Positions 1-64,000 of a DNA stretch of 64,000 bases are shown one piece after another (positions within the stretch are counted from its first letter, which is position 1; each line of letters begins with the position of its first letter). Source of the DNA: a virus (taxonomy: Duplodnaviria; Caudoviricetes); IMG/VR virus record IMGVR_UViG_2648501152_000001, positions 21,132 through 85,131 of that record, one strand, 5' to 3'. The translations under genes were made by a program, and so were the position numbers. The notes beneath the pieces are model-generated. The model saw only the letters and a list, made by a program, of their open reading frames with translations. It was not told where the DNA came from and ran no database searches.

Positions 1-167
1 GTGAGGTCGGTGGCGCGGAGGATCGCGAGGGTGTGGGCGTGCCGTTTCCAGGTGATGCGGAGGGCGGGGAGGTCTGCGCCGGGCTCGGTGGCGCGCTGTT
101 CGGTGAGCTGCTGCAAGGCTTCGGTTTGGGCAATGCGGGCGGTGATGGCGGCAGTGTGGGTGTTCAT
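1..167 (-). CDS. hypothetical phage protein (runs off the window end)
   Basis: Minus-strand ATG at 167 after GGGAG RBS and a sigA-like promoter; MNTHTAAITARIAQTEALQQL...; not in the ORF track. Confidence 0.6.
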   Translation of the reverse strand, partial: MNTHTAAITARIAQTEALQQLTEQRATEPGADLPALRITWKRHAHTLAILRATDL

Positions 168-190
168 GATGTGGCTCCCGTCAACTCGGT

Positions 191-229
191 GTGTGGGTAC
201 ACCGTAACTCTCATGTGTCCGTAAATCAA
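191..229 (-). promoter_or_regulatory. sigA-like promoter with GTGTACCCACAC operator
   Basis: Minus strand TTGATT-17-TACGGT overlapping GTGTACCCACAC; same architecture as the promoters at 18.4-22.3 kb. Confidence 0.7.
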
Positions 230-242
230 CCGTTGGGACGTG

Positions 243-272
243 TTGACCAAACCCGAACTAGCGGTGTAGCGT
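243..272 (+). promoter_or_regulatory. divergent rightward sigA-like promoter
   Basis: TTGACC-18-TAGCGT upstream of AGGAGG RBS and ORF 309. Confidence 0.5.
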
Positions 273-308
273 CTACGACATCAGCAACCGGCAACCAGGA
301 GGCCCACG

Positions 309-626
309 ATGAGCGACTACACCCGCCGCGACCTGCTCGCAGCCCTCGACCTCGACGGCACCTACGACGGCTTCACCTTCACCGTCGGGCGCTTCGACGA
401 CACCAACTGGAAAGGCAGCTACGACCCCGAGTCGGGCAAGCCCGCCGTCGCATGGGTCGAATACGTCACCCTCGATGGCGACCGCACCGAAATCGAATAC
501 GACGCGGACCGCGCCGGCGACGAACTCCACTCCCTCTACTTGCTGGACGGCTTCGACCCCGAGCATGGCGTGCAGGTGACGGTGTCGCCGTGGTGGTTGT
601 TCTACACGGGTCAGCTCGCCGCCTAA
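309..626 (+). CDS. hypothetical acidic phage protein
   Basis: AGGAGG RBS, strong GC3 codon bias. Confidence 0.75.
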   Translation: MSDYTRRDLLAALDLDGTYDGFTFTVGRFDDTNWKGSYDPESGKPAVAWVEYVTLDGDRTEIEYDADRAGDELHSLYLLDGFDPEHGVQVTVSPWWLFYTGQLAA

Positions 627-688
627 CAGCTTCGGGCGGGTGCGTTGGGGATAGCGCACCCGCCCGACACCAACCGAAATGAACCATC

Positions 689-1021
689 GTGGGAATCAGA
701 GAAGAACTCGCACGGATAGTGTGGGAGAACGCAAACCCGGGGCTCAGTGCCGATGAATGGTTCTACTCCACGGCCACATATCGCACTGTCGACGCGATCC
801 TGGCGCGCTTCACGGTCGTGGAACTGCCCGAGCACGTGATCCCGCAGGCTGCGACCCGACCGGCATGGCTGGCTTCGCGCCCTGACGGTGACCGCAAGTA
901 CTTGGTAGCCGCCGACACGGACGTGGTGCTGGCGCTTGGGGTACGAATGACGCCTTCCGAATCTAGGGAACTCGCAGCCGCGCTTCTCGCCGCGGCCAAT
1001 CTCGCGGAGGAGAACGCATGA
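689..1021 (+). CDS. hypothetical protein
   Basis: ATGA overlap with the next gene. Confidence 0.6.
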   Translation: MGIREELARIVWENANPGLSADEWFYSTATYRTVDAILARFTVVELPEHVIPQAATRPAWLASRPDGDRKYLVAADTDVVLALGVRMTPSESRELAAALLAAANLAEENA

Positions 1022-1353
1022 CGACCGCAGTGTCGGCTGAGGATCGGGTGCAGGAGTTGGAGGTCGCCCTCGCGGTGACCCAAACCCAACTCCGGTCCAC
1101 CACGCGCGCCCTGGAGGTGGAGCAGGCCCGAGCGACACGCCTCCAAACCGATTTGGACGACAGTGAGGCTCGGTGGGCGATTGTGTCCCTGTTCCTCGCA
1201 CAAAAAGGCTGCTACGACCGCAAGTTGGCCGAACCCGAAACTCATGCGATTGAGCGGGTCGGGTGGGCTGCCGCAGCGGATGCACGCCGGCGCCTGGCGG
1301 ACATGCTGGACGAACACGACCGGAAGACCGTGAAGGAGACAGACAGTGAATGA
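1018..1353 (+). CDS. hypothetical coiled-coil protein
   Basis: GGAG RBS, coupled start/stop. Confidence 0.6.
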   Translation: MTTAVSAEDRVQELEVALAVTQTQLRSTTRALEVEQARATRLQTDLDDSEARWAIVSLFLAQKGCYDRKLAEPETHAIERVGWAAAADARRRLADMLDEHDRKTVKETDSE

Positions 1354-1494
1354 TCTGGTGCAGGAGTTGGCTGTGCTCATCGACATGCGCGCCCACAACC
1401 CCGCCTACCCCAACCACAACACCATGCCCGCCTCGATCGCGGCCGCTGAAGCGATCGTGGCGCGCTACACCCTCACCCGACAGGAGAACATGTA

Positions 1495-1971
1495 ATGACG
1501 AACATTACGGGCGATGTGCTGCGAGCTGTCGCCGATTGGTACGACAGGCAGCCCGGCACGGATGTGCTGGTGAGTCGACTCCGAGACGACGCCACAAAGG
1601 CAGACGTGGAGGCGCAGTTGCTCGACAACCTCGCGTACGTGTACTGCAATGCTGCGTACGAGTACGGCTACTTCAACGGCCTGCATGAAGAGGGTCAGAC
1701 GAGGGTCCGCGCCGGCATCCGGGCTGTGCTGGACGCGCTTGCGGAAGACGTGGATGTGGAGATCGTGGACGACGAGCCGCGCCAGTGGGACCGCATCAAG
1801 GATGTGCCTGACGATGTGGTCGTTTCCGATAAGGAGGGCGATCGCTGGAAGATTGAGGAAAGACAACTCGTGTTCAGCCGTCGAGGAAACGACTTCATTC
1901 GCTGGACTGAATCATTGTCAGACGCCGATAACTACGCGCCGTTCACTGAGATTGTGGATGGTGCCCAGTGA
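1495..1971 (+). CDS. hypothetical protein
   Basis: AGGAG RBS; C-terminal W...YAPFTE motif typical of actinophage small genes. Confidence 0.65.
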   Translation: MTNITGDVLRAVADWYDRQPGTDVLVSRLRDDATKADVEAQLLDNLAYVYCNAAYEYGYFNGLHEEGQTRVRAGIRAVLDALAEDVDVEIVDDEPRQWDRIKDVPDDVVVSDKEGDRWKIEERQLVFSRRGNDFIRWTESLSDADNYAPFTEIVDGAQ

Positions 1972-2147
1972 AGCGGGACGCGCCGGACCACACCGGCATC
2001 CACCGCGGAACCCACGCCCTCCTGTTGGCGATCACGGATCACAGCATCAAAGACGCCGACGAAGCCTTCGCCCTCATGGCTAGGCGTGAACTGAAACTCG
2101 TCACCTAACCCCGTGCTTCAAACCCCGTTGAATCCCGACAACTCAAC

Positions 2148-2522
2148 TTGGAGCACAAATTGAATACAGGTTTGAATGTGGTGTTGTTACAGCAGGTTGT
2201 GGCTGCGATCGAACAACACCCTGAGCAATATAATCCGGCGTTCTACCGCGACCTGGACGTGACACCCGTGACGTTCGATCTCGCGGGGTGGACAGCCGAG
2301 GTGGTGGGGATGCCGTGGTGTGAGGGCGAGCTGGCCGAGTTTTGTATCGAGGGTCCGTGTGGTGATCCGATCGCCGTGGATTTTTGGGCGGCGGAAGCGT
2401 TGGGGTTGGATGCGGAGCAGGCGTCGAAGATGTTCCGTGAACTGTATGAGAACCCGCACGCCGCCCTGGATTACGCACGCACGTTGATCATGAGCAACCT
2501 GGAGGTGTGGACTGATGTTTGA
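2148..2522 (+). CDS. hypothetical protein
   Basis: ORF overlapping the next gene start. Confidence 0.55.
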   Translation: MEHKLNTGLNVVLLQQVVAAIEQHPEQYNPAFYRDLDVTPVTFDLAGWTAEVVGMPWCEGELAEFCIEGPCGDPIAVDFWAAEALGLDAEQASKMFRELYENPHAALDYARTLIMSNLEVWTDV

Positions 2523-2985
2523 TTGGCGGGACGCTGCGTACTGCGCCACCGAACACGTGGAGGCGTACACGACAGACAACCTGCCCGAGCCGACCGCTCG
2601 ACACGAATGCACCATGCGGGCACGGATCGTGGAGAAACTGTGCGGTCCGTGCCCCGTGTGGCGGGAATGCGGCATGGAAGCGTTGCAGTATGACACGCGG
2701 GGTGTGATCCGGGCTGGTATTGCGTTTCCTGATGTGAAGGTTGGTTCGGCGCGCCGGCGGTTGATGGTGCGGTTGGGGTTGTCGGGTGATCCGCTTCAGG
2801 AGAAGGCGGCGGTTCCGCGTACGCATTGCGATCGTGATCATGAGTTGGTGGGCGACAACGTTATTGTGCGGAAGGACGGTGCTCGGTTGTGTCGGGCGTG
2901 TTCGTTGGCTCGTGGTGCGGAGCGTCGGGCGAAGGCTAGGGCTCAGCGTGAGTCGCGGTTGGCGTTGTTGAGGGAGGCGGCGTGA
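2515..2985 (+). CDS. WhiB-family regulator with C-terminal Cys/His zinc-binding domain
   Basis: WRDAAYC...CGPCPVWREC...GVIRAG WhiB pattern; C-terminal THCDRDH...CRAC. Confidence 0.7.
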   Translation: MFDWRDAAYCATEHVEAYTTDNLPEPTARHECTMRARIVEKLCGPCPVWRECGMEALQYDTRGVIRAGIAFPDVKVGSARRRLMVRLGLSGDPLQEKAAVPRTHCDRDHELVGDNVIVRKDGARLCRACSLARGAERRAKARAQRESRLALLREAA

Positions 2986-3344
2986 ACGGTTTGTGTGAGG
3001 AACGTGCGGACGGCTACCCATGCACCCGCGATTCGGGGCACGGTGGTTGGTGTGAGCACGAGAACGAGCATGGGGAAATCGATCACAGGTGGAAGGCGGA
3101 CACGTGAACGGTGCCGAACATTACGAGCATGCGCAGGATCTCATGGACGATTCGTGGGAGGCGCGGGGTTCGGAGCGCGCAGAGCTGGTGGCGGCCGCCC
3201 ATGTTCATGCGACACTGGCGCAGGCCGCAGCGACCGCCGCGCTGTTGACGGTGAACCCGGCGTTCGCGGACTACAACGAAGCCCGCGCCTGGGCTGACGT
3301 TTTGAACGACTGAACCAGTTACTACACACACGGATGGACAACAC

Positions 3345-4055
3345 ATGACACCGAAACCCTACTATCAGGACGACTTCGTGACCCTCTACCACGGGGACTA
3401 CAAAGAAATTGCGGAGAGCATGCCGGACGCATCGGCGGATTGTGTCATCACTGACCCGCCATACACGGACCGAACCCACACGAAGGCGAAGACCAACAAA
3501 GGCGCCGGCAATTCGCAGGCAATCGAATTCGCTCCGTTCAGCGATGACGATCTCACGCATGCGTTGATGCAGTGCGGTCGGATCTCGAAGCGGTGGGTCA
3601 TTGCATCACTCGACTACGCGCACGCATTCAGCCTCGATGCGAACCCGCCGGAGGGGTTGCGCTCGATGCGGGTCGGCGTATGGGTGAAAACAAACCCGAT
3701 GCCGCAGATTACTGGAGATAGGCCAGGCCAGGGGTGGGAGGCGATCTTGTTCATGCACAGGGCTGGGGTTAGGTCGACGTGGAATGGTGGCGGACGGTCG
3801 GGTGTGTGGACGTTCCCTGTGGTCCAGAACGCGGGTCATCCGACTTCTAAGCCGCTGGGAATGGTTTCGGAGTGGGTTCGTCTGTTCACGGACCCTGGCG
3901 GAACCGTGTTTGACCCGTTCGCTGGCAGTGGGACAACGTTGCGCGCCGCGAAGAACACTGGGCGCCGAGCGATCGGCGTGGAGCTGGAGGAACGCTACTG
4001 CGAGATCATCGCGCAGCGTTGCAGTCAAGAAGTGCTCGATTTCGGTATTGCGTAG
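3345..4055 (+). CDS. DNA N4-cytosine/N6-adenine methyltransferase (beta class), orphan
   Basis: TDPPY motif before HPTSKP and DPFAGSGTT SAM-binding motif. Confidence 0.9.
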   Translation: MTPKPYYQDDFVTLYHGDYKEIAESMPDASADCVITDPPYTDRTHTKAKTNKGAGNSQAIEFAPFSDDDLTHALMQCGRISKRWVIASLDYAHAFSLDANPPEGLRSMRVGVWVKTNPMPQITGDRPGQGWEAILFMHRAGVRSTWNGGGRSGVWTFPVVQNAGHPTSKPLGMVSEWVRLFTDPGGTVFDPFAGSGTTLRAAKNTGRRAIGVELEERYCEIIAQRCSQEVLDFGIA

Positions 4056-4386
4056 GAGGAATAATGCGGTACTTGCTCGGGATGTTTGCGGCAATTCTGG
4101 TGTCGGGTTACACGACGGTCAACCACATGACCAGGTTCGAAAGGCAGGGGCGGTGAAGTGAGGTGGCCGGGTGGAGCGTGTCGAGTATGCGGTGCGACGG
4201 GTGACGCGGGGCGGGGAAGTGTGGTGGCAACCCTATCCGTCCAGGATGGCAGCCGAACGTGAGCGGCGGGACGGCACAGTGGTGCGGCGTATCGTGACGA
4301 TCGGTGCGTGGATACCCGCATCGTCTTGTGTCATTGCCTAAACCCGTATACGATGAACGTGACCAGTAAACGGGGGAGGATTCATC

Positions 4387-4662
4387 GTGGGGCGTGACCC
4401 ATTCACCGACGCAGTATGCCGACAGGACGAGTGGTATGAGGATGCTGTGTTGCGGCGCGGGAATTTGTGGGACTGGAAGATCGGCGACGAGTCGGACACC
4501 GAACAAGCCGAACGCCACACCATCGCCGCGCAACTCTGCCGCACGTGCCCCAACTACCACGACCAGACTTGCGCCGACGAACACACACTCATGACCACCC
4601 ACTACGGCGAACACCCCGGCATTTGGGCCGGCACCCGACACACCCCCAAGGCAGACCAATGA
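4387..4662 (+). CDS. WhiB-like protein
   Basis: AVC...CRTCPNYHDQTC...GIWAG. Confidence 0.6.
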   Translation: MGRDPFTDAVCRQDEWYEDAVLRRGNLWDWKIGDESDTEQAERHTIAAQLCRTCPNYHDQTCADEHTLMTTHYGEHPGIWAGTRHTPKADQ

Positions 4663-5039
4663 CCTACCGCATCACCGTGGACATGCCGAGGCCCCCGCTC
4701 ACTTCGAACGATCAGCGGCGCGCACACTGGACGAAAGTCCGCAACGCCAAAGCGGAAGCCGCCAGCCAGATCATCACCCTCGTTAAACGCGACGGGATTC
4801 CGTTCATGCTGGACCGCGTGGACGTGACAGTCATCTGGTTCGCACCCGACGCACGTCGCCGCGACTCAGACTCACTCGGCCCCTACTGCAAGGCCGTTCT
4901 GGATGCGCTCGTCGAAGCAGGTGTGCTATGCGATGACGATTCCAGGTATGTCCGCCAAACGGCGATGAGAGTGGATACCGACCGTACGAATCCACGTATC
5001 GAAATTCTCATCGAACCCATCTACCAGGAGACAGCATGA
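4659..5039 (+). CDS. rusA: RusA-like Holliday junction resolvase
   Basis: ATG 4659; RRRDSDS...KAVLDALVEAGVLCDDD motif. Confidence 0.85.
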   Translation: MTYRITVDMPRPPLTSNDQRRAHWTKVRNAKAEAASQIITLVKRDGIPFMLDRVDVTVIWFAPDARRRDSDSLGPYCKAVLDALVEAGVLCDDDSRYVRQTAMRVDTDRTNPRIEILIEPIYQETA

Positions 5040-5293
5040 GCGAGGTTTCAGGCAACCCAACGACAGGCCGCACCACAGACCTGTTCGTCCTTTTCCTCGA
5101 CCACGAAAATGGTGTCGAGTTCCGCATGGGTGGCGAGTTCGACTACAACGCCAAGCGACGCGCATTCGCATACAGGAAGCCTGCAATCTCCTACGCCCGC
5201 AAGCATGGCGCGAAGGTAGCGCATATCGAGTTCCCGCCACGTGGCATTCCGGTCGTTGTCGGCGTGATCGACCCGAGTGAGGTTCCCGCATGA
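5036..5293 (+). CDS. hypothetical protein
   Basis: AGGAG RBS, ATGA coupling on both sides. Confidence 0.55.
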   Translation: MSEVSGNPTTGRTTDLFVLFLDHENGVEFRMGGEFDYNAKRRAFAYRKPAISYARKHGAKVAHIEFPPRGIPVVVGVIDPSEVPA

Positions 5294-5451
5294 CGGATGT
5301 TTCGGTGACGCAGTTGCGCCGGCACACCACAGACATCATCAACCGCGCCGCAGCAGGCGAACGTGTCCCGATCACCCGCAATGGTCGTGTGATCGCCTAC
5401 GCCATCCCCTACACCGACCTGATCCGACTCACCAACCTGGAGACCACATGA
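5290..5451 (+). CDS. Phd/YefM-family antitoxin-like protein (53 aa, orphan)
   Basis: Manual translation MTDVSVTQLRRHTTDIINRAAAGERVPITRNGRVIAYAIP matches the Phd/YefM N-terminal pattern; ATGA-coupled both sides; below ORF-track cutoff. Confidence 0.75.
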   Translation: MTDVSVTQLRRHTTDIINRAAAGERVPITRNGRVIAYAIPYTDLIRLTNLETT

Positions 5452-5651
5452 TGTGGGCGTTCCTCTACGTCGCAGGACTCATCGTGACGTGGGTCGGACT
5501 GATTCGCGTAACCAAAAAGCATGTGCCTGCCCATGACGTTCCTGACGAGATTGCGACCGTGTGGCTGTGTCTTCTCGCGGCTGCGGTGTGGCCGCTCACC
5601 GGGACTATCGCCGTCGTCTGGCATCTGACATTCAACTCTGAGGAGAAGTAA
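5448..5651 (+). CDS. small two-TM membrane protein
   Basis: Two hydrophobic stretches (MMWAFLYVAGLIV..., VWLCLLAAAVWPL). Confidence 0.6.
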   Translation: MMWAFLYVAGLIVTWVGLIRVTKKHVPAHDVPDEIATVWLCLLAAAVWPLTGTIAVVWHLTFNSEEK

Positions 5652-6788
5652 GTGAAGTTTCGTGTTGACCGTAAAGCGCTCGCGGACACCATCGCCGTTG
5701 TCGCGAAGAGTCTGCCGTCGAAGCCACCCACCCCGGTGCTCGCTGGCGTGAAGCTCACCGCCGATAGTGGGGTGTTGCGGGTGGAGGGTTTCGATTACGA
5801 AACGTCGACGCGGGCGCATGTGGTGGCGGACGTGCTGGACGAAGGTAGCGTCCTGGTGTCGGGGAAGCTGTTGGCGGACATCACGAAAGCCCTCCCGCAG
5901 AAGCCCGTGGAGGTGTCGGTGGATGGTGCTCGTGTCGGGATCGTGTGCGGTAGCGCGAAGTTTTCCCTGCCCACGATGCCCGTCGCGGATTATCCGGCCC
6001 TGCCTAGTTTCCCTGCCACCACGGGTTCGCTGCCGACGGAGGTGTTCGAGACCGTGGTCGGGCAGGTTGCTGCGGCGGCGGGTAAGGATGACACTCTGCC
6101 GATGCTCACGGGCATCAAAGTCGAAGCCGAGAACGGGGAACTCACGCTCGCGGCGACGGATCGGTTCCGGCTCGCCATCCGCACCCTCGACTGGACGGGC
6201 GGCGACGTCAACGCTTTGATTCCCGCCAAAACTCTCGCCGATGTCGCCCGCAACGTGCCCACCGGCCTCGACAACGTGGATGTCGGGTTCCATGAGGGGC
6301 TGTTCGGTGCGGATACGGGGAATGTGTGGACGACGGCGCGGGTGTTGGATGCGGAGTTCCCGAAGTTCCGGCAGCTTCTCCCGACGGAGCATTCGGCGGT
6401 GGCGGGTGTGGACGTGCAGGAGCTGGCGGGCGCGGTGAAGCGCGTCGGCCTGGTCGCGGAACGCGGCGCACAAATCCGGCTCACGTTCGACGCGGGTTCG
6501 CTCACGGTCACCGCAGGAACCGACGGGGAGAGCAGTGCCGAGGAAACCCTGGCTGCCACGTTCGCCGGCGAACCATTGACCATCGCCTTCAACCCCGGCT
6601 ACCTCCTCGACGGACTCCACGTCATCGACACCGACCGGGTGCTGTTCGGATTCACCACACCGAATCGCCCGGCCACGCTGCGACCCGTCAGTGAGGACGT
6701 TCGGTACACAACCCGCGGACCGTATCAGCCACTCAGCACCGATTTCGTGTACCTGCTCATGCCCGTCCGACTCCCCAACACCAACTAG
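5652..6788 (+). CDS. dnaN: DNA polymerase III beta sliding clamp
   Basis: 378 aa; MKFRVDR, AATDRFRLA, IAFNPGYLLDGL, YLLMPVRL signatures of actinobacterial DnaN. Confidence 0.95.
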   Translation: MKFRVDRKALADTIAVVAKSLPSKPPTPVLAGVKLTADSGVLRVEGFDYETSTRAHVVADVLDEGSVLVSGKLLADITKALPQKPVEVSVDGARVGIVCGSAKFSLPTMPVADYPALPSFPATTGSLPTEVFETVVGQVAAAAGKDDTLPMLTGIKVEAENGELTLAATDRFRLAIRTLDWTGGDVNALIPAKTLADVARNVPTGLDNVDVGFHEGLFGADTGNVWTTARVLDAEFPKFRQLLPTEHSAVAGVDVQELAGAVKRVGLVAERGAQIRLTFDAGSLTVTAGTDGESSAEETLAATFAGEPLTIAFNPGYLLDGLHVIDTDRVLFGFTTPNRPATLRPVSEDVRYTTRGPYQPLSTDFVYLLMPVRLPNTN

Positions 6789-7304
6789 GAGACAACCGTG
6801 AAGGTTCGGGAACTTCTCGAAAAGCTGTCAGGACTTGACCTGGACACGGAGGTGCTACTCATTCCAGCCAAGTCATCGGGTGTGTCAGATCGGCCCCGCG
6901 TGCGCGTGGAGGACGGCGCCACCTCACGCTACGGGTACGTGCTCCCTGTGAGTCTGTACGGCGAGATGAGCGGGGATAGCCGACCTGTCGTTTGGATCAG
7001 CTAGTTCGTTTCGGGGCGGCATCCGTGTGGGTGTCGCCCCGAACCCCCATCGAAAGGAACCTTGTGGAGACACGCACCGAATGGTGGACCGTCGACACCC
7101 ACGGCACACGGGTGGCGGACGGCGCCACCCGCCAGGAAGCCCTCGCAAGTCACGAGGTATTGCGCCGGCAGATCGCACTACACCTCACTGAGATGCGGGT
7201 TTACGGAATCACATCGGGCATTCAACCGATCGAGAAGCCTGCTGGGGTGTTCTGCCGCACGTACACCACCACGGTGGTCGACAGTGAGATCGAGGAGCTG
7301 TGAC

Positions 7305-7529
7305 ATGAAGGATTTTCATGCGCGGATGCGATCCGCGACCGCGAAACCCCGGCCTGGCACCTCGCTGGTGGAGATGAAGGTGCGGGATTCTGTGCAGGAC
7401 TATCGGCACGCGCTGTCGGAGGCGGAGCATTTGATGCGGTTCGGTGTGCCGCGTGAGCAGGCGTTTGAGCGTGTGGGGTTGACGGTGGAGCAGGTTGTGA
7501 AGCGGGAATCACGGGAGCGTGCATCATGA
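7305..7529 (+). CDS. hypothetical protein
   Basis: GAGGAG RBS, ATG 7305, coupled to next. Confidence 0.5.
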   Translation: MKDFHARMRSATAKPRPGTSLVEMKVRDSVQDYRHALSEAEHLMRFGVPREQAFERVGLTVEQVVKRESRERAS

Positions 7530-7704
7530 GCAGTTACGTGATATCCGAGGCTGCGCACTGGGTGTTGGATCATCCGCAACGCGACACTCTGTGGCGTTAT
7601 TACCGTTCGCTCGTCGTGGAACCGGAATCTCCGTGGGCTGGCGAGGTGGATTACACCGCAGCGAATGAGTGGCTGGTCGAAACCTATAGGAACGGAAGTG
7701 CATC

Positions 7705-8007
7705 GTGAGTCAAGACATGAGGCGTGAGCGTGCGGGTGTGTCGTTTGAAACGATCGCCGGCGCCACACAGTACATCGCAGAGTTGGAGCAGGAGAACTAC
7801 GAGCTCAAGCATCTGCGCGAGGATGACAAGTCCGAGACCGTCGAACTTCTCGTGGAGGCAGAGAACCGGTCACGCCGCATCGAAGAGCTGGAAGCCGAGA
7901 ACACGAGCCTGAAAGCGCGGATTGGTAGCGTGAGAGACGCAATCATGAGCGACAACCACAAGATTCGGTGGCTCCTACTGGAAGCTTTGGACGGCCCTGA
8001 TGTCTGA
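7705..8007 (+). CDS. hypothetical coiled-coil protein
   Basis: IAELEQEN/IEELEAEN heptads, GTGA coupling. Confidence 0.6.
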   Translation: MSQDMRRERAGVSFETIAGATQYIAELEQENYELKHLREDDKSETVELLVEAENRSRRIEELEAENTSLKARIGSVRDAIMSDNHKIRWLLLEALDGPDV

Positions 8008-8799
8008 GGTGTCGTTGTTTGATGAGTCGCCCACGATCGTGTGGTGTTTCGTGTGCGAACAGGACGTGGAGTCCACCGTGGAGTGCTGGAAGGAATGCGT
8101 GAAATGAAGCCCCTAATGGTGTTGTCGTTGGTGTTCATGCCGGTCGCGGTGGGGTTGCAAACCCTCGCCCTGGTGCGAGAGGGGGTGCAGTCGTGGACGA
8201 AATAGATGCTCTGCGGGCTGAGGTTGCCCGTTTGCGGCACGAGAATGACACGTTGCACGCCCAGTTGGATGCGGTGAAGGCGCAGCGGGATACTTACGCT
8301 GCTCTCAGCAACCATCCTGTTCGAGCTGTACACTAAAAACAATCACGGTAACCGGGAGGCGATGTGCGGCTCTACTTCACCCTCACCACCACAGGCGGCG
8401 AACACGGCACATTCGAAGCCTGGTGCGACCAGGGTCGGCAGTTCGTAAAGGTCGTCACCCATTCGACGGGTGTGGAAACGACTGTCACGTATCCGACGGT
8501 TCCGTTGGGCGACAAGTGGTCGTTCATCGCACTCGCCCTCCGCGACATCGAGTTGCAGGCGATCCGTGACCGCCTCGAAACCACGCAACGCGCTCTCGCT
8601 GGCGTGGTGCACGCCTCATGATCGGCTTCACCCCGATGCGGCTGGTGTGCCGTGACTGCTACGAAACGTATTGGTTCGGGCGCGTCCTGTCTGGCGTGGA
8701 GTTGGCTGAGGTGTGGCGCGCGCACCAGTGGACACACGCCGACTATGTGATCGAGATCGACCACGAAACCTACAACATTCGACGAACCGGAGACACCAC

Positions 8800-9057
8800 A
8801 TGACCGACCTGACATTCACGCTCGAGGAAGACACCCCGCAGGCATGGCGCGACCTCATCGGAGCGCTCGTCAAGTTGTCGAAGTATCCCAGCGACTGCGT
8901 TTCGCCCTTCCATTGCGAGCACGACACCCTCACGGTGAATAGCGATCCGGGGTGCTTCTCGTCGGACGAACTCGCCGAACTCGAAAAGTTGGGGTTCTTT
9001 GCGGGGAGCGAGTATGACGACCAGGCGTTCACGTCATTCCGCTTCGGTAGTGCCTAG
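8800..9057 (+). CDS. hypothetical protein
   Basis: GGAG RBS, ATG 8800; PFHCEHDTL...FTSFRFGSA. Confidence 0.6.
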   Translation: MTDLTFTLEEDTPQAWRDLIGALVKLSKYPSDCVSPFHCEHDTLTVNSDPGCFSSDELAELEKLGFFAGSEYDDQAFTSFRFGSA

Positions 9058-9155
9058 CGGCATTGGGGCAACGGTGACTGACCGCGCCATGCTACGCCGC
9101 GCCCGGCGCCTGCACTACCTCCGCAACCTCCACCACGCACTCGAAAGGACCACCC

Positions 9156-9527
9156 ATGAACAACATCGACATGACACTCAACTGCCCGCACTGCAACGAG
9201 ACGTACTGGAATGGCGGAGCACTCCACGACTGGGAGGTCGACATCATGCGCACATCCCACGATTCCGGGTGTAGCGCTCGCGAAAAGTTCAAGCGTCCCG
9301 AACCCGATGACGTGATGTATCCGGCGTGGTCGTTCGCCCCTGTTGGCTCCTGGACACTCGAAGACGATGATCCGCGCCCGTACGGGAAGCCTCGCCGTCG
9401 CAGCGCAACAGAACTCGGGTTGCGTGCCCCTGATCGCACGCGCGCCACCGTGTACGCCGGCGAAATCCTCGAACGCCAATCGAACGGCCGCTACACCCTG
9501 TGGATGGACGGTGGACGACGTGTCTGA
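9156..9527 (+). CDS. hypothetical protein with CxxC
   Basis: AAGGA RBS, CPHC motif. Confidence 0.55.
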   Translation: MNNIDMTLNCPHCNETYWNGGALHDWEVDIMRTSHDSGCSAREKFKRPEPDDVMYPAWSFAPVGSWTLEDDDPRPYGKPRRRSATELGLRAPDRTRATVYAGEILERQSNGRYTLWMDGGRRV

Positions 9528-9798
9528 CCTCCGGTGGGAAGCCCTCGATATTGTGCACCGCGTCCAACCCGCCGAAGGATCGTGGCCCGAAGTGCTGCAT
9601 GACCTGCACTGGAACGACGGCTGGCGGATAGAAGCGATCCGCAACGACATTCTTGCTCGTGGCGCGTGCACGATCCCGATCCGCGTCACCTCCACCGAGT
9701 CGGGGTTTCGGGTGGTGGATGGGCATCGAAGGGTGGCGGCTGCGTTGTCGTTGTTGGTGGATGTGCCCGTGGAAATCGTGAACGGAGACGAAGCGTGA
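9520..9798 (+). CDS. stand-alone ParB/Srx-like domain protein
   Basis: GTG 9520; PIRV...VVDGHRRVAAA motif. Confidence 0.7.
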   Translation: MSDLRWEALDIVHRVQPAEGSWPEVLHDLHWNDGWRIEAIRNDILARGACTIPIRVTSTESGFRVVDGHRRVAAALSLLVDVPVEIVNGDEA

Positions 9799-10006
9799 GC
9801 TGGTTCAGTAAGGATTCGACCACGGTCAACGTCATCACGCCGACCCCGCAGCCGTACCAGGTTGTCGTGCTCAGATTGGCTGCACATATGCGCATCGAAG
9901 CGTATCCGGGTGCGGAACTGCTCGACTGGAAAGACCTCACGGACGCGCAGAAGGTGCCGTGGATCTTAAAAGCTGACAAGCGCATGCAAGAGAATGGATA
10001 CGAGTC

Positions 10007-10738
10007 ATGAAACTCCACGTGCGTGGTAGTGGCAGCCCGATCTTGTTGTGTCACGGTATTGGTGCGGCGCAAGCATCGTGGGGCGAGTTCGCAGAGACCC
10101 TGTCGGAGTCGCATACGGTGATCACGTTTGATGCGCCCGGGTGTGGGGATGCGCCGGCACGTTGGGTTCCCTACACCATGCGATCCTTGGCTGCGGATGT
10201 GGCCTGTAAAGTACGGCAACGGTTCGGCAGGGTGCATGTCGCGGGCTTAAGTTGGGGTGGGGTGTTGGCGCAGCAGCTCGCCGCCGACCATCCCAGCCTC
10301 GTGGATCGACTGGTGTTGGTGTCTACGTCGGCGGGTGTGGGTGGGGTGATGCCCGCACCGCACGTCACCATGCTCGCATCGACGCCACTGCGGTATGTGT
10401 GGCCGCGGTTTGGGGAGTGGGCGGCACCGATCTTGTATGGCGCGGGCGGCGGCAAAGTCCAAAGCGCAGCGCCGTCGATGGTGGGGTATGCGCATCAGTT
10501 GGCTGCGGTCGCCACCTGGCAGGGGTGCGGTGAGATCCAGGCGTCGACGTTGTTGGTGTGCGGGGAAGACGACCGACTCACCCCCGTAGGTAACGCGCAC
10601 ATCCTGGGGGAACGCATCCCGGACTCGACGGTGGTGACGATCCCGGATGCGGGTCATTTGTGGCTGCTCAACGAACCAAGGGCTGCTGCTAAACTGGTTA
10701 CCATGCACACAACAGGCAACCAGGAGAACGCCGCATGA
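10007..10738 (+). CDS. alpha/beta hydrolase, PHA depolymerase (PhaZ)-like
   Basis: HGIGA, FDAPG, GLSWGG nucleophile elbow, D...AGH triad; TPLRY..APILYG segment resembles intracellular PhaZ. Confidence 0.85.
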   Translation: MKLHVRGSGSPILLCHGIGAAQASWGEFAETLSESHTVITFDAPGCGDAPARWVPYTMRSLAADVACKVRQRFGRVHVAGLSWGGVLAQQLAADHPSLVDRLVLVSTSAGVGGVMPAPHVTMLASTPLRYVWPRFGEWAAPILYGAGGGKVQSAAPSMVGYAHQLAAVATWQGCGEIQASTLLVCGEDDRLTPVGNAHILGERIPDSTVVTIPDAGHLWLLNEPRAAAKLVTMHTTGNQENAA

Positions 10739-11166
10739 GCTGGTTCCAGCGCACTGCGCGACCCACTGCGGTCGCGGAACAGGCACACGCAGACGTTCCT
10801 CCCGCACCCAAGCCTGCGCATCCCACCGACGCGGAGATTGCAGCCGCCATCGACGAGGCCAATGCTGCATACGTCGAAACCGTCCCCGATTTCGGTGCCA
10901 CCACGGAATGCCGAGTATGTGGCGAACAGTCTCGGTTGACGCGCACATACGGGACACGCAAGACAGTCCTGGAGTCATTGCCGCCCGTCAAGTACGCGGT
11001 GTACGGCACCTACGAGAGCGGGGATCGCGAGGCCCCTCGCTATGTGATGCACGAGTATCTGACTGTGCGGTGCGGATCATGCGGTGTGGACCTGCCAGAT
11101 GAGAAGCCGAAGAACTACGAACTGCCGAGCGTATCCGCTTACACGACAGGATGGGACGACTGGTGA
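10735..11166 (+). CDS. zinc-ribbon hypothetical protein
   Basis: CRVC...CGSC; AGGAG RBS. Confidence 0.6.
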   Translation: MSWFQRTARPTAVAEQAHADVPPAPKPAHPTDAEIAAAIDEANAAYVETVPDFGATTECRVCGEQSRLTRTYGTRKTVLESLPPVKYAVYGTYESGDREAPRYVMHEYLTVRCGSCGVDLPDEKPKNYELPSVSAYTTGWDDW

Positions 11167-11566
11167 CCGCTTTGACTGCGACGGAGGTTGTGTTGGGTGC
11201 ACTCACCACCACCACCACGTCCTACGCCGACACCGCACACGACATCGTGGCCGCACTCGAAGCCGCCGGCTACATCCGAACCCTGGAGCACTAATGAAGC
11301 TTGGCGACCTCACATTGAAGGAACGCGACACTGTTCTCATCGCCGCATGCTTGGGCGCCGCAACGGCCGCCACGGTCACGTGGATTCTGGATGAGCTACG
11401 CATTCCTGTACCTGTCGAGTCGATTGTCGAGATTGCGGTGGGTGCCGTGGCGCAGACGCTCGACGATCTGGAGACGCGATGATTGACGCTTGCTTCTGGG
11501 CCGACATCATGTTCAGTTCCTCGACGCTTTCAACAACACTGAACAACACCAACAACTGAATACGGA

Positions 11567-12211
11567 GTGATTGTGGAGACTGCGGAACGCCTACCCTTCG
11601 TCATCGACAAATTCCGGGACGCCGTGCACGCCCTGGTCGGCACACGCTCCGGTGTGATCGACACCGACACCGGGCAGCGCCGCGTGGTAGGTGACAGTCT
11701 CTACCAAACCATGCGCGACTCAGTCGCAGGACTCGTGCGGGACACCACCGGTTCGAAAGGTTGGCGATCCACCCCGCCCCTGTGGCTCGACGCCGAACAA
11801 TGGATCGACGATGTGGACCGCGAAGTCCGCACCTGGCACCACGACGGCACCGGCCCCGATCATGCCACCGTCAACCGCCTGCATGCCCTGGCGGAGCTGG
11901 GTTGGCGTCCGCAAGATGCCCAGTGGCTCAAGGATGCAACGCGATTCCTGTGGTCGTGGGTGGCGAAAGCCGACAACCTTCTCGACGGTGACACAAAACA
12001 CCGCTTCGACCTCGTGAGCCCCTGCCCCTCGTGTGGGGTGGCGACGGTTCGCCGGCGGGATTCTGCGGGGGAGTGGGTGCGTCAGGCGGCGTTGCAGGTG
12101 GATTCGAATGGGTGCACGTGCGCGAACTGTGAAACCACGTGGGGTCCGTCGCATTTCGCCCTGTTGGCGTCCGCTCTGGGTTGCGAACTTCCCGAAGGAG
12201 TCCTCGAATGA
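11567..12211 (+). CDS. conserved actinophage protein with C-terminal zinc ribbon
   Basis: PPLWLDA motif, CPSCG...CTCANC. Confidence 0.7.
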   Translation: MIVETAERLPFVIDKFRDAVHALVGTRSGVIDTDTGQRRVVGDSLYQTMRDSVAGLVRDTTGSKGWRSTPPLWLDAEQWIDDVDREVRTWHHDGTGPDHATVNRLHALAELGWRPQDAQWLKDATRFLWSWVAKADNLLDGDTKHRFDLVSPCPSCGVATVRRRDSAGEWVRQAALQVDSNGCTCANCETTWGPSHFALLASALGCELPEGVLE

Positions 12212-12663
12212 CGGACGTGTTCATCGTCCACGGCAACGACTACGACGACCAGGAAGTGCGCGGAGTCTATGCAACCTATCGCGATGCGCTCACCCACTTC
12301 AACGTGCCAGTGGCGTGCTCGTCGAGCCTCGTGTCGATCACCCAGTGGCGTCTCGGCGTCGGGGCAGTCGTGCGACCGACACTCCACGGGTTCCACGTGT
12401 ATGCGACGCGCGTGAACGTTACGACTCCGTGGAACTTCCGCGTACAGGTCGGAAGCGCGGAGTTCGATGCCGAGGATGATCCGATCGCACATCGGGTGAC
12501 GCCACGTTCGGTGCATGTGTGGGCGCTGGATAAGCAGGAGGCGGGCCGGTTGGCCTATGCGTTGATGAAGGCAGAGAACGACGCAGTCGAGGAGGCCGCA
12601 GCTGCGCGTAAGCGGGAAGCGGTGGCGCGTCGCGAGGCGGAGAACGCCCGCAAACGCCACTGA
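12208..12663 (+). CDS. hypothetical protein
   Basis: AAGGAG RBS, ATGA overlap. Confidence 0.6.
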   Translation: MTDVFIVHGNDYDDQEVRGVYATYRDALTHFNVPVACSSSLVSITQWRLGVGAVVRPTLHGFHVYATRVNVTTPWNFRVQVGSAEFDAEDDPIAHRVTPRSVHVWALDKQEAGRLAYALMKAENDAVEEAAAARKREAVARREAENARKRH

Positions 12664-12729
12664 CCTGCATGTTTGCATTGCCCTCGACGATCATGTCGGG
12701 GGCAATGTTGTGTCAACCAGCTTTCGGGG

Positions 12730-12758
12730 TTGTGTGTACCCACACCATCGCGTATGGT
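12730..12758 (+). promoter_or_regulatory. promoter with GTGTACCCACAC operator in the spacer
   Basis: TTGTGT-17-TATGGT; motif at 12734-12745. Confidence 0.55.
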
Positions 12759-12765
12759 GAACACC

Positions 12766-12978
12766 ATGAACACAACAAGCAACCACCACCCCCGCATCCA
12801 CCGCTGGTTCGCCGCCTTCGTCATCGCAGCCTGGGCCACCAGCATCGCCTACATCGCGGATGCCACCGGCTACTTCATGCCCGTCATCCTCGCCGGCGTT
12901 CTCGCCACCGCCCCGTTCATTCTGTTGGCGGTCGCGATCCTGTTCCTCGCCGCGCACACACTCCCCACGGAGGACTGA
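12766..12978 (+). CDS. small membrane protein
   Basis: Two hydrophobic helices. Confidence 0.55.
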   Translation: MNTTSNHHPRIHRWFAAFVIAAWATSIAYIADATGYFMPVILAGVLATAPFILLAVAILFLAAHTLPTED

Positions 12979-13630
12979 ACCATGTCGAAGCTGCTCACCA
13001 CCCTGCCGTTCATCGCCCTCGAAACGTTGGATCAGGCATATTGCCTGCTGTTCGGGCACAACACCTTCCACTTCCACGACGGGGATGGTGCCCCGTACCG
13101 GTACTGCAACAACTGCCACGGAACCTGGAACTAACATGAACCTGTATCGCGCGTTTCGTGGCCGTGTGTGGGTTTATCGCGGCTGGCGTTTCCACGGTGT
13201 GCGCCACAACCTGTTGCCGTGGATGAGTGGTGACGAGTACATGCGTCGCACGCTGGTGCTGCCGGTGGGGTTCGGAGCCGTGATCATCGCCTTGTGGCTG
13301 GACATCGACGAGTGGAACTTCGCGGATCGGACGTGGGCTCGCTGGTATCGGCTGCATCGCGCGGGAGTGAGGTTGAGCTACCGATGAGATTCCCGTGGTG
13401 GGTGCCGTTGCTGCTCACGCTTGGTCCGACGATTGCCCGCGAATGGTTCGACGACCTCAAACCCCAACGAAAGAAGCACCGATGACTCCCGACGCCCTCT
13501 ACCTTGCTGCTGTTTTCGCCATTCTCGCGGTCGCGTGCATTGCTGTGGTGGTGGTGGAAACCCGCCGGCACATCGCCGCGAAACGCCTCGAACGAGACCT
13601 GTACGACTACCTCAACCCTGTGGAGTACCG

Positions 13631-14233
13631 ATGACTACGACGACTGTTCCCGACATCCTCACCGGAACACAGCTCTTTATGGAAGCCGCTCAGCAATTGC
13701 CTGGGCTCGGTTGGGGTGATCCCGCCACCCGCAACCTTCGCCGCGAACTGTTGGCGGAGGAAATCAACGAATACCTCGACGCCGACGACAACGATGATCT
13801 CGTGGAGGTGGTGGATGGGCTGCTGGACATTACGGTGGTTGCTCACGGCTCACGGTTGGCTTACGGCAGGGATGACACCACGTTCCTGATCGGTATCGCG
13901 CAGCGCCGCCAGTGGCACGACAGGGATGCGCGCCGGCGGTTCCGGTTGGCGATCGAACAGTCCGCGGACGCCTATTTCGATGCGGAGGACCGGGGTCTGC
14001 TGGACGATGCGCTGATCCACCTGGCGAATCTGGTGCAGTATGCGGCGAACGCGCTGGATGGTTTGGTGGGGGAGGATGCGGCGCGAGCCTGTGCGGGCGA
14101 GGTGACACGCTCGAATCTGTCGAAGATCGTGGACGGTAAGGTGCTGCGCTCTGACACGGGGAAGATCCTCAAGCCTGCGGGTTTCACCAGGCCCGATATT
14201 GCTGGTGTGCTCACGGCGGCTGGTCTCGTCTAG
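13631..14233 (+). CDS. MazG-like/PRA-PH nucleotide pyrophosphohydrolase
   Basis: LLAEEINEY...EVVDGLLD and EVTRSNLSK...GKILKP motifs; ATG 13631. Confidence 0.8.
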   Translation: MTTTTVPDILTGTQLFMEAAQQLPGLGWGDPATRNLRRELLAEEINEYLDADDNDDLVEVVDGLLDITVVAHGSRLAYGRDDTTFLIGIAQRRQWHDRDARRRFRLAIEQSADAYFDAEDRGLLDDALIHLANLVQYAANALDGLVGEDAARACAGEVTRSNLSKIVDGKVLRSDTGKILKPAGFTRPDIAGVLTAAGLV

Positions 14234-14295
14234 ATACCGACAGGTCGCATCTGTAGGGGGGAACTGGTTACCGAATCCACACCTGATAGGTGATT

Positions 14296-15254
14296 GAGGT
14301 TTTCTCAGTGAGTTGATCTTGCTTGGGCGGTGTCAGGACCGGATCGCCAAGAGACGCAGAGCCCCTGGTAGGACTGGATTTGCGAAGATCAAGTCCACGA
14401 ACCAGAGGCTCCACGTGATCACCTATTCTGCCACGCTCGACGTCCCTCGACCGCTCGCCCAGTACCTGTGTCGACTGTTGCAGGCCGACCGCCGCGCACG
14501 CGGTACCCGCAGGGGCCGCCGGGCCCTGACTGCGTTCGCCCAGGCGGTACTCGTGCTGCGCTGGTTCCGGCAGGACACCGCGCTCACCGCCCTGGCTCGC
14601 GACGCCGGCATCTCGATCGCTACCGGCTACCGGTACCTGCACGAAGGCATCGACGTGCTCGCCGCCCAGGCCCCGGACCTGCCCGACGTGCTGCGCGAGC
14701 GCCTCGCCGCCGGCGAGACCCACGTGATCCTCGACGGCACCCTCATCCCCAGCGACCGGGTCGCCGAGACCACCCTCGGCAGCAGAGGCACCCCGATCCA
14801 CCTGTGGTATTCCGGCAAACACCGCCGATTCGGCGCGAACATCCAGTTCGTGGCGACCGCGGACGGATTCCCGCTGTGGGTCTCCGACGCGCTGCCGGGC
14901 AGCACCCACGATCTGACCGCTGCCCGCACACACCGGGTCACCGGAGCCCTGTACGCCGCCGCGGCGCAGGGTCTGCTCACCCTCGCCGACCAGGGCTATC
15001 AGGGCACCGGCATCGGTATCCACATGCCCACGAAAGCCCCTGCCGACGGCAACACCCTCGACACCGACACCGTCTGCCGCAACATGCTGCTGACCAGTCT
15101 GCGGTGCCTCGGCGAACGTGCCGCTGCGCTGCTCACCACGCGATGGAAGGCACTCGACAGGATCACCCTGTGCCCCAAAAGGATCGGTTCCATCACCAAA
15201 GCGGCGCTCGTACTCACGCAATTCGAGCACGCAGGCCGTTACTGAGAAAACCTC
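14296..15254 (+). mobile_element. IS5-family-like insertion sequence (959 bp)
   Basis: 14-bp perfect terminal inverted repeats GAGGTTTTCTCAGT (14296-14309) / ACTGAGAAAACCTC (15241-15254), flanked by ATT direct repeats. Confidence 0.9.
14415..15245 (+). CDS. DDE transposase (DDE_Tnp_4-like with HTH)
   Basis: ILDGTLI, YSGKH, PGSTHD, LADQGYQG, GERAAALL motifs. Confidence 0.9.
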   Translation: MITYSATLDVPRPLAQYLCRLLQADRRARGTRRGRRALTAFAQAVLVLRWFRQDTALTALARDAGISIATGYRYLHEGIDVLAAQAPDLPDVLRERLAAGETHVILDGTLIPSDRVAETTLGSRGTPIHLWYSGKHRRFGANIQFVATADGFPLWVSDALPGSTHDLTAARTHRVTGALYAAAAQGLLTLADQGYQGTGIGIHMPTKAPADGNTLDTDTVCRNMLLTSLRCLGERAAALLTTRWKALDRITLCPKRIGSITKAALVLTQFEHAGRY

Positions 15255-15260
15255 ATTGGT

Positions 15261-15533
15261 ATGCCTTTTCATCTTTCCGACGACGCTGTAGCCCTCATCC
15301 TTCGCTTTCTGCCCCGCAATCAGCACACCCAACGCTTGCTCGCAGCGTTGAACGCCTATCTGCATGGCTACGAGTACGAAGTGCGGCATTTCCCCGACGA
15401 ACACACCATGATTGTCGCCGTCTACCGCCGCGGACAGGTCATCACCTCCACCATCGTGCCTGATGATGCGCATGTACCGGAGGTGTTGGTGCAGCTCGGC
15501 TATCCGCGGGCACGGGATCGTAAGAAACGTTGA
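15261..15533 (+). CDS. hypothetical protein (RBS displaced by the IS)
   Basis: ATG 7 nt downstream of the IS right end. Confidence 0.55.
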   Translation: MPFHLSDDAVALILRFLPRNQHTQRLLAALNAYLHGYEYEVRHFPDEHTMIVAVYRRGQVITSTIVPDDAHVPEVLVQLGYPRARDRKKR

Positions 15534-16194
15534 CCACACCCGCATTGCGGGTACACTCAAACCCACACACGAAAGGAACGGCGCATGAATCCACCTGACG
15601 GCAAATGGTGCGTTGCCGCAATCGGCGACGACCTGCGCCCCTGGACCGCCTTCAAATGGGGCGACCCCACCGACCGCAGCGTGCAGGACTTCCGCACGTG
15701 GCGACAGGCCATGAACTACGCGAACCGTAAGGCCGCGTTCGAAAGCGCCATCAACAAGCTCATGTACGGCGTGTGCGGGACTCGCTGCAATCAATCGCAC
15801 TGGGAGTTGCTCGCATGACCGCATCGAAGTGGCGTGTCCGTTCCTACCCCGGTTTCCGATTCCGCTGGCTCGCCTCGCACCCGCGTGAAGGCACGAAAGC
15901 GTTCCGTACTTGGGGTGAAGCCATGCTGTTTGCCATGACTGAAGCCGACAAAGCCCGCGATTTGGACAGGTTGCGCCGGCTCCACTTCCGCACGGTGATC
16001 CACAATGGGTGACCTCGTTCCGCTGTATCCGGACGGCCAACCCTACGACGGCCTAGTGTGCGCCAACTGCGGCAGCGCATGGTGGAACGCCCAAGTCGTC
16101 ATGGACCGATCGGGACGCATCAACGGCTGGGGTCGGGTCGCGGACTGCGCCGAATGCCCGGAGGGCAAAGCAACCATCACAGGAGACGTACACA

Positions 16195-16812
16195 ATGACC
16201 GGTAACACCTGGATGACCTCCGACCTCCACCTCGGGCACCGATTCGTCGCCGAACTCCGCGGATTCGCCACCGTGGACGAACACGACGCCGAAATCATCG
16301 GCAACCTCCACGCCTGCACCCGATCCGGCGACCAACTCTGGATACTCGGAGACATCTCCTCCGGCTCATCCACCGGGGAACGCCACGCACTGAAACTACT
16401 CGACGAGTACGCGGCAGCCCGCGGTGTCGCCATGCACCTGATCACAGGAAACCACGACAGCGTTAACCCGTACCATCGGGACTCGCACAAGCACTTCCGC
16501 GCGTTCACGGATGTGTTCACCACGGTCCAGCCGTTCGCCCGACGCAAGGTTGCCGGCACCTATGTGTGGTTGTCGCACTTTCCGTGGTTCGGCGGCGGGG
16601 ATCGTGGGGATGTGGAGCGGCACAGTGAAGCACGTTTGCACGATAACGGCCGCGATTTCCTGGTCCACGGGCATCTGCACGGGGCATATGGGCGTTGGAC
16701 TGGTGAACGGTCGATTGATGTTGGACTGGAGAATACGGGGTTGCGCCCTCTCAATTGGTCGCATCTAGTCGAGATGATCAGCAAGAGAGCCGAGGAGTTG
16801 AGTAATGGATGA
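16195..16812 (+). CDS. calcineurin-like metallophosphoesterase
   Basis: SDLHLGH, LGD, GNHD, HFP, HGHLH motifs. Confidence 0.9.
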   Translation: MTGNTWMTSDLHLGHRFVAELRGFATVDEHDAEIIGNLHACTRSGDQLWILGDISSGSSTGERHALKLLDEYAAARGVAMHLITGNHDSVNPYHRDSHKHFRAFTDVFTTVQPFARRKVAGTYVWLSHFPWFGGGDRGDVERHSEARLHDNGRDFLVHGHLHGAYGRWTGERSIDVGLENTGLRPLNWSHLVEMISKRAEELSNG

Positions 16813-17188
16813 CACTTCCGAAGTGAAGCTGAGTTCTTCCATAGCTAGGGTGCACGAGCTTAGCCGGGCGATCACGCGACTTGAGCAAGAGCTGAGCGCC
16901 AAGGAACGAACCGTCAGCGAGCAGAAGTCGGCGAGCATTCTGGATGAGGCTGCGTCGATTGTTGCCGGCTCACGCGCCACCGAATACGGGGAAGGCGCAG
17001 AAAACAGCCTGCCCCGGATCGCCGCCTACTGGTCCACGTATCTCGGCAGGGAGTTGTCTGCGCGGGATGCTGCGAACATGATGGTGCTACTCAAGATGGC
17101 CCGCGAATCACACAAGCCCAAGAGGGACAACCACACGGACGCTATCGGCTACATGCTGCTGGCGGAACAGTGCGAGGACAAGCTATGA
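16805..17188 (+). CDS. DUF6378-like protein
   Basis: R..EYG...IAAYWS.YL...MMVLLKMAR...DNHTDAIGY. Confidence 0.75.
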   Translation: MDDTSEVKLSSSIARVHELSRAITRLEQELSAKERTVSEQKSASILDEAASIVAGSRATEYGEGAENSLPRIAAYWSTYLGRELSARDAANMMVLLKMARESHKPKRDNHTDAIGYMLLAEQCEDKL

Positions 17189-17360
17189 CCTCGGCTCGGC
17201 TGTCTCGCAGCATCATGCTCGCCAGCGCCACCACCACCCTCACCCTCGCCGATCTACGAGGCATCGTGGAGGAAACCTACGATTGGCCGATCGGCCCACA
17301 CTTCACGGTGGAGCAGTTCGCGGACGGCTCGACCACCATCACCATCACCCAAGGAGACAA

Positions 17361-18080
17361 GTGACCACCATTTCCGCCCGACTAATCGCATCTACGAAGA
17401 TCGACCGGGCCGCGCTCGCTGAGATCGGCTACCGCGAACACGCGCACGAGCTTCCCGATGGGCGGTTCGATCTGTTCGAAACCGACATCGACGAACTGCA
17501 CGAGGCTGCCGGCAGAAACTGCTATTTGTCGTGGAGCCGCCCTAACCCGAACACTGCCACCAACGCGGGCTATCTGGACCATATTCACGAGGTTGGGCAC
17601 GAGAGCATCGAGGAGCATGGTTCCGCGACGTTTTACATCCATGCTTCCCGTTCGGTTCTGGCGGAGTTGGAGCGGCATCGTCACCTGTCGTTCTCGGTCG
17701 TCTCCCAGCGGTACGTGGACGCTTCGAATCTTGGATATCATGTTCCGCCGGCGCTGAGCATCGGTGATGGTGGTGCGATCCTCGAGAGGGCTTGGGAGCA
17801 GTCCAAGGAAGCGTACCGACTGCTGGTTGACGAACTAACTGATGAGGGTTGGCCTCGTAAGCAGGCGCGTGAGGCTGCTCGCGCGGTGATGCCGAACATG
17901 ACCGACAGTCCGATGGTGGTGACGGGGAATCTGCGGGCGTGGAAGCATGTGATTCGGATGCGGTGGCATGTGGCGGCGGATGCGGAGATCCGTGAGCTTG
18001 CCGGGCTGATTCTCGCCGAGTTGCGGAAGATCGCGCCGAACACGATGCAGGATGTTCCTGACGTGCCGTTCGGGAGCTAG
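17361..18080 (+). CDS. thyX: FAD-dependent thymidylate synthase
   Basis: GHESIEEH, RHRHLSFSVVSQRYV, AREAARAVMPN, AEIR; GTG 17361 after AAGGAG. Confidence 0.95.
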   Translation: MTTISARLIASTKIDRAALAEIGYREHAHELPDGRFDLFETDIDELHEAAGRNCYLSWSRPNPNTATNAGYLDHIHEVGHESIEEHGSATFYIHASRSVLAELERHRHLSFSVVSQRYVDASNLGYHVPPALSIGDGGAILERAWEQSKEAYRLLVDELTDEGWPRKQAREAARAVMPNMTDSPMVVTGNLRAWKHVIRMRWHVAADAEIRELAGLILAELRKIAPNTMQDVPDVPFGS

Positions 18081-18352
18081 TCTTGTGGGCGAGGGCGGTG
18101 TGGCGGCCGGGTGACATCGCCCTCGAACCCTGCACGAGTCTGGCGGATGTGGTGTGGCGGTGCGGGCAGGCGGGCGGTGTGCCGTACGTGCGGTGTGAGG
18201 CACTACAGGCGTGGGTGAAGTTGGCGCCTGTCGCTACCGAGCTGGTGGTGGATCTCGACATCTACGACAACTATCCGGTGCGGATACCGGATGCGCGCCG
18301 GCGTTGGGAGTAGCCACTGAACAGCGGGAATTGCCCGAACCCACATCAACAG

Positions 18353-18392
18353 TTGCGGTATGGACGCATCCACTGTTACGGTGTACCCACAC
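18353..18392 (+). promoter_or_regulatory. promoter plus operator
   Basis: TTGCGG-18-TACGGT overlapping GTGTACCCACAC. Confidence 0.7.
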
Positions 18393-18412
18393 AACAACAG
18401 AGAGGGTTCGAA

Positions 18413-18565
18413 ATGATCGAGTACGCCACCACCGTCAGCCAGCGCCAACTCCTCGCCGAGATGAAGGCCCAGCACGACAAGCCCGCGAACCGGGTTGTGC
18501 GCGACGGCAAGACGATCTGCCGGGCATGCGGCTACGACTGGGACCGCTACACCCACGGCTGCTGA
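18413..18565 (+). CDS. small Cys/His protein in promoter cassette
   Basis: MIEYATT...CRACG...HGC; followed by a hairpin. Confidence 0.6.
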   Translation: MIEYATTVSQRQLLAEMKAQHDKPANRVVRDGKTICRACGYDWDRYTHGC

Positions 18566-18870
18566 ACACCGAGCGATGGCCTCCAACCTCCTGGTTGGGG
18601 GCCATCGTCGTTTCCATGATCGACGAGGAGTTGACACGTGATCACCTACAGTGTCACCGAATGTGTGTGCGGCGAACGCTTCCACATGCGCATCAAGCAG
18701 GTGCCGTCGCCCGCGAACCCGGCGTTGGATACGCATATCGCGTTGGATTTCGCGGAGCATCGGGCGTGGACGCTGGCGCATCGCGCGCATGCGGGGCCGC
18801 AGGGGATCAGGTGGGTTGATGTGCGGACCTGTCCGTCGTGACCATAGGTGGTTACTGTCCACGTGGGTGG

Positions 18871-18910
18871 TTGACATCTCGGGTTGGCGCCAGCTACGGT
18901 GTACCTACAC
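18871..18910 (+). promoter_or_regulatory. promoter plus operator
   Basis: TTGACA-18-TACGGT overlapping GTGTACCTACAC. Confidence 0.8.
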
Positions 18911-18930
18911 AACGAGTTAAGGAGAACCCA

Positions 18931-19176
18931 ATGACCACCTTCACCGCCACCCTCGCTCTCATCGCCTCCGTCGCCGCCCCCGCCAAGGGTGCCGCGCACA
19001 CCGCCTACGTCGCGTTCGATCCCGCCGACGACTTCGCCCCTGCTTCGTGGACGTTCGCCTGCACTTGCGGCAAGGGCGGCGGTATCCGCGGCTCGGAGCG
19101 GGATGCTCGCCTGGCGGCTGCGGCGCACGGCTGCATGGGGCGCAAGTTCGTGGAGCGGGCGCAGCTCGCCAACTAG
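18931..19176 (+). CDS. small CxC/H protein in promoter cassette
   Basis: AAGGAG RBS; FACTCG...AAAH. Confidence 0.65.
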   Translation: MTTFTATLALIASVAAPAKGAAHTAYVAFDPADDFAPASWTFACTCGKGGGIRGSERDARLAAAAHGCMGRKFVERAQLAN

Positions 19177-19182
19177 CCCACA

Positions 19183-19220
19183 GCAACGATGCCCCGGACT
19201 TCGGTTCGGGGCATCGTTGC
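19183..19220 (+). terminator. intrinsic terminator-like hairpin
   Basis: GCAACGATGCCCCG...CGGGGCATCGTTGC with TTCG loop. Confidence 0.65.
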
Positions 19221-19351
19221 GTTGCGGGGTTGGGTGTTGCGGGTGCCCGTATGGCCCGTGGGCGGCTCGCCGGTGCGGCGGCGGGGGATTGGGTGGGCGG
19301 CGCGTTCTCGGGCGTGTGTGGGCCTGTTGGTGGCCGCTCCGGCGTCGGGTG

Positions 19352-19390
19352 TTGACCGTGCCTGTATCGGGTGTTACTGTGTACCTACAC
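19352..19390 (+). promoter_or_regulatory. promoter plus operator
   Basis: TTGACC-17-TACTGT overlapping GTGTACCTACAC. Confidence 0.8.
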
Positions 19391-19410
19391 AACGAACCGA
19401 GGAGCCGAAG

Positions 19411-19566
19411 ATGAACCAGCTTGCCAGCCTCCGCATCGACCTGAAGATAGTCGACAGCGAGATCGCGAACCCTCCCGCCTACGTCCGCGACATCAACGAC
19501 CTGCACCGCGTGCGTAACTCGCTGCTGCGCCGTATCGCCCGCGAAGAAGCCAAGCTCGCCGCCTGA
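19411..19566 (+). CDS. small hypothetical protein in promoter cassette
   Basis: GAGGAG RBS; MNQLASLRIDLK... Confidence 0.6.
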   Translation: MNQLASLRIDLKIVDSEIANPPAYVRDINDLHRVRNSLLRRIAREEAKLAA

Positions 19567-19675
19567 AAGGTTCCGTCATGACCCCGATCTACGACCTTCT
19601 CCTCGAACTCCTCGACATGCGCGGCCTCCTACACCCCGACAACCTCTAACCCGCGACGATCGGAAAGGCGACACC

Positions 19676-20023
19676 ATGAACACCTTCCAGCCCGTCCCTG
19701 ACAACGCCCAGTTCTGCTGCGACTCCACCCGCGACCTCGCCAGCATCTACGACCAGCGGGAAGCCCTCATGATCGACTGCGGCTGCCTGAACGGAGCTGG
19801 CACACACCGTCTCGACCGTGACGCGAACCCGCAAGGAATTTCGGTGCTCGCCATCGCCCGCGATTTGTCGATGGATCACGTCGACCGCGACTACACCGAA
19901 CTCCGCGTCCACCTGATCGCGCTACGGCAGAACGACGGGCAGGATACGACGTTCGAGTGGGCGCAGGAGTTGAACCTGCGGGAGTGGATCAACACGCAGC
20001 GCACCATGTTTGCGGCTGCGTAA
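19676..20023 (+). CDS. hypothetical protein
   Basis: RBS and GC3 bias. Confidence 0.6.
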   Translation: MNTFQPVPDNAQFCCDSTRDLASIYDQREALMIDCGCLNGAGTHRLDRDANPQGISVLAIARDLSMDHVDRDYTELRVHLIALRQNDGQDTTFEWAQELNLREWINTQRTMFAAA

Positions 20024-21108
20024 TACGGCTACGACACACCTGGATAGGAAACGACATGAACGAACGAGACGAACTCGCCGAAATACTCGAACTGCACGCG
20101 CAGCGCGACACCTGGACTGGGATAGCCGACGCGATCCTCGCCGCCGGCTACACCCGCCAACACGCCCACGAATACGGCATGCTGGAACGCCACTACGCCG
20201 CTGTCGAAGCGGAACGCGACCAATTCCACGAGCTATACAACGATGTGGCTGAGGAAAACCGGCGTTTGCGGGCTGCACTGGCGGAGATTCGGGCGGTGGC
20301 GGAGCATGCGGACCGGCAGTGCGGTTCCATCGACCCCACGGATCTGATCGCAGCACTCACAAAGGACAACGCATGAAACTGTTTCGAGGAGACCAGAGGG
20401 CTGCCAGAATGGCAGAGCTGGAGGCGGAGAACCGTGAGTTGCGCGCCAAGATCACCAGAGTCCGTGACGTTGCCGATGATCTCAAGTCTGTTGGCGACTT
20501 GGAGATGCCTGCGCGCGAGCCGGCCGCTCTCATCCGACGCGCATTGGACGGTGACCTGTGATCCACGGTGATGATGCCCTCGAAGCCCTGCGGGTGGCGA
20601 AACGGAAGCACACCCCAGAGGCTGCGCTACAGGCCCTCGAAGCCCAAGGTTGGATGCTGATTCCTGCCGCCCCGGTGGATCAGCAGCAGGATGGGTGGCG
20701 GCGGTTCGATGGGTTGGTGGACAACGTGTTCGCCAGCGACACCGGTGTGGTGGATGTGGGTTTGTATGACGACATGACAGCATCGGAGGCGTGGTTGTTC
20801 GGGCGGGCGATTCTGTCCGCTGTGCGGGCCATTCAGGGTGGTGTGTGAGTGTGCCGGCACGCTTAGGACTCGAGATTGCACCAGGATCGGCGCATAATGC
20901 GGGTAACGCATCCCACGGCACGCTTTGGAGGCATCATGCAGCACCGCGAATTGGCTAGATTCATCGCCGACACGCTCCTGACAGATGAGACCGACCGCAA
21001 CAACTATGTGGACGCCAAGCTGATCATGTCGACACACCTCGATGGCCGGTTTGATCTGTGCGCCCTCGCCCAAGCCATCCTCACCCGATACCAACCCAAG
21101 GACCCCGA

Positions 21109-21273
21109 ATGAAAACCCCACTCCGCAACGTGCGTGTACCCGACGAACTCTGGGACGCCGCCCGGGAGCGCGCCGAAGCCGAGGGCCGGCACGTGTCCGA
21201 TGTGGTGCGTGAAGCCCTCCGCAAGTACACGAAGCCGCCGAGAGGTGTGAGGATCACGCCGCCAGTGGCGTAA
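21109..21273 (+). CDS. ribbon-helix-helix (CopG/Arc) DNA-binding protein
   Basis: MKTPLRNVRVPDELWDAARERAEAEGRHVSDVVREALRKY is a classic RHH pattern. Confidence 0.85.
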   Translation: MKTPLRNVRVPDELWDAARERAEAEGRHVSDVVREALRKYTKPPRGVRITPPVA

Positions 21274-21350
21274 CGCCCGTCGTGTGTTGCCCCGGTTGCC
21301 TGTTGGTGGCCGGGGCTTCGCGCTGTCCGAGGTTAATTCTGCGGTAGGGG

Positions 21351-21390
21351 TTGCGGTGTACCCGCATCGACTGTTACGGTGTACCTACAC
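21351..21390 (+). promoter_or_regulatory. promoter plus operator
   Basis: TTGCGG-18-TACGGT overlapping GTGTACCTACAC; partial second copy GTGTACCCGCA in the spacer. Confidence 0.75.
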
Positions 21391-21413
21391 ACCGAGAACG
21401 AAGGAGCCCCAAA

Positions 21414-21677
21414 ATGCAGACCATCACCATCGGCAAGAGCGAATACATCCTCACCATCGAAAACATGACCAACTCCGACGGAGAGCCCTACGAATACATC
21501 AGCCTCACCGGCAAGCGCGGCGCCGAATACCACGTCACCGACCTGGACTGCCTCAAGAAGAACGGCCTGTACCGCGCCTACAGCTTCGGATCGTTCCGCG
21601 ACATCATCAGCCCGAAGACCGGACGCCCCGCCATCCTGCACCGCGACGCAGACAACTTCTTCACCTGGGTCAAGTAA
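21414..21677 (+). CDS. hypothetical protein in promoter cassette
   Basis: AAGGAG RBS; LTGKRGAEY. Confidence 0.7.
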   Translation: MQTITIGKSEYILTIENMTNSDGEPYEYISLTGKRGAEYHVTDLDCLKKNGLYRAYSFGSFRDIISPKTGRPAILHRDADNFFTWVK

Positions 21678-21882
21678 CCCGCCCGGATTGCCCGCCAGCT
21701 TCCACAGTGGCGGGCAATCGCATCTCTACCGACAGGAGACACCATGAGCACCAACGACAACCCGCAGTGCGCCGAATGTGGCGCAACCGTGGACGCGGAC
21801 GGAGACGCCATCTACGGGTGCGCGTGGAATCCGCCCGACGAATGCGGCACGTGCGGGGCTTGCTACTGCGACGGGAGCTGCT

Positions 21883-22264
21883 GATGACCGACACGGCCAA
21901 CAATGCCGCATTCGGATTCGGCGAGGTCACCATCGCGCCGAAACGGTGGATGTACCTCGCCGCCGCAGACCCCGACCGGGATGCTCTGGAGGCGCTGCGC
22001 GGGGTGATGGGGGCGTGGATCACGCAGCAGCGCTACATCATCGATGTCGATGCGCGCACGGGACGCCCGATGCAGGCGCTCGCATACGCGATACACCAAG
22101 CACTCGGGTTCGATGACTTGGATGCGGCGCGAGCCGCGATTGTGGGGGCGGATGGGCATCCGGTGTGGCGGAAGTGTGCGCGCCGGCACATGTTGGTGGC
22201 TGCGGCGAATGGTGGCCGGTGGGAGTACGGCGACCCGGCGCCCGTGTACGAGTGGGTGGGGTGA
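21883..22264 (+). CDS. hypothetical protein
   Basis: MTDTANNAAFGFGE..., TGATG coupling; start approximate. Confidence 0.5.
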
Positions 22265-22282
22265 CGGATTCTGCTCGAACAG

Positions 22283-22322
22283 TTGACGTGTACCCACACT
22301 TAGAGTTAAGGTGTAGATACAC
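22283..22322 (+). promoter_or_regulatory. promoter with two operators
   Basis: TTGACG-18-TAAGGT; GTGTACCCACAC (22288-22299) and GTGTAGATACAC (22311-22322). Confidence 0.8.
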
Positions 22323-22341
22323 AACGACGAAGGAGCCACAA

Positions 22342-22707
22342 ATGAACGCCACCGCCACCGCGAACCTCACCCTCACCGGCATCACCAAGGCCAGCAGCCA
22401 GTGCCACTGCTGCGGACGCACCCTCGGCAAGGTCTTCCAGCTCTCCGACGGCAACGACTACGGCCGCACCTGCGCCGCCAAGATCACCGGCTACAGCATC
22501 ACCGATAAGCTCCTCCGCCAGGCACAGTTCGCCGCCCGCCGTGACCAGCAGCGCCGCGACGAAAACTGGACTGTCGACACCTTCATCGCTCACATCGCCG
22601 CCAACAACATGGGCATCCTCTACATCGATGGCCGCGAGGTCGCAGCGGACGCCACGAACATCCGCATCGTCGCGGAGCGCGAGCACGCCGCACTCTGGGC
22701 GAACTGA
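22342..22707 (+). CDS. zinc-finger hypothetical protein in promoter cassette
   Basis: AAGGAG RBS; CHCCGRTL...YGRTCA. Confidence 0.7.
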   Translation: MNATATANLTLTGITKASSQCHCCGRTLGKVFQLSDGNDYGRTCAAKITGYSITDKLLRQAQFAARRDQQRRDENWTVDTFIAHIAANNMGILYIDGREVAADATNIRIVAEREHAALWAN

Positions 22708-22979
22708 ACTCGAGACCCCGAAGCCCCTGCCTGATGGTGGGGGCTTCGCGCTGTCCGGGCGGGAATGGGTCTCGACCGGGACCTATTGTGCGCGTGTCGG
22801 ACGTACACACATCGACGTGTTGTTGTCATGTATACGCAGGTCAAGTCACACTTTTACCCAGTTACCACGCGCGCATACGGTTGCCTCAACCGCTATACTG
22901 AGTTCGTACTCAATAAGCACATTGGCCGCCGGCGAGTTGCATTCGCCGACGGCCAACGCGACACAAGGGGCATATCCTC

Positions 22980-23813
22980 ATGTCACGAGACCATCGTACC
23001 GTAAACAAGCGCAGGACCGTCCTGTACCGCCACTTCGGTGAGGATGGAACACTGCTCTACATCGGCATCGCCTACGATCCAGGCGCCCGGTGGCTTCAGC
23101 ACATGGACAAAACATGGTGGCACGAGGTCTATTCCACCCGCATGGAGCACTTTCCTGATCGCGAATCAGCGGAGGCGGCTGAGAAGGCCGCAATCATCGA
23201 TGAGCGACCGATGTGGAATATCAACTTCAACGAAAACGTGACATGCCCGGAGCTGGCGCCAGACGACGTTGGCGATGGAATGTGCTACCTCCCTGCCGAT
23301 TGGTGGCCCGGAAGCGGTGACCTTGAGGCAGCTCGCCGAAAGTACACGCACATCGACGTGGAGGAATGCACGGGGATGTTCGTTGAGGATGCTATTCGCA
23401 CAAATAAGCGACGCAAGCGATGGAAGAGCGCGTGGGATGCACGTCTGCGCGCCGACAACGATTTCGCAAAGCGCAGGATTGCAGATGAGAGCAAGAGTGT
23501 GGCGCCCATGCCGAAGGTGGATCGACCAATGCGTACGACGAAGTCAACTGGGAGGTACACGCCGCCCCCGAACGCAACACGCCTGCCGGCCGATTTTGCT
23601 CCGAGTCGCGACAACGTAGCTTGGGTCGTTGAGCACTGCTTGTTGATTGACATCAACGAGTCGCACCGAAAGTTCATGGAGTACTACCCGAAGCAGGTCG
23701 GACTTCGTGGGTTGCGGGTTGATTGGAACAAGACGTGGCGCGAGTGGATGGTGCGCGCCGAGGGTTGGGCCGAGGATGCGCGTGAGCGTGAAGAGCGAGC
23801 GATGATGGACTGA
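22980..23813 (+). CDS. GIY-YIG domain protein with two DnaT-like/replication-protein helical repeats
   Basis: LYRHF...LLYIGI...R..QH...AEKAAI..ERP.WN; repeats LPADW/LPADF...W..TW..W. Confidence 0.7.
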   Translation: MSRDHRTVNKRRTVLYRHFGEDGTLLYIGIAYDPGARWLQHMDKTWWHEVYSTRMEHFPDRESAEAAEKAAIIDERPMWNINFNENVTCPELAPDDVGDGMCYLPADWWPGSGDLEAARRKYTHIDVEECTGMFVEDAIRTNKRRKRWKSAWDARLRADNDFAKRRIADESKSVAPMPKVDRPMRTTKSTGRYTPPPNATRLPADFAPSRDNVAWVVEHCLLIDINESHRKFMEYYPKQVGLRGLRVDWNKTWREWMVRAEGWAEDAREREERAMMD

Positions 23814-24771
23814 GTTACCTGGCTCGATGCCCCCGATTCCTGCGCGAGTCGGGGGCATTGTCGTGTTTAGGCAACGTTTATGCAGGTCAGGGCCATATTC
23901 CGCCAACCTTCCCGAATGTGATTAGCGTCACAGAAGATTTGGGTATGGAATCCGAGGCCAAAATTGTTTCTTGAAAGGTAACCACACGCGAAGCGCAACC
24001 TTCCATGCGCCCCTGCGGGGCGGAACCGCAAAGCGGTTCAAGTAGTTCACCACACCCGAACACCGCCACGGAACAACCATCGGCAATACACATGGATGGT
24101 TTTCACATACGCCCCGCGTAGCGTAGCGAAGCGGGATCGCTTTAGACCGCACTCGCCCGCACGGGTCGGGAACCCTACGGGTTGTCGGGAGGCCGAAGTC
24201 TGCCCAAAGCACGGCGGGTCGGTTTTCGTGTTCCACGTCCGGTTTTCCAGCTGGAACGTTGGCAATCGAGACGTGGAAAAGAGAGGTTGGGGCTTGTTTG
24301 TGCTGGTCAGTGGCGGTTTTTAGGGTTCGGGAGGGGTAAGCGTGGGGTAAACGTCGGCTTCCAGCGATCTTCCGGGTTTTCCGGAGGATTTTCCTCTGGT
24401 ATCGGCGTTTGCGCAGGCCAGGCCCAGTTTCCGGTTTCGCAAGGAAATTCAGAGCGGACGCGCGGAAAATCTCGGAAGTTCCGACACGGATGTACGGAGC
24501 TTCCGACACTGGCCGATGGGTTCCGGTAATGGTTACCGTGTGCAAGTGTGGTAACCTTGCTTTGCGGCAGAACTGTCTCTACCGCCCGAATCGTTCCACC
24601 TCCACGTGGGGTGTGTATGCGTGCACAGGTTGCTTACAAGTTGCGGCGGTGGGCGGACAGGATCGCGCCGGCCCCCACACTCGTCACCAGGACCCCGACG
24701 ATCGGGGAGTTGGATGATGTGTGGCGTTACATGGAACGCGAACAGCAGCGGCGAAGGGACGTGATCGCCCG

Positions 24772-25005
24772 ATGATCCCCGTGTGGTGGTCCATCATGCT
24801 CGCCACCATCGGCATCGTGGGCATCTACGTCACCACGCGGAAACTGTGGTGGGGATTCGCGCTCGGGCTCGCAGCGCAACTCTTGTGGATCGCCTATGCG
24901 ATTGCCACGGCCCAGTACGGGTTCATTCTGTCTGCGATCGGCTACGGCATCGTGTATTGGATCGGTGCGCGGAAGTGGTTCCATGAACGCAACACCACGG
25001 TTTAG
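24772..25005 (+). CDS. small membrane protein (PnuC-like half transporter)
   Basis: Three TM segments, W.GF.LG...Q.LW..Y pattern. Confidence 0.6.
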   Translation: MIPVWWSIMLATIGIVGIYVTTRKLWWGFALGLAAQLLWIAYAIATAQYGFILSAIGYGIVYWIGARKWFHERNTTV

Positions 25006-25030
25006 TCAACGCGGTTGCTGTGTGCGCGCA

Positions 25031-25039
25031 TGGTATACT
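25031..25039 (+). promoter_or_regulatory. extended -10 promoter for the RNA island
   Basis: TGGTATACT immediately upstream of the structured region. Confidence 0.5.
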
Positions 25040-25059
25040 TGCGTGGTGTTCATGGGAGA

Positions 25060-25375
25060 TTGATCGGGTGGCGGGTGTGAAAGAACGCACCTTTCCGTTC
25101 AAAGCCCAGCCACGAACCCGATGGTGGGGGAGCTGGCGCTGCACCCGCCACCACCTTTGACAACAACACAGAGGCATTACAGAGCAGGCAGGGGCGCGAC
25201 TGCCTGATGGTGCAGAGGCTTTGCGAAGTCCCCTTAGCGGGCGCCTGACCTGCACAGCAACAACGCGCATAGCTACCCTGCCCCAGGGTTAAGTGGGGAA
25301 GTGGTTGTGAGTGGAAGTCTCCGCGACGTAAACACCCGCAAGGGTAGTCGCACACACGGTTTCAGGCGCTCACAG
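25060..25375 (+). ncRNA. large structured ncRNA candidate (GOLLD-like context)
   Basis: Long helices 25067-78/25141-52, 25210-15/25250-55, 25239-48/25362-71, 25268-76/25301-09; GCAA tetraloop; no credible ORF. Confidence 0.55.
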
Positions 25376-25449
25376 CCCCGGCAGCCAGCGCAGACTGCTG
25401 ACAACTTCATAGCGGGCGTAGGGACTGGACCTCCACTGGCGCCCGCCCT

Positions 25450-25523
25450 GCTCCTCTACCCCAACAGGCAGAGGGAACCGGCTCAAACCCGGTGTAGTGC
25501 GAGTTCGAATCTCGCGGGGAGCA
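25450..25523 (+). tRNA. tRNA-Leu(CAA), short variable arm, no encoded CCA
   Basis: Acceptor GCTCCTC/GGGGAGC, anticodon arm ACCGG-CTCAAAC-CCGGT, T arm GCGAG-TTCGAAT-CTCGC, discriminator A. Confidence 0.85.
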
Positions 25524-25625
25524 CATAGACCGACAGCCCGATCCCGACAAGGGGTGGCTGGCGCCTGAATCAACAGGGCGTGTGCACGACGACCGCGGAA
25601 ACGCGTGCACACTCGGTCATCAAAC

Positions 25626-25770
25626 TCGACCGTGGTGCAAAGGGCAGCTAACACTGCAAGGGGAGCGGACGGCTAGGAAGCGGACGCGCATACGGCGAAC
25701 AGTCACCCCCAACCAAGCACACCCGCAGCGGTGCGGGAGATCCGTGGTTCAAGTCCACGGCGGTCGACCA
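25626..25770 (+). ncRNA. tRNA-like RNA with an expanded D-loop
   Basis: TCGACCG/CGGTCGA plus CCA, T arm CGTGG-TTCAAGT-CCACG, GTGC/GCAC D-stem enclosing about 78 nt. Confidence 0.6.
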
Positions 25771-26123
25771 AGCTCGTGAACGATCGGCCTCTGCCAGTGG
25801 ATAGCTGGTTATGCCCCGTTCGCCAGTGCAGTGCACGGCCTTACGGCACCACATGGTGCCCCACAGACGTAGACCGCCCCCAGGCTTTGTCTGGGGGCAT
25901 ACCCATATCACCCACAACTCAATACAGGCGGCGACCGTGTTCGACGACGACACACCCGAATACACACCCCGAGTAGGCGACCTAGTGGTTGCGCCCGGGA
26001 TGCATCACGTGTGCCGCATCGCCCGCATCCACAAAACACCCATCCCTTACTGCGAGGCAGAGGTGCGTGGTGTGCGGTTCGCCGTCAACCTCTCCACCAT
26101 CCAACCCCACCAGGAGCACACCA

Positions 26124-26354
26124 TTGCCTGACCAGCCCGTCACGATCTACACCAAGCCCAGCTGTGTTCAGTGTGACGCTAGCAAGCGGCGATTCAAGAA
26201 CCTCAAGATCGCCTACACCGAAATCGACATCACGCAGGACGATGCGGCCCGCGACTACGTGCTCGGTCTCGGATACTCGCAGGCTCCCGTGATCGTTGCC
26301 GGCGGAGATCACTGGGCGGGGTACAAGCCTGACCGGATCGACTCGCTCGCATAG
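26124..26354 (+). CDS. nrdH: NrdH-like glutaredoxin
   Basis: IYTKPSCVQC...LGYSQAPV...WAGYKPDRI; AGGAG RBS, TTG start. Confidence 0.9.
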   Translation: MPDQPVTIYTKPSCVQCDASKRRFKNLKIAYTEIDITQDDAARDYVLGLGYSQAPVIVAGGDHWAGYKPDRIDSLA

Positions 26355-26653
26355 TTTTTGGCAGCCTTCGGGTTGCGTGCCCACGACCAGGAACGTGGGA
26401 CCACCAACAGGTGTTCAGCGGACCACCTAGACCAAAACCGCACACACCAACGGCGATCTGTAGTGCCACAATCCGTTCGTGGCCCCCGGATAGGGTTTGC
26501 AGCGCCGTGGTGGGGAAGAACGCTGCCCTTGTGCGCGCACCCCGCCCGCCCGTGCACACGCCCGCTACCCGTGTGCACGGGCCACAGCCGTTTGCCATAT
26601 ACCTGTACGATAAACACAATCGAATACGCCACCCGGCGAGAAACCAGGACATC

Positions 26654-27643
26654 ATGCGCCACACCTTGACTGTGCTCGTGCTAGCACTTCTCGCCGGACT
26701 CATACAACTGTTTACCGCACCATCGGCGGGAGCCTGCCCGCACACGGTGGTGATCGGCGTCGACGGCACCGGAAGCGTAGGCCACACACCGTCGCTCGTC
26801 ACACAGCACGCCGATCCGTGGATCGCAGAAGGTGCGGAGTTTCGGCGCATCGACTACCCCGGCAGCATTTGGCCCATCGGACCGTACCCGTACGACCAGT
26901 CACGACGTGCAGGCATCGACGCAACCAAGGCTGAAATCAACGCTGTGCGCCGCGAATGCCCCGACGCACACATACATCTAGTCGGGCATTCACAAGGGGC
27001 GGCAGTCATCGGTGATGCTCTCGAAGAACGCACCGCAGCCGGCGAATCCAACACCAACATCTCCGCGGACCTGTACGCCGACCCGCGTCATCCCGACACC
27101 GGCATCGAAGTAGTTCTCCCCGGACTCCTGCCCGGGTATTCGATGAAAAACGAACGTGGATCGATGGGTGAAGCGAAGGTGTATCAGCAGTGCGTGCAGG
27201 GTGACCCGGTGTGCGATTTTCCGCAGCCGCTCCAAGATCCGCTCGGGCTCATCGACGCCCCCGCAGGGTACTGGTACAAGCACGGGTATCACCTCCCCGA
27301 TAGCCCCGAACCCCGCAGTGGCACGCACGTTATCCCCGCCGGCCCGATGACCCCGTTCATCCCACCCGTCGAACAGCGACAGATTCCGTTCGCGCCCGAC
27401 CTGCGTGATGTCATCGACTACCAGGTGCCTGCGCTGCCCGATGTGCCGCCACTCCCCAACCTCACCGAGCCGTACGTCGAACGACCACTGTCGGTGTACG
27501 TGCCCGATCACGTGGAGCCGTACGTGCCGGCACCAATCCTCGATCATGTGCCGCCGCCGCTCCCGCAGCTCCCACCCCTGCCCGTCATCGAACTGCCACA
27601 GCTGCCCGCACTCCCGCCACTGCCTGCACTGCCCGCACTGTAA
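26654..27643 (+). CDS. secreted cutinase/PE-PPE-like serine hydrolase with Pro-rich tail
   Basis: Signal peptide MRHTLTVLVLALLAG..., GHSQGA, ADPRHP, GDPVCDFP; (LP.LP)n tail. Confidence 0.8.
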   Translation: MRHTLTVLVLALLAGLIQLFTAPSAGACPHTVVIGVDGTGSVGHTPSLVTQHADPWIAEGAEFRRIDYPGSIWPIGPYPYDQSRRAGIDATKAEINAVRRECPDAHIHLVGHSQGAAVIGDALEERTAAGESNTNISADLYADPRHPDTGIEVVLPGLLPGYSMKNERGSMGEAKVYQQCVQGDPVCDFPQPLQDPLGLIDAPAGYWYKHGYHLPDSPEPRSGTHVIPAGPMTPFIPPVEQRQIPFAPDLRDVIDYQVPALPDVPPLPNLTEPYVERPLSVYVPDHVEPYVPAPILDHVPPPLPQLPPLPVIELPQLPALPPLPALPAL

Positions 27644-27673
27644 GCCCCTCACAACTACACCAGGAGTAGAACC

Positions 27674-28321
27674 GTGAGCAACACCCCGAAGTTCGACCGA
27701 GAAGCCTTCATCGCAATTGCTAGCCTTGTCGGAAACATGATTGGTGTCGACATCGCAAAATCCGCCGAATCGATCGCAGACTCCATCGAGTCAGAGGTCG
27801 AAACCGGCAGTGTATCCGCTAGCAAGCGCGCCGCCAGAGAACGATTCGATGATGTGCAGGACGCGCTCAACACTCTCGGAGTCGACAAGCCCGAATATGC
27901 CAGCACAGACGACAGCGACTACCACTTCCACGTTGCGAACGTTGACGAAGCGATGCGCAATTTCGCCACACTCCAGAAGTCGAGACTGAACGGCGGACGC
28001 GGAGGAACCGCACACTTTCACGCCAGTGACGCGAAGGCGAACGTAGACGTGATCGTCGGAGCCGGTGGGCATGACGGACCGAACAAGATCACCTCCGAGG
28101 CAGCCAGCGCATCCACACCCGAGCCTGAGGGCGAACAGTGGGAAGTTGCGATCCGCGACCGTGAATGGGGCAGCATCATCGACTTCCGCGCCGACCGCGT
28201 AGACATCGGACACGGCATCAACGGCGATGACGACGGAGTAATCGCCTACCTCAACGGAGACGTGGTGTTCCAGGCGCCCGCCGGAACCTACTACTACGCA
28301 AAGAAGGTCCTGGATCAGTGA
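27674..28321 (+). CDS. hypothetical protein
   Basis: AGGAG RBS, 215 aa. Confidence 0.6.
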   Translation: MSNTPKFDREAFIAIASLVGNMIGVDIAKSAESIADSIESEVETGSVSASKRAARERFDDVQDALNTLGVDKPEYASTDDSDYHFHVANVDEAMRNFATLQKSRLNGGRGGTAHFHASDAKANVDVIVGAGGHDGPNKITSEAASASTPEPEGEQWEVAIRDREWGSIIDFRADRVDIGHGINGDDDGVIAYLNGDVVFQAPAGTYYYAKKVLDQ

Positions 28322-29580
28322 GCCTCAACCCGAAGGGCCAAGCGAAGATGATTCGTGACGCCGTGCTCGAAGCGCTCATTATCAACGAACTCGCCAAGAA
28401 CGGGGTAACCCGCGGCAGTCAGGTCTCCGAGTTCCTGTTGGCAATTGAAGAAGCCAAGCGCCTCGTGGAGAGCGCGAAGCACCAGGAGATCGCCTCGTGG
28501 GGTGAGCGATGACGTTCAGTTTGCGGTTTCTGTTCCTGCACATCGACATCTACCTCCCCCCACGCGGGGGGGACATGCTCGACATGGAACACGTCGCGCT
28601 CACCACCGCCACACAAGTCGTCAACCAAGCCATGCACGACGCGTTCTGTGAGGAATGCAGCGACGATGAATGACGTGGCAGCACTAGATGCCGCGCTACT
28701 CGATGCGCAGTTCGTGTACGCCGACACTCTCGCCGACCCCGACAGCACCGTGGCAATGCGGGAACGCGCCTGCGAGAAAGTGCGTGTCGCCCGTGCACGG
28801 CTCCACATCGCCCGCAACCTCAACGCCCACACCAAGGAACACACCCATGACTGACACCAGCAGCGAGCACATGGACGACGACACCCTCGCACGCATGATC
28901 ACAGGTGGTGGACTCGCCCACTTCATCGGCCTCCACGCCGACAACACCGAACAGAAGTAACCGCCCGCGGGCACAAGGGAGACCACGCATGGCCGACAAC
29001 GACACCGACCTTGTGCTCGGCACCATCACCCATTCAACGCCGCATCGCCACCAGAGACGGCGAAGACTACATCACCGTCGAAGCCCTCGACGCCTCCAAC
29101 CAAGACCTATCACTCGTGGAGGCGTTCGGGATGCTTGAACTCGCCCGAATGCACTTCACCATCAGCGCACTCGGCTTCGACTACGAAGACGACGAGGCAG
29201 ACGAATGAGCGCCCTCGAAGACCTTCGCATCGTGCACGCCATGCGCACACACGACCGAAACATCGGTGACGAAAACGAAGGCGACTACCGGGTGGCATTC
29301 GACATGCTGCTGGACCGCTACAACACCGAACGAGAACCCAAAAACGCCAACGTGGAGAACCAGTGACCAACATTATCGTTGCACCAAGTGTCCAAGCTGG
29401 ACGTGAATTCCAGAGCGAGCGCGAGACATTCCGCGACTGGCATGTTGTATCACCAACCTCAATTAGGCGCGGTTCGATCCGCGGCCTAACGATCGGTGAA
29501 TACATCACCCTCGACGGCGCGTACCTCGACCAGTCGGCACGAGACGAGATCCGCGTCAGGCAACTTGGCAGGAGGTAGAG

Positions 29581-29805
29581 ATGGCTGATCCGAAACCTGG
29601 CGACGGAAACGCGGCACGACTAAAGCGCTGGTGGGCTTACGAAGAGGGCCGGAAACGGTGGTACGGCACACCACATCCCTTCACAACACTCCGGAACCAG
29701 CTCCGCAAACACGGCGTACCCGAACACATGGTGGACGGACTCACCGCCAACATCTTCAAAATGGCCTACGGCTATGCGCCCTCAGAGCGAAAACGCGACG
29801 ACTAG
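29581..29805 (+). CDS. hypothetical protein upstream of terminase
   Basis: AGGAGG RBS; NAARLKRWW motif. Confidence 0.6.
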   Translation: MADPKPGDGNAARLKRWWAYEEGRKRWYGTPHPFTTLRNQLRKHGVPEHMVDGLTANIFKMAYGYAPSERKRDD

Positions 29806-29915
29806 CTCCTGATTATCTGCACAACCCCATAAATCAGGCCAGGAATCACACCGACCGCACGTAGCCCCGGAGGCACGTGCGGTTTCGCATACACGGACCC
29901 AGGAGGTTCACGACT

Positions 29916-30395
29916 ATGCCCCCACGCCGAGGCCACACCCAATCCATCGAAAAACGCACCGACATGGCAGAAAAACAACGCCATGCCCTCGAACTCCGCA
30001 ACGCCGGCCGCAGCCTCCAATTCGTCGCAGACATCTATGGTGTCGACCAATCCACCGTCTCGCGCTGGTGTAGTGCCGCCATCAAAGACATTCCGCGTGA
30101 AGCCGCCGAAGAATTCCGGCAACGACAACTACTCCAGCTTGATTCCATGCTCGAAGCGATCTGGGACGACGTAGTCAGTGGGAATCAACTCAAGATCGAT
30201 CGGGCACTCGCAATTCTCGAACGCCAAGCCAAACTCACCGGCCTCGAAGACCTCGCCAAAATCGAAGCCTTGAAGGCCGCCAAGGGCGATGCCGGCGTAG
30301 AAGCCGAATCGATGATTGGAACGCTACTGGACGGGCTGAAAGCCGCCTACGTGGCACAGAAGGACCGGGCAGCCGAACCCGAAGGCGACGAGTGA
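29916..30395 (+). CDS. terminase small subunit (HTH)
   Basis: AGGAGG RBS; ALELRNAGRSLQFVADIYG HTH; coupled to TerL. Confidence 0.8.
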   Translation: MPPRRGHTQSIEKRTDMAEKQRHALELRNAGRSLQFVADIYGVDQSTVSRWCSAAIKDIPREAAEEFRQRQLLQLDSMLEAIWDDVVSGNQLKIDRALAILERQAKLTGLEDLAKIEALKAAKGDAGVEAESMIGTLLDGLKAAYVAQKDRAAEPEGDE

Positions 30396-31747
30396 CCGCC
30401 GGCATCGATGCGTTCGCGGATCTACCACTCTCACCGAAACAGATCGCATCCATCGTCGAATCCCTCGAACCAAACCCGAACGGCGCAGGCCGCGTATCCG
30501 TCGGGATTTGGGCGGGAGCTATCCGTGCAGGCAAAACCACGGCGAGCATCGTAGCGTTCTTCCTGGCGGTCGTTAGCGCCCCAGAAACAGGACTCATACT
30601 GATCTGCGGTCGCACGTTGCAGACCATCGAACGTAACATCATCGAGCCGATGCAAGACCCGAAAGTTTTCGGGCCTCTGTCCACACTGGTGCAGCACACC
30701 CGTGGATCTTCAGTCGCCACGATTGTCGGACGTACAGTGCACCTCATCGGCGCTTCAGACGCCAGAGCCGAAGGTAAGCTACGCGGTCTCACTGCTTGCC
30801 TTGCAATGGTGGATGAAGCAACGCTAATCCCCGAGGAATTCTGGGATCAGCTACTTGGCCGATTGTCGGTAAAAGGCTCGCGTCTCTTTGCAACGACCAA
30901 CCCAGGAAGCTCGCGGCACTGGCTAAAACTGCGTTTTATCGATAAGCGCGACGAGCTTGGTTATCGATTCTGGAACTTCACGATGGATGATAATCCGACT
31001 CTTGAGCCAGAGTGGATCGAGCAAAAGAAGCTAGAATATGCCGGTATATTCTTTGCTCGCAACGTGAATGGATTTTGGATTGGAGCGGAGGGTAGCGTAT
31101 ATGACATGTTCGATCCGGACAAGCATGTAGTTCCTCGAAGCGAACTCCCAGAAATGAAATCCATTCTCGGGACTGGAATCGACTATGGCACCACGAATGC
31201 CACTGCGGGAATCATGCTTGCACTCGGCGTCGACAACTGCCTGTACGTCGTGGACGAGTGGTACAAGAAAGCCGGCGACAACGAAGCGCGGTGGTCCGAC
31301 GCTCAATTATCGCGAGGGATAAAGTCGTGGCTAGAAACAGATCACTTGCCGAATCAAGATATTCCAGTCGGCCCGCTGATTGTTGACCCAGCTGCGGCAT
31401 CATTCCGTGTCCAGTTGAAGCAAGACGGGCTGAAATCGTATGCGGCAAAGAATGATGTCGTAAACGGCATCCGCACGGTAGCTTCACTTTTCTCTACGGA
31501 TAAACTTAAGATTAGCGATCACTGCCATAGGTTGCTCGATGAATTGCCGGAATACTGCTGGGACCCAGTCGCAACGGAACGTGGAGAAGACAAGCCGATC
31601 AAACAGAACGACCATGCCGCAGACGGCCTTCGGTATGCCTGTGCTACAACGGAACGTAAGTGGCGCAGGCATATCGGCGGCGAGCGTGTCATGAGCGCAG
31701 AAGAGCCCCAAGAGTTCGATCCTGTACTCACTAAGCGGACGACATGA
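30392..31747 (+). CDS. terminase large subunit (PBSX-like)
   Basis: GAIRAGKT Walker A, MVDEA Walker B, TTNP, IDYGTTN, DHAADGLRY. Confidence 0.95.
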   Translation: MTAGIDAFADLPLSPKQIASIVESLEPNPNGAGRVSVGIWAGAIRAGKTTASIVAFFLAVVSAPETGLILICGRTLQTIERNIIEPMQDPKVFGPLSTLVQHTRGSSVATIVGRTVHLIGASDARAEGKLRGLTACLAMVDEATLIPEEFWDQLLGRLSVKGSRLFATTNPGSSRHWLKLRFIDKRDELGYRFWNFTMDDNPTLEPEWIEQKKLEYAGIFFARNVNGFWIGAEGSVYDMFDPDKHVVPRSELPEMKSILGTGIDYGTTNATAGIMLALGVDNCLYVVDEWYKKAGDNEARWSDAQLSRGIKSWLETDHLPNQDIPVGPLIVDPAAASFRVQLKQDGLKSYAAKNDVVNGIRTVASLFSTDKLKISDHCHRLLDELPEYCWDPVATERGEDKPIKQNDHAADGLRYACATTERKWRRHIGGERVMSAEEPQEFDPVLTKRTT

Positions 31748-31873
31748 CACTGTGCATGTTCGGTCAACCGGCGAGCATGGTAAACTAAACACCACAATCA
31801 AACAAGTCGGCCCCGTGCAGTGTGTCACCACTGCCGGGGCCTGGGCCGAGACCTACAGGAGAGGTACCCGACC

Positions 31874-32851
31874 TTGAGCAACGATACTACATGCTCTGTT
31901 GACGGATGTGAGAAAGACTCTATTGCACGGGGCTGGTGCCCAGGTCATTACCGGCGGTGGCGCAACACGGGCGACGTTCAAGCGGATGTTCCGCTCCGCG
32001 CCCGAAAGCTCAAAGAAAAGCCCGCAGTCTGCACAGTAAGCGGATGTGATCTCAAGGCCGGCACCCGTGGTCTATGCAGCGGGCATTACGATCGCCTCAT
32101 CAAGACTGGCGATGTGCGCGCCGACGTGCCGTTGAAGGTGAACGGTAGCCAGAAGAACAAGGCATGTTCTGTAGATGGATGCGACCGCCCGTCATTCAGC
32201 CGGGACTGGTGCCGGTCGCACTATCAGCGGTGGTACAGCACCGGAGATGTGCAGTCGGACGTTCCAATCAACGGGCACCTGCGCGAGTACCCAGAAGGGT
32301 GCTCATGGTGCCCATGTTGCGAGAAGATGCTTCCACTTGACAAGTTCCACACCAGTAGGGACCGGGCACGTGGGGTGACAGCCCTATGCGCGCAGTGCAT
32401 CAGCGAAGACCAGAAGGCTAGGCGCCCACAGATCTACGAGCAGCAGCGGCGCTGGCTTCGGGCGAACCCAGGTAAGTCGACCGAATATTCACGGAACTAC
32501 TCCAGGCGATACCCGGAGAAGATACGCGAGAAGCAACGCCGACTCGTCGCAAATAACCCCGAAAAGTACCGCCAGATCGCGCGAGCGGCTGAGAGCAACC
32601 GGCGCGCTCGCGAGCAGAACGCGCCGGGATTCATGACGACGGATCAGTTGAATGCACGGTGGGCTTATTACGGTGGTCGTTGCTGGATCTGCGGAGGCAA
32701 GGCGACGGTCACGGACCATGTGAAGCCACTGTCCAAGGGCGGTAGCAACTGGCCTTCAAACGCGCGTCCTGCATGCGTTCCGTGCAATGCCAGCAAGAAC
32801 GCGAAGTGGCCGTTCAAGCCTGAGGATATCGCCCACATTTGGGCTGCCTGA
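31874..32851 (+). CDS. HNH endonuclease with three N-terminal Cys/His zinc repeats
   Basis: Three copies of C(S/T)V.GC...C..HY.R...TGD; C-terminal CWICG...DHVKPLSKGG.N...C..CN..K. Confidence 0.9.
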   Translation: MSNDTTCSVDGCEKDSIARGWCPGHYRRWRNTGDVQADVPLRARKLKEKPAVCTVSGCDLKAGTRGLCSGHYDRLIKTGDVRADVPLKVNGSQKNKACSVDGCDRPSFSRDWCRSHYQRWYSTGDVQSDVPINGHLREYPEGCSWCPCCEKMLPLDKFHTSRDRARGVTALCAQCISEDQKARRPQIYEQQRRWLRANPGKSTEYSRNYSRRYPEKIREKQRRLVANNPEKYRQIARAAESNRRAREQNAPGFMTTDQLNARWAYYGGRCWICGGKATVTDHVKPLSKGGSNWPSNARPACVPCNASKNAKWPFKPEDIAHIWAA

Positions 32852-32911
32852 TTACTGTAAACGTGGCTGGTACACTGGTGTTGTCGCACACCCCTATCCA
32901 AAGGATGTCGA

Positions 32912-33154
32912 GTGTCCCTCGCTGACGAACTTGAATTAGCCACCAAGCGGCGCTCCCGCCCCTGCCTCACCGCAGAATGGCTCAACACGCAAGACGAGCG
33001 GGACAACGCAGCCTTCGCAGAGTTCCTGTCCAGCGGAGGACACATGAGCGCCCTCTACCGGCGCTGCACCAAATACGGACTCGACGCAGGACTAACCCAA
33101 TTCAAGGATCACTGCCAGCGTCGATGCTCCTGCCACCGCGGGGCCGCATCATGA
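32912..33154 (+). CDS. small zinc-binding hypothetical protein
   Basis: PC...H...CSC; MSLADEL start echoed in the next gene. Confidence 0.6.
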   Translation: MSLADELELATKRRSRPCLTAEWLNTQDERDNAAFAEFLSSGGHMSALYRRCTKYGLDAGLTQFKDHCQRRCSCHRGAAS

Positions 33155-34350
33155 GCCTTGCCGACGACCTCGACAGCACCCCAATCGATCAGGCCGCAAA
33201 CAAGGGTTCAATCGACGTAACGCCCGATGGCGCGAGCGTCAACAACGTCGTGGTGGATTCCCCGGTCAACGATGACTGGTCCGCGGTGTTCGCGCTGTTC
33301 AACATGAGCGCAGCCGAATTCGAGGTTGTCGACGACACGGTGCGGATGAGCACGTGGCAGCAGTCCCGCCGCACCGCCGACGGTGACCGTGATGTGGTGC
33401 AGTTGTATTCGTACAGCGCCAGGTTCCGGCGGAAGCCTAAGCAACGCCTGTCGGATGCCGAGGTTGATGAGCGTCGTGCCGCACTCCGCTCATGGACGGT
33501 CCCGACCCGCACCCCATCAAGGAACGGCACCCCGGTTGCCGCGGTCGTCAACCTCGCAGACATTCAGGGCGGCAAGAACGAAGGCGGCGACACCGGGGTA
33601 GCGGCAACCCAGCAGCGGCTCACCGATGGTCTCGAAAACGTGCAAGCCTGGCTCGACCGCATGCGCGAAGACCACAACATCACCGAAATCGTGATCGCCA
33701 ACAACGGTGACCCCATCGAAGGCTGCGACGGCTCCTACGCCAACCAACTGTTCTCCGTGGAGCTGAACACCCGGCAGCAGTACAACTTCGCGCTCGACAT
33801 GTGGGAACTCTATGCCCGCACACTGTTCCCCCAGTTCGACAAGGCGCAGTTCGTGTCAGTTTTGTGCAACCACGGCACAATGGCACGCCTCGGAACGAAC
33901 AAGAACCGCACCGACGACTCCGATAACGCCGGCGGATTCCTCGCGGAAACGTTGCGGCGTGTCCTGTCCGGGCATGAAGCGTTCGATCATGTGCAGTGGA
34001 CGATCCCGCACGACGAAATGAACGTGTACCCGGTCGTGGCTGGAGTTCCTATGGCGTTCAACCACGGTCATCAGATCCCCGGTAGTGATGCGTCCGGGTT
34101 TGAAAAGTGGCTGAACGGCCAGGTTCGTGGCGATGCTGGAGCACATCGCGCGAAGATATGGCAGACGGCACACAAACACCACTTTGCGTGCTGGGACATG
34201 GGGTCGTGCACGGTGTTTCAGGCCCCCAGCGTTGACGGGGGCAGCAAGTGGCTGCGCGATAAAACCGGGAAGTTCTCACGTTCCGGGATTTTGACGTATC
34301 TGGTGGGTGAGCATTCCCCGCTGGGCTGGTCCGACATGGCATTCCTCTAG
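33151..34350 (+). CDS. metallophosphoesterase/Mre11-like protein
   Basis: ADIQ.GK, GDPIEG, CNHG, HGH, AHKHH motifs. Confidence 0.8.
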   Translation: MSLADDLDSTPIDQAANKGSIDVTPDGASVNNVVVDSPVNDDWSAVFALFNMSAAEFEVVDDTVRMSTWQQSRRTADGDRDVVQLYSYSARFRRKPKQRLSDAEVDERRAALRSWTVPTRTPSRNGTPVAAVVNLADIQGGKNEGGDTGVAATQQRLTDGLENVQAWLDRMREDHNITEIVIANNGDPIEGCDGSYANQLFSVELNTRQQYNFALDMWELYARTLFPQFDKAQFVSVLCNHGTMARLGTNKNRTDDSDNAGGFLAETLRRVLSGHEAFDHVQWTIPHDEMNVYPVVAGVPMAFNHGHQIPGSDASGFEKWLNGQVRGDAGAHRAKIWQTAHKHHFACWDMGSCTVFQAPSVDGGSKWLRDKTGKFSRSGILTYLVGEHSPLGWSDMAFL

Positions 34351-34417
34351 TTTCCACGTTCGTTTTTCCACAATTTCATAGCGTGCCAGGGCGCTAGTTC
34401 TCTAACAGGAGTTCAGC

Positions 34418-36070
34418 ATGGGTCTTCCCGAAGGTTCGACTAGCGCACCGTGGCCCCCGAAGCCGTTCGACACCGCACAAGACCAATTCCAACTCTGGAA
34501 CGCTTGGTTCTCCAACGACACTGATGCGTTGTACGAGTGGTATTCGCAGCCCGGAGCCCACGCGCGACCCTCGCAGTATGCGGGTGGCATCGTCGGTCGG
34601 GTGGCACGGTTCTTCTGGGGGCGTCCGATGCAGCAGGCATCGAAGCGCATCCATGTGCCGGCGGCATCGGATATTGCGCGTACGGGCGCGGATCTGCTGT
34701 TTTCTCAGCCGCCGCAGTGGGTGCTAGCAGAGTCGGATGTGAAGGGCGGAAAGGCGCAGTTCGAGGCGGCGCAGAAGCGGCTTGAGGTGTTGCTCGAATC
34801 GTCTGATGTGAACGCAACCCTGTTGGAGGCCGCGGAGATTCAGGCCGCACTCGGCGGCGTGTATTTGCGCTTGTGGTGGGATAAGGATGTGACCCGCAAA
34901 GTCATGCTGTCCGCGGTGGGTGCGGATGGTGCGATCCCCGAATGGCGGTACGGGCAGCTCGCTGCGGTCACGTTCTGGACCGAATGGAAAGACGAAAAGT
35001 CCGGTGTGTGGCGCCACCTGGAACGACACTCGCCTGGTTTCATCGAACACGGCCTCTACAAGGGCGAAACAGACACCCTCGGCAGGTTGATGCCGCTCAC
35101 TGACCGTACCGAAACGGAATGGGCAGCAGACCTCGTCGATGCAGAGGGCCGCATCCCGACCGGTGTCAAAGGTCTCACCGCCGCCTATGTGCCGAACGTC
35201 CGGCCCAGTCGCATGTGGCGCAGCATCCCCGGCCTCTCACTACTCGGACGCTCCGACTACGACGGGCTTGAGCCACTGTTCGACGCTCTCGACGAAGCGT
35301 GGACGTCGTGGATGCGGGACATTGACCACGGCAAGTCCCGCCTGTTCGTCGATGCCGAAGCACTCGAAGACAATGGCCCTGGTCGTGGCGCGTCGTTCGA
35401 CCCCGAACAGCCCGTCTACACCCCGGTTCCGCGCCCCGGTTTGGGTGATGATCCGACCCGTAGCCTCGTGGAGGCGCAGCAGTTCACGATCCGCTACGCC
35501 GAACACCACGCCACGGTGAAGGATCTCATGACCCGCATCCTCGTCGGCGCCGGCTACTCCGTGTCCGACTTCGGTGACGATGAAATGTCGTCCGCAGTCA
35601 CCGCAACCGAAATCAACGCCCGCAAGGATCTGTCCAACCGCACCCGTTCCAAGAAGATCGGGTATTGGCGGTCGGGGATGGAAGAACTTGCCCGCACCAT
35701 GCTCGAACTCGATGCAGTGGTGTACGCCGATGAGCGGGAAACGCCGTTCGAGGTGGTTGCGAATCCGGAGATGAAGTTCCCGGTGCGTCAGGATCAGACT
35801 CCGGTGCAGGTGGCGGAGATGGTGGCGCGTTGGTTCGATTCGGGTTCCGCATCCACAGAAACCAGGGTGCGGACGATTTGGCCGAACTGGTCGAACGATC
35901 AGGTGCAGGAGGAGTTGGAGCGCATCAAGGACGATCGAAAGCTGGACGATATGCCTTCCGAGTTCGATACTCCCACGTTCGGCGGCGGTACTGATGAAGC
36001 TGAGTTTGAGCCGCCGACCCGCCCCGAGGGTGACATGGGTGCCGATGGGGAAGAGTTGGACGGCGAATAG
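34418..36070 (+). CDS. portal protein (A118/SPP1-like)
   Basis: Position after TerL; LGRSDY, TATEI motifs; 550 aa. Confidence 0.9.
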   Translation: MGLPEGSTSAPWPPKPFDTAQDQFQLWNAWFSNDTDALYEWYSQPGAHARPSQYAGGIVGRVARFFWGRPMQQASKRIHVPAASDIARTGADLLFSQPPQWVLAESDVKGGKAQFEAAQKRLEVLLESSDVNATLLEAAEIQAALGGVYLRLWWDKDVTRKVMLSAVGADGAIPEWRYGQLAAVTFWTEWKDEKSGVWRHLERHSPGFIEHGLYKGETDTLGRLMPLTDRTETEWAADLVDAEGRIPTGVKGLTAAYVPNVRPSRMWRSIPGLSLLGRSDYDGLEPLFDALDEAWTSWMRDIDHGKSRLFVDAEALEDNGPGRGASFDPEQPVYTPVPRPGLGDDPTRSLVEAQQFTIRYAEHHATVKDLMTRILVGAGYSVSDFGDDEMSSAVTATEINARKDLSNRTRSKKIGYWRSGMEELARTMLELDAVVYADERETPFEVVANPEMKFPVRQDQTPVQVAEMVARWFDSGSASTETRVRTIWPNWSNDQVQEELERIKDDRKLDDMPSEFDTPTFGGGTDEAEFEPPTRPEGDMGADGEELDGE

Positions 36071-36073
36071 TCG

Positions 36074-37270
36074 ATGCCACTAACACCCAGCTTCGGGGAC
36101 AAGATAGCCGCGAAGATCGTCGCCCTGTATGCGGCAGGCGAGGAACAACTCTACCGGTTTCTCGCCAAGTCGTTGCAGGGGGAGCGGGGCACGGGTGCGA
36201 ATTGGGCTGCCCGCATGATCATCAAAGTCGGTCCGGTTCGGGTGGGTGTGCAACGCATCCTGGATCGGTTGCATGGTGAGTCGCGGGTGATGGTGACTGA
36301 GGCGATTCGGCAGGCGTGGGAGAACGGCAGGAATGCCGCCCTGGAGGATATTCCGGGTGAGCGTGTTCCGGTGTTCAACGTGGATGGTGCGTCGGCGCGG
36401 GCTGCGGAGGAGTTGAATCAGCGCCTGGTGGAGACTCGTCCGCGTGCCGCAGAATCCGCGTCGAACATCTACCGCCAGGTGATCGATGAAGTGACGCGGG
36501 ATGAGTCGATCACGTCGGAGGCGTCACGCAAGAGGTTGGTGCAGCGGGCGTTGGATCGGTTCGCGCGTGATGGGATCACGTCGTTCATCGATCAGCGTGG
36601 ACGCAACTACGACCTGGTCTCGTACACGGAGATGGCTGTGCGTGCCGCGGTGTCCGAAGGTGAGATCAACGCCTACATGCAGCAGTTGGTTGCGGCAGGA
36701 ATCGACCTCGTGGTGATCAGTGACGTGCCTCAGAGCTGTGCCCTTTGTGAACCCTTCGAGTCAAAGCTAGTTTCGATCACGGGCGCCACTCGCGCTGCAA
36801 TCTGGGTGGACCCTGAGACAGGGCGAACCCGTTCCGTTCCTGTGTTCTCCACGTTAGCGGAGGCCCGTGCCGCTGGACTGTGGCACCCTGGTTGCCGTCA
36901 CGTGGCGAAGGGTTGGACGCCGGATAGTCCGTTTCCGCCGCCGGCTGATCCGCCCGACCCCGAGGGATATAAGGCGACGCAGCGACTCCGGGCGTTGGAA
37001 CGGCGTGTGAGGCGTGAGAAGCGGGTGCTAGCGGCAGCGATGTCGCCGGAGGCGGAAACGGCGGCGCGGCGCAGGATTCGTGGTGTGCAAGCACAGATCC
37101 GTGACCATATTGCGCGTACGGGTGTGCAGCGTAGACGCGACCGCGAACAACTGCATCGGGGGTATGAGTCGACTCCGGATGCGCGTGCATTGAATGCCGA
37201 AAAGCGGACACAGCAACGGAAGACCGTGGATGAGTTGGTGGAGGAGATTCGCAGCGAGCGCGGACAGTAG
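36074..37270 (+). CDS. phage minor capsid protein
   Basis: YTEMAVR, C..C, GLWHPGCRH, QRLRALERRVR. Confidence 0.85.
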   Translation: MPLTPSFGDKIAAKIVALYAAGEEQLYRFLAKSLQGERGTGANWAARMIIKVGPVRVGVQRILDRLHGESRVMVTEAIRQAWENGRNAALEDIPGERVPVFNVDGASARAAEELNQRLVETRPRAAESASNIYRQVIDEVTRDESITSEASRKRLVQRALDRFARDGITSFIDQRGRNYDLVSYTEMAVRAAVSEGEINAYMQQLVAAGIDLVVISDVPQSCALCEPFESKLVSITGATRAAIWVDPETGRTRSVPVFSTLAEARAAGLWHPGCRHVAKGWTPDSPFPPPADPPDPEGYKATQRLRALERRVRREKRVLAAAMSPEAETAARRRIRGVQAQIRDHIARTGVQRRRDREQLHRGYESTPDARALNAEKRTQQRKTVDELVEEIRSERGQ

Positions 37271-37280
37271 GTGAACGCGA

Positions 37281-37314
37281 CGAAGCCCACGACCTGTGTG
37301 GATCGGGGGCTTCG
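37281..37314. terminator. hairpin between convergent genes
   Basis: CGAAGCCC...GGGCTTCG. Confidence 0.55.
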
Positions 37315-37371
37315 GTTCCTGGCGGGACACGATTGGGTTGCGCACGGTCGTTGGCCAGGAAAGTATTGGGG

Positions 37372-38148
37372 TTACTGCTCGTCGTAGAGCCGCTTCGATT
37401 CTACCCAAAGATCCTTCAGTATCGTCTTCGCCACCAGGCGCACAGCCATAGCGTGCTGGTGCCCGTCATTCCGCACCGAACCAACCTCCGCAGGCTTGCC
37501 CTTCTTCCCGCAGCGTACGCACTCCACCGCGTGAACAGAATCGGCATACTTGGCGCGGGCATCCCGATACACAGTCTCGTACGGGCTGGTCTTGAACTTC
37601 GGAACAGCCGACGCAATCACCCACGTGCGCTTCCGGGCATTCTCAGACCAGTTCGACTGCTGACCACGAGTACGGCGCGGAGCCGCACCGTTGCGCACAT
37701 CGAACCCGCAGTAAGCCCACAGTTCGCTCACCGTACGCGGACGCTCGTGCAGGTCGTTCCAGTACGGGTCGCCGATCGCCGCCAACAGGCGCGCAGACTG
37801 CTTCAACCCGAGACCAGAAGTGCTCGTCACGAACTTCCCCAGCGGGTGCATCTTCATGGCCTTCTCAAGGTTCTTCACCGCATCCTTCTCGGCCTGAACC
37901 ATCGCCTCAACCGTATCCGCCAACTTCACCACAACAGGATTGTCGTGGGTGAGCCCGAAACCGCGTTCCTCGCCATCCTTGTCGACCTCATCCAGTCCAC
38001 GGGTGAGGATGCGGATACGGTTCATGTTGGCGATTCGGACCGTTTCCAGGTCGTCTACCACGTCCGCGAGAGTGCCCAGCACCCCGTCGCGCAGCCAACC
38101 GCCAGTCTTGATCGAAGACAGGGTTACATTCGGTTCGGTCGTGGTCAC
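37372..38148 (-). CDS. TasA-like Nop-domain RNA-guided DNA-binding protein (IS110-related, no nuclease domain)
   Basis: Coiled coil (DLETVRIANMNR), HP...GLG...ARLLAAIGD, LWAYCG, APRR.RG...NW, H..A.R...K..LKDLW; lacks the IS110 N-terminal DEDD RuvC domain; adjacent to a dual-spacer array. Confidence 0.8.
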   Translation of the reverse strand: MTTTEPNVTLSSIKTGGWLRDGVLGTLADVVDDLETVRIANMNRIRILTRGLDEVDKDGEERGFGLTHDNPVVVKLADTVEAMVQAEKDAVKNLEKAMKMHPLGKFVTSTSGLGLKQSARLLAAIGDPYWNDLHERPRTVSELWAYCGFDVRNGAAPRRTRGQQSNWSENARKRTWVIASAVPKFKTSPYETVYRDARAKYADSVHAVECVRCGKKGKPAEVGSVRNDGHQHAMAVRLVAKTILKDLWVESKRLYDEQ

Positions 38149-38684
38149 TTCGGCTCCCTCAGGGTTGCGGCGACAGCTGCGGGCAGATCGGCGACGGTCT
38201 CGACGTTGTGCTTGAGCATGAGCGACTGCACCGCCGAGTAATAGTCAGCCCAGTGTGCGTTCTGTTCGATACGCGCCTGATATCCAGCGACCACGTGCGA
38301 GAGATCATCTGTGGTGCAGGAGCCGAACTTTTTGCGCTCGCCGGCGACGTAGATGGATGCTTGGAGGGCGCGTGCCCATGCGGATGCTGCGACGAGTCGT
38401 TTGGCGGAGCGTGCGGGGCGGCGGACTCCGCTGACGGTTTCCTGCTGGATGCTGGTGGGCGCGTTGTCGTCGGTGTCTCGGGTGGCGCGGATCGCTGACA
38501 GTCTGCTCTGGCCGACTTTGATGCGCACGTATTCTACGAGTGCTTGATGGTAGAACTCGTGGAGGAGACTGTCGGGGGTTTCGGTTGCGACGGCTGCCGC
38601 GATTTTGCGGGGGTCGACTTCGGTGGTGTTGTCGAGGTGCTGTCGCACGAATTGTGCGAGTGTGATGGTTTCCGTGGTGGTCAC
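38145..38684 (-). CDS. uncharacterised protein translationally coupled to the TasA-like gene
   Basis: GGAAGGA RBS, GTG start, GTGA overlap with the downstream gene; lies between array and TasA. Confidence 0.75.
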   Translation of the reverse strand: MTTTETITLAQFVRQHLDNTTEVDPRKIAAAVATETPDSLLHEFYHQALVEYVRIKVGQSRLSAIRATRDTDDNAPTSIQQETVSGVRRPARSAKRLVAASAWARALQASIYVAGERKKFGSCTTDDLSHVVAGYQARIEQNAHWADYYSAVQSLMLKHNVETVADLPAAVAATLREPK

Positions 38685-38705
38685 GGTTCATCCTTCCTGT
38701 TGGGT

Positions 38706-39272
38706 CCCGAAGCGTATGTGGTGTGGGTTTCTGGCTTCTCTTGGCTTCGGGAAGTTGAACCGGCAAGCGAGCATTGATTGGATCGCGTATAGACTTTGGC
38801 TTGCCGGAGTTTGGTTCCAGTCAGTCGAGGTGTGAATGGGTCACATCATGCACTTGGACTGACTGAAAGTTGGGTGCCACGCCAGCGGGCGGTGTTCGGG
38901 TATCGCAGTGCCGGTGGCTGGTGTGGCAAGTTGAATCCGCCGAACGGCAGTTTTTTGGGAACCGCATAGGAGATGGTTCGACGGAAGTTGAGTCCCCACA
39001 GCAGGACGTAATTGGGCATCGCTGCTTCTTTGGCTGTGGGTAAGTTGGGTCCGAAGACGGCGGGAGTTGCTTGGGTTCCGCGCGCGCGATGGCCGTCTTC
39101 GGAAGTTGAAACCCGCCGCAGAAACCGAATGGTGCTCGCGTCCTTGATGGCGGCGGGAAGATTGGTTCCGCAAGCGAGGTGTCCGTGGGTATCGCAGATG
39201 TCCTGGCTTGCGGAGGAATGAACACCGCACGCGATTTGCCATTGGGTTTCGAACCCTTCTTGGCGTGCGGTG
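38706..39272 (-). repeat. TIGR-type stem-loop guide RNA array, 10 units with two 9-nt spacers each
   Basis: Each unit is a unique 7-11 bp stem closing an exactly 32-nt core CCA-N9-(C/T/A)G-N3-(C/T/A)CC(A/G)-N9-(C/T)G; short linkers mostly ending CAACT(T). Confidence 0.9.
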
Positions 39273-39351
39273 AGATCGTGGGCAACTGTGTCGTGGGCGC
39301 TGTGTGTCATGTTCACTGCCGCTCCTTCCGTCGTGGTTGCCGTATAGCTAG

Positions 39352-39380
39352 ACAGTAACCAAGCATGCGGGTTCACGCAA
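39352..39380 (-). promoter_or_regulatory. promoter for the array/tas operon
   Basis: Minus strand TTGCGT-17-TACTGT. Confidence 0.65.
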
Positions 39381-39589
39381 CCCGTACAACGAAGAATCTT
39401 CGGATCAAGCCTCAGGCCTTTAATCGGCTTGACTCAAGGTGATAGACTTGATAACCGAGGCAGGGTTGTCCCCAAAACACCCCGCAATCCCCATGCCCCG
39501 AGTGGCATTCCCCGAACCCGCATTGCCCTGGTGGCGCGCGGGTTTTCTCGTTCCCGGCCCGGAGCCGGCTCCCGAGGAGACAACTTCAT

Positions 39590-40348
39590 ATGGCCGACGA
39601 AGCCACCCCGACCGAAACCACCGTCACAGAGACCGTGGCAGAGGACACCACCCCCGTTGCCGAAACCGCCGGCGGTGCTGATCAGACCGCAGAGAACACC
39701 GACAACACCACCCAGGTCGACACCCCCGAGGCAGAGACCGACACCCCCGCAGACGAACCCGAAGAGCGCACCTACACCAAGGCCGAACTCGACAAGGTCA
39801 AGCGGGAAGCACAGAAACTCCGCCAGCGCCTGAAGGACGAAACCGAGGCTGCCGCCAAGGCCGCTGCCGAGGCATCCGAAAAGGCCATTGCGGAGCGAAT
39901 CGGGAAGGCCCTCGGGCTCATCCCCGAAGAGAACGACCAGCCTGTCGACCCCGCCGTGCTCCTCGAGCAGGCCGCGGAGCGCGAAGCGCAGATCGCCAAC
40001 GAGCGTGACGCAGCCCGCGCCGAAATCGCCGCCTACCGGCTCGAACAGGCACTCACCAAGGCCGCCAACAATGTAGACGGCGACCTCGACATCCTCGTTC
40101 CCTACCTTCGCGGTACGGGAGCACTCGACAAGCTCGACCCCACTGCCGACGACTACAACGCCCAGGTGGCCGAAATCGTCACGCACGCAGTCGAAGCGAA
40201 CGCCAAGCTGGAGAAGGCGGCCCCGGTGGCTGCTCCTGCACGCAGCGGAGGCGACCTCAACGGCGGAACCGGCGCACCCAAGCGCGGACCCAAATCCGTC
40301 GAAGACTTCATCCGCGAAGCCCGCGAAAAGCGCGCCCGCGACCTCTGA
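39590..40348 (+). CDS. capsid scaffolding protein
   Basis: Acidic N-terminus, coiled coil, RSGGD near C-terminus; directly upstream of MCP. Confidence 0.85.
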   Translation: MADEATPTETTVTETVAEDTTPVAETAGGADQTAENTDNTTQVDTPEAETDTPADEPEERTYTKAELDKVKREAQKLRQRLKDETEAAAKAAAEASEKAIAERIGKALGLIPEENDQPVDPAVLLEQAAEREAQIANERDAARAEIAAYRLEQALTKAANNVDGDLDILVPYLRGTGALDKLDPTADDYNAQVAEIVTHAVEANAKLEKAAPVAAPARSGGDLNGGTGAPKRGPKSVEDFIREAREKRARDL

Positions 40349-40364
40349 CTCTTAGGAGACCATC

Positions 40365-41282
40365 GTGGTCAATACCTTTCTCACCCCTGACGTTATCGCC
40401 GCCAAGGCTCTCGCCACCCTCTACGAGAACCTCACCATGCTGCCCCTCGTCTACACCGACGTGTCCAGCGACTTCTCGCGCAGCAAGGTCGGCTCCGTTG
40501 TGAACGTGCGCAAGCCCGCCACCTTCACCGCGAACGAGTTCGATCGCGCCTCTGGCATCACCATCCAGAACGCCACCGAGTCCAGCGTCCCGGTCACCCT
40601 GGACAAGATCGCCGACGTGTCGTTCGCCGTCACCTCTGAGGATCTCACCCTGCACCTCGAGGACTTCGCGGCGCAGCTCCTCGCCCCCGCCACCGAAGCC
40701 ATCGCCCAGAAGATTGATCGGGACATCCTCGCCCTCAAGTCGAACGTCACCCAGGTTGCGGGCACCGGCACCGGCTTCGAGTGGACCAAGCCCGAGGCGC
40801 TGATCGAGGCGGATCGTCTCCTCAACATCAAGAACGTTCCCCCGTCGGAGCGCGCCGCTGTTGTTGGCCCCACCACGCGGGCGAACTGGCTGAACAGCGA
40901 CATCATCAAGTTCGCTGACAAGTCCGGCTCCACCGATGCGCTGCGTCGCGGTTCGATCGGTTCGGGCCTGTTCGGGTTCGATGCCTACATGACGCAGAAC
41001 GTTGCGCAGCCGGCTCAGTCCCCGGCGTCGGGTGAGCCGACCACCGAGGTTGGTGTTGCGTTCCACAAGACCGCGTTCGCGTTCGCGTCGGCTCCGCTGG
41101 CACTCCCGTCGGACACCGGCGAGTGGGCTGCCACCCAGTCCTACAAGGGCCTGAACCTGCGTGTCGTCAAGAGCTACGACATCTCGAAGAAGCAAGATGT
41201 GATTTCCGTGGATGTTCTCTACGGTGTCGATGTTCTGGATGCGAACCGCGCTGTTCTGCTGCGTGGCGCTCTCGCTGCCTGA
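40365..41282 (+). CDS. major capsid protein (P22 coat-like)
   Basis: NTFLTP..IA..AL, V.VRKP, AFHK.AFA, DVLYGV. Confidence 0.9.
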   Translation: MVNTFLTPDVIAAKALATLYENLTMLPLVYTDVSSDFSRSKVGSVVNVRKPATFTANEFDRASGITIQNATESSVPVTLDKIADVSFAVTSEDLTLHLEDFAAQLLAPATEAIAQKIDRDILALKSNVTQVAGTGTGFEWTKPEALIEADRLLNIKNVPPSERAAVVGPTTRANWLNSDIIKFADKSGSTDALRRGSIGSGLFGFDAYMTQNVAQPAQSPASGEPTTEVGVAFHKTAFAFASAPLALPSDTGEWAATQSYKGLNLRVVKSYDISKKQDVISVDVLYGVDVLDANRAVLLRGALAA

Positions 41283-41298
41283 TCCCCTTCACTAGCTT

Positions 41299-41332
41299 CC
41301 GCGGCGCCATGACTTCGGTTGTGGCGCCGCGG
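41299..41332 (+). terminator. terminator hairpin after MCP
   Basis: CCGCGGCGCCA...TTCG...TGGCGCCGCGG. Confidence 0.65.
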
Positions 41333-41347
41333 TTGTGAGGAGACATT

Positions 41348-41587
41348 GTGTCGTTTGTTTACCGCTATACGGGTTCCGATCAGGATTTGACGGTGCGTTC
41401 GGATGTGCGCCGCTATGACCTGGAGGAGTGGGCGTGCTGGGAGCGAGTCTCGGAGGCTGAGGTGAAGCCCGCCAAGGCTGAGCCTGTCGCTGTCGAGGCT
41501 GAGCAGCCGGTTGTGGAGGACAAGCCCGCAGAGGCCCCGAAGCGCCGCACCCGCCGCAAGCCCGCCGGCACCGAGGTTGAGGACTAG
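41348..41587 (+). CDS. hypothetical virion-region protein
   Basis: GAGGAG RBS. Confidence 0.55.
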   Translation: MSFVYRYTGSDQDLTVRSDVRRYDLEEWACWERVSEAEVKPAKAEPVAVEAEQPVVEDKPAEAPKRRTRRKPAGTEVED

Positions 41588-41590
41588 CCG

Positions 41591-42004
41591 TTGCTGGTCT
41601 ACGCCACGGTCGACGAAGTTGAAGCCTTCACAGGCGAACCAGCACCCGCCAATGCTGCGAAGTTGATTCGTACCGCATCCGGCATGGTTCGTGACATCAC
41701 CCGCCTCGCACGCTACGACACCCTCCCGAACGGTTTGCCCGAGGACGATGATCTTCGGCTTGCCATGTCGGAGGCGGTGTGTGCGCAGGTGGAGTCGTGG
41801 ACGGCGGCGGGGATCGATCCGGTGGCTGGTGTGGCTGGTCGTGAGGTTGCGGTGCAGTCGCAGTCCGCTGATGGAGGTTCGGTGACGTACACGAACCTGC
41901 CCAGCGCGGAGGAGATTCGGGCGGCTGTGTCGACGTTGTGCGATTTGTCGGTGTCGATTTTGCGTGATGCGGGTTTGGTGTCGACGAGGCCGTTGACGTG
42001 GTGA
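41591..42004 (+). CDS. head-to-tail adaptor
   Basis: YATVDE, A.CAQV; synteny. Confidence 0.75.
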   Translation: MLVYATVDEVEAFTGEPAPANAAKLIRTASGMVRDITRLARYDTLPNGLPEDDDLRLAMSEAVCAQVESWTAAGIDPVAGVAGREVAVQSQSADGGSVTYTNLPSAEEIRAAVSTLCDLSVSILRDAGLVSTRPLTW

Positions 42005-42342
42005 ATTATCCTGCCCGCACCTACCCGAATGGCACCGTGTTGACGGTGGTTAGGCGTGGTGAGGCGGACATTCACGGCGACCGCGCCACCGATTCGACGC
42101 ACACGATCGGTCCGTGTGACATCAAGTGGCTCAACACCTCGGAAGACACTTCAGAGGGTGAGCAGATCCAGATCAGCGGGCAGGTGACTGCCCCGGCTGG
42201 GTCGGATGTGCTGTCCACGGATGCGATCACACACCCGGACGGACGCAAGTTCCGGATCGATGGGGAAGTAACCATCCTGGCGCCGAATCCGTTCACCGGG
42301 TGGGCGACCGGAGTGCGGTTCGTGATCGTTCACGCGAGGTGA
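41998..42342 (+). CDS. head-to-tail stopper
   Basis: Synteny; D.I..PDG..F.IDG...NPFTG. Confidence 0.7.
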   Translation: MVNYPARTYPNGTVLTVVRRGEADIHGDRATDSTHTIGPCDIKWLNTSEDTSEGEQIQISGQVTAPAGSDVLSTDAITHPDGRKFRIDGEVTILAPNPFTGWATGVRFVIVHAR

Positions 42343-42345
42343 ATC

Positions 42346-42645
42346 GTGGACTACGACGCCACCGGGAATGATCTGGACGCCTACCTGCACGACTCGGACG
42401 AGTTGCGTGCGTATGTGCAGGAAGTGTGCGAGGTCGGCGCCGATATTTGGTCGGTCCGTTCTGTGTGGCGTACAGGGTTTAACGCCACCCATATCAGGGC
42501 GTATACGGATAGGGATCGCGACGGCGACATGATCGGCGTTATCGACGCGTGGGGACACTACGCCCGCTACCGCGAGCACGGCACCCGCTACAACCAAGCC
42601 GAATCCATCCTCGCCGACTTCAAAGACGTTGTGGAAGGACTCTGA
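42346..42645 (+). CDS. neck/tail completion protein (HK97 gp10-like)
   Basis: RTG...YA.Y.E.GT motif. Confidence 0.65.
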   Translation: MDYDATGNDLDAYLHDSDELRAYVQEVCEVGADIWSVRSVWRTGFNATHIRAYTDRDRDGDMIGVIDAWGHYARYREHGTRYNQAESILADFKDVVEGL

Positions 42646-43019
42646 TGGCCTACCCCGACGCCGAAACCGTGGTGTGTGCCCTGCTGGCTGATATTGCGCC
42701 TGCGGTGACGTATCGGACGGAGAAGACCCCACTTCCGTACATTTTTGTGCGTCGTGTCGGCGGCTCCGAGGACGGCATCACCGACCGCCCAATTATGCGG
42801 ATCGAAACGCTCGCCGAAAACCGTGCAGCATCCAATGATCTCATGACCCAGGTTCGCACCCGCATCCTCAACGCAGCCTGCACCACCGCCGGCGGGGCGT
42901 TGATCGATGCCACCACCGAAGTTGCAGGCGGGCAGCAAGCTCCCTATTTCAACCCTGAGGACCGCAACATCGTGTCCTCCTACCGGTTTTCGTTCCGGCA
43001 CCTCCCCGGAACCCTCTAA
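42645..43019 (+). CDS. tail terminator
   Basis: YPDAE...P.I.VRRVGG; synteny. Confidence 0.75.
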   Translation: MAYPDAETVVCALLADIAPAVTYRTEKTPLPYIFVRRVGGSEDGITDRPIMRIETLAENRAASNDLMTQVRTRILNAACTTAGGALIDATTEVAGGQQAPYFNPEDRNIVSSYRFSFRHLPGTL

Positions 43020-43091
43020 CCACTTCTAACTGTTAGCCGGCCCGAACTGTGCGGGTTCGGCTCTTAGCCATACCCGCACAAAGGAGAAACT

Positions 43092-43760
43092 ATGGCTGCC
43101 ACCACGTTCGATGCGCTCGCCGACAAGAACGGCGACCTGATTCTCAAGCCGCTCAAGGGTGCAATCCTCATCGCACCCTACAGCACGGCGATTCCTCCCG
43201 CGTTCACCTCCGGTGCCGGTGCCGCCCTCGAGGAGCTGACCGGTTTCACGTCGCTCGGACTGATCTCGAAGGACAATCCGCCGCAGTTCTCCCCCGAACT
43301 GGAGACGCAGGATGTGGAGGCGTGGGGCGAGCTGGAGCCGCCCCGCACCGACATCGTGAAGCGCACCATGTCGGTGTCGTTTACGTCGCTGGAGACGAAG
43401 CGTGAGGTGCTGGAACTGTTTTCCGGTGTCACACTGTCGGCTGTTGAGGCGGATGCGACCACGCATGAGATCGCATACAACGATGCGACCACGCCGTCGA
43501 CCACCTACTACCGTCTGATCTTCATGTTCGTTGACGGTGAGGGCACGAACGCGAAGTACTACTTCAAGATCCTGCCGAAGGCGAATGTGACTGCGGTTGA
43601 GGCCCAGTCGTGGTCCGCGGACAGTGCCCTGACCTATGGGTTCACGGTTGCTGCGAAGCCCGACCCGGTTCTCGGCTACAACGTCCGCAATGTCATCGGT
43701 GGCCCCGGTATCACCACGCAGGTTGTTACCTCGATGGGCTTCACGGTGGCGACCCCGTAG
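43092..43760 (+). CDS. major tail protein
   Basis: AAGGAG RBS; SLGLISKD...WGE.EP.RTDI. Confidence 0.85.
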   Translation: MAATTFDALADKNGDLILKPLKGAILIAPYSTAIPPAFTSGAGAALEELTGFTSLGLISKDNPPQFSPELETQDVEAWGELEPPRTDIVKRTMSVSFTSLETKREVLELFSGVTLSAVEADATTHEIAYNDATTPSTTYYRLIFMFVDGEGTNAKYYFKILPKANVTAVEAQSWSADSALTYGFTVAAKPDPVLGYNVRNVIGGPGITTQVVTSMGFTVATP

Positions 43761-43779
43761 CAGTAGCTACGCCCTGATC

Positions 43780-43820
43780 GTGGGTGGCGGCGTGAGAATC
43801 CTGGCCGCGCCGCCACCCAC
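43780..43820 (+). terminator. hairpin after major tail gene
   Basis: GTGGGTGGCGGCG...CGCCGCCACCCAC. Confidence 0.6.
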
Positions 43821-43859
43821 TCCACTCATACAACTAGCCAGGGTTTCCAGGAGAACAAC

Positions 43860-44024
43860 ATGTCTGATTTCCCGAAGACTCTTGTCGATGCTGAGGGCCG
43901 CGAGTTTCTGGTCGGTAATGCCGTGGAGTGTGAGCGTCTGTTTCAGCTCGGCTACCGCGTGAAGACCGCCGTGAAGCCGGCCACGAAGGTTGAGCCGAAG
44001 GCTCCCGCCAAGGACGACAAGTAA
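43860..44024 (+). CDS. small hypothetical protein
   Basis: AGGAG RBS; MSDFPKTLVDAEGREF... Confidence 0.6.
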   Translation: MSDFPKTLVDAEGREFLVGNAVECERLFQLGYRVKTAVKPATKVEPKAPAKDDK

Positions 44025-44068
44025 CACCCAGCACCACACGTTCATAGTCAGCCAGGAGACCAGGAATC

Positions 44069-44473
44069 ATGACTGCCGCTAAGACCCCCAAGCCGATCGC
44101 CAAGGCCGAAGCCAAGAAGTCCCGCTGGGCGCAGATGCGTGACGAAGCGCGTGCCGCCGCCGAGGAGAAGCGCGCCGCTATTGCCCCCTACGAGTTCGAC
44201 GGCACCGAGCCTGCCACCCTCGTCTACCCCCCGGATAGCGTGGATCAGGTGACCGCGCTGGCGCGGCTGCTCGACTCGAAGCTCGGTATGCGTGACGGCG
44301 AAATCCGCGAACTCTTCGAAGCGTTGCTCGGCAAGAGCTTCGCGCCGATCTGGGAAGTCATCAAGGATGAGCCCGCCACTGTTCTGTGGCCGCTGTTCGA
44401 TGACATCAACAACCACTTCCAGGCTGTGCCTGCTGATGAGGTGGATGCGCAGGGGGGCGCCAACGGCTCGTAG
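44069..44473 (+). CDS. tail assembly chaperone (G)
   Basis: Between MTP and TMP; GGGGGG run near the 3' end. Confidence 0.8.
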   Translation: MTAAKTPKPIAKAEAKKSRWAQMRDEARAAAEEKRAAIAPYEFDGTEPATLVYPPDSVDQVTALARLLDSKLGMRDGEIRELFEALLGKSFAPIWEVIKDEPATVLWPLFDDINNHFQAVPADEVDAQGGANGS

Positions 44474-44922
44474 CCCTCATCGAGGTCTACGGGCCGGAGA
44501 TCGAATACGACCTGTTTGAAAGGGGCGTCGACCTACTCGATTTTTTTCGGGGTCGACGCCCCTGGTCGCAGTTTATGCGCCTGATCGAACGATTCCCCAC
44601 CGAATCCAAGTTCAAATCCGCGCTGCTCATGGACCCGGTGCGTGCCGAAGCACTAGCGCAACTCCCGGAACCTGAGGAGCAGGAGCAACCGCCGCTCACC
44701 CCTGAGGGGTACACGCGGGAAGTGTATTTGATGCTCTATCAAATCGACCTGCTGAAACAACTCACGTCGGTGATGGTGTCGGCGTTCGGTGGGAAACCGC
44801 CCGCGTTCAGACCGGAGCCGCGTCCGGTTACGGCGGAGCAGGCGATTCGTCGGCGGGTGCAGGCGGAGCGCGACAAGGCGCAGATGCGTGATGTTTTGTC
44901 CACGTTGGGCGTGGATTTTTAA
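44452..44922 (+). CDS. tail assembly chaperone GT extension (-1 frameshift)
   Basis: The -1 frame is open from the G6 run: RQRLVALIEVYGPEIEYDL...GVDLLDFFRG..PW... Confidence 0.75.
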   Translation, partial: GGRQRLVALIEVYGPEIEYDLFERGVDLLDFFRGRRPWSQFMRLIERFPTESKFKSALLMDPVRAEALAQLPEPEEQEQPPLTPEGYTREVYLMLYQIDLLKQLTSVMVSAFGGKPPAFRPEPRPVTAEQAIRRRVQAERDKAQMRDVLSTLGVDF

Positions 44923-44949
44923 GCCACATTTGAATACTGAGGTGAGACG

Positions 44950-47900
44950 ATGACAGCAGGGCCGTTTAACGCAGGGTCAGCTCATCTCGCGATCAAACCG
45001 CGTCTCGCCACGGACTTCCGTCAGCAGCTCCGCACCCAACTGCGTTCCGTCAACGTTGAACACAAAGTCACAATCAGCCCCGACCTGACCGGATTCCGGC
45101 AGAAACTCCAAACCGCAGTCAAGAGCGCCAAAGCGGAAGTCAAGGTCAATGTCACCCCCGACATGACCGGCTTTCGCACCAAACTCAACGCAGCAGTTCG
45201 CGGCACCAACGCACCCACAGTGAAAGTCCGGGTCGACCCCGATCTCACCGGATTCCGAACGAAACTCAACACCGCAATCCGGGCAGTCAACCTGCCCGCC
45301 GTCCGAGTGCGCGTCACCCCCGATCTCACAGGGTTCCAGGCAGCACTGCGCACCGGTCTCGCATCTAGCAACGCGAACGCGGTTCGTGTCCCTGTTGATG
45401 TGGACTTGACGCAGGCGCGCGCCCAGATGGAAGCGTTCCGCACGTGGGCCGGCATGCCGATCCACATCAACGTAGATATGGACACCGCCGGCGCGCACGC
45501 GCAACTGTCCGCGCTCATGGTGCAGGCACTCGGCCTGCAAGCCACATTAGCGCGGATGAACGTGTCCTCCGGTGTGTCAACTGGTGTGCGTGCAGCCACG
45601 TCCGCAATGGGGGGCTTCGGTGCCGCTATCGGTGCCGCCAAGTTCGGTTTGATGGCACTGGCTGGCGTGTCACTGGTCCCGCTCGTCGGGCAGTTGGTGC
45701 AGGCAGCCGGGGTAATCGCCCTTCTCCCCGCGATGGGCGCTGCTGCTACCGCATCACTTGCCACGGTCGTTGTGGGTTCCACAGGCATTGTGGATGCGTT
45801 CAAGGCTGCTGGCGACGCGTCCGATGATGTGGCGAAGAACGCTGCATCGAACGCGAAGAAGCAAACGGATGCTGCCCGGCAAGTTGAGGACGCACAGCGG
45901 GACGTTGGGGATGCCTACGACAATGCGGCGCAGACCGCGAAAGACGGCGCCCGTCAGATCGCGTCGGCTGAGCGTGGTGTGCAGGACGCGCAGAAACGTT
46001 CGAAGGCTGCGCAGGAGGATTTGACGCGGGCGCGTAAGGATGCGCTCGAACAGATCGAAGATTTGAACCTGGCACTCAAGGGTTCCGCGATCGACGAAGA
46101 GGACGCCCTCATTGCGGTGGAGCGGGCGCGGGAACGCCTCGCTAACCTCGGTAAAGACGGCGACCAGGTCACCATCCTGGACCGCCGCGAAGCGGAAAAC
46201 AACCTGCGTGGCGCATTGCAGCGCGTCGATGAGGTCCGGGAACGCAACGCCGATCTCCGCAAGGAAACCGAAGCCGCCAACAAAGCTGGTGTAGAGGGCT
46301 CGCAGCAGGTTGTGGCCGCCAAGGAAGGCGTTGCAGAAGCCATCCAGGGCGAGAAAGATGCGCAGGAGAACCTAGCGGTCACACACGAAAATGTGGCGCG
46401 ACAGAACGCGCAGGCGCAACGCCAGATTGAAGACGCACTCCGCCGGGTGGCGGACGCACAGGCAAACCAGGCAGAAGCACTCGCCGAAACATCAGCTGCC
46501 GTCGACAAGTACAATCAGGCACTCGCGAACCTGTCGCCGAACGCCCGCGATTTCGTGGAACGCACCCGCGAGTTGGGTGACGCATGGGGTGCTCTACGCA
46601 TGTCGGTGCAGGATTCCCTGTTCGACGGCATGGGCGCCAAGATGCAGGAACTCGGCGGCAACTACATTCCGATCCTGACGAGTGGCTTGACGGGTCTTGC
46701 TGATGTGTTGAACGGTAAGATGCGTCAGGCGATGGATTGGTTGAACGGCACCGAAGTTCAAAACGATATTTCGGCGATCCTCGACAACACTGCGGAAGCG
46801 CTCGGGCCGCTGCTCAACGGGCTCGGCAATCTTGGTCGTGCCCTACTGGACATTGCCACGGTTGGTTCGGAACTACTGCCTGAGGTTACGGGGGCGTTCG
46901 AGGACGGCACCGAGTCGTTCGCAGACATGATCCGGCGGATGCGTGACGACGGTTCGCTCGAAACATTCATGCGCGATTCGATGGATGCGTTCGCGCAGAT
47001 TTGGCGGATCGTCAAGAATATCGGCGGGATTGCCTCGAACCTGTTCACCGGGTCTGATGATCTCGGCGAATCGTGGCTCGACAGCATCGAAAAGGCCACC
47101 GAACGGTGGAAGGACTTCCTCGGCACGCCCGAAGGCCAGGAGGAGATCAAAAAGTTTTTCCAGGACGTGAAGGACGTTGTTGACGGGATCGTTGCTGCGA
47201 TCAAGTTCGGCGCCGGTTTGCTCGGAACGTTCCGCGGTGCCGGCGATTCGAATCGTGGCGGCGATGATGGTGAAGGTGCGCTCGTTCCGGAGCAGTTGCC
47301 TCCTGGGCAGGCACGTGAAGCCGGCCAGGCCCGCCAGGTGTGGGATGCTGCCGACAACTCTACGGGATTCTGGGGTAAGACTGCTCGTGGTTTCAACTCG
47401 CTGTTCGGGTTCAACAATGAAACCGACTCGTACGACGGCGGAATGTGGAACCCTGGAACCGAGGGGTCACTCGCAAACCGCGTCAAGGGCCATTTCACCG
47501 AGATGGGACGCGAGTGGGACGTTTTCACAAATTGGATTCAGTCCGGCTGGGATGACCATATCGGCCCTGTGTTCACGTCGATCGGCGAAGGCACAGCGAA
47601 CATCAGTGGTTGGTTCGTTGATCGCATCCGCACCAGTTCGGTCAATTCGTGGAACTCGCTGCGTGACGCGGTCACTGACGGCTGGGGCACTATCCGCACC
47701 AACTGGGAGATCCTTCGCACCGAAGGTTTGGGTGGTCTCGCGAACGAGTTCGTTTCGAAGATCACTAACGGTGCTGTCACCACGTGGCAGGAGTTGCCGT
47801 CCGCGATCGGCGAGGGTGCCCGCACCATCATCGACGAGCACTTCCCGTGGCTCGGTTCCGCGCTCGACACGCTGGAGGGCGTGTTTCAGCGTGGCGTCGA

Positions 47901-50172
47901 CAGGATCGGCGGCATCTGGGATGGGCTCAAGGAAAAGCTCGCTTCCCCGATCAACTGGGTGATCGAGAACGTTTTCAATAAGCTCATCTCGGCGTGGAAC
48001 GCTATTGCCCCGAAGATCGGTTTGCCGGAGATACAGCCTATCGGGTTGATGGTTGATGGCGCAGGCGACGGCGGCGGGTTCAGCAAGGTCAAGCAGTTCA
48101 ACCGTGGTGGCACCGTTGATGGTGTCATGTCCGGATACTCGCCCGGGCGGGATGATCGGATCATCGCCGTGGGTGGTGGTGAAGCCGTCATGCGCCCCGA
48201 ATGGACCCGCGCTGTCGGTAAAGACTTCGTGGAGAACGCCAACGCTGCTGCCCGCTCGGGTGGCGTGTCGGGTGCCCGCAAGTTCATGGGCTACTTCAAC
48301 CGTGGCGGCATTGTGGAGTCGATGGAAGCGGTGGTGCGGAAGCACTTCCCGATGCTGTTGACGAACGACCGTGCCTTCTCCGGTTTGCGGTTCACGGACG
48401 ACGGCTACCACTCGAAGGGCATGGCCGGTGACTTCTCCAATGGTGGGGATGCCGGCACCCCGGAGATGAAGGCGTTCGCCAACTATGTGGCGGACGAATA
48501 CCAGAACCGCACCCTTGAACTGATTCACTCGCCGTTCAATCGGAACATCAACGACTACAAGGATGTTGGGGACGGTTTCGGGTTTTATGGTGCCGGAACC
48601 ATGAATCAGCACCGTAACCACGTGCATTGGGCTGTGGATGGTCCGGTGGGCGAGGGTGGGGCGCCTGATCCGTCACTGTGGGACAAGATCAAGTCCGGTG
48701 TCGGCGGTGTCGTGTCGCGGGTGTCGACGTTCTTCCGAAACCTTGTCGCGGACCAGTTCGAGAAGCCTGTGAATGCTCTCGGGTCAATCATTCCGAATCC
48801 GTTCCCCGGTATCGGTGACTTCGGGTACGTCCCCAAGAAGATGTACGACACCCTGACTGGTAAAGCACTGGATTGGGTGCGCGGCAAGGCAGAAGCTAAG
48901 GACAACGCCGCCGGCAGTTCCGGTTCGTCGGGTGCGCCTCTGGGTGCGTTCGGTGGCAACAGCATGGACTACGCCCGTGAGATCGTGGAGGCCGCGAAGG
49001 AACGTGGGTTGCCGTCGAAGGCCGCGAAGATCGCGTTAATGACGGCGATGGCGGAGTCCAGCCTGAAAATGTGGGCGAACAACTCTGTTCCCGAATCACT
49101 CAACTACCCGCATGACGCCATCGGCTCCGACTACGACAGTGTCGGTCTGTTCCAGCAGCGGGATAACGGGGCATGGGGCACCGTCGAACAACGCATGAAC
49201 CCCCGCGCCTCCGCAGGCATGTTCTACGACGCACTCATGGGTGTCGACTGGCAGTCCATGTCCCCCGCCCAGGCGGCACAAGCGGTGCAGCGGTCCGCGT
49301 TCGCCGACGGCAGCAACTATGCGGCACACGAAGGCCGCGCAGACGAGTTGGTCGCCCAGTTGTACGACGCGGGCGGTGTCATCGAACCCAACAAGCTCGC
49401 CGTCAACCTCTCCGGTAAACCCGAAGCCGTCTTCACCAACGAGGAATGGATGCTCATTCACGAGTTGGTGCGGCTGCTAGGCATGACCGACTTCGTTGAC
49501 AAGCTCGCAGCATCGGACGGACCCAAGGAACTGTCCGGGGAACAACTCACCGGCCTGCCCTCCACCTACGGAACCGGCGAGGGCACGGTTGCGGCAGGCG
49601 GGTATACTTTACCTACGGGAGAACTGTCTAAAGACCTCCGCGCATTCGACAAACTGCACGGCAACCAGAGCAGCGGCTCGGGCGGTTCCAAGTTCCCTGC
49701 GCTCGGTTCCCCCGAACACGTGCAGCAAGCCGGCGCCATCTTCCAAAACGCCACATCCACCTTCGCAGGCAGGGCCAAAGACGCCGGAATGCAATTCCTC
49801 TCCGGCTGGATACCCGACGAACTCATGAACCCCCAAGGACTCGTCGGCGGATTGATCTCCGCAGGCAAAGAACTCTCCGGATGGTTCCACGAAAACCACG
49901 GAACCCCCGACCTGTTCAACGACCCCATCGGCTCCTTGGGGCAGATCGCAGGCGGCTTCATCGGCGGCGGCACACCCCCACCCATGCCGACAGTCGACCC
50001 CGGAGCAGTACAACAACAGGTTGATTCGCTGCGCAACGCGGCACCCGCGCAAGCATCCGGAACCGGATCTGCTGGCGACACATACAACTTCTACGCCAAC
50101 AACGCAGAAGAACTCTGGCGCCGATTCCAAACCATGCAGGCCCAGAAAGCCGCCGGATTCATCGGCCGCTAA
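44950..50172 (+). CDS. tape measure protein
   Basis: 1740 aa, Ala-rich helical; N-terminal PD(L/M)TGF repeats; C-terminal DSVGLFQQR lytic transglycosylase-like motif. Confidence 0.95.
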   Translation: MTAGPFNAGSAHLAIKPRLATDFRQQLRTQLRSVNVEHKVTISPDLTGFRQKLQTAVKSAKAEVKVNVTPDMTGFRTKLNAAVRGTNAPTVKVRVDPDLTGFRTKLNTAIRAVNLPAVRVRVTPDLTGFQAALRTGLASSNANAVRVPVDVDLTQARAQMEAFRTWAGMPIHINVDMDTAGAHAQLSALMVQALGLQATLARMNVSSGVSTGVRAATSAMGGFGAAIGAAKFGLMALAGVSLVPLVGQLVQAAGVIALLPAMGAAATASLATVVVGSTGIVDAFKAAGDASDDVAKNAASNAKKQTDAARQVEDAQRDVGDAYDNAAQTAKDGARQIASAERGVQDAQKRSKAAQEDLTRARKDALEQIEDLNLALKGSAIDEEDALIAVERARERLANLGKDGDQVTILDRREAENNLRGALQRVDEVRERNADLRKETEAANKAGVEGSQQVVAAKEGVAEAIQGEKDAQENLAVTHENVARQNAQAQRQIEDALRRVADAQANQAEALAETSAAVDKYNQALANLSPNARDFVERTRELGDAWGALRMSVQDSLFDGMGAKMQELGGNYIPILTSGLTGLADVLNGKMRQAMDWLNGTEVQNDISAILDNTAEALGPLLNGLGNLGRALLDIATVGSELLPEVTGAFEDGTESFADMIRRMRDDGSLETFMRDSMDAFAQIWRIVKNIGGIASNLFTGSDDLGESWLDSIEKATERWKDFLGTPEGQEEIKKFFQDVKDVVDGIVAAIKFGAGLLGTFRGAGDSNRGGDDGEGALVPEQLPPGQAREAGQARQVWDAADNSTGFWGKTARGFNSLFGFNNETDSYDGGMWNPGTEGSLANRVKGHFTEMGREWDVFTNWIQSGWDDHIGPVFTSIGEGTANISGWFVDRIRTSSVNSWNSLRDAVTDGWGTIRTNWEILRTEGLGGLANEFVSKITNGAVTTWQELPSAIGEGARTIIDEHFPWLGSALDTLEGVFQRGVDRIGGIWDGLKEKLASPINWVIENVFNKLISAWNAIAPKIGLPEIQPIGLMVDGAGDGGGFSKVKQFNRGGTVDGVMSGYSPGRDDRIIAVGGGEAVMRPEWTRAVGKDFVENANAAARSGGVSGARKFMGYFNRGGIVESMEAVVRKHFPMLLTNDRAFSGLRFTDDGYHSKGMAGDFSNGGDAGTPEMKAFANYVADEYQNRTLELIHSPFNRNINDYKDVGDGFGFYGAGTMNQHRNHVHWAVDGPVGEGGAPDPSLWDKIKSGVGGVVSRVSTFFRNLVADQFEKPVNALGSIIPNPFPGIGDFGYVPKKMYDTLTGKALDWVRGKAEAKDNAAGSSGSSGAPLGAFGGNSMDYAREIVEAAKERGLPSKAAKIALMTAMAESSLKMWANNSVPESLNYPHDAIGSDYDSVGLFQQRDNGAWGTVEQRMNPRASAGMFYDALMGVDWQSMSPAQAAQAVQRSAFADGSNYAAHEGRADELVAQLYDAGGVIEPNKLAVNLSGKPEAVFTNEEWMLIHELVRLLGMTDFVDKLAASDGPKELSGEQLTGLPSTYGTGEGTVAAGGYTLPTGELSKDLRAFDKLHGNQSSGSGGSKFPALGSPEHVQQAGAIFQNATSTFAGRAKDAGMQFLSGWIPDELMNPQGLVGGLISAGKELSGWFHENHGTPDLFNDPIGSLGQIAGGFIGGGTPPPMPTVDPGAVQQQVDSLRNAAPAQASGTGSAGDTYNFYANNAEELWRRFQTMQAQKAAGFIGR

Positions 50173-50222
50173 ACCAACCCGCACCACACAACTACATAGA
50201 GACACCCCTTGGGAGGGCGCGC

Positions 50223-51080
50223 GTGAAGACCCTCGTAGAACTCGAAGGCGTCAACGGCAACTGGTTCACCCTCGCCGGCGACGGAGCAGGCGCAGAAGGC
50301 GTCTGGCTCGGCACAGAAGTTGAGGGAATCTACGACGCGCCCGTCAAAACCATCTGGACCGAGCACGCACACCAGATCGGCGCCTCCTACGCGGGATCGA
50401 AGAACCTTCGCCGCGACGTCACCTTCACCGCAGTCATCGGCAACACCGAAGGTGCGTCGTGGGAAGAAAACGACTCCGAATGGCGCAAAGCCTGGTCATA
50501 CGGCCAGGACTGCAAACTGTGGATCGGAACAGAGAACAGTCGTAGGCATTTGAAGCTCCGCATGTCGGAGCAGCCGATGTTCAAGCCGGTCCACGATCCG
50601 CACCAGGTTCGGGTTGAAAAGGTCTTCATGACCTGCGTGGCTGGCGACCCGTGGTGGTATGAGGACGACGAAACCGATACGTGGACACTCACATCGGGCA
50701 CGTCCGGCAATGGCACCGTCACCGTATCCAACCCCACTGATCAGCCGATCTGGCTTAAGTGGGTGCTGCAAGGCCCTGGGCGTTGGGTCATCCCCGACTT
50801 TTCCTGGTTGGACGACCAGTGGGCTGCGCGCAAGGTGTCCATGCCGCTACAGGCGGACGGGCAAACATTCCTGGTCAACACAGATCCGTTCGAGGATCAA
50901 CTCCGAGACCCTAACGGCTCGCAGGTGTGGTCGCTCATGAACGGTGTCAGCCTCCTGCATCCGGTGCCGGCGTACACGCCTGAAACAGAGCTGCCTGTCT
51001 CTGTTTCTGAGGCTGCTGCTGGGGTTGGTATTCAGGTGCGTTGCCCGCGCACGTGGTCTCGTCCTTGGGGCATGCAGTGA
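50223..51080 (+). CDS. minor tail protein (distal tail, Dit-like)
   Basis: Follows TMP; NPTDQPIWLKW, PRTWSRPWG typical of actinophages. Confidence 0.85.
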   Translation: MKTLVELEGVNGNWFTLAGDGAGAEGVWLGTEVEGIYDAPVKTIWTEHAHQIGASYAGSKNLRRDVTFTAVIGNTEGASWEENDSEWRKAWSYGQDCKLWIGTENSRRHLKLRMSEQPMFKPVHDPHQVRVEKVFMTCVAGDPWWYEDDETDTWTLTSGTSGNGTVTVSNPTDQPIWLKWVLQGPGRWVIPDFSWLDDQWAARKVSMPLQADGQTFLVNTDPFEDQLRDPNGSQVWSLMNGVSLLHPVPAYTPETELPVSVSEAAAGVGIQVRCPRTWSRPWGMQ

Positions 51081-52717
51081 GTGTAGCTACGCTAGATTTC
51101 GATACTGCATTCGCCGAGTTCCAGAAGGATATTGCGGAGGAGAAGGCGGAGCGCATCAAGCCGCCCGTGGTGAAATTCTGGGACGGGTCCTGGAATTTGC
51201 GTGGTGTTGTTACCCGTATTAATTCTGCGAGTGTGCAGGAAGTCAACAATGAGGTTGGCGTAGCGAACTTTGAGTTGCCGCTCGATTATTGGATGAGCGA
51301 GTGGGTTGTCAATCTCGATGAGCGTTCCACGAAGAATATTCATGTCACTGTCGAAAAGGATGGTGCCCGCTGGGGCGGGCGGATGGAGTCGTTTTCGGTC
51401 GTTAAGAACGAAGACGGCACGGGTGTTCTGAAACTTCAGTTCAAGCATGACTTGGAAGAACTGAAGCACATCATTGTGTATTCGAATCCGTGGCTTCCGC
51501 CGGAGGTGCAGTTTCCGCGGTTGTGGCTGCTGTTTGGGCCGTCCGCGTGGGCGCTCAAGACGACACTTCTCGTCAACATTATTCGTCTCTACAGTTCCGC
51601 GTGGGCGATCAAGCCGGACCCGATGAACCCGAACGGCTGGGACAGCCTCGACCAGTCCACATGGATGCTCGCAGTCAAACCGGGATCAATCGACGGAGAC
51701 AACAGTCTTCCCGCGATCGTCCACTCACGTTTCCGAACGATGTTCGATGTGGCGAAGAATGTCATGGAGGATGCGCAGCTCACGTGGGAGTGCCGGCGCT
51801 ACCTGGACGGCGATGAGCCGCCGTGGGAGGGCGCCAACCTGCGACATGGCTGCCTGGTGTTCGACATTGTCGACAAGTCCGGTTTCACGAGTGGCACGTC
51901 GTTCGGCGGCAGTTTGTGGGATGGCTTGGTTCGGGCGTTCATCAATATCGACGCTGATGGCCTCACTGAGGGTGTTGACATCATCAGTGATCCGAACATG
52001 CCTGAGGAGTATCGCGACCCTGATTTCAAGGGAACTCTCCCTGAGGCGCCGTGGGTTATTTACCGCGATGGCGTGAACACTGGTATTCAGAGTAGCGATT
52101 TTACGTATAAGCCTCCGACCGATGTTGGGGTTGTGGGTGGCGGGCATTCGATGCCTGGCGTGAATGAGCTTATTTCCGCCACCATTCAAATGATCGGCGA
52201 TTTGACCGCCATGATCCCGGGTGTTCCGCCTCTTGGCGGAATTGCTGATGCCCTGCTGAAGCCGCTCTACACGGACGTTTTTTTGGCTTTCGGAAAATGG
52301 CGGTCGCAGCAACGTGCGTATGATCTTGGCGCCAGCCACTACCACGAAAAGTTCGCGGAAGGCGCGGACCGCGCATATACGCTGTCGTGGCTTCTCGCGA
52401 TGCGTACCGGCATGTGGGTGACTCGGGAACAAACGTCACATACCGTTGTTGTTGCAGATGGTGCGCCATATCGGATTGGGCAGCGCGGGTACGGGCATTA
52501 TTGGATTGGTGACCGTATCGGTTCCACGGTTCGGGGTATGCCTGAAGGTCGCGTCTTTGTTGATCGGGTTTCCGAAATCACGCTTACTTGGGATCGGAAC
52601 AAGGCGCCGACATGGGACGTGATAATCGGCGCCCGTGAGATTAAAGACCCCATTGTGAAGGCGTGGGAGAAGATTAGGGAGCTGCTTTCGATCGTCCGCG
52701 ATCTCGGACTCGTCTAG
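51077..52717 (+). CDS. minor tail protein (baseplate hub, Tal-like)
   Basis: GTG 51077; WDG...RWGGR...NPWLP...QFP...GG.S.PGVNE. Confidence 0.85.
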   Translation: MSVATLDFDTAFAEFQKDIAEEKAERIKPPVVKFWDGSWNLRGVVTRINSASVQEVNNEVGVANFELPLDYWMSEWVVNLDERSTKNIHVTVEKDGARWGGRMESFSVVKNEDGTGVLKLQFKHDLEELKHIIVYSNPWLPPEVQFPRLWLLFGPSAWALKTTLLVNIIRLYSSAWAIKPDPMNPNGWDSLDQSTWMLAVKPGSIDGDNSLPAIVHSRFRTMFDVAKNVMEDAQLTWECRRYLDGDEPPWEGANLRHGCLVFDIVDKSGFTSGTSFGGSLWDGLVRAFINIDADGLTEGVDIISDPNMPEEYRDPDFKGTLPEAPWVIYRDGVNTGIQSSDFTYKPPTDVGVVGGGHSMPGVNELISATIQMIGDLTAMIPGVPPLGGIADALLKPLYTDVFLAFGKWRSQQRAYDLGASHYHEKFAEGADRAYTLSWLLAMRTGMWVTREQTSHTVVVADGAPYRIGQRGYGHYWIGDRIGSTVRGMPEGRVFVDRVSEITLTWDRNKAPTWDVIIGAREIKDPIVKAWEKIRELLSIVRDLGLV

Positions 52718-53253
52718 CCAGCCACCTTAATGTTCCTAAGGTAGCGCTCCCGAGATGAGTTCGCGGTACAGGTCTTGCACTGTCGCGCCGTGCGATCGCC
52801 GTTCTTGTCTAGCTTCCAATAGATGTTGTCGGGTGTGAACTCGTGGCCGCGAATGCAGTGTGTCTTGTTCTTCATGAAGTGGTTGCCGTTGCGGACAATA
52901 TCCTTCATGTTCTCATCGTGGATGTCCCAGCGCAGGTTTACCGCGCGGTTGTCTGTGCGAATGTCATTGTTGTGGCAGCCGCAGTGATCCGGAGAGGGCT
53001 TGGGTCCGATGAAGGACTCAAGTACTAGTTGGTGCACAAGTCGCGTCCGCTTGCCATCAGGGTATGAGATGCGGACTTGCAGATAGCCTCCGGTGTCTGC
53101 GGAGGGTCGGAGCGGTTTTCCCTTCAGGTTCCACACGCCTCTCGCTCGCAGGACTTCACGGTCCAAGCTTCGAACGTTGCCGTGATCCGAGACTTCGTAG
53201 CAGCCTTCTGCGCCAACAACAGGGCGCCACTGCTCAATGGTAGAATGGTCCAT
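52714..53253 (-). CDS. NUMOD4-HNH homing endonuclease
   Basis: EQWRPVVG.EG.YEVSD.G.VRS, VHQLVLESF, CH.N....DNR..NLRW, THC.RGH. Confidence 0.92.
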   Translation of the reverse strand: MDHSTIEQWRPVVGAEGCYEVSDHGNVRSLDREVLRARGVWNLKGKPLRPSADTGGYLQVRISYPDGKRTRLVHQLVLESFIGPKPSPDHCGCHNNDIRTDNRAVNLRWDIHDENMKDIVRNGNHFMKNKTHCIRGHEFTPDNIYWKLDKNGDRTARQCKTCTANSSRERYLRNIKVAG

Positions 53254-53362
53254 GTTGGGACTCCTGTACCTTGTTCCGACCGTAGCCCCGGGCCGTTCCA
53301 GCGGTCGCGGGGTTTTCTAACGCCACAACTATATACTAGCTACGTGTACGGGAGACGGCACT

Positions 53363-53791
53363 GTGAGCATCGAGACGTACGAAAAGTGCAACATGGAAGA
53401 TCCCCAGGAGCACTTCCTCTGGGCGCTTGGTCTTATCCCTGGTATTGGGGCGTCGCCGTTGATGTTCCCGAAGAATTATGCGTCTGCGATCTCGAAGCAC
53501 CTCTACGAGCTTGGCTTTCGGCATCATCCGGAGTTGCAGGAGAAGAAGTTCCGGAAGCCGTATCGGGGTGTGCAAAGCCGGTTCAACCCTGCCGGTAATT
53601 GGGTTCCGGTTGATGATCCAGACCCGGAGCCGGTGGTGTTGCCGAACGTTGGTGCCTACACGACGCAGGAGAATGAGGCGATTTTGGCGCAGTATGCGGC
53701 GTCGGGTGCGCTTGATGCGAAGGTGCAGGAGTTGGCGCAGGCGGAGATCGATCGTTTCAAGGCGTACGTGGTGGGGGAGAACGATTCCTGA
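53363..53791 (+). CDS. minor tail protein (DUF2744-like)
   Basis: DPQEHFLWAL...SKHL...GFRH...WVP. Confidence 0.8.
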   Translation: MSIETYEKCNMEDPQEHFLWALGLIPGIGASPLMFPKNYASAISKHLYELGFRHHPELQEKKFRKPYRGVQSRFNPAGNWVPVDDPDPEPVVLPNVGAYTTQENEAILAQYAASGALDAKVQELAQAEIDRFKAYVVGENDS

Positions 53792-54309
53792 TGGCATCCA
53801 AGTTCTGGCCCATGAAGCGTGGTCACGTCGTCACCTCCGGTTTCGGCGCCAGGTGGGGGACAACCCACTGGGGCGCGGATTTCGGGTGGGATGGTGGATC
53901 TGGTGGCCTGCCTGTGTTCGCTGTGCAGGGCGGCACGGTCGTGATGGTTGGTCCCGCGTCCGGTTTCGGTAGCTGGGTTGTTGTTGATCATCCGACCGGG
54001 GATGGTGGCGGCACCACCGTGTATGGGCACATCATTCCTGAGGTTCGCCAGGGGCAGCGGGTGGAGGCTGGGCAGCGTATCGCCCGGATCAACCCGGATT
54101 CGAACACGAATGGTGGGGTTGCTCCGCATCTGCACTTGGAGTGGCACCGCTACACGTGGGCGCAGCCGGGCTCGAACCGTCTTGACCCGGTTCCGATGCT
54201 TGCTGGCGCCGCGTATCCGGATGAGGCACCCGGGCCGGCGCCCACTGCGAGTCCTCTGGTGGATCGTTGGCGGCTGATTCTGGAACAACTGATTGGACCG
54301 TTGCGATGA
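53791..54309 (+). CDS. lysin A, M23 peptidase
   Basis: TSGFGARWGT.HWGADFG, YGH, PHLHLE. Confidence 0.9.
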   Translation: MASKFWPMKRGHVVTSGFGARWGTTHWGADFGWDGGSGGLPVFAVQGGTVVMVGPASGFGSWVVVDHPTGDGGGTTVYGHIIPEVRQGQRVEAGQRIARINPDSNTNGGVAPHLHLEWHRYTWAQPGSNRLDPVPMLAGAAYPDEAPGPAPTASPLVDRWRLILEQLIGPLR

Positions 54310-55277
54310 CCCTCTACGGAATCGATGTTTCGAACCATCAGGGCAACTTTGATTTTGGTGCGGCGAAGCGTGAAGGGTTTTCCTTTGCCACGCACAAGGT
54401 TACTGAGGGTGACGGCTACCGTGACCCGTACTGGCCGCGTGCGCGCGAGGAGATGCGCCAGCGCTTCACCGGCCTGTTCGCTGGCTACCATTTTGCCCGC
54501 AACAACGTCGATGTGAATCGTCAGGCTGATGCGCTGTTGGCGCACCTTGGCGACACGTCGATTCCGATTCAGTTGGACTACGAGGATACCAGCACTCGCG
54601 GTTCGATTGAGAACATGCGCGCCCTGATCGCTGCGATTGAAGCCCGTGGGATGCGGGTGTTCGCGAACTATCTTCCACGCTGGTACTGGACTGGGCACAT
54701 GGGTGCGCCGCGTTTGGATGGCACACCTGTTCTGTGGAACTCGCACTACGTCAATGGAACCGGGTATGCGTCTGCACTGTATCCGGGTGATGGTCATGCG
54801 GGTTGGGAGTCGTTCCATGCTGGCGCCCCGGAGGTGAAGATCCTTCAGTTCTCGGAGCGGGGTTTGGTGGCTGGTCAGTCGATCGATGTGAATGCGTTCC
54901 GTGGCAGTGAGGATGAGTTGCGCGCCCTGTTCGGTGGTGCGCCTATCGGAGGGGGAGTTGTGGCTGATGTTCCGACGTTGATTCAGGATCAGTTGGCTGG
55001 TCCGGGCGGTCAGGGCTGGGAGCTTCTGGGTCGCAGTAAGGTTGATCCGGCGCGTTTCAACACTCTTGTTGAGGCGGTTGCTGAGGTTCGTTCTGCGCTT
55101 GTAGAGCCGCGTCCGTCGTTTGTGGATGGTTCCACGGTGAAGTTGGATGTTCCGACGTTTGTGCAGTGCACGGATGCGGCGACGTTCCGTGCGGAACGTG
55201 AGGTTGTTGCTCTGCGGGCTGAGGTTAAGGCGCTCACCGATGTTGTGAAGACTCTCGTCGAGAAGGTGGGTAAGTAA
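54306..55277 (+). CDS. lysin A, GH25 muramidase
   Basis: ATG 54306; GIDVSNHQ, K.TEG, YHF, LDYE, LQFS, DVN.F.G. Confidence 0.9.
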   Translation: MTLYGIDVSNHQGNFDFGAAKREGFSFATHKVTEGDGYRDPYWPRAREEMRQRFTGLFAGYHFARNNVDVNRQADALLAHLGDTSIPIQLDYEDTSTRGSIENMRALIAAIEARGMRVFANYLPRWYWTGHMGAPRLDGTPVLWNSHYVNGTGYASALYPGDGHAGWESFHAGAPEVKILQFSERGLVAGQSIDVNAFRGSEDELRALFGGAPIGGGVVADVPTLIQDQLAGPGGQGWELLGRSKVDPARFNTLVEAVAEVRSALVEPRPSFVDGSTVKLDVPTFVQCTDAATFRAEREVVALRAEVKALTDVVKTLVEKVGK

Positions 55278-55621
55278 TGTTCATTAAGAATCCGGCAGCC
55301 CGTAAGGCTGTGTATGCGGTGCTGGCTGCGCTTGGTGCCGGCGCTGTGGCGTATGGGCTGATTGATCAGTCGACGGCGTCGATGCTGGTTGCTGCGGTTG
55401 GTTCACTGCTGGTGGGGCAGTCGGCGTTGGCGGGTGGCAATATCACTCCGCGGGTGCCTGTTGAGGATGTGCGTGAGCAGGTGCAGTCTGCGGTGCAGGA
55501 AGCTGTTGGTCCGGTTGTGTCGCAGGTTCCGAATGTTGTTGGCGATGTGGTCGCTCAGGCGCAGGCGGGTGTGGATGCTGCTCGTGCCGAGTTGGAGCGC
55601 CGCATCGGCATGGGGCGGTAA
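55277..55621 (+). CDS. holin
   Basis: Two TM segments, ARKAVY...YGLI; follows the lysins. Confidence 0.75.
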   Translation: MFIKNPAARKAVYAVLAALGAGAVAYGLIDQSTASMLVAAVGSLLVGQSALAGGNITPRVPVEDVREQVQSAVQEAVGPVVSQVPNVVGDVVAQAQAGVDAARAELERRIGMGR

Positions 55622-55624
55622 ACC

Positions 55625-56002
55625 GTGGGTGACATCACCATTCCGGCGGATGTGTGGCAGCATCCGCTGGTGTGGTGGTTGATCCTCGCAGGGGTCGCAT
55701 TTACGATTGTGGTAAAGTTTGGGTCGGCGAATGCTGTCACCCTCACCCCCTTGTTCCGCTGGTGGTCCGAACGTGACGCCCGCAAAATCATGCGGCAAGC
55801 CGAAATCGAAGCCGCAGCCCTCATCCTCAACGATCAGCGTGTCGTGGCCCTCACCAATCAGGTGATGGGCCTTGTGAAACAGGTTCAGGAACTCACTTCC
55901 GAACTGTCCACGGCGCACGGCGAAATCACATCGCTTCGCAACGAGATTGCGTCGCTCCGTAAAGAACTCGGCGACTACCGGGACGAACATCCCGAACTTT
56001 GA
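55625..56002 (+). CDS. membrane protein with coiled coil (lysis cassette)
   Basis: One TM segment plus heptads. Confidence 0.65.
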   Translation: MGDITIPADVWQHPLVWWLILAGVAFTIVVKFGSANAVTLTPLFRWWSERDARKIMRQAEIEAAALILNDQRVVALTNQVMGLVKQVQELTSELSTAHGEITSLRNEIASLRKELGDYRDEHPEL

Positions 56003-56036
56003 TCCACGCTACACAACTTCATAGAGGTGCCCCAGG

Positions 56037-57248
56037 ATGACAACCCCCGGCGGTGACGCGCCAGAAGGCGCCTATGTGATCGGTTCCGGCTACGGCAGCG
56101 ATGTCACCGAAGACTCTGTGCGTTCCATGACCAAGGGGAGTGTACTCAGCCCGTGGTCCAAGGCGCAGAACAACTACCAGACTTCCACTGCGGGCATGTA
56201 CCGCGAGGTTACCCGCCTCGACAACCGTATTGACGAAATCATTTTCGGCAACGAACTCGTCAATCTCGCCACCTTCTCCACATCTGGCACGTGGACGAAA
56301 CCCCCTGGCGCAACTCGCGTTGTGGTGAATGTGCTGGCCGGATCGTCTGGTGGAGGTTGCGGAAACAACAGTGCTGGCGGGCAGGCTGATTGGCAGGGCG
56401 GGTTCGGCGGCTGGTCTGGCGGATGGCAGCGCGCCACCATCCTTGCCGGCGATTTACCGGAAACTGTCGAGGTTGTTGTCGGGGCCGGTAGCGATGGGGC
56501 GACGACTCGCGGAGCTGCGGTGGCTGCCGGGGATTCGGCGTTCGGCACGTATGTTGTCGCTGTCGGCGCATCTGGCACAAACTATGGGACGGGCAACTAT
56601 TCGTTCCGTGTTCGTGGCGGTGATGGTGGATATGCGACCGGCAATCAGGTTGTTGGCGGCGAGTACGTTTCAGCCACTTATGGTGGTGCTGGTTCGTTCA
56701 GTCCCGGTGGCGAGGCTGGCGCTCCGAATGCCTCGGGTAATCCTGGTGTGAATGGCTATTCGGTCACTGAGGTTGGCAAGATCGGCATGGGTTCCGGGGG
56801 TGGTGGTGGCGCCCAGAATGGTAGTGGCGGCTTGGGTGGGCGTGGCGGTGATGGTGGTTGGCCGTCCGGCCCTGGCGGTGGTGGCGGCGCGAGCAACCTT
56901 GGTGGTCCGCTCGGTTATGGCGGTAAGGGTTCTGCTGGCGCGGTGTTTGTTATGACGTATTTGGAGGACACGTTGGGGATTGCCCCGACTGCCCCCACTG
57001 GTTTGGCGGCGAGTGAGATCACTCCGTCGTCGGCGAAGATCACGTGGGTCGCATCCACGGACGATATTGCGGTCCGCAACTACAAGGTGTTTGTGGATGG
57101 CACTGAGGTGGCTGCGGTGGACGGCATTTCGCACACGGTGACGGGTTTGTCGCCTGCGACCACATATCAGGTCACGGTGCGCGCTGTCGATCTGGGCGGT
57201 AACGCCTCGAACGAATCCTCCCCACTGTCGTTCACTACCACGGTCTAG
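56037..57248 (+). CDS. glycine-rich minor tail protein with FN3 domain
   Basis: TWTKP.GA, Gly-rich core, APTAPTGL...W.AS.D...GLSPATTY.V.VRA.D. Confidence 0.85.
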   Translation: MTTPGGDAPEGAYVIGSGYGSDVTEDSVRSMTKGSVLSPWSKAQNNYQTSTAGMYREVTRLDNRIDEIIFGNELVNLATFSTSGTWTKPPGATRVVVNVLAGSSGGGCGNNSAGGQADWQGGFGGWSGGWQRATILAGDLPETVEVVVGAGSDGATTRGAAVAAGDSAFGTYVVAVGASGTNYGTGNYSFRVRGGDGGYATGNQVVGGEYVSATYGGAGSFSPGGEAGAPNASGNPGVNGYSVTEVGKIGMGSGGGGGAQNGSGGLGGRGGDGGWPSGPGGGGGASNLGGPLGYGGKGSAGAVFVMTYLEDTLGIAPTAPTGLAASEITPSSAKITWVASTDDIAVRNYKVFVDGTEVAAVDGISHTVTGLSPATTYQVTVRAVDLGGNASNESSPLSFTTTV

Positions 57249-57266
57249 CTTCGAGGAGTTTCCAGT

Positions 57267-57632
57267 ATGCCTACGGCTGTGAAGGTTGCGGATGAGGTCG
57301 GCGGGTTCGCCGGTCCGGGCACGTTGTATCGGGTTGATCCACCGATGAATGGCACCGAGTATGTGTTGCTGTATCACCAGCCGCCGGCGTTCGGTCAGCA
57401 CGGTCAGTTGTGTGTCATTTTGGCGACGAAGAATGGTGCGTCGTTTACTCGGGATGTGCGTCCGCAGCCGGGAACGTATGTGACGGACGATCCGAATCAT
57501 GCGTTGTCGCTGCAACTTGCGGGCGGCTATGTGGTCACGGAACCGGCGCCAGTCGAGACGCCCACGGAGGAGCCTGCTCCCGATGAGCCAGCCACGGAAG
57601 ACCATGGCGCGTCGATCCCTACTAGCGGTTAG
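57267..57632 (+). CDS. tail-region hypothetical protein
   Basis: GAGGAG RBS; LYRVDPP. Confidence 0.65.
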   Translation: MPTAVKVADEVGGFAGPGTLYRVDPPMNGTEYVLLYHQPPAFGQHGQLCVILATKNGASFTRDVRPQPGTYVTDDPNHALSLQLAGGYVVTEPAPVETPTEEPAPDEPATEDHGASIPTSG

Positions 57633-57641
57633 GCGGTTCCG

Positions 57642-57983
57642 GTGAGCGGATACTCTCCGATCAAAGAGACTTTGGTGTTGACTCGCGGCGCCGACTATGT
57701 GCACCGTTTCCAGAAGGCTGTGGCGGACCCGGATTTCCCTGAGGGTACGACTGCGGAGATTGTGATTACGCGCGGTACGTCGATGACGGCCCCTGTGTTG
57801 GCGACGTGGCCTGCCTATGACGTGAATCCGGATGCGTTGGAGTTTTGGGTGCAGACCACGGAGACGGATGCGATTCCGGACAGGGTGAATTGGCGCCTGT
57901 TGGTGCATTATCCGGCGCAGTCTCCGGATTCTGAGGTTCAGGATTTTTGTTGGATGCGTGGCACGGTGAAGCGCGAACAGTAG
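57642..57983 (+). CDS. tail-region protein (LtfC/BppU-like)
   Basis: GY.P...LVLTRGAD...G.V.RE. Confidence 0.6.
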   Translation: MSGYSPIKETLVLTRGADYVHRFQKAVADPDFPEGTTAEIVITRGTSMTAPVLATWPAYDVNPDALEFWVQTTETDAIPDRVNWRLLVHYPAQSPDSEVQDFCWMRGTVKREQ

Positions 57984-58031
57984 TAGCTGTCTGCGATACA
58001 CGTTGATTGTTAACTTGATAGAGGAGCCTCA

Positions 58032-58388
58032 ATGCCGAAGATGACGAATGCGTTCCGGGAGGCTGTTGCGGTCGCGGCGACGGGTCAGGGTTCGTGGATC
58101 AGTCTGCACACCGCAGATCCGACCACGGTGGGCAACAATGAGGTGACGGGCGGTTCCCCCGCGTATGCGCGGAAGCAAACCACATGGACTGCCGGTTCGT
58201 CGGATGGCACTGTGGTGGGCACTGAGGTGGAGTTCGATGTGCCTGCCGGCACGTTCACCCACATTTCGTGCTGGACAGCGGTGACGGGTGGCACGTTCCA
58301 GTGGTCGCAGTCGATCAGTGGCACCACGTTCCCCGGTCAGGGTAAGTTGCGTATCACGCCGATGTTCTCGGTGCCGCAGGGCGTCTAA
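58032..58388 (+). CDS. minor tail protein
   Basis: SLHTADP...NEVTGGSPAYARK..TW. Confidence 0.8.
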   Translation: MPKMTNAFREAVAVAATGQGSWISLHTADPTTVGNNEVTGGSPAYARKQTTWTAGSSDGTVVGTEVEFDVPAGTFTHISCWTAVTGGTFQWSQSISGTTFPGQGKLRITPMFSVPQGV

Positions 58389-59401
58389 TGTCCTTTCCTG
58401 GCCTGGACACATTTCCAGGGCTGAACCTGTTTCCGTCGTGGACTATTCTGCTGCCTCCGCCTGGTGTGGTGCCGACGACGGTTGCGGAGCGCCCTCGGGT
58501 GCCGGTGACGATTGTGCGTGCTGGGGCGATTCCGCCGCGCATGATTTGGATGCCGCGCCTGTTCCAGGATGTTGATGTGGAGTTGTCGTTGACGACTTCG
58601 TTGTCTCCCACGATGATCGTGAACGCCATCGCCGAGTTGTCGCCGGATATTTCGGTGTCGATCGATGCGGTGGGTGGTGCTGTCCAGTTGACCGTCCCGA
58701 TCGACATGCAGCTCGACGCATCGGCTATCGCCTCGGTGATTTCGAAGGCCGAGATGCTGATGCCAACTGATGCGTGGGTAGTGCAAAAGATCGCTGGCAT
58801 GTCCGACAATTTCAACCGTGCCGATGGTTCTCCCGGATCGAACTGGTTGCAGCGCCGCGTCTCGGGCACCACGAACGCTGTGATCGCCGGTAACGCGATC
58901 CAGGCAGGTGTGCCGTCAACGGCGTCTGGCGCCGATAACACGAATCAGACGGTGTTGGTGTTCAACCCGGCAATCGGCGTCGATAACTTCGCTACCGAGG
59001 CAACCATTCTGTCAGTACCGGCTGCCGGGTATTTCTCGGGTGTCGTGACTCGGTCGGATGCGTCGATGATGAACTTTGTGGCCGCGTTTGCCGCTGGCAA
59101 TAGTGATACCGCAGGTATTTACACGTGCATTAATGGAACTTTCACCCGCCGTGTTGCGTTCGCGACGGATGCGTTCCAGGGCAACGACACGATGATCGTG
59201 GAGGCTGTGGGCAACGTTTACACGGTGAAGCGCCGCCGCTCTGGGAAGGTGACGACGGTGACTTCGTGGACTGATTCGGCGAATGTGATGCCGTCTGGTT
59301 CGACGTATCGCCACGGCGGAATGTATGTGTTGTCGGTGCGGTCGACGTTTGAAACGAATTATGGTCCAAAACTTGATAATTGGTCGGCGTACGCCGTGTA
59401 A
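58388..59401 (+). CDS. minor tail protein with lectin-like C-terminal domain
   Basis: DNFNRADG...W; coupled to the previous gene. Confidence 0.75.
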   Translation: MSFPGLDTFPGLNLFPSWTILLPPPGVVPTTVAERPRVPVTIVRAGAIPPRMIWMPRLFQDVDVELSLTTSLSPTMIVNAIAELSPDISVSIDAVGGAVQLTVPIDMQLDASAIASVISKAEMLMPTDAWVVQKIAGMSDNFNRADGSPGSNWLQRRVSGTTNAVIAGNAIQAGVPSTASGADNTNQTVLVFNPAIGVDNFATEATILSVPAAGYFSGVVTRSDASMMNFVAAFAAGNSDTAGIYTCINGTFTRRVAFATDAFQGNDTMIVEAVGNVYTVKRRRSGKVTTVTSWTDSANVMPSGSTYRHGGMYVLSVRSTFETNYGPKLDNWSAYAV

Positions 59402-59416
59402 CGGCAGGGGTGTTTG

Positions 59417-60433
59417 ATGGCTTACACTAGGTTTTACTCGTTGTGGAAGAATGATCCGGACGTTTCGACTCCGATCAGCGCCGAGTCGTTGAATCACATT
59501 GAGGAAGGCTTGGAGTCGGCGCACAACACCCTGGAAGGTCGGCTCTCCGATGCGGCCTTGAATGGCACGTATGTGCGGACAGTCAACGACATTGCCCCTG
59601 ATTCGGATGGAAATGTTACCGTCACTGGTTCCGGGTCTGGGACAGTGTCGGATGCAACCACCTCGACAAAGGGTGTTGTACAGCTCGCCGGAGACCTTGC
59701 GGGGACCGCTTCCGCACCCACAGTACCTGGCCTTGCGGGGAAGGCTAACGCTTCGCACACTCACGCCCAGTCTGATGTGACGGGGCTGTCAACCACGCTG
59801 GCAGGCAAAGCGGACCTTGTTGGCGGCACGATCCCGCAGGCGCAGATCCCGGCGGTGGCGGTCACAGAGTTCCTTGGGGCGGTCGCCTCGCAGGTGGAGA
59901 TGCTCGCCCTGTCCGGGCAGCGCGGCGACTGGTGCACCCGCACCGATCTCGGCACCGACTGGCAGTTGATAGCCGAACCGTCCTCTACGTTTGCGAACTG
60001 GAGGGAACGCACCTACCCCGCATCCCCTGTCTCATCCGTGGCGGGGCGCACTGGGGCGGTAACCCTGTCCACGGCAGACATCACCGACATGACCACGGTC
60101 GGCTCGAATGTAGCTAAGGCCACCGATGCGGCTGCGGCCCGCGCAGCGATCGGCGCCGGCACGTCCAATCTCGCCATTGGCACCACGGGCACCACCGCCG
60201 CAGCTGGAAACGATTCCAGACTGTCCGATCAACGAACCCCCACTGATTTGTCCGTAACCAACGCGAAGGTCGCATCCAACGCGGCTATCGCATTGTCGAA
60301 GCTCGCTACCGGCTATGTGCAGGGCTCCAGCAATGGTACTCCGACGACGTTGACGGTGTGGGTCGGTACCGAGGCGCAGTACACCGCCATCGGCACGAAA
60401 GATCCGGCGACCATCTATTTCAGGACTGCGTGA
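59417..60433 (+). CDS. tail fibre protein
   Basis: DATTSTKGVVQLAGDL, HTHAQSDVTGL, VSSVAGRTGAV, W.GT.AQY.AI..KD..TIY. Confidence 0.85.
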   Translation: MAYTRFYSLWKNDPDVSTPISAESLNHIEEGLESAHNTLEGRLSDAALNGTYVRTVNDIAPDSDGNVTVTGSGSGTVSDATTSTKGVVQLAGDLAGTASAPTVPGLAGKANASHTHAQSDVTGLSTTLAGKADLVGGTIPQAQIPAVAVTEFLGAVASQVEMLALSGQRGDWCTRTDLGTDWQLIAEPSSTFANWRERTYPASPVSSVAGRTGAVTLSTADITDMTTVGSNVAKATDAAAARAAIGAGTSNLAIGTTGTTAAAGNDSRLSDQRTPTDLSVTNAKVASNAAIALSKLATGYVQGSSNGTPTTLTVWVGTEAQYTAIGTKDPATIYFRTA

Positions 60434-60436
60434 CCT

Positions 60437-60934
60437 GTGGCGGGCATTAGTTTTGGATCAATCTCTGTCGCGAAGGTCTCTGCGGGGTCTGCGGAGATCC
60501 AGAATGTGAGTGTTGGCGACACGCTCGTGTGGCAGTCTACGTCTTTCGCGCCGTCAGGAATGACAAAGTCTGGCACGCAGACATTCACCTCGGCCGGCGC
60601 ATGGATGCTTGTCACCGGTTGGTCGGCGGACACGACCAACTACCCTGGTTCGACGGTCGTCTCGAACGGCCTCGACGTGCAGGGCGCCAAGGGAGCCGCC
60701 ACGGTCTCGGTGTCGCTGCCGTACACCGGGTCGTTCACCAACGCGCACACCGCGCGGATTCTGAAAAACGGCACCGTCGTAGCCACCGGCACCCCGGTGT
60801 CGACGGCCAACGGCACCATGACCGCGTCGTGGTCCGGGGCGGTGGTCGACACCGACGTGTTCACCGTCGAGGCGAAACTCGACACGTACGCCAACGGCAG
60901 CGTGTCGGCCGGAGGCTACATCCGCATCACCTAA
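60437..60934 (+). CDS. minor tail protein
   Basis: VGDTLVW, PSGMTKSG, W.AD...YPGS. Confidence 0.7.
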   Translation: MAGISFGSISVAKVSAGSAEIQNVSVGDTLVWQSTSFAPSGMTKSGTQTFTSAGAWMLVTGWSADTTNYPGSTVVSNGLDVQGAKGAATVSVSLPYTGSFTNAHTARILKNGTVVATGTPVSTANGTMTASWSGAVVDTDVFTVEAKLDTYANGSVSAGGYIRIT

Positions 60935-61117
60935 TCAACCACGTCACGGCCGGTGACGCGTTGACCGTGGAAGTGATGCACTCCGGGTTCACGGATCGCG
61001 CCATCTCGCCTGCGTTGCTGCGCACAACAATTTCGATGTAGATCCGCAAATATGTGCAGTTACGGCGCTTTTGGTGCTGCGATCCACGTTCCTGAGGTTT
61101 AAGCGGTAGAGGGGTAA

Positions 61118-61450
61118 ATGATGGGTAATCCGGTGTATGACAGGTCTGCTGCGTTCGACACCGAAAACGAAATGGTGTCACGCTACGCCGAACTTGCGCG
61201 TGTTCCTGATGTGATCCTCGCGGGCGCTGTGACCCGAAATGCGGATGGTGTGGTCACCACGGCAGACGTGGTGTGGCCGAACGGTGTTGCCGGCACCTTC
61301 ACCGCCACCAGCATCAACGCGACACACAAGACGGTGGACGCCTACGAAATCACTTATGGCGCCCCGCCGAAGTACACGTTCATTCAGCCCGCGATCACAC
61401 GTAACGCTGGTGGATATGCCACCAACATTCCCCCTATCGAGGTGAACTAG
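61118..61450 (+). CDS. tail-associated protein
   Basis: TRNADG...VWPNG..G...Y.QP..TR. Confidence 0.65.
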   Translation: MMGNPVYDRSAAFDTENEMVSRYAELARVPDVILAGAVTRNADGVVTTADVVWPNGVAGTFTATSINATHKTVDAYEITYGAPPKYTFIQPAITRNAGGYATNIPPIEVN

Positions 61451-61451
61451 C

Positions 61452-62729
61452 ATGGGACTTCTTGATCCTCCCGGACTGTCCAAAGCGGTAGCAGATGCCA
61501 CTTATGAGCGGGCCGTCCGGCCGTCGTGGGCTAGCGACGACCGGCCGTTCGATCCGCCGCTGAGTGTCTACAACCTCCGCCCCGACAACACTCAGAAGTG
61601 GCGCGCTGCGAAGGCCCGCGCCGCCGCCGGCCTGGGTCAGGCGCACGTGTCCACGTTCCTGGACTCCATCACCCACGGCGCGAACACCGCGACGAGCAAC
61701 CCGAAGTACACGTACTCATGGCCTGGGCGCTTGCGCACCCTGTTGCAGGCCCGGCTCGGCGACGGGGGCACCGGTGTGGTCGTCCCGTGGGATTCCATGC
61801 CGAACGATCCCGGCAGCCCACCGCACGACAATCGGTTCACCTTCGCTGGTGCGGTCACGAACGTTGCGTACGGGGTCTACAGCAAGGGCGCGAAGCGGGT
61901 CACCGGCACCGACGGCGCAGTCAATCACATCGAGTTCACCGCCACTTGTGACGAGTTCTGGGTCTATTCGCTGGTGTCCAGCGGCGGGTCGCCGCGAGTG
62001 CAGGTCGACGGCGGAACCATCAACACGATCGGTTCGGGCGGAAACTCGACCACCGCGACGTTCCTGCCGAAGCCGGGGTACTGGGGCGAGGGCACATCGA
62101 TGGGGCTGGTTGTTTCGCAGATTCCAGCGGGGGCGCTGGGGCAGCACACGATCCGGCTCATGGCTCCCTCGTCGTCGGGGACGTTGACCATCTTCGGGGT
62201 CGAAGGCCGGATCGCTGGCAAGGGTGTCCGGGTGTCGAACCTCGCGCAGTCCAGTCGGCAGACGAGCGAGCTGGTCGCCGACGACGCCACCAACCACTTC
62301 TCCGGTATGTCGATCGCATTCGATACTTTCCGCTCTGACCTCGCCGTGCTGCTCGTCGGGATGAACGACTACCAGGGGCACGTCCCGGTAGCGACGTTCA
62401 AGGCGCGGGTAGCGACCGCGATCGACCGGCAGCGCAGCACGAGCACGTACGCCGCGAAGGGTGACGTGATCCTTGCGACCTGCCCGCAACCCAACTACGC
62501 AGCCCCGATCCCGGCGGACGGTGTGCTCACACCTCCGCTGACGGACTACTACGGCGCGCTGTACGAGCTGGCCGACGAGAAGGACGTGCCGCTGATCGAC
62601 GTCGCACAGCGGTGGACGGACTACACCGCCGCGAGCGGTCTCGGGTTCTTCGGCGACGCGTTGCACCCGAACGACGTCGGGTCATCCGACATCGCTCAGG
62701 CCGTGTCGAACGTGCTGCTGAGGGTGTGA
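61452..62729 (+). CDS. SGNH/GDSL esterase-like tail-associated protein
   Basis: DSIT block I, GMND block III, DALHPND block V. Confidence 0.85.
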   Translation: MGLLDPPGLSKAVADATYERAVRPSWASDDRPFDPPLSVYNLRPDNTQKWRAAKARAAAGLGQAHVSTFLDSITHGANTATSNPKYTYSWPGRLRTLLQARLGDGGTGVVVPWDSMPNDPGSPPHDNRFTFAGAVTNVAYGVYSKGAKRVTGTDGAVNHIEFTATCDEFWVYSLVSSGGSPRVQVDGGTINTIGSGGNSTTATFLPKPGYWGEGTSMGLVVSQIPAGALGQHTIRLMAPSSSGTLTIFGVEGRIAGKGVRVSNLAQSSRQTSELVADDATNHFSGMSIAFDTFRSDLAVLLVGMNDYQGHVPVATFKARVATAIDRQRSTSTYAAKGDVILATCPQPNYAAPIPADGVLTPPLTDYYGALYELADEKDVPLIDVAQRWTDYTAASGLGFFGDALHPNDVGSSDIAQAVSNVLLRV

Positions 62730-62733
62730 CCGG

Positions 62734-62883
62734 TCAGTAGGCGGTGGCGTGCAGGTACTCCTGCGCGCAGTCGTCGTCGCAGAACCCGCTGCGCTCGTCG
62801 TCCCGGAGGATCGCGTCGCAGTACGCGCATCGGCCCTTGGACAGCTTGTACCTGGTCCACAGGTACCGCAGCGGCGAGATCAT
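62734..62883 (-). CDS. small Cys-rich protein (49 aa)
   Basis: MISPLRYLW...CAYC...FCDDDC. Confidence 0.45.
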   Translation of the reverse strand: MISPLRYLWTRYKLSKGRCAYCDAILRDDERSGFCDDDCAQEYLHATAY

Positions 62884-62968
62884 GCCGGCTATATCGCGGA
62901 ATCTGACCGGCCGTTACCCCCGCTCGTAACGGCTCACTATCTGCGCGCGCAGGAGGAACCAAGTACGC

Positions 62969-63007
62969 AAATCGGCCCCACCTCCGCAAAGGAGGTGGGG
63001 CCGATTT
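62969..63007. terminator. bidirectional intrinsic terminator
   Basis: AAATCGGCCCCACCTCC-GCAAA-GGAGGTGGGGCCGATTT between convergent units. Confidence 0.85.
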
Positions 63008-63021
63008 TGTGTTGTCTACGG

Positions 63022-63693
63022 TTAGGGTAGTGCCCATTCCCATTGCGCGGAGTCGACACCATCGGTCCACTCGTACCCCACATATTCAGTACCCGTGGCT
63101 ACGGGAACGATGATGCGTTTACTGTAGGTGGAGTTAGGCATCAGGTTGGACATGTCTTGACTGTCGGACATGGCGCAGGACATGGCGGAATTATCGGTGC
63201 CAACTTCTGTCTTCACTCGCCCGGTGTTGTCGACGGTGTACCAATCCCACAGGGACAGTGGTTCAGGGAAGGTGGGTGGGTTGGTGAATGTTTGCACTGT
63301 CAAGTCGAGGATGGCGAAGCCTTCACCGGGGTCGTTGATGGTGATATAGGGGTTGCTCGCGTTGGGGCATTCGGTGGCGGTGATGCGTTGAATACGGTCG
63401 ACGGTCATTTGAATGAGTTTCGTGTCGTCGGCACGCAAGACCCCGAATGGTTCGCCTACGTTTTTGATGATGGCGCCACGATTGTTGGTCACGGGGCTCG
63501 CGGCAGGCGTCACCGCTTTCGTTGTGGTGGGTGTGGGGGTGGCTGTCACCTTCACCAGGGTGGATGCCGGCGCAGCAGCAGAACGCTCCACAGCAGCGGG
63601 TGGTGGGGGTGTGTCTGCGGTCGTGTCAGTGGTGCTGCACGCCCCCAACATGAGGGCAGCAGCAACGACAGGGATGGTGTGTGCGAGTCGCAT
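63022..63693 (-). CDS. lipoprotein
   Basis: MRLAHTIPVVAAALMLGAC lipobox, Pro/Thr linker, beta-rich domain. Confidence 0.8.
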   Translation of the reverse strand: MRLAHTIPVVAAALMLGACSTTDTTADTPPPPAAVERSAAAPASTLVKVTATPTPTTTKAVTPAASPVTNNRGAIIKNVGEPFGVLRADDTKLIQMTVDRIQRITATECPNASNPYITINDPGEGFAILDLTVQTFTNPPTFPEPLSLWDWYTVDNTGRVKTEVGTDNSAMSCAMSDSQDMSNLMPNSTYSKRIIVPVATGTEYVGYEWTDGVDSAQWEWALP

Positions 63694-63703
63694 CAGAACA
63701 GTC

Positions 63704-64000
63704 CTAGAGGATGGTGGGTGGATGGTTGCCGAACGTGCCATAGGGGTCTCCGTGTAGGTACGCGGCGTGTTGCGCATCAGCCCGAGCAGCAATCACAGCA
63801 TGCTCCCGGCGGACAGCCTCACGGCGCTGCATGAGCGTGGCGAGCGGCCACCAATACACGACCGTGACGAGCATGAGGGTGGCGAGCCCGAACACCGCAG
63901 CCCCGAACTCGCCCGCCACAATCAACTGGACGAGCACCACAGTGAAGAACACTGCGACCGGGGCAAGCAAAATCCGTGCCGCCCCTAATACCCCCCTCAT
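63704..64000 (-). CDS. membrane protein
   Basis: Two TM segments followed by IAARADAQH...G.FG motif. Confidence 0.65.
   Translation of the reverse strand: MRGVLGAARILLAPVAVFFTVVLVQLIVAGEFGAAVFGLATLMLVTVVYWWPLATLMQRREAVRREHAVIAARADAQHAAYLHGDPYGTFGNHPPTIL

What the first reader, a model, noticed from the sequence alone, without database searches (positions are those of the whole stretch)
25060..25375. Large multi-pseudoknot ncRNA candidate next to tRNA genes
An ORF-free region after an extended -10 box. Helices read from the sequence: GGTGGCGGGTGT/GCACCCGCCACC (12 bp), GGCAG/CTGCC, GTGCAG(25210)/CTGCAC(25250), GGGCGCCTGA(25239)/TCAGGCGCTC(25362), CCCCTTAG(25230)/TTAAGTGGGG(25289), CATAGCTAC/GTGGTTGTG with three G-U pairs, and GCGAC..ACCC-GCAA-GGGT..GTCGC. 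Several helices cross, implying pseudoknots, and G-U pairs point to RNA-level selection. Large ornate phage RNAs such as GOLLD and ROOL are known to lie beside tRNAs. This may be a compact relative or a new class.
Basis: partly seen in the sequence, partly recalled or inferred. Interest (0 to 1): 0.72.

Follow-up and report, generated by a model that had tools for sequence, protein, structure and literature searches.

The report
Widespread small phage pseudoknot RNA motif
The flagged region is not one large ornate RNA but a patchwork whose centre is a copy, carrying an extra inserted domain, of a small, highly conserved pseudoknot RNA that recurs between genes in many phages, has no Rfam match and has no known function.

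Summary
Window 25060-25375 lies in a non-coding stretch (~25006-25930) of an actinophage-like provirus. It is modular, not one large RNA.

- **25067-25152:** a hairpin with a 12-bp base. It is conserved in metagenome relatives.
- **25187-25268:** an H-type pseudoknot. S1 is GGCAG/CUGCC. The loop GG-GCGCG-N pairs with a downstream CGCGC that is preceded by CAA. A 3-helix domain of about 55 nt is inserted in loop 3.
- **25270-25375:** a poorly conserved spacer.

The pseudoknot belongs to a family with no Rfam 15 match. I found it in many IMG/VR phage contigs, in a few likely prophage sites in bacterial genomes, and in cultured Mycobacterium and Corynebacterium phages. There it always sits in short intergenic gaps, in the sense orientation. 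A second, compact copy follows the SSB gene of the same provirus. Both stems covary.

The long-range "pseudoknot" helices are not. No GOLLD/ROOL relationship was found.

Function is inferred only. I favour a very stable cis-acting punctuation element that affects processing, stability or translation. A new small self-cleaving ribozyme is the boldest reading still open.

The parts
25031..25039 (+). Extended -10-like box TGGTATACT. A possible promoter for the non-coding leader.
   Evidence: Read from the sequence. The consensus scan did not call it because there is no -35. Homology to metagenome relatives resumes at 25037, so the box straddles a mosaic junction. Promoter activity is inferred, not shown.
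25067..25152 (+). Conserved branched hairpin. A 12-bp basal stem (25067-25078 with 25141-25152) encloses two smaller hairpins.
   Evidence: MFE -46.5 kcal/mol, z = -2.94. In metagenome contigs 25037-25173 is kept with 4 differences. Two of them (25122, 25123) fall in a predicted loop. No homologue was found by pattern scan. Within 25060-25375, one search lists no Rfam match at E up to 10.
25187..25191 (+). Pseudoknot stem S1, 5' strand (GGCAG).
   Evidence: CM R1 hit at 25183-25272: 42.6 bits, E 3.8e-9. S1 covaries across the family.
25192..25199 (+). Hairpin loop: L1 GG (25192-25193), S2 5' strand GCGCG (25194-25198), L2 A (25199).
   Evidence: GG is invariant in 39 of 39 aligned instances, but the selecting filter allowed only GG or GA there. 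The L2 position varies. S2 covaries: GUGCG/CGCAC and CUGCG/CGCGG variants.
25200..25204 (+). Pseudoknot stem S1, 3' strand (CTGCC).
25205..25260 (+). Inserted domain in loop 3. Pa = 25210-25215 / 25250-25255. Pb = 25216-25219 / 25243-25246. Pc = 25230-25232 / 25239-25241.
   Evidence: Its only homologue is L004 3605-3691, 73% identical. That copy keeps all three helices. It has double (compensatory) changes at two Pa pairs and one Pb pair, plus G.U changes (read from alignments A1/A2). Other family members have nothing or a simple hairpin here.
25261..25268 (+). End of loop 3 (CAA, 25261-25263) and S2 3' strand (CGCGC, 25264-25268).
   Evidence: In alignment A2 the CAA and the first three S2' letters (CGC) are invariant, and the last two S2' positions are at least 90% conserved. 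The tail was present in 37 of 46 hairpin-pattern hits in viral contigs although the pattern did not require it.
25270..25375 (+). Poorly conserved spacer.
   Evidence: Both fold in the MFE structure. X6/X8 relatives carry 12 listed deletions and several substitutions in 25306-25351. An X5 relative replaces 25306-25375 with 39 unrelated letters.
25450..25524 (+). tRNA-Leu (CAA), 75 nt, 181 nt downstream of the pseudoknot.
   Evidence: ARAGORN. Rfam tRNA 49.1 bits. About 80% identical to annotated tRNA-Leu of Mycobacterium phages Tourach and Douge.
25590..25770 (+). tRNA-like element: T-arm plus acceptor 3' strand plus ACCA at 25718-25770. Possible 5' acceptor strands at 25590 or 25627.
   Evidence: Read from the sequence. 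Relaxed ARAGORN calls a tRNA-Pro(AGG) with a 65-nt intron at 25627-25770, with a weak D arm. In an X5 relative, 25552-25770 shows 1 listed difference and 25772-25925 shows more than 20. Identity is unresolved.

Best explanation
**What it is.** The region is the leader of a phage tRNA-containing non-coding block, built from separable modules. Its one widely conserved module (25187-25268) is a member of a phage RNA family with no Rfam match.

**The fold.** It is a compact H-type pseudoknot:
- S1 has 4-5 bp.
- L1 is GG.
- S2 is G(C/U)GCG, pairing with a downstream CGC(G/A)C.
- L2 is one free nucleotide.
- L3 ends in (A/C)CAA. It tolerates an inserted hairpin or, as here, a 3-helix domain.

**Where it acts.** It is transcribed as part of sense-strand polycistronic RNA. 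In the annotated phages it sits a few to about 20 nt after a stop codon and about 10-45 nt before the next start. It can recur several times per genome.

**How it most likely works (inferred).** It is a very stable, self-contained fold, with an all-G/C S2 and an A/C-rich L3 suited to minor-groove triples. I think it serves as intercistronic punctuation. It would act as a roadblock or processing mark that fixes RNA ends and uncouples the stability or translation of the flanking cistrons or tRNAs.

**My odds**
- About 0.9 that it is a real conserved pseudoknot RNA.
- About 0.35 for a roadblock, stability or processing role.
- About 0.15 for self-cleavage.
- About 0.25 for a translational, protein-binding or ligand-binding operator.
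For: **Family and membership**
- Window 25187-25273 matches L004 with compensatory changes.
- The hairpin pattern found 46 viral stretches. 37 of them carry the unforced tail C(A/C)(A/C)CGCGC (36 CAACGCGC, one CACCGCGC) 2-60 nt downstream.
- In bacterial genomes only 7 of 120 hairpin-pattern hits carry the tail.
- The window scores 42.6 bits with model R1. The next hit scores 14.2 bits.

**Covariation**
- With S2 and the tail fixed, 10 of 109 non-GGCAG hits have a fully paired S1. The permutation mean is 1.3 and the maximum over 2000 permutations is 7.
- With S1 fixed, 4 of 52 non-GCGCG hits have a fully paired S2. The permutation mean is 0.34 and 0 of 2000 permutations reach 4.
- 6 of 10 pairs show changes on both sides.
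- An X5 metagenome relative carries, at this very site, a compact copy. Its S1 change is compensatory and its S2 has a U.G pair.

**RNA level and sense strand**
- All 8 copies in annotated cultured phages lie in intergenic gaps on the strand of the flanking genes. This holds even where gene orientation flips.
- A second copy in the same provirus lies between the SSB gene and the next gene.

**No fixed gene partner**
- Neighbouring genes are diverse: major tail protein, Cas4-like exonuclease, RtcB, SbcC-like protein, TerS-like protein, SSB.

**No Rfam match**
-.
Against: - No transcript, RNA end or probing data exist. No RNA run holds the stretch.
- The functional reading rests only on position, stability and lack of gene association.
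- A simple roadblock would not obviously need near-invariant L1, S2 and L3 sequence across phages of several phyla.
- In the window and in L004 the element lies among tRNAs rather than between ORFs.
- The 39-sequence alignment was selected for full pairing. Its 100% pairing is therefore by construction, and only the tests are unbiased.
- The insert domain is supported by only two sequences.
- The single-sequence MFE of 25183-25272 does not recover the motif fold (z = -0.47).
Confidence: 0.5

Rival explanations
1. The motif is a new, very small self-cleaving ribozyme. It would trim tRNA 3' trailers and cut polycistronic phage mRNAs, in the way HDV-like theta ribozymes do.
For: - Its distribution is free of gene context: intergenic, sense-strand, phage-restricted, sometimes in tandem (L137).
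- It tolerates a peripheral insertion at one site, like P4 of HDV-like ribozymes.
- The order of strands (S1-S2-S1'-optional hairpin-CAA-S2') copies the outer P1/P2 pseudoknot and the J4/2 C-A-A of HDV-like ribozymes. This comparison uses my recall of the HDV fold and the drz-Mtgn-1 sequence printed in PMC10879173 section 12.
- In L004 it starts 1-3 nt after a tRNA 3' end. Theta ribozymes lie within 5 nt of tRNA 3' ends (PMC10879173, section 7 read).
- An RtcB ligase gene lies directly downstream in L367 and two genes away in PSonyx.
Against: - It has no P3/L3/P1.1, which form the HDV active site. Only one free nucleotide sits where they would be.
- No Rfam ribozyme family matches.
- At 25-35 nt it is smaller than any known natural self-cleaver (my knowledge).
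- Only 1 of about 45 contexts abuts a tRNA end.
- The first S1 nucleotide and the upstream base are not conserved.
Confidence: 0.15
2. The motif is a translational operator or enhancer, or a small riboswitch-like or protein-binding aptamer. It would control initiation at the gene just downstream.
For: - In many copies the Shine-Dalgarno sequence starts 0-3 nt after S2' (examples L013, L026, L038, L111, L166).
- In actinophage copies a C/A-rich unstructured tract leads from the knot to the SD.
- Near-invariant unpaired GG and CAA resemble ligand- or protein-contact nucleotides.
- The topology equals that of the preQ1-I, SAM-II and guanidine-III aptamers (my knowledge).
Against: - There is no consistent downstream gene class.
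- The SD is never inside the structure.
- In the window, L004 and L052 the next feature is an RNA gene or lies far away.
- No Rfam riboswitch model matches.
Confidence: 0.22
3. One reading: 25060-25375 is one large multi-pseudoknot ncRNA, a compact relative of GOLLD/ROOL or a new large class.
For: - The stretch is ORF-free.
- It folds somewhat better than shuffles (z = -2.07).
- It lies beside tRNA genes.
- It holds several real local helices.
Against: - Relatives swap 25174-25258 and 25306-25375 independently while keeping 25037-25173. The parts are therefore not one co-evolving unit.
- The long-range helices that would tie it together are unsupported.
- No homologue of the whole was found in phage records or among the first 57 fetched loci.
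- Rfam GOLLD/ROOL models do not match at E up to 10.
Confidence: 0.04
4. The conserved sequence acts at the DNA level, for example as a single-strand initiation signal or as a binding site for a phage or host protein. The RNA fold would then be incidental.
For: - Primary sequence conservation is very high.
- Several copies sit in replication or recombination modules: after SSB, and near RecT-like, exonuclease and SbcC-like genes.
Against: - Compensatory changes keep pairing in two stems. One of them joins segments up to 60 nt apart across variable inserts.
- G.U-type substitutions pair only on the sense strand (L441, L443, L158, X5). My filters allowed G.U but not A.C, so this point is weak.
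- Orientation always follows the gene strand.
Confidence: 0.06

Closest known systems
Minimal HDV-like (theta) ribozymes of gut phages (PMC10879173; abstract, section 7 and find-passages read)
   Same: - Small, phage-borne, intergenic and sense-strand, sometimes directly after a tRNA.
- An outer pseudoknot in which the first helix's loop pairs with the 3' end.
- An optional hairpin before a C-A-A junction.
   Different: - No P3/L3/P1.1 inner nest.
- The sequence is almost invariant, whereas HDV-like ribozymes conserve structure rather than sequence.
- Found mainly in actinobacterial, proteobacterial and other phages rather than Bacteroidota gut phages.
- Cleavage is untested.
- No Rfam HDV-family match.
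Compact triplex H-type pseudoknots: luteovirus frameshift knots, and the preQ1-I, SAM-II and guanidine-III aptamers (recalled, not tested here)
   Same: - Two short G/C-rich stems.
- A 1-2-nt L1.
- An A/C-rich L3 ending in ...CAA next to S2.
- Total size about 25-40 nt.
   Different: - No slippery site and no overlapping frames upstream.
- No gene-class association and no SD sequestration.
- No Rfam riboswitch model hit.
Intercistronic stabilisers and processing sites, such as T7 RNase III sites and REP hairpins (recalled)
   Same: - Repeated, sense-oriented structures in short gaps of polycistronic operons.
- Independent of the identity of the flanking genes.
   Different: - Those are plain hairpins recognised by known RNases.
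- This is a sequence-invariant pseudoknot with no known enzyme partner.
GOLLD / ROOL large ornate RNAs
   Same: - Phage- or prophage-borne, and here near tRNA genes.
   Different: - Those RNAs are hundreds of nucleotides long with many conserved helices. Here the conserved unit is 25-35 nt.
- No CM match.

Membership tests
New phage pseudoknot motif (defined here) | S1 of 4-5 paired bases enclosing a loop GG + G(C/U)GCG + one nucleotide | tested here: met
   Window 25187-25204 is GGCAG-GG-GCGCG-A-CTGCC.
New phage pseudoknot motif (defined here) | Downstream (A/C)CAA followed by the complement of the loop pentamer | tested here: met
   25260-25268 is ACAA-CGCGC. CM R1 scores 42.6 bits, E 3.8e-9.
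New phage pseudoknot motif (defined here) | Both stems supported by covariation across members | tested here: met
   Permutation tests. Per-pair counts.
New phage pseudoknot motif (defined here) | Intergenic position, sense orientation to flanking genes | tested here: inconclusive
   In the window it lies in a non-coding block on the strand of the flanking genes and tRNA, but not between two ORFs. The feature is met in all 8 annotated copies of cultured phages.
GOLLD / ROOL | Match to the Rfam covariance models | tested here: not met
   No match at the gathering score in the window. No GOLLD or ROOL match at E up to 10 in 24500-26500.
GOLLD / ROOL | Large multi-domain RNA inherited as one unit | tested here: not met
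   Mosaic replacement of sub-segments in relatives.
HDV-like / theta ribozymes | Nested double pseudoknot with P3/L3 and P1.1 between P2 and the 3' strand of P1 | tested here: not met
   Only one unconserved nucleotide lies between S2 5' and S1 3'. Compared with the drz-Mtgn-1 sequence in PMC10879173.
HDV-like / theta ribozymes | Catalytic C at the start of J4/2 before the P2 3' strand | tested here: inconclusive
   An invariant C-A-A precedes S2'. Catalysis is untested.
HDV-like / theta ribozymes | 5' end within 5 nt of a tRNA 3' end | tested here: not met
   In the window no tRNA lies upstream. The feature is met in L004 (1-3 nt). In L052 the gap is 22 nt.
HDV-like / theta ribozymes | Self-cleavage in vitro | not testable with these tools
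   Needs transcription and cleavage assays.
Known pseudoknot riboswitches (preQ1-I/II, SAM-II/V, fluoride, guanidine-III) | Rfam model match and a consistent downstream gene class | tested here: not met
   No match at E up to 5 on 8 motif-bearing loci. No match at the gathering score on 12 loci. Neighbouring genes are diverse.
tRNA / tmRNA (for 25060-25375) | Cloverleaf or tmRNA call by ARAGORN or Rfam | tested here: not met
   Only tRNA-Leu at 25450-25524 is called. No tmRNA is called even at relaxed score.

The most novel reading that the evidence does not exclude
The motif is a new class of natural self-cleaving ribozyme and the smallest known (about 25-35 nt). It would be a stripped-down relative of the HDV fold that lacks P3/L3. 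Phages of several bacterial phyla would use it to cut tRNA trailers and polycistronic mRNAs. The window copy would carry an accessory domain in the P4-like position.
Probability: 0.15. Interest if true: 0.9.

Novelty: new variant of a known kind. Interest (0 to 1): 0.6.

Why it matters
- A 25-35-nt RNA fold with near-invariant sequence recurs in phages of Actinobacteria, Proteobacteria, Desulfobacterota and gut phages of unnamed hosts. It has no Rfam match. Such elements usually mark either intrinsic chemistry (a ribozyme or aptamer) or contact with universal machinery (ribosome, RNA polymerase, RNases).
- It is present in easily handled phages of laboratory strains: BigNuz and LilMcDreamy on M. 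smegmatis mc2 155, and BFK20 and PSonyx on C. glutamicum. The function is therefore directly testable.
- If it is a roadblock or insulator, it would also be a very compact part for synthetic operons.
- For this window, the result replaces a speculative "large ornate RNA" with a defined, testable small motif plus unrelated neighbouring modules.

Tried and rejected
- **RNA evidence.** No RNA holder was listed for 24700-26400. The one "RNA?" run laid (X20) covered only 24700-24891 and part of the tRNA, and is probably DNA.
- **Homologues of the whole region.** Searches against phage records found only tRNA-Leu or nothing. LysB-based locus search gave one fragment without the region. The 94-aa membrane protein gave 9 loci, of which only L004 shares the motif.
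- **Pattern for the 25067-25152 hairpin.** It gave 0 hits in viral contigs. The metagenome scan with the stem halves returned 120+ unrelated GGTGGCG-type simple inverted repeats. That scan was wasted.
- **Long-insert pattern.** It found 11 stretches. One search lists ten chance matches plus the true long-insert copy in the L004/L012 contig.
- **tmRNA reading of the T-arm/ACCA at 25718-25770.** ARAGORN finds no tmRNA. The acceptor lacks G3.U70 (read from the sequence).
- **Frameshift or readthrough stimulator.** There are no slippery heptamers upstream, and the spacing from the stop codon varies from 2 to 36 nt.
- **Promoter directly upstream of the motif.** The -10-like strings in one subgroup lack the conserved A2 and the spacing is inconsistent.
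- **Co-occurring protein partner.** Neighbouring genes are diverse. The greedy ORF calls in GC-rich loci were unreliable.
- **Class-wide genome search.** 0 of 150 other genomes matched, but only 36 candidates per genome were scored.
- **Literature.** Searches for motif strings returned only unrelated primer-type hits. A topical search found no description. The catalogue of 8,495 IMG/VR structured-RNA candidates (PMC10690425, find-passages read) may list this motif in its supplements, which I could not see.
- **Earlier findings tool.** It was closed.

Full report
**Setting**

The window is bases 21132-85131 of an 85-kb IMG/VR provirus record. The record has about 61% G+C. It encodes a cutinase-type LysB, a large terminase and an HNH endonuclease, so the host is probably a mycolic-acid actinobacterium.

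Between a 94-aa membrane-protein gene (24721-25005, phrog_2421) and a short ORF plus an NrdH-like gene (from about 25937) lies roughly 925 nt without a credible ORF:
- The overlapping ORFs have no Pfam match.
- Metagenome relatives carry many non-triplet indels there.

The block holds tRNA-Leu(CAA) at 25450-25524 and a tRNA-like T-arm/acceptor/ACCA ending at 25770. No Rfam family reached its gathering score in the first, whole-window scan, which did not list even the tRNA. The laxer scan of 24500-26500 at E up to 10 finds the tRNA at 49.1 bits, above its gathering score of 29, and five sub-gathering matches (E 0.33-7.9). Three lie at 24633-24759, upstream of the finding. One (Plastid-ycf2) lies on the - strand of the tRNA. 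One (mascRNA-menRNA, 16.5 bits) lies on the T-arm at 25718-25765. None lies within 25060-25375.

**Checking the observation**

- The 316 nt fold to -128 kcal/mol. The + strand gives z = -2.07 and the - strand -1.25. That is a modest signal.
- The 12-bp-based hairpin 25067-25152 is the strongest local structure (z = -2.94).
- The -10-like TGGTATACT is at 25031-25039.

**What comparison shows**

*A related copy.* A blastn of the non-coding block against loci fetched through the neighbouring membrane protein gave one hit. Window 25187-25273 matches L004 3605-3691 at 73% identity. In L004 the match lies in a tRNA array.

*The unforced tail.* Scanning IMG/VR for the shared hairpin (GGCAG, an 8-nt loop GGGCGCGN, CTGCC) gave 46 stretches.
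- In 37 of them the hairpin is followed, 2-60 nt later, by CAACGCGC (once CACCGCGC). The pattern did not ask for this.
- 8 have no such tail and lie in coding sequence.
- 1 (L017) has only a distant match that I count as chance.

The loop pentamer GCGCG is the complement of the tail CGCGC, so the element is an H-type pseudoknot.

*Control in bacterial genomes.* The same hairpin pattern in 120 bacterial-genome hits carries the tail only 7 times. The rest are mostly coding coincidences. In a sample of 150 other genomes of one actinobacterial class the model found nothing, with limited sensitivity. The full motif was therefore far more frequent among the viral-contig hits than among the bacterial-genome hits.

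**Covariation**

I ran two scans that each left one stem free.
- *S1 free.* With S2 and the tail fixed, 10 of 109 unique non-GGCAG matches have a fully paired S1. Pairs seen include ACGAG/CUCGU, CCGAG/CUCGG, GCCAG/CUGGC, GGGAG/CUCCU, GGUAG/CUACC, UCCGG/CCGGA and UGCAG/CUGCA. Permuting partners gives a mean of 1.3 and a maximum of 7 in 2000 trials.
- *S2 free.* With S1, GG and CAAC fixed, 4 of 52 unique non-GCGCG matches have a fully paired S2. These are GUGCG/CGCAC twice, GUGCG/CGCAU and CUGCG/CGCGG. The permutation mean is 0.34 and 0 of 2000 permutations reach 4.

On an alignment of 39 unique fully paired instances, 6 of 10 pairs show changes on both sides. The 100% pairing there is by selection. 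Four fully paired candidates were dropped as probable chance: L092, L151, L353 and L147.

The GG of L1, the CAA of L3 and the three inner S2 pairs never vary in this set. The selecting filter itself fixed part of this: it allowed only GG or GA in L1, fixed the last three S2 letters as GCG, and required L3 to end in AA.

The window scores 42.6 bits (E 3.8e-9) with a model built from 25 instances. The next window hit scores 14.2 bits.

**The window's copy**

| Part | Coordinates |
|---|---|
| S1 | 25187-25191 / 25200-25204 |
| L1 (GG) | 25192-25193 |
| S2 | 25194-25198 / 25264-25268 |
| L2 (A) | 25199 |
| L3 (ends ACAA) | 25205-25263 |

Most members have 4-8 nt, or a simple GGCC-type hairpin, in L3. 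The window and L004 instead carry a domain of about 55 nt with three helices. A scan for further long-insert copies found none.

**Mosaic relatives**

Contigs of metagenome runs laid on 24700-26400 behave as follows.
- They keep 25037-25173 almost unchanged.
- In two runs they replace 25174-25258 by 210 other letters.
- They keep 25259-25623 with 23 substitutions and 37 gap letters.
- They replace 25624-25856.

In a third run a contig joins, just before 25258, a compact version of the motif. Its S1 is GCCAG/CUGGC, compensatory to the window's S1, and its S2 has a U.G pair. Another contig of that run replaces 25306-25375.

The motif position is therefore conserved while its form changes. The 3' third of the finding is dispensable.

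**Context of the family**

Cultured phages carry the motif:
- Mycobacterium phages LilMcDreamy (2 copies) and BigNuz (1 copy).
- Corynebacterium phages BFK20 (1 copy) and PSonyx (4 copies, one with the GUGCG/CGCAC variant).

All 8 copies lie in 63-108-nt gaps between annotated genes, on the genes' strand, including where the strand flips in PSonyx. In these phages S1 is only 3-4 bp and L3 is NCAA in six of the eight copies (6-8 nt in two PSonyx copies). A C/A-rich tract follows and runs to the Shine-Dalgarno sequence.

The provirus itself has a second, compact copy outside the window (record 18745-18776, 25.9 bits). It starts 14 nt after the stop of an SSB gene and ends 18 nt before the next start.

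Flanking genes across the family are diverse: major tail proteins, a Cas4-domain exonuclease, an RtcB ligase, an SbcC-like ATPase and a TerS-like protein.

tRNA adjacency is the exception:
- L004: 1-3 nt after a tRNA.
- L052: 22 nt after a tRNA.
- The window: 181 nt before a tRNA.

No tRNA is nearby in the other 29 of 32 loci scanned. One of them (L019) has tRNAs about 9 kb away.

**How it most likely works**

*Shown:* a conserved, covarying, sense-strand pseudoknot in intergenic RNA.

*Inferred:* function. The fold has an all-G/C S2, a 2-nt L1 and an A/C-rich L3. It is of the compact triplex type known from frameshift knots and small aptamers (my knowledge). It is context-free and can recur along an operon. 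I therefore favour a stable punctuation element that blocks or directs RNA-processing, decay or scanning machinery and so sets transcript ends and uncouples neighbouring cistrons (about 0.35).

Rivals:
- A translational, protein-binding or ligand-binding operator (about 0.22-0.25). The abutting SD and the invariant unpaired bases suggest it. The lack of any gene-class link weakens it.
- A new self-cleaving ribozyme (about 0.15). The HDV-like strand order, the optional P4-like insert, the tRNA-abutting L004 copy, the tandem copies in L137 and the nearby RtcB genes suggest it. The absence of P3/L3/P1.1 weakens it.
- A DNA-level site (about 0.06).

**Comparison with the known**

- It is not GOLLD/ROOL, because there is no model match, no unity and no comparable size.
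- It is not a member of the HDV-like or theta family, because the defining inner nest is absent.
- It matches no Rfam riboswitch or ribozyme model.
- I found no description in the searchable literature.
- A large catalogue of IMG/VR structured-RNA candidates (PMC10690425) may contain it unnamed in supplements that I could not read.

**Verdict**

The real finding is smaller and more widespread than proposed. It is a phage pseudoknot motif with no Rfam match and unknown function, and this window holds an unusual expanded copy of it.

Noticed in passing
Own genome record positions 18745-18776 (+), outside the window (locus L499 about 1501-1532): A second, compact copy of the pseudoknot motif (S1 CCAG/CUGG, L3 ACAA). 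It starts 14 nt after the stop of an SSB gene (Pfam SSB, 2.8e-27) and ends 18 nt before a DUF7448 gene.
   Followed up: yes
window 25590-25770: A tRNA-like element with a good T-arm, a 7-bp acceptor and an encoded ACCA. Relaxed ARAGORN calls a tRNA-Pro(AGG) with a 65-nt intron (25627-25770), but the D arm is weak. In one metagenome relative, differences start right after 25770, which suggests an RNA gene ends there.
   Followed up: partly
window 25450-25524: The tRNA-Leu(CAA) is only 75 nt and has no long variable arm. It is about 80% identical to the annotated tRNA-Leu of Mycobacterium phages Tourach and Douge.
   Followed up: no
window 24755-25036: The 94-aa membrane-protein gene (phrog_2421) is replaced by 63 other letters in contigs of three metagenome runs. 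It looks like a mosaic insertion or deletion at this spot.
   Followed up: no
L004 3511-3603: An odd 93-nt tRNA that ARAGORN reports as 'tRNA-???' with a 2-letter anticodon (Rfam tRNA 48.7 bits). It lies directly upstream (1-3 nt) of the long-insert motif copy, within an array with tRNA-Lys, tRNA-Leu and tRNA-Met.
   Followed up: no
L137 about 660-770: Two tandem motif copies, each preceded by a similar hairpin. Copy 1 has L1 GA and an S2' that ends in U, giving a G.U pair.
   Followed up: partly
L086, L138, L088, L080, L164, L155 (positions): A possible variant subtype: S1 of 3 bp, with L2 CAU instead of one nucleotide. S1 still covaries (GGG/CCC, GAG/CUC, CAG/CUG, AAG/CUU, UGA/UCA). I read this by eye and did not test it statistically.
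   Followed up: partly
L367 1316-2569 (-); PSonyx gp91: RtcB-type RNA ligase genes lie near motif copies. In L367 the gene starts 25 nt downstream. In PSonyx it is two genes upstream.
   Followed up: no
L174-L293 (metagenome contigs): Soil and sediment metagenomes hold very many long inverted repeats made of GGTGGCG/GGTGACG-type heptamer runs flanking short spacers. They are unrelated to the window.
   Followed up: no
L304, L323, L329, L370, L379, L381, L391, L393, L397, L405, L418, L423: In bacterial genomes the bare hairpin string often falls in one recurring, apparently coding context with similar flanks on both sides. I think this is the formylglycine-generating-enzyme family, from recall and not tested. 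It is a source of false positives for hairpin-only searches.
   Followed up: no

Follow-up and report, generated by a model that had tools for sequence, protein, structure and literature searches.

A second gene in a stem-loop TIGR-TasA locus

When TIGR-Tas systems were first presented in 2025, they were described as RNA-guided DNA binders made of a single protein (Faure et al., PMC12045711); the provirus locus described here raises the question of whether a second protein belongs to this machinery. In the window, i.e., the whole 64,000-nucleotide stretch of viral DNA that was analyzed, a 179-aa protein is encoded between a guide array and the gene of a nuclease-less Nop-domain protein, and a preliminary description had proposed it as a candidate effector. 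The guide array, the partner gene, and tasA follow each other in this order on one strand, and the cassette forms an antisense insert between a MuF-like minor capsid gene and a scaffold gene.

The tasA gene (37372..38148, minus strand) encodes a protein of 258 aa and begins with a GTG that overlaps the partner stop codon. Residues 24 to 251 of its product match NCBIfam NF052498 (TIGR_Tas_endo) with 220.9 bits (cutoff, 100), the match to PHROG 4285 has an E value of 1e-98, and the PDB matches, to TasR and TasH, include 9mty_A (E value, 6.4e-15) and 21kl_A (TasH; E value, 1.6e-9). Judged from its sequence, the protein is a true nuclease-less Tas protein. The array (~38700..39280, minus strand) lies directly upstream of the partner gene and has about 10 stem-loop units, 8 of which were parsed automatically and 2 by eye. 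Each unit consists of a 6- to 12-bp stem around a 30-nt inner part (CA, a variable segment, a conserved loop ending in CCCA, and a second variable segment) followed by a linker; the stems are variable palindromes that take the place of edge repeats, the units are spaced 55 to 61 nt apart, and the linkers usually carry CAACTT, with CTT present in 6 of the 8 automatically parsed ones. Two elements of a TIGR-Tas system, a Nop-domain Tas protein and an adjacent tandem dual-spacer array, are found at the locus. It resembles the stem-loop TIGR-TasA systems PlTasA, BlTasA, and MbTasA in its nuclease-less Nop-domain Tas protein, its phage-borne location, and an array whose stem-loop units contain two short variable segments and have linkers bearing CUU. 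No self-target site was found outside the array in the 85-kb provirus when two 9-nt spacers were searched in four orders, with a spacing of –1 to +2 nt and at most 2 mismatches, a search made weak by spacer borders that are provisional guesses.

The partner ORF (38145..38684, minus strand; 179 aa, GTG start, TGA stop; PHROG 4604/TasA-partner family) is a real coding gene according to both its codon-position G+C content and its Shine-Dalgarno site. G+C at the three codon positions is 0.65/0.478/0.733, compared with 0.633/0.436/0.749 for tasA and 0.653/0.474/0.735 for the portal gene, which served as real reference genes, whereas two ORFs overlapping the partner gene, one of 153 aa on the minus strand (0.708/0.617/0.506) and one of 96 aa on the plus strand (0.742/0.526/0.639), lack the coding pattern. 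Two Shine-Dalgarno-like sites were read from the sequence on the minus strand: AGGAAGGA (38691..38698), which directly follows the last array unit and precedes the partner GTG by 6 nt, and GAGGGAG (38154..38160), which lies within the 3' end of the partner gene and is separated from the tasA GTG by 5 nt. A search of 37200-39620 revealed neither a consensus promoter nor a consensus terminator. Among sequencing runs searched with the stretch, no RNA run containing it was listed, and the best DNA runs shared at most 0.27 of the sampled words.

The stop codon of the partner gene (TGA, 38145-38147) and the start codon of tasA (GTG, 38146-38148) share the GTGA overlap from which the preliminary description had deduced coupled translation. 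The overlap is present, as are the placement of the gene between the array and the Nop-domain gene and the motifs RRPARSAKR, KKFGSCTTDDL, and VETVADLP that had been noted in the translation; however, coupling is not a conserved feature, because the two genes overlap or abut in only 5 of 101 loci. One further locus has a gap of under 60 nt, the median gap is 287 nt, and in BigMau the gap holds array units.

Co-occurrence of the partner gene and tasA

PlTasA, BlTasA, and MbTasA are described in the main texts as single-protein systems, whereas here and in related loci a second conserved gene is found. In 95 of 96 informative TasA-centered loci, a member of the partner family adjoins tasA, on the same strand and usually upstream (the partner HMM matched in 23/23 genome loci and 72/74 IMG/VR loci, and one of the two loci without a match offers no more than 7 nt of upstream DNA); the gene order is reversed in a single locus, L021. 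Because the family is found next to almost every related TasA, a second protein probably belongs to these systems. All six GenBank phage loci carry the partner and represent at least four groups of phages that are unrelated to each other (Fromanvirus, Omegavirus, Gordonia Langleyhallvirinae, and a Mycobacteroides prophage). Of the total set of 101 loci, 74 are non-redundant (partners less than 60% identical to each other). BLAST clustering over 74 loci identified the partner as the sole conserved neighbor of tasA, present in 70 loci against 74 for TasA itself; after TasA, the partner, and shadow ORFs over tasA, the next neighbor family reaches only 7 of the 74.

The association was also seen in samples drawn in other ways. 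Among 401 actinobacterial genomes taken as an unbiased sample, strong partner matches occurred in three (G001, G304, and G337), and exactly these three had TIGR_Tas_endo above the cutoff, with the two genes adjacent on the same strand and the partner upstream. A further genome of the sample, G079, gave a marginal match (E value, 5.8e-4) limited to the N-terminal part on a 1.9-kb contig. Five whole genomes picked through TasA contain one partner copy each, at the tas locus, and a DNA pattern scan that started from the partner met TasA at 4 of 5 strong partner loci. In L161, a distant partner-like ORF stands ahead of a Tas protein (NF052498, 103.2 bits). Pairwise identities of partner and TasA are correlated (r = 0.36), a modest covariation that none of 999 permutations reached. 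The preliminary description would have been contradicted by homologues occurring mostly without tas genes; the neighborhood survey shows the opposite, and the flanking of tasA in 95/96 loci, together with the joint presence and adjacency in the same 3 of 401 genomes, supports a partner of TasA rather than a passenger.

Exceptions are few. L089 has TasA with 4.7 kb of upstream DNA and no partner, whereas the 29.9-kb record of L159 (39% complete) contains a strong partner but no Tas. Two complete phage records without Tas encode look-alikes of the C-terminal domain (E values, 1.8e-6 and 3.8e-5), which had been chosen by a motif-based pattern. In an outgroup comparison of two loci, no partner was found within 4 kb (E value of ≤10, filters off) of the Tas-like locus of Microcystis phage Mvi-JY20 or of the TasH locus of Salicola phage CGphi29.

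The carriers of the cassette are phages and prophages, mainly of Actinomycetota. The cluster A mycobacteriophages of Mycobacterium smegmatis carry it whole, and 79 GenBank records contain at least 80% of it. Array, partner gene, and tasA would move as a unit. It is highly improbable that the partner is an unrelated phage gene that hitchhikes with tasA or that it arose from the N terminus of TasA by splitting or decay. A length of 420 to 446 aa, near the sum of 179 and 258 aa, is common among annotated TasA relatives; however, the N-terminal extensions of three long relatives have no similarity to the partner (best E values, 2.9 to 8.9), and the pairing is kept in 74 non-redundant lineages with unrelated flanks. 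The partner and TasA HMMs fall into one frame in 0 of 101 loci, so that Rosetta-stone support is lacking, and a fusion or split-gene origin was rejected on the same two grounds of dissimilar long relatives and missing fused frames. We regard it as very probable that the partner is functionally dedicated to the TasA cassette.

Family and predicted structure of the partner protein

The partner matches PHROG 4604 nearly end to end (E value, 2e-29; residues 7 to 171 against profile positions 1 to 158 of 159), a PHROG that carries neither a function nor a link to TIGR-Tas. An exhaustive phmmer search retrieved 270 relatives at an E value of ≤1e-3, and the family HMM built from alignment A1 recognizes the copy in the window with an E value of 8e-55. 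In agreement with the earlier statement that no domain could be recognized, Pfam gave no match at an E value of ≤1, NCBIfam and PADLOC hold no family for the protein, and a PDB sequence search gave no match. A word-index search returned the partner itself only, contig searches with single partner proteins returned no loci (P0001 in viral and genome contigs, P0015 and P0018 in viral contigs, P0009 in metagenome contigs), and the ESM Atlas yielded unnamed viral clusters only, at 0.86. The partner family is likewise absent from the main texts of the TIGR-Tas papers, the scope within which the claim that this two-gene configuration is undescribed holds.

The AlphaFold model of the partner (pLDDT, 92.3; pTM, 0.71) is predicted to be mostly helical and composed of two domains, the N-terminal one with three helices, that are connected by a short basic linker. 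The alignment gives the same layout for the family: a helical N-terminal domain is followed by a basic linker, which varies but contains an S-x-K motif, and by a C-terminal domain that is conserved. Both agree with the helical N terminus, basic linker, and C-terminal segment read from the single sequence earlier. The C-terminal half is the conserved part and shows the pattern W, K-x-LG-x-CT-x-x-DL ... TV-DLP; among 150 members, the conserved columns include S93 (123 members), K118 (126), C123 (136), D127 (128), L167 (137), and P168 (127), and the sole histidine among the listed conserved positions is kept in 55% (83/150). Foldseek comparison of the model with 350,542 PDB chains gave none at an E value of ≤0.001 (best E value, 3.6; TM score of ≤0.28 normalized by query length), and Pfam, PDB profile, Foldseek, and hhalign searches together found neither a known fold nor an enzyme motif, and no homology to ParB. 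With a family median pI of 6.3, the protein is near neutral and therefore not an obvious nucleic acid binder. It evolves much faster than TasA, with mean identities across loci of 26% and 51%, respectively; such a rate is also compatible with an arms-race or regulatory protein.

The published TasParB proteins, which are defined through their HHpred similarity to ParB domains, CTPases among them, and which accompany dual-repeat arrays with 10-nt repeats (PMC12045711, section 44), offer a close parallel in gene arrangement: they too form an operon with some tasA genes, with arrays upstream, downstream, or in between. That the partner family is part of TasParB is nevertheless hardly credible. None of the 150 members has ParB_N or another ParB family in Pfam at an E value of ≤0.1, no ParB was met in the PDB profile search or by Foldseek, and the array here is of the stem-loop rather than the dual-repeat type. 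In two hhalign runs, residues 88 to 134 (helix, β-hairpin, helix) align in register with the ParB C-terminal dimerization domain, but the matches are not significant (probability of 5.9% with 6 actinobacterial ParB sequences; 0.5%, score 14.0, with 61 sequences) and lie at the level of the controls, which scored 14.6 with reversed columns and 8.4 to 12.1 in 20 column shuffles. With Pfam, the PDB profile search, and Foldseek negative and hhalign equal to its reversed control, TasParB or ParB membership was rejected.

The same alignment bears on a broader proposal, in which the partner would bind DNA as a dimer and act as a regulator beside TasA rather than on it, as an autoregulator of the cassette or as a DNA clamp similar to the ParB C terminus. 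The partner gene comes first in the operon, its product combines an N-terminal domain of three helices with a basic linker, look-alikes of its C-terminal domain occur in Tas-free phages, and TasParB shows that DNA-binding partners of TasA exist (PMC12045711). On the other hand, no helix-turn-helix or ParB family was found in Pfam for any of the 150 members or by Foldseek, and one would not expect an exchangeable regulator to accompany tasA in 95/96 loci whose flanks are otherwise unrelated. We consider a regulator of this kind improbable.

Possible role in the TasA-tigRNA complex

Our overall reading, to which we give a probability of roughly 60%, is that the partner is the dedicated second protein of the stem-loop TIGR-TasA cassette clade and acts as a non-enzymatic accessory subunit of the TasA-tigRNA complex. 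The physical part of this reading, that the partner sits in the RNP as a non-catalytic subunit, has in our estimate somewhat less than an even chance. As such a subunit, the partner might act roughly like the small helical subunits of other guide RNA complexes and would stabilize the assembly or its DNA-bound state, or couple the bound complex to a downstream target. Contacts specific to each lineage may reside in the fast-evolving N-terminal half. In box C/D RNPs, Nop5 is accompanied by L7Ae/Snu13, and class 1 CRISPR effectors have the helical Cas11 as their small subunit. The likeness to these proteins would concern the mode of action only, i.e., a small protein encoded with the main guide RNA-binding protein and presumed to work next to it; Foldseek detected no fold similarity of the partner to the box C/D partners L7Ae and fibrillarin or to Cas11, and we do not claim membership in their families.

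Several points could instead be read in favor of a guide RNA biogenesis factor that folds, cuts, or loads stem-loop tigRNAs, for instance, at the CUU linker, and that stays outside the DNA-bound complex. Xu et al. map processing to the CUU motif and find it sharpened by flanking sequence (bioRxiv 10.64898/2026.09.09.750476), which, as far as the published text goes, leaves room for a processing helper. The arrangement predicts that the partner is always cotranscribed with the array, which lies directly before the partner in the window and between partner and tasA in BigMau; the median partner-tasA gap of 287 nt and the CTT-bearing linkers of 6/8 parsed units fit the same proposal. However, the predicted structure has no nuclease-like fold among PDB chains, Pfam assigns an RNase family to 0 of 150 members, and the only histidine in the list of conserved positions is found in little more than half of them. 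Stem-loop tigRNAs of other systems are also reported to be processed in Escherichia coli, albeit from constructs that possibly contained the partner gene. A biogenesis factor thus seems unlikely to us.

Published reconstitutions count against the accessory subunit that we prefer. Cryo-EM yielded a structure of the PlTasA dimer bound to tigRNA and DNA with no partner, and MbTasA represses a reporter in E. coli without one (PMC12045711; bioRxiv 10.64898/2026.09.09.750476; bioRxiv 10.64898/2026.08.11.744272). Because, by these accounts, PlTasA and MbTasA bind and repress DNA alone, TasA is not strictly dependent on the partner for output. We put forward only tentatively the stronger version, that actinophage TIGR-TasA is natively a two-protein machine in which a small subunit of a new fold attaches to the TasA dimer. 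In the native host, this subunit would be required either to convert guide-directed DNA binding into a biological outcome or to assemble the stem-loop guide RNP. The outcome could then be the lasting silencing of a competing phage or host gene.

Implications for TIGR-TasA systems

If the two-protein reading is true, the published single-protein reconstitutions miss a component, and the "~450-nt intergenic region" that separates the PlTasA sub-arrays (PMC12045711, section 9) may be a partner gene. TIGR-Tas systems are under development as compact tools, and the partner could improve reconstituted versions. The question is directly testable because the cluster A mycobacteriophages carry the whole cassette, and these phages and M. 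smegmatis are a standard laboratory pair in which the role of the partner can be addressed. Since no other gene is found with TasA in almost all of the related phage cassettes, the partner is the obvious candidate for a missing piece. It could explain how DNA binding leads to a phenotype, or how guides are produced, in nuclease-less TasA systems, and it bears on the role of the nuclease-less TasA branch and on stem-loop guide maturation.

Gene organization of the cassette

In the window, a provirus segment (G000:C1:21132-85131 of the IMG/VR record), a 2.3-kb stretch reads on the strand opposite to that of the flanking genes. It is preceded by a gene for a phage minor capsid protein 2/MuF-like protein (36074-37270, +; PF06152, E 4.4e-35) and followed by a 252-aa ORF in the scaffold-gene position (39590-40348, +), for which Pfam returned chance matches only, and a 305-aa ORF in the major-capsid-gene position (40365-41282, +), both named by position only. 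The cassette (37271-39589) lies antisense to this head-gene operon, between the MuF-like and scaffold-position genes; that of Mycobacterium phage Omega is likewise antisense among head-to-tail genes. In Gordonia phage GMA1, the single comparator, whose MuF-like protein is 37% identical to that of the window, the next head genes follow the MuF gene after 288 bp with no insert, which fits the 2.3-kb stretch being an inserted cassette.

In the 5'-to-3' direction of the minus strand, the cassette comprises an array of ~10 stem-loop units (about 39280-38700), the 179-aa partner ORF (38684-38145), and the 258-aa tasA ORF (38148-37372). The partner ORF looks coding: its G+C content by codon position (0.65/0.478/0.733) agrees with that of neighboring genes, ORFs overlapping it in other frames lack this pattern, AGGAAGGA lies 6 nt upstream of its GTG start, and the N termini of its relatives align with that start. 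The codon pattern, the ribosome-site-like motif, and the N termini bear out the proposal, made in the preliminary description, of a real gene between the array and the Nop-domain gene. Its TGA stop overlaps the GTG start of tasA (GTGA), 5 nt upstream of which lies GAGGGAG.

The 258-aa protein matches NCBIfam NF052498 (TIGR_Tas_endo) over residues 24 to 251 with 220.9 bits (cut-off, 100), as well as PDB chain 9mty_A (E 6.4e-15) and TasH chains (e.g., 21kl_A, E 1.6e-9), and is therefore a TasA as defined by Faure et al. (PMC12045711). The NF052498 match leaves only 23 residues uncovered, too few for an HNH or RuvC domain, in keeping with the earlier description of a Tas-like protein without a nuclease. 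H206, C210, C213, and H230 (window numbering) are invariant among 34 aligned TasA relatives and look like a zinc-ribbon-type site.

Eight array units were parsed by script, each with a 6- to 12-bp stem around a 30-nt inner part, and two more were read by eye. Each inner part begins with CA and has two variable segments, which flank a conserved loop with CCCA at its end, and CTT occurs in the linker after the stem in six of the eight parsed units; the stem-loop type and CUU processing motif match those described in the available text of Xu et al. (bioRxiv 10.64898/2026.09.09.750476). A 176-aa ORF (38846-39376, -; GTG or ATG start at about 39310 to 39316), preceded by GGAAGGAG, runs in frame through the whole array; with little difference in G+C among codon positions (0.599/0.554/0.616), it probably arises from the ~57-nt repetition of the units rather than from coding. 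A short leader peptide may precede the first unit. By these features, the locus belongs to a known kind of system, stem-loop TIGR-TasA.

Sequence family and predicted structure of the partner

The preliminary description recognized no domain in the partner, and the searches agree: there was no Pfam match at E<=1, no PADLOC match, no PDB match by sequence, and a single chance match in NCBIfam (E 0.12), and the best PDB match of the family profile was Rop (E 0.094). The sole family match was to PHROG 4604 (E 2e-29), to which no function is attached. When 1.84 billion representatives were searched exhaustively with phmmer, 270 proteins scored E<=1e-3; of these, 15 reached E<=1e-10 and 2 reached E<=1e-30, and the 150 relatives listed are all 146 to 217 aa long.

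AlphaFold2, given a 150-sequence alignment of the family (A1, headed by P0001, which shares 99% identity with the partner of the window), produced a model with a pLDDT of 92.3 and a pTM of 0.71. Helices 9-19, 25-35, and 38-69 are followed by a lower-confidence linker, helix 94-107, a beta hairpin (110-119), a long helix (125-158), and a short helix (169-172). The helical N-terminal segment and basic linker described earlier thus both stand, the linker having a net charge of +2 in the family; the N-terminal domain is slightly acidic, and overall charge is close to neutral, with a median pI of 6.3 in the family. The best-kept positions, L9, P25, A29, L49, R61, S93, W103, K118, C123, D127, L167, and P168, each hold the same residue in 118 to 137 of the 150 sequences, and C123, the only cysteine of the partner, is 91% conserved. 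Foldseek found nothing in the PDB at E<=0.001 (best E, 3.6) and only four matches at E<=0.001 in BFVD, all uncharacterized phage proteins (of Mycobacterium phages Omega and Rich and two unnamed).

Pairing of the partner with tasA

Profiles built from A1 and from the 34 TasA relatives were run on six-frame ORFs of every fetched locus. The partner was present at 23 of 23 TasA loci of species-representative genomes and at 72 of 74 in IMG/VR, so the co-occurrence with tas genes anticipated for its homologues was found. One of the two misses (L034) has just 7 nt of DNA upstream of tasA, and the other (L089) is a true exception, with 4.7 kb upstream and no partner. Upstream of its tasA (L089:4050-4560), a tRNA-like 3' half (a T-arm with acceptor-like GGTTCGACTCC...) occurs three times, with GGC-rich repeats in between, ahead of stem-loop units. 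The partner lies directly upstream of tasA in all six GenBank phage loci: Chanagan and BigMau (Fromanvirus), Omega (Omegavirus), the Gordonia phages Spooky and BENtherdunthat, and prophiFSAT01-1. Genomic settings vary: the Fromanvirus cassette adjoins the immunity repressor, the Gordonia phage cassettes come after Cro and the antirepressor, and that of prophiFSAT01-1 comes after a primase. When the 101 loci with both genes were reduced to 74 non-redundant ones (partner identity <60%) and their ORFs were clustered all against all, all 74 loci yielded TasA and 70 yielded the partner; another four clusters overlapped tasA in other frames or on other strands, and the next family occurred in just 7 of the 74 loci, making the partner the only conserved neighbor of tasA.

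For an unbiased sample, 401 genomes were taken evenly across the class of the Streptomyces genome G001, which was reached by way of locus L009. With eight candidates scored per genome, so that weak copies could be missed, strong partner matches occurred in G001, G304, and G337, and a marginal one in G079 (E 5.8e-4). TIGR_Tas_endo exceeded its cut-off in exactly the same three genomes, where both genes lie on the same strand about 300 to 500 nt apart with the partner upstream; the other 127 matching genomes gave sub-threshold TIGR_Tas_endo matches, in line with the model's IS110 transposase cross-match.

A partner-first search of IMG/VR with a degenerate DNA pattern for K-x-LG-x-CT-x-x-DL returned 21 stretches, of which 11 were chance, 5 weak (E 1.8e-6 to 2.6e-4), and 5 strong (E<=1e-30). 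Four of the strong partners accompany TasA, on contigs already in the TasA-first set, and the fifth, in L159, does not. Two of the weak ones, in L160 and L161, precede a Tas protein, and both loci hold a very distant version of the pair; in L161 (1484-3327), the partner-like ORF encodes 190 aa (E 2.6e-4), and the 368-aa product of the gene after it exceeds the NF052498 cut-off (103.2 bits) in its C-terminal half only. Whole-record searches found no Tas protein in L159 (39% complete), L149 (15% complete), L163, or L156 (both complete). In the last three, a weak match (L163:6311-6775, L156:1102-1689, L149:2938-3573) covers the partner's C-terminal domain only, W-x-V-x-G-K-x-LG-x-CT-x-x-DL plus the following helix, so a distant form of this domain may exist outside tas loci. 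At L159:7232-9012, the orphan (E 1.8e-31; record, 29.9 kb) is preceded by ~1.2 kb with no ORF of coding G+C pattern, which could therefore be an array without TasA. We put the probability that the partner is functionally dedicated to the TasA cassette at about 0.9.

Layout of the cassette across loci

Measured from the partner stop to the point where the TasA core is projected to begin, the gap had a median of 287 nt over 101 loci. The genes overlapped or abutted in 5 loci, and the gap was 0 to 59 nt in 1, 60 to 149 nt in 6, 150 to 299 nt in 46, 300 to 499 nt in 33, and at least 500 nt in 8. Two loci gave values below -200 nt: in L021 tasA comes first and the partner follows it directly, and in L029 TasA is matched by tblastn only from residue 94 onward. 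In BigMau, five stem-loop units built like those of the window lie in this gap. From these gaps and units, partner-array-tasA is the common layout, and the window's array-partner-tasA order with its GTGA overlap is a minority one; the translational coupling proposed earlier from that overlap is not conserved for the pair. The common layout also accounts for the annotation of many relatives as 420- to 446-aa "TasA" proteins, whose extensions do not resemble the partner and are probably translations of array DNA. No fused partner-TasA forms were found in the 101 loci.

Relation to TasParB and to published systems

According to the available text of Faure et al. (PMC12045711), a ParB-like gene, tasParB, identified by HHpred matches to ParB domains, forms operons with some tasA genes, and dual-repeat arrays lie on either side of the gene pair or within it. 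The window's partner instead accompanies a stem-loop array. ParB families of Pfam matched 0 of 150 partner-family members at E<=0.1, and ParB was absent from both the profile search of the PDB and the Foldseek search. In hhalign, A1 gave a probability of 5.9% against actinobacterial ParB (6 sequences) and of 0.5% against 61 ParB C-terminal domains (score, 14.0; reversed control, 14.6; 20 column shuffles, 8.4 to 12.1). Both runs placed partner residues 88 to 134 (helix, hairpin, helix) on the ParB C-terminal dimerization domain in the same register, an unsupported match that serves as a lead only. Since these four tests were negative and the array type differs, identity with TasParB was rejected.

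The two-gene configuration had been suspected to be undescribed, and no description of the partner family appeared in the texts of the papers listed by searches on TIGR-Tas and Tas accessory proteins. As far as its available text goes, PMC12045711 reports TasA without clear associations with other proteins, TasParB excepted; neighbors were clustered there at 50% identity, which would split a family with ~26% identity among members. In the PlTasA locus, the same text places a "~450-nt intergenic region" between sub-arrays, which is close to the length of a partner gene (146 to 217 aa). The text of Xu et al., as available, contains no term for accessory, neighboring, associated, or co-occurring genes. 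On sequence and model evidence, what is new would be a conserved second protein of stem-loop TIGR-TasA loci that has no fold match.

Possible role of the partner

The partner carries no known enzymatic signature, and its predicted fold, motifs, and charge suggest no enzyme. We infer a non-catalytic protein that would act with the TasA-tigRNA complex. Pairwise identities of partner and TasA co-vary (r 0.36, reached in 0 of 999 permutations), the partner diverges about twice as fast (mean identity, 26% versus 51%), and its C-terminal half is better kept than its N-terminal half; this pattern suits a conserved docking domain attached to a lineage-specific one and, equally well, a protein under conflict-driven change. 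In the published accounts available, the solved structure of the PlTasA dimer bound to tigRNA and DNA contains no partner, and MbTasA can repress an E. coli reporter without one; together with the lack of fusions, these argue against an essential subunit. The main rival, a role in guide maturation, is attractive because, in the available text of Xu et al., stem-loop Tas proteins have no self-processing loop and flanking sequence improves tigRNA processing. A regulatory or DNA-binding protein ranks third.

The BigMau cassette is matched at >=90% identity by 94 GenBank records of Fromanvirus phages (e.g., L003:1750-3256), and in only 79 of them does a single stretch cover >=80% of it. In the remaining 15 records, arrays may differ or cassettes may be partial; if so, they would form a natural series for array turnover.

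Follow-up and report, generated by a model that had tools for sequence, protein, structure and literature searches.

A predicted stem-loop TIGR-TasA cassette between the head genes of an actinophage, with near-matches of its guides in sibling phages

First described in 2025, TIGR-Tas systems are under development as compact genome tools. As far as the available text of the source papers goes, their stem-loop branch includes PlTasA, from a Peromyscus leucopus gut contig (Faure et al. 2025, PMC12045711; Guan et al. 2026, bioRxiv 10.64898/2026.08.11.744272), as well as BlTasA and MbTasA (Xu et al. 2026, bioRxiv 10.64898/2026.09.09.750476). According to the accessible parts of these papers, the TIGR transcript is cut near CUU at the stem bases, the reported processing boundary (Xu et al. 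2026, bioRxiv 10.64898/2026.09.09.750476), which releases single hairpins, the tigRNAs, each ~50 nt long. One tigRNA is then gripped by a dimer of TasA through box C (CCA) and box D (YG), with spacer A pairing one DNA strand and spacer B the other. The solved TaTasR and PlTasA complexes hold 9 + 9 = 18 bp of designed targets, and the published TIGR-Tas biology papers, in the portions available, call the natural targets and the origin of the spacers unknown.

The locus described here lies in an 85-kb actinophage genome, of which 64,000 nucleotides form the window, that is, the whole stretch of DNA that was analysed. Like PlTasA, BlTasA and MbTasA, it is phage-borne and combines a nuclease-less Nop-domain protein with units in which a 9-nt loop separates the two spacers, the stems covary while differing in sequence, and CUU marks the stem base. 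Unlike in many related loci, whose units are embedded in the tas ORF, the array is wholly intergenic, with one unit behind tasA. A 179-aa partner gene directly upstream of tasA also sets it apart from the stem-loop TasA loci covered by the available text, and its candidate sites are best described as 17 bp in which the spacers share the middle base pair, in contrast to the 18 bp of the solved PlTasA complex. With the dual-repeat TIGR-TasR and TIGR-TasH systems (TaTasR, 9mty; SpTasH of Salicola phage CGphi29, 9w03 and 21kl) it shares a homologous Nop core, CCA and YG anchors and the logic of tandem spacers. However, it has no conserved edge repeat, every stem being different and the loop element semi-conserved, and no RuvC or HNH domain.

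Further likenesses are those to the IS110/IS621 bridge-RNA recombinases, which have a related Nop-like fold (Foldseek to ISCro4 and IS621, E ~3e-4) and bipartite guides, and to archaeal box C/D sRNPs, which also have a Nop-like fold (the Foldseek match to Nop5 is weak). Unlike the former, the locus encodes no DEDD/RuvC-like or serine recombinase domain; unlike the latter, it has no fibrillarin or L7Ae partner. Box C/D sRNAs carry RUGAUGA and CUGA boxes and a k-turn, with L7Ae, Nop5 and fibrillarin as partners. The boxes here are CCA and YG, and no Rfam C/D family matched, so this assignment was rejected. A CRISPR array was similarly discarded: repeat finders gave no identical 25-36-nt direct-repeat family, and the neighbours are tasA, an uncharacterised gene and head genes.

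The hairpin array and its Tas protein

An earlier note on this DNA had described ten hairpin units. Reading in register places ten units on the minus strand at 38705-39272, and all 20 of the 20 spacers are identical to those it listed, with the stem ends of units 5, 8 and 10 shifted by 1-3 nt. The count of ten was incomplete, however: an eleventh, overlooked unit at 37316-37361 was detected by a motif and stem scan over the entire 85-kb genome. The features assigned, with plus-strand spans for the units of the array, are as follows.

38705..39272, minus strand: stem-loop TIGR array, units 1-10 (register reading, covariation, RNA fold)
39223-39272, 39167-39214, 39112-39157, 39050-39103, 38993-39042, minus strand: array units 1-5
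38936-38985, 38875-38928, 38815-38868, 38760-38807, 38705-38752, minus strand: array units 6-10
37316..37361, minus strand: eleventh tigRNA unit, 3' of tasA (stem TTCCTGG/CCAGGAA, spacers ACGACCGTG and ATCGTGTCC)
37372..38148, minus strand: tasA, 258-aa nuclease-less Tas protein with coiled coil and Nop domain

In each unit a variable covarying stem surrounds CCA, 9 nt, YGnnnnCCR, 9 nt and YG. The 32-nt core, claimed to be invariant, is constant in length and in the positions of its motifs but not in sequence, identical letters being confined to 7 of the 32 columns: the three of CCA, the G and the CC of the loop, and the last G. Box C CCA and the box D YG after spacer B are found in 11/11 units, as is a loop of 9 nt. 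YG opens the loop in 10/11, unit 10 having AG at this box D. CTT is found at the base of the 5' arm in eight of the 11 units and is missing from units 1, 2 and 9. Published stem-loop TIGR descriptions, in their available parts, agree with these units (PMC12045711; bioRxiv 10.64898/2026.09.09.750476).

The eleven stems are all different in sequence and 7-11 bp long. They were said to differ yet stay complementary, which is borne out: 84.5% of 110 cells pair, against 49.2% after shuffling (reached by 0/500 shuffles), and pairing falls to 24-51% when the 3' partner is slid. Both-sided changes occur in 10/10 stem pairs, 76 of the 77 cells in the inner 7 pairs are paired, and the covariation score is 0.935 versus 0.223 in shuffles (0/500 as high). 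The predicted fold of the 601-nt RNA consists of ten hairpins (z = -6.5; 0/20 shuffles fold as well). Tandem Repeats Finder misses the array, as the earlier note had expected, and Rfam gave no match reaching threshold in the window. The spacers are indeed AT-richer than the genome (51% versus 61% GC, P ~0.001 against random 9-mers). A covariance model built on the units recovers 10/11 training units at E <= 2e-9, unit 10 not being returned; unit 11 scores E = 1.9e-11, though it is itself a training row. Contigs of run X1 cover the tasA and partner bins but scarcely or not at all those of the array, a gap in cover that carries no weight as evidence.

TasA scores 220.9 bits with the NCBIfam model NF052498 ('TIGR-Tas system RNA-guided endonuclease'), whose cut-off is 100, over model positions 1-214 of 215 and TasA residues 24-251. 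By sequence, its PDB matches are 9mty (E = 6e-15) and TasH (E = 1.6e-9). The predicted model (pLDDT 88.9) contains only the coiled coil and Nop helices, and Foldseek ranks TasR and TasH best (TM 0.65-0.71), with IS110-family recombinases next. The Pfam search returned no nuclease domain (HNH or RuvC) and no domain match at all for TasA. Without RuvC or HNH, the protein is expected to bind without cutting. A 98%-identical TasA is encoded on another contig (P0003). Close TasA relatives were not found by a single-protein scan of the genome and viral contigs; an alignment-based search gave 19 genome loci. A motif scan identified units of the same type, beside tas or within it, in 20/21 related loci. 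The covariance model placed units in 19/21 tas loci (89 matches, each on the same strand as tas); three loci lacking tas gave no match.

That the hairpins are terminators, attenuators or a REP-like repeat rather than guides is scarcely credible. G+C-rich hairpins are present, with nothing further in favour of this reading, while the adjoining Tas protein passes a curated model, units accompany tas in nearly all the related loci, and a consensus scan of 37200-39650 gave no terminator-like site. The earlier description of a dual-spacer guide array that conserves structure over repeat sequence matches the published stem-loop TIGR arrays, and the cognate Tas lies 560 nt downstream. The hairpins almost certainly form a genuine guide-RNA array of the stem-loop TIGR-TasA type, a known kind.

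The inserted cassette and its partner gene

The array and tasA belong to a 2.2-kb insertion that is absent from sibling phage contigs. The contig of a cassette-less sibling, L087, aligns to 36962-37181 and then to 39404-41473. In a 19,053-nt contig of run X4, position 37181 is joined to 39417 with 37 other letters between, and in Gordonia phage Cafasso just 137 bp separate the minor-capsid and scaffold genes. In the 85-kb actinophage the cassette therefore separates the minor-capsid gene from the scaffold gene, and it runs antisense to them.

37182..39403, no strand: inserted cassette (unit 11, tasA, partner gene, array, putative promoter), right edge between 39403 and 39416
36074..37270, plus strand: minor capsid (MuF-like) gene, Pfam PF06152, E = 4e-35
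38145..38684, minus strand: partner protein, 179 aa, no known fold, PHROG 4604, E = 2e-29
39352..39380, minus strand: putative cassette promoter, TTGCGT (39380-39375), 17 nt, TACTGT (39357-39352), inferred, read by eye
39590-40348, plus strand: scaffold-like gene, assigned by position in comparison with Cafasso
40365-41282, plus strand: major capsid gene, Pfam PF11651, PHROG 283

The final 89 nt of the minor capsid gene lie within the cassette, the junction being at 37181. For the putative promoter, the consensus scan of 37200-39650 returned no sigma-70-type match. The same cassette type is found in 78 well-studied mycobacteriophages, beside the immunity repressor, where sibling phages have superinfection-immunity genes in the slot.

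The stop of the partner gene overlaps the start of tasA (GTGA). A member of the partner family lies directly upstream of tas in 21/21 related loci and in phage Euphoria, and in 0/3 cassette-less controls; the family has 2,368 cluster representatives at E <= 0.001. No match to the partner was found in Pfam, NCBIfam or PDB by sequence, nor in PDB by fold (best E = 1.4). In BFVD it matched only uncharacterised mycobacteriophage proteins, and no match in the ESM Atlas exceeded 0.86. TasParB-TasA operons (Faure et al. 2025), as presented in the available text, likewise place TasA in an operon with a small partner gene. Unlike this locus they carry dual-repeat arrays, and a TasParB-type partner was rejected here, no ParB match being found in Pfam or in PDB by sequence or fold.

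Candidate target sites and their geometry

Adjacent 9+9 matches had been proposed as the signature of targets. In the head regions of 31 relatives (460 kb), paired matches do exceed chance, but not as adjacent 9-mers: when true and permuted spacer pairs were compared, only an arrangement of 17 bp, in which the spacers overlap by one base pair, was enriched. At <=2 mismatches there are 5 sites versus 0.5 for permuted pairs (P = 0.024), at <=3 mismatches 33 versus 13.3 (P = 0.008), and at <=4 mismatches 285 versus 150.8, a count reached in 0/5,000 permutations. The 18-bp, 16-bp, 19-bp, inverted 18-bp and collinear arrangements stayed at chance level in these regions. Against the 17-bp reading, the inverted form of that arrangement also gave two 1-mismatch sites, for unit 3 in L028 and for unit 11 in L032, versus 0.0 expected (P = 0.008). 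In 8/11 units here the ninth base of spacer A is the complement of that of spacer B; this holds for 46/113 units of relatives, where 27.8 +/- 4.5 are expected (P = 5e-5), and the use of the two spacers on opposite strands fits the candidate sites. We lean towards the view that natural sites are 17 bp long, both ninth spacer bases reading one central pair.

In the 2.1 kb beside the empty site of L087, four of the 11 guides have sites with 1-3 mismatches. Over the 2.35 kb of this one sequence, to which the comparison with a cassette-less sibling is confined, the true pairs give 4 sites at <=3 mismatches versus 0.1 expected from 110 permuted pairs; in Cafasso the counts are 18 versus 6 (P = 0.00085). 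The four sites lie 5' of the scaffold gene, in the scaffold gene, at the start of the capsid gene and in its 3' part, so that the scaffold and major capsid genes contain three of the four. The copies in the phage's own genome are as follows.

39433..39449, minus strand: unit-9 site, intergenic, 16-30 nt from the right junction; 4 mismatches, sibling 2
39831..39847, plus strand: unit-3 site in the scaffold gene, codons K-D-E-T-E; 2 mismatches, sibling 1
40365..40381, minus strand: unit-1 site, first 17 nt of the major capsid ORF; 4-5 mismatches, sibling 2-3
41187..41203, plus strand: unit-5 site in the major capsid gene, codons K-K-Q-D-V; 3 mismatches, the same 3 in the sibling

The unit-1 site has 2 mismatches in relatives L029, L030 and L093, the last of these sites being the one added by a search of 401 genomes of one actinobacterial family, which gave four prophage head-gene matches, all ~70% identical. 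The unit-5 site has 2 mismatches in L038, L041 and L043. Codon phase with the gene is kept at three sites, and at those of units 3 and 5 the encoded peptide is identical to that of the phage. The sites reappear at homologous positions, aligned with the start codon or the reading frame, in the phage's genome, in the sibling and in as many as 11 relatives. Of the suggested foreign or promoter-like targets, foreign ones fit the head genes of sibling phages; promoter-like applies only loosely, to the one site upstream of the scaffold gene. Against a guide role, the earlier note had set spacers identical in all relatives together with paired matches at random level. We found that sibling contigs carry diverged array segments and that pairs above chance exist.

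It is very unlikely that these near-matches are the product of chance and codon bias, with the targets of the system simply left unplaced. Several arrangements and thresholds were tried, the loci of the relatives are mutually homologous, so that counts are not independent, and 17.8% of coding 17-mers from the phage's own genome reach <=2 mismatches in relatives; given this rate, the 3/11 guides that do so are not significant alone. Such a reading does not account for the excess in L087 and Cafasso or for the recurrence of homologous site positions in register. The case for targets rests, at the level of sequence, on the permuted-pair controls and the homologous positions of the sites.

Self-targeting by an 18-bp rule was rejected, the best sites in the 85-kb genome having 3-4 mismatches, equal to permuted pairs. 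The target reading extended poorly to other phages: when each of 21 relatives was searched with its units over its own 10-kb locus, the 17-bp arrangement gave 10 sites versus 5 expected, a weak enrichment, and the five guides of the cluster A mycobacteriophage Euphoria stayed at chance level against its own right arm and that of Solon, a cluster A phage without the cassette. It is distinctly unlikely that the guides regulate the phage's own head genes, with TasA on imperfect own sites repressing late genes during lysogeny or early infection. The best 17-bp sites of the genome (units 3, 5, 9 and 1) do fall in or beside the scaffold and capsid genes adjoining the cassette, which is antisense to the late operon, and TasA proteins are known as repressors, according to the available text. 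However, the own sites, with 2, 3, 4 and 4-5 mismatches, are equal to or worse than those of the cassette-less sibling, whereas a self-regulatory guide and its site should co-evolve and stay matched. Own and sibling sequences differ at 8/68 site positions, against a background of 4.7% (P = 0.015), and the sibling allele is the guide-matching one at 6/7 informative positions. Moreover, the own capsid gene starts with GTG GTC where 21/21 relatives have ATG/TTG GCx; the two changes are unique among 22 sequences and fall exactly within the unit-1 site.

These differences do not prove selected escape, as mostly synonymous differences are also expected from plain coding divergence. In the own genome, both mismatches of the unit-3 site are at third codon positions, and the three of the unit-5 site are all synonymous third positions.

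No exact target was found, and seven of the 11 guides have no convincing site. Exact 18-mers of units 2, 8 and 5 matched 1, 3 and 0 viral contigs in IMG/VR; the three come from one virus of 46-48% GC, which places the result at chance level. Exact 17-mers of units 5, 1 and 3 matched 12, 1 and 15 contigs, and these are background, as 0/28 encode a homologue of five head proteins. The lack of an exact target and the unplaced guides favour another reading, in which the similarity to head genes is a fossil of spacer origin from neighbour or sibling DNA and the present targets are elsewhere, in the host, mobile elements or unrelated phages. The spacers being AT-richer than the phage, and natural targets being not yet assignable according to the available text of the published TIGR-Tas papers, point the same way. 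We consider it unlikely: it leaves unexplained why the arrangement with both spacers on one duplex is the sole one enriched, and why complementary ninth bases have persisted among the 113 units from relatives. The guides are probably directed at the head genes of sibling phages, and the near-matches suggest, from sequence comparison, where the natural targets of such systems may lie.

A possible role in excluding sibling phages

If so, at least units 9, 3, 1 and 5 would be aimed at the head-gene region of close cassette-less phages. TasA being nuclease-less, the bound complex would form a transcriptional roadblock, as in published relatives, and the cassette would shut down capsid production of a co-infecting or superinfecting sibling. 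The carrier would escape through the 2-5 mismatches in its own copies of the sites. We tentatively propose that the cassette may be an RNA-guided allele-exclusion element, in which TasA roadblocks act on the siblings' cassette-less allele with 17-bp shared-centre geometry, a recognition mode that has not been described for TIGR-Tas in the available text, mismatches protect the carrier, and the partner is a new accessory factor of this clade. It is conceivable, too, that replication stalls at bound complexes and that the rival more readily acquires a copy of the cassette, amounting to a nuclease-free drive.

Homing-endonuclease marker exclusion and phage-borne CRISPR against rivals are analogous mobile cassettes aimed at the alleles of cassette-less relatives. 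As in marker exclusion, the carrier's own alleles would be protected, here by mismatches; unlike it, the locus encodes no nuclease, and exclusion would act through binding.

The mobile cassette, the conserved partner and the candidate targets go beyond the published accounts in their available parts, although the TIGRFinder tables of Xu et al. may list the clade, the partner gene or the phage itself. The locus yields a testable hypothesis, that the guides act on cassette-less sibling phages, at their head genes and their vacant insertion site. With the cassette type in 78 mycobacteriophages of a laboratory host, and siblings with superinfection-immunity genes in the slot, bench tests are feasible. 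The partner, conserved in 21/21 loci and belonging to a large family with a fold without known match, is an addition to the picture of TIGR-TasA. Finally, our results suggest that targets in this actinophage clade follow a 17-bp rule with a shared centre, and such a rule, if true, would change both the search for natural targets and the programming of these TasA proteins.

The locus and its family

The array of ten hairpin units and the TasA protein encoded beside it belong to the known TIGR-TasA kind, and every defining feature that could be tested was found. The array is followed downstream by two genes of the same orientation. The elements of the locus are:

37182 to ~39403, inserted cassette of 2.2 kb, holding unit 11, tasA, the 179-aa gene, the array and a promoter-like motif
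37316-37361, extra unit (unit 11) behind the protein genes, from a motif and stem scan of the whole 85-kb genome
37372-38148, minus (array strand), tasA, 258 aa, assigned by NCBIfam, PDB sequence and fold
38145-38684, minus, partner gene, 179 aa
38705-39272, minus, stem-loop array of ten units in register, read from the sequence
39380-39352, promoter-like TTGCGT-17-TACTGT, putative, read by eye

A unit begins with the 5′ arm of its stem and CCA; two 9-nt spacers, A and B, then flank a 9-nt loop (YGnnnnCCR, with AG in place of YG in unit 10), and YG and the 3′ stem arm close it. Successive units are set apart by 7-10 nt of linker, of the form (A/T)yCAACTT. All 20 spacers listed in the earlier note were reproduced on re-reading the minus strand; of its "invariant 32-nt core", the constant length holds and the constant sequence does not (7/32 columns invariant). 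The stems (7-11 bp) are all different and each is complementary, as had been claimed: 84.5% of cells are paired vs 49.2% in shuffles, none of 500 reaching the observed value, and sliding the 3′ partner by 1-3 columns leaves 24-51% paired. For the inner seven stem pairs the figure is 76 of 77 cells, and changes on both sides were seen at 10/10 stem pairs. The array RNA folds into ten hairpins (z = -6.5). Tandem Repeats Finder did not detect the array, as the same note had predicted, and the array had no match in Rfam. Scanning the whole 85-kb genome for motif plus stem gave one unit beyond the ten. A covariance model built from the 11 units returned 10 of them at E <= 2e-9 (unit 10 was not returned), a recovery of training units that is by construction; nothing else in the window scored below E = 0.4. 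CTT stands at the stem base in 8/11 units. A strong ribosome-binding site, GGAAGGAG (39329-39322, minus strand), is followed by GTG (39316) and ATG (39310) codons, whose frame spans units 1-7 and stops at 38846 (38846-39329, minus strand), a putative ORF; comparable unit-coded stretches were taken into the tas ORF in the annotations of relatives.

The 258-aa protein scores 220.9 bits (cut-off 100), over model positions 1-214 of 215, against NCBIfam NF052498 ("TIGR-Tas system RNA-guided endonuclease"), a curated model that already exists for this protein family. In sequence comparison with PDB, its matches include the TasR chain of the solved structure 9mty (E = 6e-15) and chains of TasH (E = 1.6e-9). 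The ten best PDB fold matches of its AlphaFold model (pLDDT 88.9) are TasR and TasH (TM 0.63-0.71), followed by IS110-family recombinases. No nuclease domain was found in the 258-aa protein, which is therefore a TasA. In the published TasR structure, CCA serves as box C and UG as box D (PMC12045711). A preprint on 2,559 stem-loop arrays reports that most loops are 9 nt long, that a CUU motif at the base of the stem marks the processing boundary, and that TasA represses transcription (bioRxiv 10.64898/2026.09.09.750476).

Partner gene and related loci

Among 2,637 candidates, 1,430 TasA homologues were found at E <= 0.001, some already labelled TIGR-Tas proteins by NCBI. TasA was found in 93 phage records (83 Mycobacterium, 5 Gordonia, 2 Salicola, and 1 each of Arthrobacter, Rhodococcus and Microcystis). 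In the motif scan, 20 of 21 fetched loci had similarly built units next to or within tas, and a few low-stem matches lay away from it; the covariance model found units in 19 of the 21. Its 89 hits all share the strand of tas, and three loci lacking tas gave no hit. The two exceptions are L015 (covariance model) and L003 of Tsukamurella soli (both methods). The latter (4038-5768) holds the closest named TasA, at 62% identity, with the partner gene present and no unit found within 5 kb; its guides may have another motif or another location.

The 179-aa partner matches PHROG 4604; neither sequence nor fold comparison linked it to any Pfam, NCBIfam or PDB entry, and in BFVD it matches uncharacterised mycobacteriophage proteins alone. 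A partner-family ORF was found by profile search directly upstream of tas in 21/21 loci and in mycobacteriophage Euphoria; the profile has 12 members, and 11 of these loci gave training rows, the other 11 being independent. It found nothing in phage Solon, the cassette-less sibling contig L087 or the cassette-less Gordonia phage Cafasso. The family counts 2,368 cluster representatives at E <= 0.001. A ParB-like partner is reported at some dual-repeat TasA loci (Faure et al., PMC12045711); unlike it, the 179-aa protein was not ParB-like in any test run. No description of the conserved partner was found by term search within the two main TIGR papers, whose supplements may contain further information, or in library searches on TIGR-Tas in mycobacteriophages and on natural targets of tigRNAs.

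In Euphoria, the partner gene comes first, followed by 335 nt with about five units and by tasA, 1.8 kb from the immunity repressor. A 4.4-kb query around this locus matched 413 records, 78 covering at least 80% of it; many of the remainder match the flanks only, and in several the slot carries a gene with a superinfection-immunity annotation. In cluster A mycobacteriophages the cassette (78 phages) lies between a Cas4-type exonuclease and the immunity repressor (Euphoria, 6014-7518), and in several siblings the slot is occupied by a gene with an Imm-like superinfection-immunity annotation or by an HNH endonuclease. In Gordonia phages Spooky and BENtherdunthat, the locus belongs to the early region and directly follows the genes for immunity repressor, cro and antirepressor; about ten units are distributed over the DNA upstream of an annotated 418-424-aa tas ORF, its 5′ part and its middle. 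In a prophage of Mycobacterium sp. PSTR-4-N (L019, 4792-4960), three adjacent units have common halves, one combining spacer A of the unit to its right with spacer B of the unit to its left. The pattern resembles the product of inter-unit recombination in the loop, a possible route to new spacer pairs.

Insertion of the cassette among head genes

The neighbouring genes of the 85,131-base virus record encode the portal, a MuF-like minor capsid protein, the scaffold and the major capsid protein, all on the plus strand. That the locus is a 2.2-kb insertion is seen from several relatives. Metagenome contig L087 aligns to 36962-37181 and then 39404-41473 at ~95% identity, the two parts being 24 nt apart. 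In a 19,053-nt contig of run X4, 37 other letters join 37181 to 39417; a contig of run X2 links 37181 to 39482; and Cafasso has 137 bp between the corresponding genes. No promoter was found in the cassette by a consensus scan. The left junction falls inside the 3′ end of the minor-capsid gene (37182-37270), so the last 29 codons and the stop of the MuF-like protein are inserted DNA, unlike the sibling's ending.

A contig of run X20 keeps tasA, then has 626 unlike letters in place of 38122-38739 and a diverged stretch of equal length at 38940-39030 within the array; sibling cassettes therefore vary in partner gene and guides. At the place of the partner gene, either the partner diverges much faster than tasA or it was replaced.

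Target geometry and candidate sites

TasR is reported to leave 8-nt 3′ overhangs, from which we infer a target strand reading spacer A and then the reverse complement of spacer B. Under this 18-bp rule, the best sites in the own genome had 3-4 mismatches, the same as permuted pairs, and searching IMG/VR for three exact 18-mers gave chance-level counts. The ninth bases of spacers A and B are complementary in 8/11 units here and in 46/113 distinct units of relatives (expected 27.8 +/- 4.5, permutation P = 5e-5). No other of the 81 position pairs shows complementarity this strong, and a 17-bp target in which the spacers share one central pair would be consistent with it.

Head regions of 31 relatives, fetched via the capsid protein (460 kb), contain an excess of paired near-matches in the 17-bp arrangement: 5 true vs 0.5 permuted at <=2 mismatches, 33 vs 13.3 at <=3, and 285 vs 150.8 at <=4, with 0/5,000 permutations as high. 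Among the arrangements listed, the excess was in 17 bp alone; the 18-, 16- and 19-bp, inverted 18-bp and collinear ones were at chance level in these relatives. With the 17-bp arrangement inverted, so that spacer A minus its first base follows the reverse complement of spacer B, two 1-mismatch hits were found vs 0.0 expected, for unit 3 (L028, 1720-1736) and unit 11 (L032, 15472-15488); the two places are not homologous to each other and had no counterpart in the own genome or the sibling. Against the 17-bp geometry counts that the solved TaTasR (PMC12045711) and PlTasA (bioRxiv 10.64898/2026.08.11.744272) complexes pair 9 + 9 bp on a designed 18-bp target, whereas the candidate sites here fit 17 bp.

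Near-match sites occupy homologous positions across relatives:

Unit 1: capsid ORF, nt 1-17, in phase with its start codon; 2-3 mismatches in seven relatives
Unit 3: scaffold codons K-D-E-T-E; own copy 2 mismatches, both at third codon positions; Cafasso 2
Unit 5: capsid codons K-K-Q-D-V; 2-3 mismatches in nine relatives; own copy 3, all synonymous
Unit 9: in L087, 30-46 nt from the empty junction

These four guides were placed at candidate sites and the seven others were not. In L087, all four true pairs have sites with <=3 mismatches, vs 0.1 expected from 110 permuted pairs, a comparison resting on 2.35 kb of one sibling. Mismatches in sibling vs own copy are 2-3 vs 4-5 (unit 1), 1 vs 2 (unit 3), 3 vs 3 (unit 5) and 2 vs 4 (unit 9). 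The two copies differ at 8/68 site positions (background 4.7%, P = 0.015), and the sibling allele is the guide-matching one at 6/7 informative positions (P = 0.06). Of 22 capsid starts compared, the own one alone reads GTG GTC, the rest having ATG or TTG and then GCx. No exact target was found in the sequences searched; exact 17-mers of units 5, 1 and 3 occur in 28 viral contigs, none with head-gene homologues. Against a null of coding-like 17-mers, 3/11 guides at <=2 mismatches is unremarkable, and the guide test in Euphoria was negative, with a small sample.

The comparison suggests that the guides are aimed at the head-gene region of siblings without the cassette. Candidate natural targets, a 17-bp geometry and insertion polymorphism of the cassette are all absent from the TIGR texts consulted. 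For relatives, published work describes transcripts processed at the base of the stem, one tigRNA held by a TasA dimer, two spacers pairing with opposite strands, and repression without cleavage. Here, the cassette would be transcribed from its own putative promoter, opposite to the late operon, and TasA would be loaded with guides for the head-gene region of cassette-less sibling phages. Roadblocks upstream of the scaffold gene, within it, at the capsid start codon and near the capsid end would keep a rival from making heads, and the carrier's own sites would escape through 2-5 mismatches.
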